From a virus, in the IMG/VR virus record IMGVR_UViG_3300040801_005898: a stretch of 34,672 nucleotides of DNA; one strand, 5' to 3'. Position numbers and translations under genes: made by a program. Under the pieces are notes generated by a model. It had not been told where the DNA came from and made no database searches. It saw only the letters and a list, made by a program, of their open reading frames with translations. Below are positions 1 through 34,672 of the stretch, one piece after another (within the stretch, counting starts at the first letter, position 1; every line of letters starts with the position of its first letter).

Positions 1-1154
1 CGAATAATTTTTGCTCCAGTTTGAGAAGAAGAACGCAGCAAAGGAGACAATATTAATGCTATTTTGTGTCTTTTTGATTTTAAAATATCTAGTTTATTTA
101 ACTCCTGCTGGTATTGTTTCAATGTAATCCCTGTATTGCAACACTGAAACCATGCAGACTCTCTAATGTTTGCAGTCAATTCACCACCACAATGACTGCA
201 ACTAATAACTGCACTATCTATTGGTTTATTAGCATCTTTATAAAACCACTCCACAGGTCTTCCAGATTCAGACAAATATCCATAAGTCTCTCTACCAAAA
301 CTATCTCTTCTTAAAGTCGGTTTAAGCAAACAACCTTTAGGGTCTAAAGGTTTAATTGTTCCACAATGGGGACATTTATAATGGGGATAAAACACGCGAT
401 CGCATGACTTAATTTCATGTTCAATTCCCGCGCCCGCCCCAGGAGTTCCCAAATCTCTAATTGGTTCCGTTGGAATGCAACTGGCATCTAGCCTACGAGC
501 TAACGGGTCCGCCGTTCCGGGAGCCCATTGCGATCGCTCTTCACGAACCATAAAATTTACCTGCTGCGAAACTGATGCCGAACCTGCCGCTGCCAGTCCT
601 TCGCGAGACCTTGTTTGCTTGTTAGTAGAAGCGTAACTAAAAAATGCGCTTGCCCCATTAACTTGATACCGTGATATATTTTGAGAATCGCTTGCTTTTT
701 TAAGATTAATACCTGTTTCTTGTCTGTAATTTTCAAGCCATTTTGCTATTACTGGGTTAAACTGTTCGGGAACGTTTAAATCTCTTTTTCCCTTACTGTC
801 ATACCACCAACCAATATTAAAATTTCCCCTGATTATCATCCACGCAAAAAGCAAAGTATGACTTAACGTTTTCCCAATTTGGGCGGGGCCGCTCGTGCAA
901 ACATGAGCGATACGCATATCCGCGATCGCTCCTAATAGCTCTTCATACCAAGGGGCTATATTAACGGGCTTTTCTTTCTCATTGCAACCATATTTTTTAA
1001 CATCTTCAACAAACAAACGAGAAGCACTACCATCTAACAATTTTTTAATAAATTCCTCCTCGTTGCCAGCTTCTTTTTTCTTAGGAGTAATAGCATCTAA
1101 ATTTTGGTTCCGTAGTTGCCGTAAAGATTTATTGTTTTTAAGTTTGGTTTTCAT
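1..1154 (-). CDS. Terminase large subunit, GpA-like (runs off the left edge of the window)
   Basis: Not in the ORF track. Hand translation from ATG 1154 gives MKTKLKNNKS...PWYEELLGAIADMRIAHVCTSGPAQIGKT (GpA-type Walker A AQxGKT), then GTP, CPHCG and CSHCG motifs. It overlaps the end of the upstream small-subunit candidate. Confidence 0.85.
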   Translation of the reverse strand, partial: MKTKLKNNKSLRQLRNQNLDAITPKKKEAGNEEEFIKKLLDGSASRLFVEDVKKYGCNEKEKPVNIAPWYEELLGAIADMRIAHVCTSGPAQIGKTLSHTLLFAWMIIRGNFNIGWWYDSKGKRDLNVPEQFNPVIAKWLENYRQETGINLKKASDSQNISRYQVNGASAFFSYASTNKQTRSREGLAAAGSASVSQQVNFMVREERSQWAPGTADPLARRLDASCIPTEPIRDLGTPGAGAGIEHEIKSCDRVFYPHYKCPHCGTIKPLDPKGCLLKPTLRRDSFGRETYGYLSESGRPVEWFYKDANKPIDSAVISCSHCGGELTANIRESAWFQCCNTGITLKQYQQELNKLDILKSKRHKIALILSPLLRSSSQTGAKII

Positions 1155-1596
1155 TAGTATTAAAGTGACTCAAAATTTCAGATAAACCAAGCATGGCATC
1201 TTCCAATTCTAAAATAGTTTCAAGAGTCTTATCTCCTGACTCCTGCGCGTTACATAAACTTCTCGTTCGTTCTAGCGCTTCCAACGCGCTTATTTCCCCG
1301 CTATTAACTTTTTCTGTTAGTTCCATAGACGCTGAGGCGACAATATCTGTTATATTGGTTGTGGCGACCATTTTAAAATTAAGAATTTTCCCAAATTGAA
1401 AAAAGCGAGTTTCAAGAATAGTTTGCAACCTTTTTGTCTGCAAAACTTCATCCCATCGAGGTCTTGCCATCCATCGCTGGATTTCCTCCACGGAAACCCC
1501 ATACTCTGCTGCTAATTTATGAACGGTCCAAACTTCCGGGTCTAGCGCCTGAAGTGCTGCCGCTTCAACAATATTGTCTTCGTTTTTATCTAACAT
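1138..1596 (-). CDS. Probable terminase small subunit
   Basis: N-terminal HTH-like segment (TVHKLAAEYGVSVEEIQRW) and helical C-terminus; lies directly upstream of, and overlaps, the terminase large subunit. Confidence 0.6.
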   Translation of the reverse strand: MLDKNEDNIVEAAALQALDPEVWTVHKLAAEYGVSVEEIQRWMARPRWDEVLQTKRLQTILETRFFQFGKILNFKMVATTNITDIVASASMELTEKVNSGEISALEALERTRSLCNAQESGDKTLETILELEDAMLGLSEILSHFNTNENQT

Positions 1597-2455
1597 GAGT
1601 AATAAAGAAAAAGAATTTGAACTTAAATTTTTACCAACAAAAGCGTGCTTAGAATCAAGGTTAAGCCAAGAATTTTCTACTGATTCTGATTATGTATTTG
1701 CATTTTTTACAGAAGAAACTGAAGATATTCATTATCATAAGATATGGCTAGATAGCGATCGCTATTTCTGGGTAAATACATCTCAAGATTTTATAAACTT
1801 AAGAACTGGGAACAGCATTTCTGCTCAACTAGATTTCATAGGCTTTCCAGAGCCACAGAATAATACTAATTCACCTGAAAATCCTGCTTCTACAATTTCT
1901 GACCACATAATTTTTGAACTTAGTAGCGATAAATTTAGAGCTACCCCTAACGATGCCAATGGCATTCTATTATCTGCCGGTACTGATGTCATGTATGCAG
2001 GAGAAATGCACCCAGAAATAGTAGAAATGTGGCCGACAATAGATTCTTTCACCCAAGTAGAACACCTTGCATGGGAATCTATTTATTTGGGTGCGCTTGC
2101 GAGCAACCCTCAGTTAACAGAAGCGATCGCCTCTGGAACTGACGACACTGGCTTTCTCAATCTTAGCAATTCTGACACATGGTTTTTGACTAATTCAGAA
2201 GTGGATTTACTAGACATAACAACCAACATAGACTTTGACTCTAGAAGTTCAACTTCTTTTAGTGATATTATTTTGGAAAAACCGCAATCTGGTCCTTCCG
2301 TTTTGGGAGGATTATTTTTAAGCAATGGAACCTCGCCTGACAATTTAATTCTTTATGCTTCGCCATTTTATAAAGATCGTAAAACAGAAAATGTTACGTT
2401 AGAAAGCGTTTTGGCAGTTTCCGCAGATTTTTTTACCGACATTATTATTCTGTAG
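1595..2455 (+). CDS. Hypothetical phage protein, possibly virion structural
   Basis: Long acidic ORF; the most likely start is ATG 1595 (MSNKEKEF). Confidence 0.6.
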   Translation: MSNKEKEFELKFLPTKACLESRLSQEFSTDSDYVFAFFTEETEDIHYHKIWLDSDRYFWVNTSQDFINLRTGNSISAQLDFIGFPEPQNNTNSPENPASTISDHIIFELSSDKFRATPNDANGILLSAGTDVMYAGEMHPEIVEMWPTIDSFTQVEHLAWESIYLGALASNPQLTEAIASGTDDTGFLNLSNSDTWFLTNSEVDLLDITTNIDFDSRSSTSFSDIILEKPQSGPSVLGGLFLSNGTSPDNLILYASPFYKDRKTENVTLESVLAVSADFFTDIIIL

Positions 2456-3476
2456 GCAATACAGAATAACTCCATATTTTAGCTGTATTGGGTATGGCAA
2501 AAACTAAAGATTTTGTTTCTTTAACCAAGCTCAAAGCTAAATCGTAATATGATTTAATAGCAAAATCAGTTTTATTTTTGTAAATAGTAAAATCATTTTT
2601 GTTTATTGTTGCAAACTGCTTTTTCTCAGGCAAAAAAGTTACGCCATGCGGCATCAATAATGTTGTCGGAACGTCAGACACTCTTGCCGTTAAATCTGCT
2701 CGAATATTGAACAAAAACAAGTCATCTCCTGGTTTAAATATTCGCTGAGTTTCTCTATCCACAAAATAGGTAAAATCTCCATAATCTATTAATTGCGAAC
2801 TTCCATTTTGCTCTTCTACAAAAAAGAAAAAACTAACTAAATCAAAAGTTTTAGTTTCTGGGTCTTCTTTATCATCAGGTGAGTCATCATGCCTTGGTTC
2901 CCTTGGTCTTGGTTCTGGGCTAGGATTTCCTCGAATTTCAAGGAACTCCCTCGGCCCCGGTCCTAAAACCCAACTGCAAGAATAACGTCCGTCACTGACA
3001 TAGGTTTGCCCATATTCTCTACCATGAGAAAAACTTAAGTCAGATGTAGCGATCGCTGGTCCAGTTAATTTGAAACTGGGAACAGGAGTGTTCTCAACAC
3101 TTCCTCCAAGGAAATTATCTCCGTAATTATTGGTGGTTAAAAACGGTCCAAATTTACCATATTCCCACTCAGGAGGGTATCGAACTTGCGTGCTGGCAAC
3201 CGGCCCGTTATAAAATAAACCAGCATAGTAACTAGGTCGATAAATTACTGTTGGCTTCGAGTTTATATATTGGCTTGAGTCGGTCGAATCCATCAAAAAT
3301 AATTGGTCGTTAAAACCAGAATAAAATACCGCTTGTTTTGCCGAACTAGCGCCTAAAACACTGTTATTAACTTGCCATCCAGCAGGATTGTTTATCTCCC
3401 AATAAGTTGAAAGTCTAATTCTCTTGCAATTAGACTGCAACTCCTCACCTCTGCCCAGCCTACTTTGAATGCTCAT
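2445..3476 (-). CDS. Hypothetical phage protein, possibly tail/baseplate
   Basis: 343-aa ORF, rich in aromatic residues and Gly, 2 nt downstream of the upstream gene. Confidence 0.6.
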   Translation of the reverse strand: MSIQSRLGRGEELQSNCKRIRLSTYWEINNPAGWQVNNSVLGASSAKQAVFYSGFNDQLFLMDSTDSSQYINSKPTVIYRPSYYAGLFYNGPVASTQVRYPPEWEYGKFGPFLTTNNYGDNFLGGSVENTPVPSFKLTGPAIATSDLSFSHGREYGQTYVSDGRYSCSWVLGPGPREFLEIRGNPSPEPRPREPRHDDSPDDKEDPETKTFDLVSFFFFVEEQNGSSQLIDYGDFTYFVDRETQRIFKPGDDLFLFNIRADLTARVSDVPTTLLMPHGVTFLPEKKQFATINKNDFTIYKNKTDFAIKSYYDLALSLVKETKSLVFAIPNTAKIWSYSVLPTE

Positions 3477-3478
3477 AA

Positions 3479-4966
3479 TTAATAATTGTCTGGAATTAAA
3501 ACATATTTGCCTGGGTTAATATTTTGGTAACTAACACCAACATTAGGATCGAGGGTGGGCACAACCTCGCCAAATAATTTGTTGATATCTTGGTTCCATA
3601 CAAGTCTACCTTCTTCTTTTACAGGACGATAAACCTTGTCAGCAGGCGGTTCACCACTAACTGAGATTTTGCTTAAATCAAATCCTAACGAAGGCGGCAG
3701 CGGTCCCCATCCAAACCACAATGGTTCTATTATACCATCCAACTGAGTCTCCTTTGCTGAATATTCAGTTACCAGCAAGTTGCGAGCAATATTGTTGTAA
3801 CGGTCGTAATCTTGATAATCAGGGTCTTCTAATGTCAATGGATTTTTATGTTGGGAGACACCGTTGACGTTTAACCCTGCAATTTCAAAAGAAGTATTAT
3901 AACCAATGTATTCAAAACCAGTAGCAGAGTTATAATCATTGTTGAATACAACGCCAGATTTCCCTAGCGCGACCTCAACTAAATAATGTCCATCATCACT
4001 TAAAATTTGAGTTGAATAATATTTGTTAATATCTTTATTAAAATGAAATCCATTTTCTTGAATAAGATTTATTTCGCCTACCGTCATTTTTTCTACAGGT
4101 CTAAATTTTGTCCCGTTGAAAAATAAAGAAGGAGCCATTAAATCTAATAACTCTTCAAAAATATTGTTTGGCAAAGGTTCGTCAAGTCTAATAGCATTTG
4201 CAATAATCTCTTCTTGATGTTTTAGTGCTAAATAAGGAGATGACAAATAATTAATGCTTTTAAAGCCCATCCAGAAAGTAAAAAGATGATCATTAAAATC
4301 GACAAAAATCAATTCTCCCTGCCTGTCTGGATGCGTTAAACCAGTATAAACATCAAAATATCCGTTAAAGAATAAATCGTCTCCAGTGCTGTATCTGTAT
4401 CTATTGTCTCTACTTAAAATATCAAAGTATCCGTCAGGATGAGAAGAAAAAGGCACCCTAATACCTCTGAACAGGTCGAAATAGAAAACATTGTCATAGG
4501 TAGCTAAAGAAATAGGGGGAGACGATTGTTGCCAGCGATATTGTATTCTTGAACCTCTACCATATCCTGCTGTGATACCACCAAAAGTTTGTTGCGATCG
4601 CGTGTAAAAATCATAGCCAGTTGTAGTGTAAGTAAAACTTTTGCCCAAAAGGTCAATTTCTGGATATGTTTTATGTTGATACTGGATTGAACTTATTAAA
4701 TTATTGGGCAACCCAAATAGCCATTTACTCCAGTTTTGTTTTTTTTCTGGTAATGCTAAATAGTTGTCTAAACTCATCCCGTCATTAAGCCTCACCCGAT
4801 GAGTGACATACCAAAAATCGGAATGAATACCCCTAGCAAAATTATTTATCTCGCCTTGTTTTAGTCCGTCTCTAGTTATGATAGAGTTGGCTTTATCAAT
4901 AATAAATTTAACTTTTCCTTCCATAAAGGAAATAAAATCGCCCATTGACATTCCTATTTCAGCCAT
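3479..4966 (-). CDS. Hypothetical phage protein, possibly tail/baseplate
   Basis: 495-aa ORF with no recognised motif. Confidence 0.6.
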   Translation of the reverse strand: MAEIGMSMGDFISFMEGKVKFIIDKANSIITRDGLKQGEINNFARGIHSDFWYVTHRVRLNDGMSLDNYLALPEKKQNWSKWLFGLPNNLISSIQYQHKTYPEIDLLGKSFTYTTTGYDFYTRSQQTFGGITAGYGRGSRIQYRWQQSSPPISLATYDNVFYFDLFRGIRVPFSSHPDGYFDILSRDNRYRYSTGDDLFFNGYFDVYTGLTHPDRQGELIFVDFNDHLFTFWMGFKSINYLSSPYLALKHQEEIIANAIRLDEPLPNNIFEELLDLMAPSLFFNGTKFRPVEKMTVGEINLIQENGFHFNKDINKYYSTQILSDDGHYLVEVALGKSGVVFNNDYNSATGFEYIGYNTSFEIAGLNVNGVSQHKNPLTLEDPDYQDYDRYNNIARNLLVTEYSAKETQLDGIIEPLWFGWGPLPPSLGFDLSKISVSGEPPADKVYRPVKEEGRLVWNQDINKLFGEVVPTLDPNVGVSYQNINPGKYVLIPDNY

Positions 4967-5534
4967 GATTAAACCTAAGATTTATTGGGAAATTCCCGAA
5001 CTTTTAAAAAACTTTTACAATGATGCCTTGTCGGCTTATTTTGACTCAACAATCCTCGATTCAGAAACTATTTGGCGGTTTGGCCATCGGGTGACTCAAC
5101 CGGGAAGTTATGCTTCAGAGCGGTCGGAAAACGGTGCCTACCACGACAACTTTCACGGTGCTTACCGCAATTTGCGGTCTATACGGCGAGGTTTTGTTTT
5201 CACATTTCCTCCCGGCAACGATGACATTCGCTTGCTATTTGAGGAACTGGAAAAGTGGCAAGGTTTCTCTGCCTATGAACCATGTTATCGTCTTTTAAGA
5301 GTTTGGGATGGGGTACTGTGCGATCCAGAAGACCGCGCCACCAGAATTACCTTGAGGATTGGGACTATCACTGTCGAACCTTCGGAGGGTTCTCTGTGGA
5401 ACGGAGAGACAAAATGTCTTCCTGCTGACAATGGCCCAGTTACTTTTCAAGACGTTCTTACTGACCCAGTTACCGCATGGAACCCCGGTTTTAAGGTTAG
5501 ATTTGAACCTAAAGACAAACAAATTATAACTTAA
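4965..5534 (+). CDS. Hypothetical phage protein, possibly tail-associated
   Basis: Likely start is ATG 4965 (MIKPKIYWEIP); the longer ORF start overlaps the opposite-strand gene. Confidence 0.6.
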   Translation: MIKPKIYWEIPELLKNFYNDALSAYFDSTILDSETIWRFGHRVTQPGSYASERSENGAYHDNFHGAYRNLRSIRRGFVFTFPPGNDDIRLLFEELEKWQGFSAYEPCYRLLRVWDGVLCDPEDRATRITLRIGTITVEPSEGSLWNGETKCLPADNGPVTFQDVLTDPVTAWNPGFKVRFEPKDKQIIT

Positions 5535-5565
5535 GTTGATGTTTTTATCAACTTAAGTTATAATT
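5522..5565. promoter_or_regulatory. Perfect 19-bp inverted repeat forming a symmetric bidirectional sigma70-type promoter
   Basis: AATTATAACTTAAGTTGAT-GTTTTT-ATCAACTTAAGTTATAATT. Plus strand: TTGATG(5536)-N17-TATAAT(5559). Minus strand: TTGATA(5551)-N17-TATAAT(5528). Confidence 0.7.
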
Positions 5566-5594
5566 AAATTGACCTAAGCGAACTTTTTAATAAA

Positions 5595-6080
5595 ATGGAT
5601 TCAATGATTGAAAGACTTAAAAAATTAGCAACAGAAAAAGCCGCTAGTAAAGATCAACCTGTTACATTGACAAGGCAAGCTGTTCGTCAGGTTACTGGAA
5701 TCGATTCCAGTAGCGATATTAAATTTTACAAAATGCTTGCAGAGCAAGCTTTACAAAAGCAAGGGATAAATATCCAATTTGCAAAACGAGGTAGTGCAAA
5801 TGCAAGGAAGAATCCTCGGGATTCTCAAACAGAGGTGACTGAAGAGGGGTTATTCATTCCTCTGGAAGAATTGGAGAAAGTAGAGATTTTTGCGGGTAAT
5901 CTCGTTAAGGTTAAATATAAAAAACCTCATACGGTAATTCGCAAAGAGAAAACCTTTGATAAACCAGGAACGCTTATTATCGAAAAAACCGAAGATCGGT
6001 TTATCCCTTCACCGGCAGAAGGCCAGGAAAATTATTTAGAAGAAGAATCAAGCGAAGAAGAGGAAATGTTAGATGCTTAA
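5595..6080 (+). CDS. Putative cyAbrB/AbrB-like transcription regulator
   Basis: SQTEVTEEGLFIPLEELEKVEIFAGNLVKVKY resembles an AbrB swapped hairpin; FYKMLAEQALQKQGI resembles the cyAbrB N-terminal part; acidic tail. Confidence 0.45.
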   Translation: MDSMIERLKKLATEKAASKDQPVTLTRQAVRQVTGIDSSSDIKFYKMLAEQALQKQGINIQFAKRGSANARKNPRDSQTEVTEEGLFIPLEELEKVEIFAGNLVKVKYKKPHTVIRKEKTFDKPGTLIIEKTEDRFIPSPAEGQENYLEEESSEEEEMLDA

Positions 6081-6252
6081 AATAGAAGTTCGTATTCCCT
6101 CAAATAATGGGGTAAAAAAAGATGCCAAAGACATTGGTTGGCAAAGGTCTTTCCCCGCCCAAGACATCAGCCAACGTCTTGAAGATTCAGAACGTAGTAT
6201 GCAAAAACAAGCGATCGCCCAGGTTTTAGGAGCTATTTTCAATGAAAATTAA
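6073..6252 (+). CDS. Small hypothetical protein (59 aa)
   Basis: MLKIEVRIPSNNG...GAIFNEN*; fills the gap and overlaps both neighbouring genes. Confidence 0.5.
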   Translation: MLKIEVRIPSNNGVKKDAKDIGWQRSFPAQDISQRLEDSERSMQKQAIAQVLGAIFNEN

Positions 6253-6820
6253 AGGGGTTGAATACCCGATAGAATGGGTAAATGAAGACAAATCTTTAGA
6301 AGCGCTAGAAATTATCTTCAATGAAGAGGTAACTAACGGCAGACCATACCGTTTATCTGATGAAGAGACGGATATTATCGCAGATATTATGCGTTTTTGT
6401 GTTCCTTCTTTGCCAGATGAATGTTTTTACAAGTCTCGGAATGGTTTAATTGCTATTCGTCTAGGTGCGACTGAAATTCTGAATTTTACTTTTGAACTGC
6501 TAAAAGTTGCCACTGAAAAAAAGGTAATTGACATTCAAGATTTTCTAAAACGAACGGATTTAACCCAAGAAGAAAGAACTCGACTTGAGATATCGTTAGA
6601 AAATGCTCAAAACAACGCTCAATCTTTAGGCGAACAGATTAGAGAAATGCAATTAGCATATTTAGAAAGTCTGCCGACTGCTCAAGCTGCCCAACTAGAA
6701 GAACAACCAGTTAAACAGGCTCAATTGCCAATAGACGATCGCCCCGCCAATATCAAACAGCGGCAGCAAGAAAGGCAACAAAGACAAAGACAAAGGCAAA
6801 AACACCAACGGAAAAACTAA
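6242..6820 (+). CDS. Hypothetical protein, possibly a tail assembly chaperone
   Basis: MKIKGVEYPI start, CVPSLP motif and coiled-coil C-terminus; the function is a guess. Confidence 0.55.
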   Translation: MKIKGVEYPIEWVNEDKSLEALEIIFNEEVTNGRPYRLSDEETDIIADIMRFCVPSLPDECFYKSRNGLIAIRLGATEILNFTFELLKVATEKKVIDIQDFLKRTDLTQEERTRLEISLENAQNNAQSLGEQIREMQLAYLESLPTAQAAQLEEQPVKQAQLPIDDRPANIKQRQQERQQRQRQRQKHQRKN

Positions 6821-7065
6821 ACCTTTCCGGTTAATTTAAACTGAAAAAGTATAGACGCTTTCCTCTCTGCTGGTTGGCGTCTTTTTTTATCAAACTGTTT
6901 TTCATGCAAAATCAATACTTCCTCATTTTGGGTTTGAGGAGGTAAATTAATGGTTTCAGTAGAGCGATCGCTTTCTACCATTAATTGTCCTTCTTCTAGC
7001 CTAAACTTTGCCTGGTTTTGCTCTAATAATTTTAATAATTTTCGATTTAATTCTTCTTGATTCAT
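6817..7065 (-). CDS. Hypothetical phage protein
   Basis: 82-aa ORF starting 2 nt after the upstream gene ends. Confidence 0.55.
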   Translation of the reverse strand: MNQEELNRKLLKLLEQNQAKFRLEEGQLMVESDRSTETINLPPQTQNEEVLILHEKQFDKKRRQPAERKASILFQFKLTGKV

Positions 7066-7067
7066 GT

Positions 7068-8231
7068 TTAGCTTAATGCCACAATAAGGGCAATAACTTC
7101 TTCTCTGGTAACAATATTTAAAGGTGATGGAACTTCTCTGCCCATGTCAAGATTAAACCAACAGGTCTCTCCTGAAAGCAACCGAAAATCGGATTGACTG
7201 TAATAAGGCAAAATCTCAATCCACATCGCCCAAGGTGGAGGGCAATTTTTTGGAATATAAAATTGCTGTCTGGTGGGCTGCCAGACAATATCTTCTCCAA
7301 CATAATTCATCAATCCCGTGTCGGTGGTGATATCTGCGGTGTCCAATTCTCCGGTAACAGTATTAACATATCCTTTGAATCGAATCTTTATTTTTTCCGA
7401 CATCACCCCAGAATCCGGCATATCCTGGTTGAGAATGTCGGTTGTCGAATCAATGCTATTCCCTAACCTTGCCACAAACCGAAAGGGCAAGTCTTTTAAC
7501 AATGTCTCCTCTGCACGATAATAATACCCAATACCTCTACTTTGAGTCACAGGGATATTAGATGCGGGGGTGTAAAAGGCAAAAACAGGTATCTTGAGCA
7601 AACGAGGGTCGATCGCGTTAATAGGTAAATCGCATCCCGACTCCCCAGATGGAACCGTGACTAATCCTAAATATGGACTACCTCCCCACTGAGTCCATTT
7701 TTTCCCATTAGAATCAAGAATTATTTCAGTTCCATTAGCAGATGCCGTCTGAAAAGGAGTTTTGGCGTAAAGTAGCCCGGTAGAAGAGACAAAACGAGTC
7801 GTACCAGCGATCGCTCCCACCACCGGCAAGTCATCAGGAGTCGCTACAACATTATCGCCAGGGTCCGCTAATGCTGCATCGGAGGTAATAGTAACTGCCG
7901 ATAGAGCAATTTCCGCCCCTTGAGAATTTACCCCGTTCCACAGTGCCACGCGATAACTTGCTGATGCGGGCTGAGAAGATAGACGGGCGGCAACATGAAA
8001 ATACAGCCATTCTGATATTTCAGTATTGGCATTGGGGGGAAGAGTTATGGTTATCGAGTCGCCGTTAGCGATCGCTACTGCTACCTCTGGAGATGCAGTG
8101 GTATAGCCCGCGATATTTTCGGCGTGGTAAGTAAAAATGTAGTTTCCTGCCGATAAAGAGCCGCCCCCAATATTAACGGTAACGGTGGGAGCAGTGTCGG
8201 GCATTGGACCGGAGGCATAGCATAGTGCCAT
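7068..8231 (-). CDS. Putative virion structural or tail-fibre-associated protein
   Basis: Beta-rich G/A/T composition (GGSLSAGNYIFTY, VVATPDDLP) and a C-terminal VIALIVALS helix of the kind seen on cyanophage fibre proteins. Confidence 0.55.
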   Translation of the reverse strand: MALCYASGPMPDTAPTVTVNIGGGSLSAGNYIFTYHAENIAGYTTASPEVAVAIANGDSITITLPPNANTEISEWLYFHVAARLSSQPASASYRVALWNGVNSQGAEIALSAVTITSDAALADPGDNVVATPDDLPVVGAIAGTTRFVSSTGLLYAKTPFQTASANGTEIILDSNGKKWTQWGGSPYLGLVTVPSGESGCDLPINAIDPRLLKIPVFAFYTPASNIPVTQSRGIGYYYRAEETLLKDLPFRFVARLGNSIDSTTDILNQDMPDSGVMSEKIKIRFKGYVNTVTGELDTADITTDTGLMNYVGEDIVWQPTRQQFYIPKNCPPPWAMWIEILPYYSQSDFRLLSGETCWFNLDMGREVPSPLNIVTREEVIALIVALS

Positions 8232-8260
8232 TTGACAAAAATTAGAAAATCTATTAATAT
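8232..8260 (+). promoter_or_regulatory. Sigma70-type promoter of the tRNA
   Basis: TTGACA(8232-8237)-N17-TAATAT(8255-8260); the predicted start falls at about 8266-8267, the tRNA 5' end. Confidence 0.65.
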
Positions 8261-8266
8261 GGTAGT

Positions 8267-8338
8267 TGCCGGGGAGTGGAACGGTCCCATACCAGGCTCA
8301 TAACCTGGAGACAGCAGGTTCAACTCCTGCACCGGCCA
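8267..8338 (+). tRNA. tRNA with CAT anticodon (Met/fMet-like), atypical
   Basis: Acceptor TGCCGGG/ACCGGCC, D stem GTGG/CCAT, anticodon arm CCAGG-CTCATAA-CCTGG, T arm GCAGG-TTCAACT-CCTGC, discriminator A, followed by a T-run. Confidence 0.85.
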
Positions 8339-8357
8339 TTTTTGCTTTTTGCCCTAT

Positions 8358-8528
8358 TCAAATTAATTCTGTAGAATCTATTTGAACAGGGCGATCGCTT
8401 ATAACTATATCTTGCCTTGATGGTTGTTTGATTGTTAAAGAGTTTACATCTTTGACGGTAGTTATTTTGTGTTTTTTTAAAATGTCTAATAACTTTTGAG
8501 TCGATTTCTCTAAGGTGTAATTGTTCAT
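8358..8528 (-). CDS. Small hypothetical protein (56 aa)
   Basis: MNNYTLEKSTQKLLDILKKH...ELI*; follows the 962-aa gene and contains a HIP1 site. Confidence 0.45.
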   Translation of the reverse strand: MNNYTLEKSTQKLLDILKKHKITTVKDVNSLTIKQPSRQDIVISDRPVQIDSTELI

Positions 8529-8549
8529 TTAGCTTTTCGTCTGTTCTAA

Positions 8550-11438
8550 TTAATCAGGCGGTGAATAGGTTGGGTTGAGACGCGATCGCCATAATTGCAA
8601 GTCGCTTTTTATTATAGTGTAAATGAAGATTTGTTGCAACTCAATATTTTGGATATCTGGTTCGACTTGCTTAGGTTTAATCTTATCCCATTTCAACGGC
8701 AAGTCTCTCCGAGGTACTAACTGAAGGTTAACCCCATTGGAGGTGACTAAAGGACGCTGATTTGCTATCCCTTGAAAATTTACCGAAAAAGAAACCCCAG
8801 TTACTATCCTACGCCGAATTTCATTGTTAATAACACAATCAAGGCGATCGCCTTCTTTAATTTTTAAATATTTGGGGTCAAAAACTAAGGATAAACTTTC
8901 CGAGGGACCGCTTCTAACATTGCTTAAAATATAATCAGTTTCCGCGCCAGTCTTAGCTTCTTTGATGTTTTTAGCTTGGGTGTAATTAATTTCTTCTGCT
9001 AATAAAATGTCATCAGCTAAACTGGTTTTGCCTACTGGCCTTAGACCAAAATAATTTGGGTTTTGTTTCTCAAAAGAATTAGTGCTGGCATAAAATTCGT
9101 ACTTGGTCTCATTATCAACTTTATTAGGCTCGTTATCTTCTTTAGGTTCCTCCCTTTCCTCAACTCTTCTTTCTGCAATTGGCAATTTGCCTTGAGAAGT
9201 CTTATCAAAACTCCTAGAACGAGTTCCAGAAGCATTCCCCGTCCATTCAAAAGTATATTCTTTGTAAAATTCTTTCTTTACAAAAGGATAGATTTTGCGG
9301 TCAGTTTTGTCAAAAGCTTTGTACTCTAAAACATTGTACATTTCCTCGCCAATTTTTAACGTTTCTGACACTTCTTTAGGCAGTTTCTCTAAGTCAAAAG
9401 ACTGTAAAACTCCATTAACCCAATTCTGAATACCGTATTCGGGATTATCTATTTCTGAATACTCAGTTTTAAGATGGGATTTTTTCTTAAGATAATACAT
9501 GGGAGCAATATCTTTATCCAAACGGTCTGCCGCATAAGTGGCTTGACCATTAGGCAAGCATTTAATATATGCTTTCCCAAACTTACTGGGACGCTCGATG
9601 CCAGGATACGGGTCGAGCATAGAATTTAATTCTCTGGCCTCTTGTTCAAAAATAGGAACTACCCGGAACTCGTACAAAGGAGCGATCGCCCCCACAAATA
9701 GCCGAATTAAACTGGTTATTATTGCTTTTTTAGCGGTAATTGCGGCTTGTAAAGAGCCAATATCCTCAGCCAAGGTTGTAGAGATTTCGCTGACAGAACT
9801 GGCTAAGTCTTCTGGTGGGTTCCCCGCTGCTACTGGAATGTTCCAATTTTTTAAATTATTTTGAATTTTGCCGATCGCTTTCTGCACTTGATAATAATCG
9901 GACCCCAACCCGGCTTCTTTACTAACAATTACAAATGCCTCGATCGCGTCAAAAACATCTTTGGCGTTAATGTCCACCAACAGTTTCCCGATGTGGTCTT
10001 CGTTTATCAAGTCATCGACGTCGCCAGTTAACGACTCAAATAATGCTTTAATTATTGCGGTTTCTGGCACGCTGCCGCCTGATGACTCATCTCGATATCG
10101 AACTAGCCTCCACCCTTGAGACTTGAAGCCTAAATAATAATCATAATCGCCATACTCTTTTGTCATTACGGTCTCTTCAACCATTCTCCACTGGGGGGCG
10201 ATCGCGATATTTTCCCATTTATATCCATCTTCCCCCGTGTTAACCCACTGCCAGCAGTCTCTTCCATAAAAGACATAACCATAAGTTTGAGTTCGCTTTT
10301 CAATTTCAATATCATCCTCCATTATGGTAATGACCTTGACTTTCTTGGGGCCGTTGGGATAGCAAAGAGCAACATCTTTAATTAACCCTTGATTTTCTGG
10401 GGGTTGCTCTGCATTTTCGTCTCCAGAAGGTAACTCTACTCGCACTGGTGGAATTTGAGAGGATGGTCGGTTATCTTTTTTGTCGGGCAAAGTGTCCTCT
10501 GCTTCTTCTGGGAAAGTTACCTTTTTCGGCGGCCACCAGATATCTCCTAAAGGCCAAGGTAAATCCTCTTCTCTTAATGGCGGTTCTGGTGGGGGAACTG
10601 GTTTTGCCGTGCCAATTCCTACAGATTCGCATAAGTAGAAGTTTTTGTTTTCTGGATCGAAGCGATCGCTATGATAATAATCCCCTTTTACCTGAGTGTT
10701 GATTTCTGAGGAGATGTCGCTTTCTGGGATTTTCCATAATTCAGTCTGCCAAAGCCTTTTTGCTTCAATTTGTCTGGGGTTAGAATAAAAGCGAAAACAC
10801 CCGTTTATTGATAGCAAGCTAGTTAATATTTCTTCTACCGTTACCGTGGTTTTGGGGTCAATATATGGGGCAACTTCTATCCACCAATGACTACCATCCC
10901 CTGAGAATTTAGCTTCTGCTTTACGAGCTAATTTGCTTAGTTTAATCTTGGTCTTTTTAGATATTTGAGGTAATTTTTGCAAGCATTCTGGGTGCAATTT
11001 GTCGATGCTATCAACAAAATCTACTAAAGCTATTTTTTTCGTTATTGCCTTTTCCCACACTCCTGTTAGCGAGCAGTCAACACCAATTAATTGTTGGGGA
11101 TATTCATTATCTTTTGGCTCTTTAAAAGCTAAGTTTTCAACAACAAAATCTAACTCAAAAAAAGTAAAAATAGTGCCTATTCTAAACGCATTTAAAATAT
11201 CCTCTTTAAGGTTTCTGTAGGTAACAAACGTAAAGTTTGCAGTAGGATGTTCTTCAAAACTTCTGCTAATAGTAAGCTCCCCTTCCATAGAAATAGCCGC
11301 CAAAACTTTTGGCATGAGTTCGTCTGGAACCCGGTTATGCCTGGTGCATTTTGGTTTTGCTATTACTTCTATTTCTGGGGAAAATTGACTGAAGTCTAAT
11401 AGTCCCCAATTGGTTATGTTAGGTGTTTGTACTGGCAT
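8550..11438 (-). CDS. Large putative tail/baseplate structural protein
   Basis: 962 aa; the C-terminal IKEGDRL...RRIVTGVSF pattern is typical of tail hub or tip proteins; phage late-gene context. Confidence 0.55.
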   Translation of the reverse strand: MPVQTPNITNWGLLDFSQFSPEIEVIAKPKCTRHNRVPDELMPKVLAAISMEGELTISRSFEEHPTANFTFVTYRNLKEDILNAFRIGTIFTFFELDFVVENLAFKEPKDNEYPQQLIGVDCSLTGVWEKAITKKIALVDFVDSIDKLHPECLQKLPQISKKTKIKLSKLARKAEAKFSGDGSHWWIEVAPYIDPKTTVTVEEILTSLLSINGCFRFYSNPRQIEAKRLWQTELWKIPESDISSEINTQVKGDYYHSDRFDPENKNFYLCESVGIGTAKPVPPPEPPLREEDLPWPLGDIWWPPKKVTFPEEAEDTLPDKKDNRPSSQIPPVRVELPSGDENAEQPPENQGLIKDVALCYPNGPKKVKVITIMEDDIEIEKRTQTYGYVFYGRDCWQWVNTGEDGYKWENIAIAPQWRMVEETVMTKEYGDYDYYLGFKSQGWRLVRYRDESSGGSVPETAIIKALFESLTGDVDDLINEDHIGKLLVDINAKDVFDAIEAFVIVSKEAGLGSDYYQVQKAIGKIQNNLKNWNIPVAAGNPPEDLASSVSEISTTLAEDIGSLQAAITAKKAIITSLIRLFVGAIAPLYEFRVVPIFEQEARELNSMLDPYPGIERPSKFGKAYIKCLPNGQATYAADRLDKDIAPMYYLKKKSHLKTEYSEIDNPEYGIQNWVNGVLQSFDLEKLPKEVSETLKIGEEMYNVLEYKAFDKTDRKIYPFVKKEFYKEYTFEWTGNASGTRSRSFDKTSQGKLPIAERRVEEREEPKEDNEPNKVDNETKYEFYASTNSFEKQNPNYFGLRPVGKTSLADDILLAEEINYTQAKNIKEAKTGAETDYILSNVRSGPSESLSLVFDPKYLKIKEGDRLDCVINNEIRRRIVTGVSFSVNFQGIANQRPLVTSNGVNLQLVPRRDLPLKWDKIKPKQVEPDIQNIELQQIFIYTIIKSDLQLWRSRLNPTYSPPD

Positions 11439-11493
11439 GGGTGCTGTGGAATGGGTTTTTTGTGGTGTTGATTAATTAGCCAATTAAGATAAC

Positions 11494-11522
11494 AATTGCT
11501 ATAATAATTGCTATAATAATTG
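11494..11522 (+). repeat. 12-bp tandem duplication containing two TATAAT boxes
   Basis: AATTGCTATAAT x2 plus AATTG; each copy is a TGnTATAAT extended -10 upstream of the antirepressor-like gene. Confidence 0.7.
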
Positions 11523-11586
11523 AAATGCCCCTCGCGAGATGTCTGTCTCCAGGGACAGTAGTTAACCTAATCAGGAGGTTCACCAC

Positions 11587-12330
11587 ATGGACAAGTTTAT
11601 CATATCCGAGTTCGATGGTCAAAAAGTCCGAGCAACAGAAGATGGCCAATTTTCTGTGTTTGATGTTTTAGTAGCATTTATTCCAACAGCAGTTCGGAAT
11701 GGCAAAAAGGGTAAAGCAATTAATCCTAGACAAGTTTTAAAATCAATCACAGAGCGCAATCCAGAAGTTGTCCAATTTTTAAACAACTTCAAGTTTCCCG
11801 GTCGCGGACAACGAGAAACCCCAATAACGAATGAGGAAGGCATCTATCAAATATTGATGCTATGTCCAGGACAGCGAGGGGCAGAGTTTCGGAAATGGGC
11901 AGCAAATCTGATAGAGCGTTACCGCAAAGCAGATGGTTCGTTGGCAGAAGAAGTTGTAGAACGCCAAACGACTAATCAGGCTAAACGAACGTCTAAACGC
12001 ATCGAAGGAATAGTCCGCCGCAAGATAGAGACAGATACACTTCAGGCTCACGGCATAGAAAAGGGATTAGAGTACGCAATCTGTACCAACAAAACTTACA
12101 CAGGATTATTTGGAAAGTCCGCTAAAGAATTAAAGGTTGAACGAGGTTTGAGAAAGAAAGAATCGCTTCGGGATAATATGACCAACGTTGAACTATCCGC
12201 TTTGTCATTTGCTGAGTCCTTAGCAGCCCAAGAGATAGAAGCTAAAGACCTCTACGGTATTAATCCCTGCGGCAACGCTTGTCATTCCACTGCGTCCGAT
12301 GTCCGCTCTGTACTTAGAAAATACCAATAG
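11587..12330 (+). CDS. Bro-N domain antirepressor-like DNA-binding protein with DinD-type C-terminus
   Basis: N-terminus VRATEDGQFSVFDVL...FPGRGQRETP...FRKWAA; C-terminus YTGLFGKSAKELK..RGL...SLRDNMTNVEL; GGAGG SD upstream. Confidence 0.75.
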   Translation: MDKFIISEFDGQKVRATEDGQFSVFDVLVAFIPTAVRNGKKGKAINPRQVLKSITERNPEVVQFLNNFKFPGRGQRETPITNEEGIYQILMLCPGQRGAEFRKWAANLIERYRKADGSLAEEVVERQTTNQAKRTSKRIEGIVRRKIETDTLQAHGIEKGLEYAICTNKTYTGLFGKSAKELKVERGLRKKESLRDNMTNVELSALSFAESLAAQEIEAKDLYGINPCGNACHSTASDVRSVLRKYQ

Positions 12331-12357
12331 ACTCGATAACAAAGATTAGCCTTGAAC

Positions 12358-15300
12358 TCAACGGATTTTGATGATATTATTTTGTCGATAAAACCGGGAG
12401 CGATCGCTCTCAGAAGGTGGTAGGTAAAATTCAAAGTACCGAGTTAATGGGTAGCGATCGCTGAAATAAGAATCAAACTTTAACTTATTTGCTAACTCTT
12501 CAATATTCTTAGGTTTAATGCCCATGCCTTTTAAAAATATCTCAATGGCATAAGGAGTTCGGGGAATTGAATAAGTCCCACCGGTACCGGGAATGTCAAT
12601 AACCAAGTTAGGGACTGTCGCAGTGGTTCCTTCCTCTACGCTGGCGGGAACGATACGGCCTGCTTTCATTTCTTGAAGTACCTGTTGAGCGATGTACTGT
12701 TGCTGAGAGTTACTAACTCCAACATTAGCTTTCTTCTCCTCTTTTTGTGCCTTGGCACTTGCCTTCTCAAATAGCTCGCTACCACGGCTATAGTCTTTAA
12801 GGTTGTCTGCTTCTGGAAGTTTAATAACCTCTCGTTCGGTTGCGGGTACGGCAGGGCTAAGTTCGGTTTCATTGCCAAACAAGTCTCGTTCGATAACCGC
12901 ATCTTTACCAGGGATGGTTTTGATTTCTGTTTGAGTAGTCTTTTGGGATTCCCAGTAGTCATTGTTGATGGGATACTCCGAAAGACTGAGACTTAGATTA
13001 TTTAACCCGCGATTTAACCTGCTAGTGATTTCTTCACCATACTGTTTTTTGCCTAATCTAGATAAAGTATCTTCTTTGACATCCGTTTTAGCAATCGCTC
13101 TTTGCAAGACTTCCGGCATTGAGTCGTCATCCTTTGCCCACCCATTTCCGTTTTTCAATTGTACGATACTGTGAAGTTCGCCAATGTCTTTTAACTTGTT
13201 GTTTGCCATTAAATTCTCGGTATTCCCATTGACAAAATCCTGAATATCTTTAGCGTTTAAATTTACACCTTTGTTTAGTAAAAAAGCGGCAGTAAGCGAG
13301 TCTTGTTTTTTGCCTCCAGTGACTCTCAAACCGCTTTGTTTATGAACCACGCTGTACCTAGTATTAGACCTATGTCCGCTTTCATAAATCATCGTTTTTT
13401 GGTTAAATTTATCTCGATCTGGGGTAGGAACAGGAGTAACGATAAAATCACTATCTTTTTGACCTTTTGGCACAATTGACTTCGTTTTAACCATCAACCC
13501 ATTGTCAACGATGTGGACATACTCACCCCCTGATTGAGTTCTTAGTCCTTCTTTTAACCTGTCGTAAGTAGCAGATGCTAGTTCTCTTTGATGCTTTTGT
13601 TGATTGCTGCTCATATTAGCTTTATTTTTTTTAGTTAATTGCTTATGGACTTGGATCGCTTCATCTGCGGGGCCTTTCATCTTGCTATCATCATTAGATG
13701 ATACTTTCCTTGCTATATCCACCCGTTCTTTGGGCATGAATTTTGCTGCATTTTCGAGATTCCCTTCTCGTTCTATCCTTTGTTTTTCTTCTCTCTCTAT
13801 AAACCTTCTTGACCACTCTTGTTCTTGCTTTTCTTGCTTGTAAATATTAGCAGCTTCCTGATCTATAACATCGCTGGAAGGGTCGGATTGTCCATAGTTT
13901 TTATACCGATCTTTTGCTTGATGCCTATATTTCTCGATTTCCTCAGCGTTTAAAACGCTCATGCTTTCTCTTGCCTTAATACTTTCCCTCTTTAGATTTT
14001 CTTCTCTCCTTGTTCTCTCTCTTATTTTGCGTTCCTCTAGTTCTTTTTCTTTCTGAACTCGGCGAGCATTAGCACTCCTCTCGCTCCTTTTTTTCTTTTC
14101 ATTCAAGAGTCTTTGGTCGTTTTCGCTTTTTTCTAAGTCGGATAATTGGTGATTTTCTGCAATTGTTAAAGCTTTTTCCCCGTATTGGCCAGGAAGAGCT
14201 ATTGCATTTTTAAAATCCACTGTTGCACGGTCAATATCTTTTTTGGAGATGTCTTTGTTTAAAATATTAGACTGGATCAAGACTTTAGACAGTTCAACAG
14301 ATTGCTTTTTATTCCTTCCTTTAGCAAAGGATAATTCTTCTCCTGTTTTTAAATTATAAAGATGATACTTTTTCCCTCTTTCTTCTATTCCAATGGATTC
14401 GTCTAAGGTGATTCCATCTACCTTCTTGCGTTCCCACCTTGATGTTCCTCGATTATATTTTTCAACGTCAAATCCACCTTGCTTTTCTACTGGCTCTGGA
14501 AGGCTGTCCTTCCAAGACTTAAATGATTTAAAATCTCTGGCTAGCACCATTTTAGGCTTAGGCTTAGGATTAGTATCTTTTTCTGCTTTACGCTTCTCAA
14601 CTGCTTCTTTACCTCGTTGGGCAGTAGAAGATAGGTTTTCTGTGGAGCGATCGCTACTTTCCTTCTTTTCTGCCTTCCGCTTTTCCACCGCTTTTCTACC
14701 AGCTTCAACATTGGCTTTTTTATCCCGCTTTTTCTGAGCAGTTATCTCCTTTAAAATAGCCTGTTTTTCAGCAGGAGTTTTAGCATTAGCATATTTATCC
14801 CGAAGCCCTCTGACGACATTAGACTCTTTAGCAGCACGTTCTTTTAATACTTTTCTTGCCGCATCTTTGTCTTTGATTTCTGCCTCGGTTTTAGCTATCT
14901 TCTCAACAAATTGTTCTCGTTGTTTAGATGGTCCTTTAACTTTTTCATAAACCGGGCGATCGCCTGTCTTTTTAGCAGTTTTTCTCTGTCTCCATTTCTC
15001 ACTAGCACGCATATCTCGCTGCTTCTTAATATCCGCAGCCTTCTTACTTAAAACGTTAGACAATTCGGGCGATTCTTTCTTAACTGCCGCCGCTCTTGCT
15101 TGTAATTTCTGAAGTCTTTTGCCTCTCAAATTAGCAGTTTTAGATTTTCTATTTTTGCGATCGCCCTCCCCGGCCTTAACATGACATTCATGCAAAATAG
15201 AGATACAAGTGTTCCCGCACCGATAACTTTTATCTTTGCACTTTTTATTAAACTTAGCATCAGTACGTTCCACTGGCAACGAAAGTTTGACCCATTGCAA

Positions 15301-15576
15301 CATTGCCTCATGTTCGGTAGAATCTTTTCTCCGATGTCTCAAATAAGGCCGATAGCTAACATCTTCCCCATTAATTTTAAACTGAAAAACCCGGTTATTG
15401 CTGACATTACGAAACTTTCCAGATAGCGACCCATTATCTGCTATTTCTATATCTAGAACCTCGACTCTTTCCCCATAGAAATCATCTTGACTCAGCAACG
15501 CCCCAGTTACTTTCATAACGTCTTCCACCGTGTCAATGCCATCATTTTTAACTTCTGAATCAGTAATATACATCAT
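12358..15576 (-). CDS. Large, highly charged phage protein with a Cys-rich motif; probable capsid cargo or polyvalent-type protein
   Basis: Likely start ATG 15576 (MMYITD). RTDA followed by KKCKDKSYRCGNTCISILHECH, long K/E/R coiled coils, and a C-terminal VIDIPGTGGTYSIP segment. Confidence 0.65.
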   Translation of the reverse strand: MMYITDSEVKNDGIDTVEDVMKVTGALLSQDDFYGERVEVLDIEIADNGSLSGKFRNVSNNRVFQFKINGEDVSYRPYLRHRRKDSTEHEAMLQWVKLSLPVERTDAKFNKKCKDKSYRCGNTCISILHECHVKAGEGDRKNRKSKTANLRGKRLQKLQARAAAVKKESPELSNVLSKKAADIKKQRDMRASEKWRQRKTAKKTGDRPVYEKVKGPSKQREQFVEKIAKTEAEIKDKDAARKVLKERAAKESNVVRGLRDKYANAKTPAEKQAILKEITAQKKRDKKANVEAGRKAVEKRKAEKKESSDRSTENLSSTAQRGKEAVEKRKAEKDTNPKPKPKMVLARDFKSFKSWKDSLPEPVEKQGGFDVEKYNRGTSRWERKKVDGITLDESIGIEERGKKYHLYNLKTGEELSFAKGRNKKQSVELSKVLIQSNILNKDISKKDIDRATVDFKNAIALPGQYGEKALTIAENHQLSDLEKSENDQRLLNEKKKRSERSANARRVQKEKELEERKIRERTRREENLKRESIKARESMSVLNAEEIEKYRHQAKDRYKNYGQSDPSSDVIDQEAANIYKQEKQEQEWSRRFIEREEKQRIEREGNLENAAKFMPKERVDIARKVSSNDDSKMKGPADEAIQVHKQLTKKNKANMSSNQQKHQRELASATYDRLKEGLRTQSGGEYVHIVDNGLMVKTKSIVPKGQKDSDFIVTPVPTPDRDKFNQKTMIYESGHRSNTRYSVVHKQSGLRVTGGKKQDSLTAAFLLNKGVNLNAKDIQDFVNGNTENLMANNKLKDIGELHSIVQLKNGNGWAKDDDSMPEVLQRAIAKTDVKEDTLSRLGKKQYGEEITSRLNRGLNNLSLSLSEYPINNDYWESQKTTQTEIKTIPGKDAVIERDLFGNETELSPAVPATEREVIKLPEADNLKDYSRGSELFEKASAKAQKEEKKANVGVSNSQQQYIAQQVLQEMKAGRIVPASVEEGTTATVPNLVIDIPGTGGTYSIPRTPYAIEIFLKGMGIKPKNIEELANKLKFDSYFSDRYPLTRYFEFYLPPSESDRSRFYRQNNIIKIR

Positions 15577-15587
15577 TTTTAATAACC

Positions 15588-16034
15588 TTAAGTAAAACGT
15601 CTTTCGTCTGGTTTTTTTCTTAAAAATAAAGTGTAAGCTAGCGGATTTTTGCGGTCCAGAGTCACAAATTCTCCTTCCCATCCACCAACAATTTGATTGT
15701 TAATCAATTGTGCTTCTACCCAAAAAGAAACCCCGGTAGCTTGCAACCAATCCAAACTTAAAGATTTATCAATTCCCGCCAACTCAAAGCTATCATCTTT
15801 AACAGTAATATTGCTAAATTTTGGCGAATATTGAGAAGCATTTTCCTTCTTTAAAACTAAATTATCTAGCTGTATTTTCTCTTCATATTTTTTACCGTTG
15901 CTATCAGCAAATCGACGTGACAAAACTAGGCTGACAACATGACCGTCTAGCCCAAAAATAGAAGCGATATTCGCTGCTGATTTAGAACGAATATCGCGAC
16001 AAATTCTTTGCAAGTTAGTACCGTTATTATTCAC
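15588..16034 (-). CDS. Putative head-closure/neck protein
   Basis: 148 aa, beta-rich C-terminus, downstream of the DUF4054 gene. Confidence 0.45.
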   Translation of the reverse strand: MNNNGTNLQRICRDIRSKSAANIASIFGLDGHVVSLVLSRRFADSNGKKYEEKIQLDNLVLKKENASQYSPKFSNITVKDDSFELAGIDKSLSLDWLQATGVSFWVEAQLINNQIVGGWEGEFVTLDRKNPLAYTLFLRKKPDERRFT

Positions 16035-16042
16035 TTTACAAA

Positions 16043-16279
16043 TTAATTAGAAGTTCCAAACACTTCATCTACTGTAATACCTTGATTGGCGAACATTCTT
16101 GCTTGCTGAATTGCAAATAAAGCCATTTTTCGGCAATCTTCATCTTTAACTTCTTGCATAATTACTTGAGCTAATTCGAGAGACATCTTATTAACTCGTT
16201 CATGCTTTTGCTTCCTTTCTTCCGTAGTAGGAGGATGATATGTGAAAAATTCAGACACATTTTCTAGCGTGAGTTGCAT
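16043..16279 (-). CDS. Acb2/Tad1-family helical-hairpin anti-defence sponge
   Basis: FTYHPP...K.E.V....ELA..I....D...R..A..AIQQARMFANQGI matches the F.YH.P...A...L.EA.MWAN..IA pattern of the family. Confidence 0.7.
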   Translation of the reverse strand: MQLTLENVSEFFTYHPPTTEERKQKHERVNKMSLELAQVIMQEVKDEDCRKMALFAIQQARMFANQGITVDEVFGTSN

Positions 16280-16289
16280 TGATTTTTGT

Positions 16290-16347
16290 TTTTTAACTAA
16301 ACTACAAAGCCGGTTTTATTTTTAACTAAACTACAAAGCCGGTTTTA
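16290..16347. repeat. Exact 29-bp tandem duplication
   Basis: TTTTTAACTAAACTACAAAGCCGGTTTTA at 16290-16318 and 16319-16347. Confidence 0.95.
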
Positions 16348-16685
16348 GGGAGCGATCGCCATAGGTTCAAATACCGCTGGCCGTAAATAGTCGATCCAAA
16401 CTCGCCCCCATCTTTCAAACCTTCCATCTTTGGTAGCGACATAACCTTCCCCGCCACCGACTCTACCGCCACCGAAGCGATCGCTCCCTTTTGATATAGC
16501 GACAACGCTAACCAATGGGCTGTTAAAAGAGCGATCGCTTCCCTTCTGCCATCTATATCGCACCAGGTAGAACGACCGCACTTTTGATGGGCTGACTTTA
16601 AGTTCCAGAGAATAGACTCGCGATCCATTAAAGCAAACTCTGAAAAAATCTCGATAAATTGCTCTGGTTCTAAGATTAAGTCCAT
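16326..16685 (-). CDS. DUF4054-family head-tail connector
   Basis: F...FSEFA, AIALLTAHWLAL and STIYGQRYLNL motifs; follows the capsid genes. Confidence 0.8.
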   Translation of the reverse strand: MDLILEPEQFIEIFSEFALMDRESILWNLKSAHQKCGRSTWCDIDGRREAIALLTAHWLALSLYQKGAIASVAVESVAGKVMSLPKMEGLKDGGEFGSTIYGQRYLNLWRSLPKTGFVV

Positions 16686-16999
16686 CAGTCTTTTTTCGGT
16701 GGAGGTCGTTCGAGTTTATTTGAAAGGGTGGAAGAAGGTACAGGGATAGGTTCTGGAGGCTCTTCTTTTTTCTCAGGTTGCCGAAACTTCTCAGATTTTT
16801 CCGATTTAGCAGAAAGAGACAATTCTCCAGATTCAATTAGTGGTTTAAATCTGACACTGCGACTCATAACCTCCCAATCCTCCCTGTCGATATAAACCAC
16901 TTTGTTAGGTGGTAAAGAATAACTCTTCCCCCCTAACTGGCAAGGTAATGGAGGAGCATTTTTTTCTTTTGGGCTGTACTTAATAGGGATGGATGCCAT
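16685..16999 (-). CDS. Hypothetical head-associated protein
   Basis: 104 aa; N-domain (IKY...P...LPPN....D...WE) resembles that of the upstream gene. Confidence 0.6.
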   Translation of the reverse strand: MASIPIKYSPKEKNAPPLPCQLGGKSYSLPPNKVVYIDREDWEVMSRSVRFKPLIESGELSLSAKSEKSEKFRQPEKKEEPPEPIPVPSSTLSNKLERPPPKKD

Positions 17000-17011
17000 G
17001 ATTTCTCTAAG

Positions 17012-17473
17012 TTAAGAACTGGGGGAAGAAACTCCAGATTGAAACTTGCTAACTGCTGTTTTTTTAGCCTCAGTAGAGGTCTTTTCGGCAGTTTTGCCTT
17101 GCCCTTTAGCAGGTTCCAAAGGTTCCTGATTAGCCTTAGATGCCACTCTAGCTGGTTTCGGTTCGACATCTACAACAGCAGATTGTACCTGCTTTTTGCT
17201 AGAATCATTCGATTTTTCACTAGCATCAATAATCTGGTATTTATTCTCATCTTTCCCAATTAACGGTGGTTGAATTATCGCAGTATAATCGGGCGAGTAA
17301 AGCAACCTTTGTTGCAACAACTCTTGCGTTCTGGGAATCTTTTTGATTTCCTCCCACATATCCACATCAAGTTCATTGCTTCCTGGATATATCTGGACAA
17401 GCGATCGTTGAATGGGAAAGACCAAAGGACCGTTGTCTGCTGGAACTTGATAACTGATTTTTGTTATTACCAT
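17012..17473 (-). CDS. Hypothetical head-associated protein
   Basis: 153 aa directly after the major capsid gene; IYPGSNELD...WE motif and low-complexity tail. Confidence 0.6.
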   Translation of the reverse strand: MVITKISYQVPADNGPLVFPIQRSLVQIYPGSNELDVDMWEEIKKIPRTQELLQQRLLYSPDYTAIIQPPLIGKDENKYQIIDASEKSNDSSKKQVQSAVVDVEPKPARVASKANQEPLEPAKGQGKTAEKTSTEAKKTAVSKFQSGVSSPSS

Positions 17474-17485
17474 TTTAGTACCCTT

Positions 17486-18394
17486 TTAATACCAAAAGCC
17501 TTCTACTATAACAGCAGAAAGGCGGTTTTTATAGCGAACTCCCGCAATTCTTTCGTGAACCAAGTAAGTGTTGCAAACTTGGCTTTCCGACTGAATTAAC
17601 TGCTCTAAGGGATGGGGGACATGAAATTCTACATATCTAGGATCCCTGTTATAAAACAACATTGCAGGAGTTTCATTGATGCCTGCGATATCGCACCACA
17701 CCGCGTCATCAACCATCTCAATTTGGGGATTAGACTCTCGAAACGCACGCATCACGGTAGTTGGGTCGTGTTCGCTACGCCGTTTAGAATACATATATGT
17801 CAGCAACTTTGATGGCATAATTACTGCATTAGCTTTTAAAACCGTCTTGGTCAAAGTGGTGTAAATAGCGTTTGCCCACTCGGTTAAAGAGTCCACGGCA
17901 TCATCCGCTGATAATGCCGGGTCGTTAAAATTAACTGTTGAAACAATTCGAGGCAGTCTGGCGCTAAAAAGGCCGTGAATACCTTGGCTAGGAGCGCCTA
18001 GATAAGCGATTTCATCTTCCAATGCGCGAATTAATTCTCCAGCCGCCATCGCTTTTTCAGAACTAACTTCAAAATTAGCAAATGCAGCTTCTCTCGCCTC
18101 TTGGAAATTAATCTCGTACTCTGCCTCTGCCGAATAAATAGGAATCGTGTCGGGAGCGCCTAATAATTCAACTTTAGGTACATCATAGCCGGGACGAGAA
18201 GTTAACCGGGCTCTACCACTATAGTCAATATGTTGGCGAGTCAGATATCTAGCACCAGGACCACCCTCAAAATTTAAAGGAACGTGGTCTCTGCCCTTAC
18301 GCTCTGGATATTCTGCTTTAATAAGTTCTTGGAAATTATACTCGGCAGCGCGAGCCATAATTGCCGGGCCGTCAATAGAATCTAGTCGTTGCAT
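17486..18394 (-). CDS. Major capsid protein, DUF2184 (encapsulin/linocin-like HK97 fold)
   Basis: EDEIAYLG....IHGL, VIMP and RIAGV..Y patterns; 302 aa; follows the DUF2213 and decoration genes. Confidence 0.85.
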   Translation of the reverse strand: MQRLDSIDGPAIMARAAEYNFQELIKAEYPERKGRDHVPLNFEGGPGARYLTRQHIDYSGRARLTSRPGYDVPKVELLGAPDTIPIYSAEAEYEINFQEAREAAFANFEVSSEKAMAAGELIRALEDEIAYLGAPSQGIHGLFSARLPRIVSTVNFNDPALSADDAVDSLTEWANAIYTTLTKTVLKANAVIMPSKLLTYMYSKRRSEHDPTTVMRAFRESNPQIEMVDDAVWCDIAGINETPAMLFYNRDPRYVEFHVPHPLEQLIQSESQVCNTYLVHERIAGVRYKNRLSAVIVEGFWY

Positions 18395-18402
18395 ACTTTT
18401 TA

Positions 18403-19191
18403 TTAAATTCCTAACATTAACTCTGCTATTTCTCCAGCTTTTGCGCTGCTCAACCAGCGAGCGCTAACAATCTGAGCGCAACCAGCACTGGCAGTGGCTC
18501 TGAAAACCCCAGTCTCGCCAGTGCTGTCATACCGATGAAAAACGTCTGTCATTGGCGAAACATCTTCCTCAACACTTACCCAGACAGAACCTCGAATTGC
18601 CACCGACATAATCTCACCGGGGCCATATTGGTGTTTTGGAATTTGAGGAGAACCTAACGGTAAATCGTTAAGCATGGTGTTGGAGTCAAAAGCCACCCCC
18701 ACAAAAACAAGGTTGGCATCAGGAGCGCCTAATTGTGCTTGGTCGTCAGCATTGGTCGCCACCTTAATGATAGCCCTACCAATAGGCACTACCGCAGTTT
18801 CCACAGCTGCCTGAGTATTGGCAACGGTTAACGCCCCTGTTGTTGCACCGACTACATTCGCGCTAATAGTGTGGGGCACGCCATCAGCACCGATAACAGT
18901 AAAGGTTGTAGCAGATGCGGCGGCAGCGATTAGCTCTTGTCCGCTAAGGTTGATTGCCGCAACTAGCGCGTCTCGAACGTCGGTATCGACATCCCCCACA
19001 TCGGCGACATAACTAAAAGTCTCGGAGTTAATTACAACGTTGTAGGTGACACCTGTTTCTAAAACGAGAGTTACGGTGTCGATTTGTGGGAGCGTGGCAG
19101 TGTTGTTGACATAAGGTTCATAATTGACCTTATGTTTGCCAACCTTGCCTGGGTAAGCCTTTCTTGGTCTGATGTCAAATCTAGTTTGCAT
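18403..19191 (-). CDS. Head decoration/cement protein with an inserted domain
   Basis: IGRAI...FVGVA...YGPGEIMSVAIRGSVWV...ARWLSSAKAGEIAEL; lies between the protease and major capsid genes. Confidence 0.75.
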   Translation of the reverse strand: MQTRFDIRPRKAYPGKVGKHKVNYEPYVNNTATLPQIDTVTLVLETGVTYNVVINSETFSYVADVGDVDTDVRDALVAAINLSGQELIAAAASATTFTVIGADGVPHTISANVVGATTGALTVANTQAAVETAVVPIGRAIIKVATNADDQAQLGAPDANLVFVGVAFDSNTMLNDLPLGSPQIPKHQYGPGEIMSVAIRGSVWVSVEEDVSPMTDVFHRYDSTGETGVFRATASAGCAQIVSARWLSSAKAGEIAELMLGI

Positions 19192-19201
19192 GGTGGTTTA
19201 T

Positions 19202-20566
19202 CTATTTTTTGTATTTTTTCCAACGTTCGGATTGTTGTTGCAGATGCTCTTTGCGAATAGCTTCTACATCGACAACATCAGAGGCAGAAGAGTCTTGTCT
19301 GGAGGCATAGACAGACGATCGCAACCTAGAGTTATAAGGCTCTGCAGTTGTTTGATCTGCTTTCCAGATAGCAAATGCACCAGACACTTCCTCATCCCGC
19401 ATGGAGTCTAAACGCTTGGCAATTTCGCTATCCTTTCTGGCAGAGGTTTGAATTGCTAAACGCTTGATAGCAGCGGGAGTCATTTTCGTGTCGGGGTTTT
19501 CCAAGAACCCACCAGGCCCTAAGAATTTCCACATCTCGTTCCCGACAGGAACCATGCAATCCATTACCGCGCCTAAATAGCTATCGCACCGATTTTTGAT
19601 TTCTGCTTCTTTCTGCTGTTTGAGAATATTAACTTCGCTCTCAGTAGCAGAAATCTTGCGCTTAAGATGCTCGATTTGAATACCTAGCTCTTCGTTTGTC
19701 TGATGTAGGCTATCGTTGCGGTCCTGTAAATCTTTAACGCGATACTGTTCGGTTGCATATTTTTCCAGAGAAAGGCGATCGCCTTTCTCTGCTAATACAC
19801 CTTGCAGTTCCCCTGCCAATTCGTAGGCATCAGTGCGTTCTTGAGCGATCTTCTCGTTATCAGCCATTAGCTTTTCTATTTTGGCGATAAGATCGTCTTT
19901 CGACATCGTTTCTAAATTTGTCATATCGAAACGTTCATCCTCATCTAATTCGTCATCTTCAAACAATGACATTTGTTTCGGCATATCCAATTCCTCTTCT
20001 AAACTAAAATTACTATAAGCAACATTAGAATTGCCAGTTTCAGAGTCGAATCTGAGTTGCAATTCTTTGCCGCCTCTCGGTCGTTTAGTTACTGCAACAT
20101 GATTTGCGATAATATCTTTTTGTACGCAATCATATCTTTCTCCTTCATAAATACCTGGCGTTTCTTCAGTTTCACAAACATATCCAACAGACAAATAGTC
20201 GATATTATTATCAAGTATTTTGTCTATTGCCTTGCCATCTAATACTTTGATTTTGGCGCGGATATATTTGCCATCAAATCTGGCTTTTTCACCAGTTACG
20301 CCAACTTGATATTTTGTAACAGTTTCAGAATCTAACATCTGAGGAGGATGCTCAAATGTTAATGGCAAAAGTTCAAAAGTTTCCAGACTAGAAATCTTTC
20401 CTACCTCTTCAGGAGGCCGAAATTCTCTCCTCTGAGTACCGTCTGGATTGGTGTAAGTTTGGACTCCAACCCTAGCAATAGGGGAATCTTCGCTCACCAA
20501 ATAACCGTCGGGCGATCGCTTTTTTAAATCGATTTTTACCGCATCAAACCGAAAACTTTTAGCCAT
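19202..20566 (-). CDS. DUF2213 prohead protease/scaffold
   Basis: DGYL..PIARVGVQTY, REFRPPEEV, PLTFEHP, LSVGY and NHVAV..PRGG motifs, plus a coiled-coil C-terminal scaffold region. Confidence 0.9.
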   Translation of the reverse strand: MAKSFRFDAVKIDLKKRSPDGYLVSEDSPIARVGVQTYTNPDGTQRREFRPPEEVGKISSLETFELLPLTFEHPPQMLDSETVTKYQVGVTGEKARFDGKYIRAKIKVLDGKAIDKILDNNIDYLSVGYVCETEETPGIYEGERYDCVQKDIIANHVAVTKRPRGGKELQLRFDSETGNSNVAYSNFSLEEELDMPKQMSLFEDDELDEDERFDMTNLETMSKDDLIAKIEKLMADNEKIAQERTDAYELAGELQGVLAEKGDRLSLEKYATEQYRVKDLQDRNDSLHQTNEELGIQIEHLKRKISATESEVNILKQQKEAEIKNRCDSYLGAVMDCMVPVGNEMWKFLGPGGFLENPDTKMTPAAIKRLAIQTSARKDSEIAKRLDSMRDEEVSGAFAIWKADQTTAEPYNSRLRSSVYASRQDSSASDVVDVEAIRKEHLQQQSERWKKYKK

Positions 20567-20719
20567 AGAAATCTATTGTAGATCAAAAAATTAAAATTTG
20601 ACTAATTATTCAACATTTTTTCAAAAAATTATTCGGCAGGGGGGATTTGGTCTAGCAAACCTAGCAATTCTTCGTTAGTAGAGTTGGGGCTTTGCTCTGT
20701 GGGGGGAATATCGTCTAGC

Positions 20720-20741
20720 AAACCTAATAAAAACCTAATAA
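20720..20741. repeat. Exact 11-bp tandem duplication that frameshifts the portal C-terminus
   Basis: AAACCTAATAA at 20720-20730 and 20731-20741. Confidence 0.9.
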
Positions 20742-22304
20742 TTCGTCATTAGCAGAATTTGGACGATCGCCTTGCTCTACTTGCTGTTTGGCTTTTTCCC
20801 TTGCTTCCCAGTCTAATACGATAGATTGGGGCTTTTCTCCACCAAAACGAGCGATCGCTACCTCCTCGGGAGTTACAACACCACTGTTAATATAGGCAGA
20901 GTCGCTGCCAGCTTGAGTCGCAATCAATTCTACCTCCTCTTTTCTAGTCAACGGGAATGGTGATGGGAACGAAAAAGATAGCTCTGGCAGCAGCTCTCCC
21001 ATCGTTGGCCCTTCTTTAGCTAATTGAAGTAATTTTAAAAATCGCTTGACGGGTTTTTCAACATAGCTAAATTGAAACTCCGAAATCGATCGCTCCATAT
21101 CTCGATTTTCGCTTTCCCCGGAAGACGATAGCGTGCCGGTGGGAGATTTACCTAGCAAGAAAGTATGGGGCAACCTGACCGCCGCCACTGCAATATCTAA
21201 GCACATTTTAACTGCTTCTATTAAAGATGTAAAGTCTCGATTAACTATCTCAATCTTTTCCCGTTGCAAATCGTAGATTTCTCTTCTGGTAAAAGACCTA
21301 GCGATATCTGAACGAGTTAAGCGATCGGCTAAAGAGTTAAACGAACTCTCAGAGTCGCCGTCGTTTAACATCTCAAACAAACCCTCAATCCCGTGGTGAA
21401 TAGTTTGAGAATCATAAAGCAAAGCTCCTAATATTTCTGCTGCTTTCTGAAATCTCAATATTTCTTTATAGGTGGCTTGCAATTTGGAATTAAACCAACC
21501 ATTATTTTTTAATCGCTGTCTTCTGGTTAATTGCGCTCCTCCATTAATTCTAATTATCCTGCTGCAATGAACGATCGCGTCTTTATTTTGCAGTTCGGAT
21601 AAATGAGGGCTGTGGATTTGATAAGTTTGAGGATTTGATGAAGTAATATAGCCTTGCTCGTGATAAGGGGAAACGCAATAACGATCTAAACACTGAATCC
21701 AATCAATGCTTTTAATTGTCCCTTCATTAACTGGTTTATGAGGTGGGTTTCCATCGTTGATTCCCATAATTATTAACGAACCGCCATACAATCGACTTTC
21801 AATCAAAGCCTCTTTTAAAACCTCGAAAAAACTAACTTTACTGCCGCTTTCTTCGCTGTCATCTTCAAACTTATCCTCACACAACCACCTAATCATTGCA
21901 GAGGACAAAACAGAACTAAAACTTAACTTGCTTAAAAGTTCAGAATATTCCTTGCCTACCTTTGCTTTTTCCTTCTCTAACAACTGTTTTTGAATATCTT
22001 TTAATTTATTTTGCTCAATTTCTTCTTTAAGCCTCTCTAACTCTTTAGTAAAGATTGGTTGCAATTTTAGCTTTTGAGAAGAGCTAATATAGCCTAATTC
22101 AATTTCAACCTTTTTCCTTAAAGACTCTTCAACTATTAAATTAATATAGTTTTGCACGAAAAAATCTGTTTCGTAAAAGTTGTCAATCTCTGATAAGCCT
22201 AATTTTTTCCCTGGGTAAATGCGATCGTGAAAATTTTTGTCTCTGGGAGTTCCATACCCGGTAAAAAAATTGACTAATCCATCAAAACGGTTTTTTGTTT
22301 TCAT
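20724..22304 (-). CDS. Portal protein, DUF1073 family
   Basis: SRLYGGS, VHCSRII, P.TFLLGKSP.G, SGESE, F.FPSP and YINSGVVTPEEV...RF motifs. Confidence 0.9.
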   Translation of the reverse strand: MKTKNRFDGLVNFFTGYGTPRDKNFHDRIYPGKKLGLSEIDNFYETDFFVQNYINLIVEESLRKKVEIELGYISSSQKLKLQPIFTKELERLKEEIEQNKLKDIQKQLLEKEKAKVGKEYSELLSKLSFSSVLSSAMIRWLCEDKFEDDSEESGSKVSFFEVLKEALIESRLYGGSLIIMGINDGNPPHKPVNEGTIKSIDWIQCLDRYCVSPYHEQGYITSSNPQTYQIHSPHLSELQNKDAIVHCSRIIRINGGAQLTRRQRLKNNGWFNSKLQATYKEILRFQKAAEILGALLYDSQTIHHGIEGLFEMLNDGDSESSFNSLADRLTRSDIARSFTRREIYDLQREKIEIVNRDFTSLIEAVKMCLDIAVAAVRLPHTFLLGKSPTGTLSSSGESENRDMERSISEFQFSYVEKPVKRFLKLLQLAKEGPTMGELLPELSFSFPSPFPLTRKEEVELIATQAGSDSAYINSGVVTPEEVAIARFGGEKPQSIVLDWEAREKAKQQVEQGDRPNSANDELLGFY

Positions 22305-22306
22305 CT

Positions 22307-23185
22307 TTATTCTTCATCTTTAGTAATAATCCTGTGCCGTATTATCGCCCCGTATCGGTTCCATCTCTGTTCTGCTGAAAGCTTGTCAAAAATAGGGCTT
22401 ACTACTACAGGATAGCTTATAAGCATTTCGATGTCATTGTCATAATAAAATTTAGCCCTTAACCATTCCAAATAACGCTCAAATTCTCCATTAACTTCTC
22501 CCATAGCTCGAACGTCAATTGTATTTAAAATCGTTCCTGGCGTAGGGATTATGCGCATTTTGGGGTCTGTATTTCCAACTCGGGAATCGTTGGGGTCTTC
22601 ACCGTCTCGATTCAAAATTATTGGTTGATAACTGGTTAGGTTCCCATTTTTGGGGTCCAAAAGGTTGAAATATTTGTAGGTTATCGCCATCGCATCTCCA
22701 TCTGGGTCTTTGACCTCGCCACCGTCAATACCTAGCCCCCACCATCCCCCATGATAAACGGGGACATCTAGTTCTGGGAATTTGCCAAGGCTGTTTAATC
22801 CCGATAAGTCAAAAGTATGGGGAGTTTCCAGAAAAGGAGCGACATAAATTAGTTGGGGAGATGGCATTGCAGCTATCTCAGAGATTTTGGGCTGATAATC
22901 GGGGTTTATGTCGATTATTTGAGGTTCGCTGGTAACGATAAAGGCTGCCAACCAGTCATCCAAGCCAGGACCGGTGTTGTCGATATGGGCAAAATGTACG
23001 CATTGAGTGGCGAGGTCAAATTCGATAATTAAAGGGGCTGTTTCCAAGAGGCGATCGCCCCCAATCCAAAACTTTAATTGTCCGTCTGCCTCGGTAGAAT
23101 ATAATATTTTGATTTCCCCTTTGACAATTGTGGCTTTGCCCCTGCCGTAGGTTACTTTACTTGCATTGAGTTTAATCTTCGCCAT
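22307..23185 (-). CDS. Hypothetical phage protein
   Basis: 292-aa ORF ending 2 nt before the portal start. Confidence 0.65.
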   Translation of the reverse strand: MAKIKLNASKVTYGRGKATIVKGEIKILYSTEADGQLKFWIGGDRLLETAPLIIEFDLATQCVHFAHIDNTGPGLDDWLAAFIVTSEPQIIDINPDYQPKISEIAAMPSPQLIYVAPFLETPHTFDLSGLNSLGKFPELDVPVYHGGWWGLGIDGGEVKDPDGDAMAITYKYFNLLDPKNGNLTSYQPIILNRDGEDPNDSRVGNTDPKMRIIPTPGTILNTIDVRAMGEVNGEFERYLEWLRAKFYYDNDIEMLISYPVVVSPIFDKLSAEQRWNRYGAIIRHRIITKDEE

Positions 23186-23898
23186 TTTGCTATAAATTGT
23201 TTAATTATCAAGTTAGCAACTCTACTATTTACCTGGTTATTGTAATTAATGTTATTTAATTGACATAATTCTGCCAATGCTTTAATCGTTTCTAACTTCC
23301 ACCCTTGTAAAGGATTTAAGTTTAAAACAGTGTTAGTTTCCCGAGACAAATAGTTAATATCGCCATTTTTAATAATAAGAGATTTATTTTTAAATGCAAT
23401 ATCGCTTACCGCATACCCGCAGGATAAATTGGGAATATCTCCAGTCTCTCCAAAACAGATAAACCAATACGGCATTCCGGTCTGAGATGCGATCGCTACT
23501 TCAAAATTATAAACCCGGTTATGTCCATCTTTTCCCCCTCTTCCATAAGGATAGCAGCCCAAAGGATCGCTAACTAGCAATTGTCTGTTGGGGAGAGCTT
23601 TCTCTATTAATAAGTAATGCCCGGTTGGGACTAAAAAAGATATAGCGATCGCGAATTGGTTCGAGAGGCGATCGGCTATTTCCTCAAAGGTAGGAGATTC
23701 CAATAGCAAAACATTTACGTCCATCCGCTGAAATAATAGGCAGAGGTCGCCTGGGGAATAAATGCTTAGGCCGGAACGGTGAGTGGCAAAAAGTCTATTT
23801 GATTCAATTGGAGAAATCCCAAAACGGTCTGCCGCCATCTGCAATATGGCAAGAGAGCAGTCCATTCTCTTTTGGCGGATGTAGAGAGAATTAGTCAT
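23152..23898 (-). CDS. C39-like (papain-fold) peptidase domain protein
   Basis: YIRQ...DCSLA..QM, GHYLLI and VSDPLG give the Gln/Cys/His/Asp arrangement of C39-like enzymes. Confidence 0.55.
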   Translation of the reverse strand: MTNSLYIRQKRMDCSLAILQMAADRFGISPIESNRLFATHRSGLSIYSPGDLCLLFQRMDVNVLLLESPTFEEIADRLSNQFAIAISFLVPTGHYLLIEKALPNRQLLVSDPLGCYPYGRGGKDGHNRVYNFEVAIASQTGMPYWFICFGETGDIPNLSCGYAVSDIAFKNKSLIIKNGDINYLSRETNTVLNLNPLQGWKLETIKALAELCQLNNINYNNQVNSRVANLIIKQFIAKWRRLNSMQVK

Positions 23899-23929
23899 AA
23901 AACAAAACCCCCATGTACTAGCATGGGGG
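23899..23929 (-). terminator. Intrinsic terminator-like hairpin
   Basis: CCCCCATG-N6-CATGGGGG followed by TTTTGTTTT on the minus strand. Confidence 0.6.
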
Positions 23930-24023
23930 AGTAAAATCGCTGTCTTGGGTTTTGCCTTGATGGGCCATAACTGCCCTGTTGCTCATAAGAGTTCGATATA
24001 TTTCTCTACACTAGCACGGCTAA

Positions 24024-24278
24024 CTAGCGATCGTCAATATTAGGGTATTCACTTAAATACGCATCAAGAGCTTCGATCGCAAATTCTCTTACTTTTTTCA
24101 AGAGATATTTTTGTTCTTCCCCTTCTGGTAAAGGAGAGACTATTTTCGCGATCGCATCTATTTGGTCTTGATAAAAACGCAAAGTGGTTGTCTTTATTTG
24201 CTTTTTCCTACCACCTTTGCTTTCAAAGTGGTTTTTCCCATGCTCTCTGGTGACTTTTTCATATCCTGGATTGGCCAT
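24024..24278 (-). CDS. Putative ribbon-helix-helix regulator (alternative start at 24329)
   Basis: KTTTLRFYQDQIDAI...KVREFAIEALDAYL gives a strand-helix-helix pattern; divergent from the early operon. Confidence 0.55.
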   Translation of the reverse strand: MANPGYEKVTREHGKNHFESKGGRKKQIKTTTLRFYQDQIDAIAKIVSPLPEGEEQKYLLKKVREFAIEALDAYLSEYPNIDDR

Positions 24279-24385
24279 AACATTATCCCTTTTTGTTACA
24301 GCGTACCACGCTGGAAACAAATTTGCCATTAGTCAAACTCATATTCAGATGGCCCAACTAATGGCCCAAAATATTTATCGAAAAT

Positions 24386-24432
24386 AAGGGGTGTTACCCC
24401 CTTGACGGCAACGTTACACGCTGCTTATATAA
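24386..24432 (+). promoter_or_regulatory. Promoter with a palindromic operator overlapping the -35 box
   Basis: AAGGGG-TGTTAC-CCCCTT (24386-24403) overlaps TTGACG (24402-24407); AT-rich -10 region at about 24425-24433. Confidence 0.45.
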
Positions 24433-24463
24433 AAATATAAGGCGAAAAAAAGGACACAAACTA

Positions 24464-24676
24464 ATGAAACCTTACTTAACAAAAGAACAGCGGCAAGAAA
24501 TAGATCGCTACTACCCAGATTTAGAAGAGCGAAAAAAGATTATAGCCGCAGCTCAAAAAGCAGGCATCAAAGGGTTGGAAAATCCGAATTTACTGATCTC
24601 TTTGGCACGAGCTTCGTTGGCTTTTAACTTTATTTGCGAAAACGAGCAACAAACATTAGGAGAAAACAATGGCTAA
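24464..24676 (+). CDS. Hypothetical protein
   Basis: 70 aa, AAGGA SD, overlaps the next gene. Confidence 0.6.
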   Translation: MKPYLTKEQRQEIDRYYPDLEERKKIIAAAQKAGIKGLENPNLLISLARASLAFNFICENEQQTLGENNG

Positions 24677-25049
24677 TTTCAATACAGAAAAAACTCAAGC
24701 TTTCATCAACCAAGCTTCCCAAGTCTTTAATCGGTACGGCTACAACTCGGTTTTTCGCCATCACTGTAGGATAACGGTTTTAGACGAAGACTATGCCAAA
24801 CTCGGAGAGATTCATTGTGTTTCTGACCCTTCCGAAGTACCAGAAAACATTGAAAATGAAGCCATCGGATACAGTGATGACGGTAATTTTTTCTGGTATC
24901 TCGATTCTGACTTGGAGGATGCCATTTTTGAATACGAGGACGACGCCGAGGACTATGGCGACGGCCATGATTTAATTCGAGATTTGGTTAGTGCCGCAGA
25001 TGGTCCCCTGAAACTGGAAGCGATCCAACTGCAACTGCAAATTAGTTAA
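24669..25049 (+). CDS. Hypothetical acidic protein
   Basis: 126 aa, AGGAG SD, strongly D/E-rich. Confidence 0.65.
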   Translation: MANFNTEKTQAFINQASQVFNRYGYNSVFRHHCRITVLDEDYAKLGEIHCVSDPSEVPENIENEAIGYSDDGNFFWYLDSDLEDAIFEYEDDAEDYGDGHDLIRDLVSAADGPLKLEAIQLQLQIS

Positions 25050-25057
25050 ACTCTCTC

Positions 25058-25124
25058 TCCGCCTGACGAGCCCTGCCGGACACGGGCGAAACTCCCCAAG
25101 GGTGGGGAGTCGCGGGAGTCCCGC
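25058..25124 (+). ncRNA. Type I hammerhead ribozyme, copy 1
   Basis: Stem I TCCGC/GCGGG; CTGACGA (25063-25069); stem II GCCC/GGGC; GAAAC; stem III TCCCC/GGGGA; GTC cleavage triplet at 25109-25111. Confidence 0.9.
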
Positions 25125-25160
25125 AAACCAAACCTTATAAACTTAAACACTGTAAAAAAA

Positions 25161-25406
25161 ATGAGCAAAACAGCATTAAAAGAAGCAGTCAGGAGCGGTT
25201 CTTACCGCCAACTGCAAAAAGCATTAGTTCCTTTCAAAGTTTCTCGCAAAGGGACTAAGGAACAGTTACTAATTACAGCCCGCAAACTTTTGGGAGATGC
25301 TGCATATTTCATTCCTGATAGCGTACCGATTCCTACGCTATCAGAAGAAATTGCCACAGACCGAAAGTGGATTAAAAAAGTCATTAAAGACAATTTCTTG
25401 GAATAG
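25161..25406 (+). CDS. Hypothetical basic protein downstream of hammerhead 1
   Basis: 81 aa; YRQLQKAL...VSRKGTKEQL resembles a SAP or Rho-N-like nucleic-acid-binding motif. Confidence 0.6.
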   Translation: MSKTALKEAVRSGSYRQLQKALVPFKVSRKGTKEQLLITARKLLGDAAYFIPDSVPIPTLSEEIATDRKWIKKVIKDNFLE

Positions 25407-25956
25407 CTGGCTACTAAGACAAGGCATCCCTACAGTTACCACCAGAGAACCTGGCGGCACCGAGTTGGGCGCTACTTTGCGTTCTTGTCTGTTAGATATT
25501 GATGAAGCGATCGCCCCCCAAACAGAACTGCTACTATTTGCCGCCGATCGTTCCCACCATATCGAAACAGTCATCAAACCCAGTCTGGCAGAAGGGAAAA
25601 TCGTTTTGTGCGATCGTTTTACCGATTCAACCATTGCCTATCAAGGTTCCGGCAGAGCAAGAAACATTGACATGATAAACCAGCTTAACCAGATTGCCAC
25701 AGGAGGCATCCAAAGCGACCTGACATTATGGTTAGATGTCGATGTTGAAGTGGGGTTGACAAGAGCCAAAAAGAGAAAAGGAGATAGCGATCGGATAGAA
25801 CGAGAATCTAAAGAATTTCACCACCGGGTCAAACAAGGATTCAATCGATTAGCAAAAACCAACCCCCGCATTCATAGAATAGACGGAAAACTTCCAGTGG
25901 CAGACGTGCGGGATAAGGTTCAGAAAGTTGTTAAGCAATGGTTAGTTTATAATTAA
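25403..25956 (+). pseudogene. tmk: Thymidylate kinase lacking the N-terminal P-loop
   Basis: REPGGT, LLFAADR, LCDRF.DST.AYQG and DRIE motifs are present, but no GxxGxGKT occurs upstream in frame. Confidence 0.75.
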
Positions 25957-25980
25957 ATTTCAATCCAATATTTACATAGC

Positions 25981-26499
25981 ATGATAATTACACCTAGCAA
26001 CATTGAGTCTTTTCATTCTTTAAATGACAATGGATTAAAATTTTTGCAATTTATGAACGCTTTGGTTCATGCGAATTGCTGTCATCTTGGCTTGCTCATT
26101 TCAGATATTCAACAGAGTGGAAGAGTCTGCCTTGAAACTTCTGGAGTGGATACTCAAATTTCTGTTGCGTTGCCAGACATAGAAATATTTTCTGCACCTA
26201 CTTGTTGGAAATATGTCGAAAAGTTACCATCACTGAGAGACACGATCGCTTCCCAAGAAAACATAGAAAAAGCAATCGCTTCTACAGTAGGAAAAAGGTA
26301 TGCTTCCCAACTCATCAAGCAAGGGTATGGCTACCGCATAGCCACGCCCCAAAGACTATCCGATAGTGAAATAGCAGAATGGCATAAAATATTTGCTCCA
26401 TTGACAAATAACAATTTTATGCTGTTTGGCGCGGTAGAGATTGCAGAATGGGCAAACAGATATTCTAGAGTTAGCGATCGCTTCTGGACTTTGGATTAA
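25981..26499 (+). CDS. Stand-alone degenerate restriction-endonuclease-like domain
   Basis: ITP..I...F..F.NAL..A....G....I..S.RV...SGVD...PTCW.Y...WAN resembles the N-terminal PD-(D/E)xK domain of large NTPase defence proteins. Confidence 0.45.
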   Translation: MIITPSNIESFHSLNDNGLKFLQFMNALVHANCCHLGLLISDIQQSGRVCLETSGVDTQISVALPDIEIFSAPTCWKYVEKLPSLRDTIASQENIEKAIASTVGKRYASQLIKQGYGYRIATPQRLSDSEIAEWHKIFAPLTNNNFMLFGAVEIAEWANRYSRVSDRFWTLD

Positions 26500-27089
26500 G
26501 GCACAATCGAATGAACCCACATCGAGCTTGCATTCTCTGGGTCAAAACTTGCATCAAAGTAAAGTTGCTGTGCTTGGGCGAGACTCCATGCAGAACAAGC
26601 CGCAGCAATAGCTCTTTCAGAGAAACGCAAGTTTTTTCCCCTCATCTGACTGCCAACATTCAAACCATATCTCCAGGGCATCTCAGTAAAGAATGGTTCG
26701 CCATAAGGGTCGTGAACGATGAATTGCTCCAATGAGCGATCGTAACCTTTGACAACAAAGATATGACCCGGTTCAGTCGCATAACCATGAACAATAACCG
26801 GACCATCTTTGTCAATAGAATTGCGGATATTTTCTAACGTTCCATTTAACATCAAAATATCCTTTCTATTATATGACAGAATAATTTGCCTTATTCCATC
26901 AGGAGTAAATCTATTAGAATTGATTTGTTGCGATCGCTCCCAAACCTGGTCTTCTAATTGAGACATCGAACCATCACCAACGATGCCTCTATACCGCAAA
27001 CACATTGCAACAGATGTTACGTTACAAGCACCGAAAGGGTCATAGATATTATTGAGTTGGTTCAAATAAGGAACATCAAGGTCTTTCAT
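26496..27089 (-). CDS. C39-like peptidase, candidate lysin
   Basis: Likely start 27089 (MKDLDVPYLNQ); GACNVTSVAMCL, GHIFVVKGYD and VHDPYG motifs. Confidence 0.8.
   Translation of the reverse strand: MKDLDVPYLNQLNNIYDPFGACNVTSVAMCLRYRGIVGDGSMSQLEDQVWERSQQINSNRFTPDGIRQIILSYNRKDILMLNGTLENIRNSIDKDGPVIVHGYATEPGHIFVVKGYDRSLEQFIVHDPYGEPFFTEMPWRYGLNVGSQMRGKNLRFSERAIAAACSAWSLAQAQQLYFDASFDPENASSMWVHSIVP

Positions 27090-34672: not shown

Follow-up and report, generated by a model that had tools for sequence, protein, structure and literature searches.

Type I hammerhead ribozymes are known from prophages, where Perreault et al. 2011 (PMC3088659) described elements with a canonical core, an open helix I, and a pseudoknot of at least 4 bp that replaces the loop–loop contact, placed between the genes of phage operons in several copies per phage. 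Clustered prophage hammerheads cleave both in vitro and in vivo, and their proposed role is the cutting of long transcripts into gene-length mRNAs. The same work found pseudoknots in hammerheads of all three types and showed that fast cleavage at 0.5 mM Mg depends on them. The purpose of genome-encoded hammerheads in bacteria and phages was considered in a 2019 review (PMC6765202) to need additional work.

Three other systems are relevant here. The RAGATH-1 or "PK hammerhead" (Weinberg 2015; crystal structure by Zhan et al. 2024, PMC11300833) also combines the hammerhead core with a pseudoknot contact, the partner of which is the loop of an extra hairpin located 5′ of helix I, while helix II is about 1 bp long. 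RiboJ, which was engineered from a plant satellite ribozyme and consists of the sTRSV hammerhead and a 23-nt hairpin placed before the ribosome-binding site, removes the upstream RNA and leaves an mRNA that starts with a hairpin near the ribosome-binding region; the transcript level rises about 2-fold and the protein level 2–10-fold (PMC6206723). Finally, the bridge RNA of the IS110-family element IS621 owes its 5′ end to a promoter that is re-formed at the circle junction and not to a ribozyme (Durrant et al. 2024, PMC11208160).

The hammerhead considered here, HH1 (25058–25116, + strand), was found in a 34,672-nucleotide stretch of phage DNA (the window, taken at its full length). It resembles the prophage elements of Perreault et al. 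2011 in its canonical core, open helix I, pseudoknot of at least 4 bp, location between operon genes, and multiple copies. All conserved hammerhead core bases and three helices are present in the type I order. The element begins 8 nt past the stop codon of a 126-aa gene, and the predicted cut after C25111 lies 62 nt downstream of that stop (25047–25049) and 49 nt upstream of the ATG at 25161. An earlier sequence-only reading had proposed a full core with all three stems 8 nt after the stop of the gene at 24669–25049, with the cut 49 nt before ATG 25161; direct reading of the bases confirms all of these coordinates. The features of the locus are as follows.

24669–25049 (+): upstream gene, an orphan of 126 aa, taken from the list of open reading frames, with its TAA stop at 25047–25049.
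25058–25062 (+): 5′ strand of helix I, UCCGC, pairing with 25112–25116 (U-G, C-G, C-G, G-C, C-G); its CCGC is nearly invariant in the family.
25063–25069 (+): catalytic core C3–A9, CUGACGA, read directly and fitting the consensus CUGANGA.
25070–25087 (+): helix II hairpin, GCCC/GGGC, with 25070–25073 paired to 25084–25087 and G25070:C25087 as G10.1:C11.1; helix II covaries in relatives.
25074–25083 (+): 10-nt loop of helix II, carrying the pseudoknot strand GGAC (25078–25081).
25088–25091 (+): core G12 A13 A14 together with A15.1 (GAAA), read directly.
25092–25109 (+): helix III hairpin, CUCCCC-AAGGGU-GGGGAG; helix III covaries in relatives.
25110–25111 (+): U16.1 and C17; the cut is predicted after C25111 by its position relative to the core.
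25112–25116 (+): 3′ strand of helix I, GCGGG, the predicted 5′-OH end of the downstream RNA.
25118–25121 (+): GUCC, partner of the loop II GGAC by complementarity; its first base is at +6 from the cut, the most frequent position among relatives.
25112–25124 (+): alternative hairpin GCGGG-AGU-CCCGC, 5 bp and −8.5 kcal/mol when taken alone, which excludes helix I and the pseudoknot.
25125–25160 (+): leader, in which AAACCAAAC (25125–25133) is common to the copies HH2 and HH3, followed by A-rich sequence up to the ATG, with no clear Shine-Dalgarno sequence.
25161–25406 (+): downstream gene, an orphan of 81 aa, followed by a thymidylate-kinase-like gene.
34568–34626 (−): second copy, HH2, scoring 83.5 bits with the covariance model R1 described below; its helix II is the same as in HH1, and it lies 35 nt before the ATG at 34537.

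The core of HH1 thus contains C3–A9, G12 A13 A14, the A15.1:U16.1 pair, and a position 17 that is not G, as expected for a type I hammerhead. Helices II and III are closed by loops and helix I is open, with lengths of 5, 4, and 7 bp for helices I, II, and III, respectively. The seven pairs of helix III (25091–25097 with 25104–25110) include A15.1:U16.1, that is A25091:U25110, and enclose the loop AAGGGU. With its 4 bp, the pseudoknot connects the loop of helix II with the side of helix I, which places HH1 among the pseudoknot-stabilized hammerheads. It does not belong to RAGATH-1 (RF03152), as there is no extra 5′ hairpin, helix II is a normal 4-bp helix with a 10-nt loop, the pseudoknot partner is found 3′ of helix I, and HH1 scores one third of the threshold value. 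Judged from its bases, HH1 is a real, canonical pseudoknot-type hammerhead and an additional member of the known phage class, with cleavage as a prediction. Two features depart from the account of Perreault et al. 2011: the host here is a cyanobacterium, and the near-invariant CCGC/GCGG helix I is accompanied by a second CCGC that would replace the first one after cleavage, which is not described there.

A chance origin of the motif was considered and rejected. A loose type I descriptor, in which all stems have at least 3 bp, returned exactly two sites in the window, HH1 and the minus-strand site at 34568–34626, compared to a mean of 0.03 in 200 dinucleotide shuffles of the window. The covariance search with hammerhead models that had been suggested from the sequence did not bear out the assignment: at the Rfam 15 gathering thresholds no hammerhead was reported in the window, a tRNA being the sole report. 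In E-value mode, the best score for HH1 was 17.9 bits with RAGATH-1-hammerhead (RF03152), against a cut-off of 56.3, and Hammerhead_II gave only 12.9 bits. The same models gave zero matches on fourteen loci with relatives of the ribozyme, including contigs with 3–6 pattern-matched copies. The Rfam 15 models derive from known hammerhead sets, and the missing score of the HH1 class looks like a gap in these models; a gap of this kind has been reported in a 2026 preprint for a different hammerhead cluster.

Since Rfam gave no usable hammerhead match, a covariance model of our own was needed. Model R1, built for the ribozyme alone from the four copies in the genome, found 34 sites in 22 of 101 related genomes. 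In the resulting alignment, 94.2% of the cells at paired positions can pair, against 76.4% in shuffles and 35–51% when the partners are slid, and eleven pairs show changes on both sides; the observed values were reached in none of 500 shuffles. The variation sits in helices II and III, both of which show compensatory changes, while helix I is almost always CCGC/GCGG and therefore uninformative for covariation.

Viral relatives were gathered by a pattern search in which only the core and the CCGC/GCGG helix I were fixed, which yielded more than 114 contigs with up to six copies in 4 kb. Together with the cyanobacterial sites they form a family set of 104 unique ribozymes, in which helix I as CCGC/GCGG is fixed by the collection pattern. 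When the fetched viral loci were searched for type I hammerheads in general, CCGC/GCGG was present in 96 of 103 cases, a figure that is not usable as an estimate of generality because the loci themselves had been fetched with the same pattern. In a very large bacterial genome collection the pattern matched 120 loci, only 29 of which have credible helices II and III, so that most of the 120 matches are due to chance. A Shine-Dalgarno-like motif and a start codon within 70 nt of the cut are found in 72 of the 104 relatives, at a median distance of 40 nt.

The pseudoknot of HH1 is formed by GGAC of loop II and GUCC located two bases 3′ of helix I. With only 4 bp, this contact is short in HH1 itself. 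At least 4 Watson–Crick pairs between loop II and tail positions 5–22 can be formed in 59% of the 104 unique relatives, compared to 19% with shuffled tails and 25% when each loop is matched with the tail of another member. In 45 of 61 cases the first base of the partner is at +6 or +7 from the cut, a pattern into which HH1 falls with +6, and 29 distinct pairs of complementary sequences of at least 4 bp are represented. Long covarying pseudoknots are found in named cyanobacteria (GACACA:UGUGUC, GACCC:GGGUC, and GGACUC:GAGUCC). The suggestion of a GGAC:GUCC pseudoknot, first made from HH1 alone, is thus supported by family-wide complementarity, many covarying pairs, and a fixed offset. In the copy HH3, the loop of which reads UUAGAUA, a pseudoknot partner is not visible.

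The downstream RNA begins with the hairpin GCGGG-AGU-CCCGC (25112–25124), which shares its 5′ arm with helix I and C25120–C25121 with the pseudoknot partner. The active fold and the hairpin are therefore mutually exclusive, as had been proposed for the hairpin and helix I. An exact CCGC at 7–44 nt after the cut is present in 74 of the 104 relatives, against 13.2 expected and a maximum of 22 in 500 tail shuffles, which places its conservation far above chance; other orderings of the same letters occur 14–25 times in the tails. The downstream CCGC is followed by A in 57 of the 74 cases. When G-U pairs are allowed, a terminal helix of at least 4 bp starting from the first base of the 3′ product can be formed in 91 of 104 relatives, compared to a mean of 50 and a maximum of 62 in 300 shuffles.

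The first four pairs of this capping hairpin are invariant, and the fifth forms in only 26 of the 74 cases, which is about the chance level. Within the sequences compared, covariation support for the hairpin comes only from the longer helices of an IS110-linked subgroup, in which the terminal helix reaches up to 9 bp and positions 5–9 covary. As the first four pairs never vary, CCGC(A) could be conserved for a role that depends on its sequence and not on pairing. The requirement that GCGG fit two partners would account for a near-invariant helix I in a family whose helices II and III drift freely. No description of a conserved CCGC-GCGG-CCGC alternative pairing was found in Perreault et al. 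2011 or in the other literature searched.

According to nearest-neighbour folding energies, no fold is better than the hammerhead only when the transcript ends at 25116–25119, before CCCGC is transcribed. Once CCCGC is included, the hairpin state has an energy of −27.7 kcal/mol and the hammerhead secondary structure −24.8 kcal/mol, the pseudoknot not being counted. These energies support a switch that is ordered in time, with the hammerhead best at first and the hairpin state better once CCCGC has emerged.

On this basis, HH1 is likely to function as a type I hammerhead between two genes of a rightward phage operon, operating by folding, cutting, and strand exchange. During transcription, the upstream CCGC would pair with GCGG into helix I, and the loop II GGAC would pair with GUCC just 3′ of it, the resulting pseudoknot keeping helices I and II side by side. 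The RNA would then cut itself after C25111, so that the upstream mRNA would end in the folded ribozyme with a 2′,3′-cyclic phosphate and the downstream mRNA would begin at G25112 with a 5′-OH. In the last step, the next-transcribed CCCGC (25120–25124) would capture GCGGG from the ribozyme to form a flush 5′-terminal hairpin. Helix I and the pseudoknot would thereby come apart and the products would be set free; the cut would become irreversible, and the downstream mRNA would keep a capped 5′ end 36 nt before the start codon.

A 5′-terminal hairpin and a 5′-OH should both hinder 5′-end-dependent decay by RNase E and RNase J. What we infer here comprises cleavage in vivo, the folding order, the release of the products, protection from 5′-end-dependent RNases, and any effect on expression, and stabilization of the downstream mRNA and blocked re-ligation would follow in the same way. 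The functional proposal of the sequence-only reading, a self-processing cassette that would give a stabilized mRNA, appears reasonable. Such a product is like that of RiboJ, in which the upstream RNA is also removed and a hairpin also comes to lie at the mRNA start. The hairpin of RiboJ is a separate element and not an alternative partner of helix I, whereas in the natural cassette the helix I strand is re-used, so that capping and disassembly of the ribozyme would be a single event.

The stretch from which HH1 derives is phage DNA, with leftward genes that include the portal, head protease, major head protein, and other virion genes. HH1 is a spacer element in a rightward block of five genes (70-aa, 126-aa, 81-aa, Tmk-like, and 172-aa) that diverges from the head operon, and its neighborhood contains thymidylate kinase-like, thymidylate synthase-like, DnaN-like, and UvrD-like genes, which constitute a nucleotide-metabolism and replication module. 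HH1 lies within this module, and it is plausible that the operon is an early one, as had been proposed. No terminator-like or promoter-like site was found between the two flanking genes (25049–25161, no U tract and no consensus sites). The absence of a terminator-like site fits with the two genes being on one transcript. The mRNA of the 126-aa gene would end at the ribozyme. For the same lack of a U tract and consensus sites, the possibility that the GC-rich hairpins are a terminator or promoter was rejected.

The 126-aa protein has no Pfam or PHROG family, no homologue of either flanking protein (126 aa and 81 aa) was found among 100 related genomes, and a blastn search of 24000–27000 against 50,697 phage records gave zero matches. 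The host is taken to be a cyanobacterium because a related genome from the same GTDB order has 2 kb of sequence identical to Floridaenema aerugineum. In the thymidylate-kinase-like ORF (25297–25956), the match to Pfam PF02223 begins only at profile position 18, and a P-loop can be seen neither further upstream in the same frame nor in the 81-aa ORF that overlaps it; a metagenome copy of this gene was called as 163 aa. The gene at 27076–28554 (−) encodes a 492-aa protein in which a thymidylate-synthase-like domain is fused to DUF4346, a pterin-binding domain, and which may be a pyrimidine hydroxymethylase for making modified phage DNA.

The genome that holds the window (7.06 Mb, 443 contigs) contains four copies of the hammerhead. 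HH1, HH2, and HH3 are located on one contig of 106.9 kb (C3), with HH3 at its other end, and HH4 is on contig C259; HH1 and HH2 lie on opposite strands and converge. The core bases are intact in all four copies, and helix II differs among them in a compensated manner (GCCC/GGGC, GCCCGG/CCGGGC, and GUCGC/GCGAC). All four have the GCGGG...CCCGC hairpin with little or no change. In HH1–HH3 the 3′ product is the same over its first 22 nt, and HH4 differs within the hairpin by one change in the loop (GCGGGAAUCCCGC) and then diverges. The helix III stems of HH1 and HH2 are identical, and the loop AAGGGU of HH1 (25098–25103) is the exact reverse complement of the loop ACCCUU of HH2 (34581–34586, −), which looks like the inversion of a hairpin loop. 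A kissing contact between the two loops was considered, but inversion by template switching is the simpler reading, given the HH3 loop GCCCUU and the self-complementary stems.

The assembly breaks at this repeat. Contig C3 ends inside HH2 (window position 34610) and begins next to HH3, the end of C259 shares sequence with the start of C3 downstream of their copies (L007 1480–1696 and L003 1–160), and a JGI metagenome contig, the only other contig found with the 81-aa gene, has its first base within the HH1 hairpin, at 41 nt from the ATG (L156 1–41). In a sister genome (G003, L013 1501–2180), two phage-type copies 615 nt apart on the same strand flank a single 204-aa orphan gene, with GCGGGAGUCCCGCA after both. 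It is conceivable that the repeat acts mainly at the DNA level, as a portable junction of about 80 bp at which gene modules are exchanged between related phages by homologous recombination, the ribozyme being secondary or decaying. The further copy at the other end of the contig that ends inside HH2, the sequence shared by C259 and C3 downstream of their copies, and the metagenome contig that breaks inside the HH1 hairpin speak for such a junction. We nevertheless regard it as unlikely to be the main function: the core bases are intact in all four copies, the helices covary in a way that is not simple drift, and the pseudoknot and the second CCGC are kept in very distant phages without DNA similarity. 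A role as a DNA junction is compatible with a ribozyme role and does not explain the conserved RNA features.

The reading of HH1 as a ribozyme that shapes the RNA downstream of it is also to be weighed against selection on the RNA upstream. The structured 3′ end of the upstream product, with helices II and III and a 2′,3′-cyclic phosphate, could resist 3′ exonucleases, or cleavage could uncouple the decay of the two pieces, the downstream hairpin being incidental. The type I topology keeps the whole ribozyme on the 5′ product, the ribozyme follows the stop codon by 8 nt in HH1 and is near a stop in HH3 and HH4 too, and differential stability of the processed pieces has been proposed by Perreault et al. 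2011 (PMC3088659) and in the 2019 review (PMC6765202). However, the conserved features outside the catalytic core, namely the pseudoknot partner, the second CCGC with its following A, and the short distance to the Shine-Dalgarno motif and start codon, are all on the 3′ product. In the IS110 elements discussed below, moreover, the ribozyme heads a non-coding leader and the upstream sequence is unrelated or belongs to the host, so there it is the downstream RNA that is shaped. An upstream target of selection appears unlikely. The conserved features of the downstream RNA lead to the prediction of an irreversible cut that leaves a hairpin-capped 5′-OH end, which would be a natural counterpart of the RiboJ insulator.

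A third possibility concerns HH1 only. The CU tract at 25055–25064 can pair with 25100–25109 over 10 bp, using the helix III loop and 3′ arm, in a fold of −33.0 kcal/mol that the apparent loop inversion relative to HH2 would have created and that has no counterpart in that copy. This misfold is the minimum-energy fold of 25050–25135, about 8 kcal/mol better than the hammerhead secondary structure (−24.8 kcal/mol), and it is already the best fold when the transcript ends at 25111. As both the misfold and the alternative-hairpin state beat the hammerhead in energy, HH1 could be a poor cutter, with the RNA trapped in the inactive pairing. The local helix III hairpin, with six G-C-rich pairs, should on the other hand form first during transcription, the folding program leaves out the pseudoknot and tertiary energy, and the core is intact. 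An inactive or weak HH1 is quite improbable in our estimate.

A concerted action of paired copies to excise and circularize or splice RNA, as in viroids and retrozymes, can be practically dismissed. In its favor, helix I is the same in all copies, so that any 5′ product could pair with any 3′ product, and the sister genome and many phage contigs contain tandem copies on one strand. Against it, HH1 and HH2 converge on opposite strands, the capping hairpin would oppose re-ligation, and spliced or circular products of clustered prophage hammerheads were sought and none found (Perreault et al. 2011, PMC3088659).

The same hammerhead class was also observed in front of transposases. In 22 of 28 loci from related cyanobacteria, an IS110-family DEDD transposase (PF01548) is encoded on the same strand 150–320 nt downstream of the ribozyme (L012, L014–L017, L019–L022, L024–L030, L032, L033, and L036–L039). 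Nine more cases are found in named genomes, e.g., of Nostoc, Calothrix, Sphaerospermopsis, and Microseira (L158, L164, L176, L192, L220, L227, L230, L248, and L269). The transposases near the ribozyme have a mutual identity as low as 31–40%. The predicted cut in these loci corresponds to the first base of the 5′ stem-loop of the leader, after which come two long stem-loops with internal loops, a layout that matches that of the bridge RNA of Durrant et al. 2024 (PMC11208160). Copies in two genomes have about 11–20 nt in common upstream of the ribozyme before they diverge, and the ribozyme therefore appears to be at the left end of the IS110 element. HH1 is not part of this IS110-leader group: in place of a bridge RNA and a transposase it has protein-coding genes downstream, the 81-aa orphan and the Tmk-like gene. 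No paper on a link between hammerheads and IS110 was found in the literature searched.

As a hammerhead HH1 is itself ordinary; the family, in turn, offers a concrete and cheaply testable mechanism for the role of hammerheads in bacteria and phages. The nearly frozen CCGC/GCGG/CCGC may be a built-in one-way switch of a large hammerhead class and a general "5′-end maker" for mobile elements, a generalization that we put forward tentatively, as a serious possibility. After the cut, the second CCGC would take over GCGG, so that helix I and the pseudoknot would be taken apart and the 5′-OH end would carry a flush hairpin. If this is true, mobile elements place such a module before RNAs that are to be freed from any upstream transcript, these RNAs being single-gene mRNAs in phages and bridge RNAs in cyanobacterial IS110 elements. 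The bridge RNAs could then come from read-through transcription while the element is still integrated.

This side finding on IS110 may matter more than HH1, as it would explain how a correctly ended guide RNA is obtained without a junction promoter, and bridge-recombinase tools could draw on the IS110-linked ribozyme as a natural processing module. It is the link to IS110 and the capping hairpin seen across the family that deserve further study.

Dense arrays of the ribozyme were also observed. In the viral contigs L111, L070, L072, and L118, nearly every small gene is preceded by a hammerhead, a GCGG...CCGC hairpin, and a Shine-Dalgarno sequence, and the same arrangement before small genes occurs in contigs of Clostridia/Clostridiales MAGs (L203, L224, and L226). 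The copy numbers are 6 in 4 kb for L111, 7 in 8 kb for L226, 6 for L224, and 5 for L203. A subgroup lacks the exact CCGC (L070, L097, L103, L118, L151, L203, L224, and L226) and has 3′ products like GCGGGAGCCACAGCUUCCAAAU, in which GGGAGC can pair with GCUUCC to give a different hairpin that would likewise sequester the pseudoknot partner.
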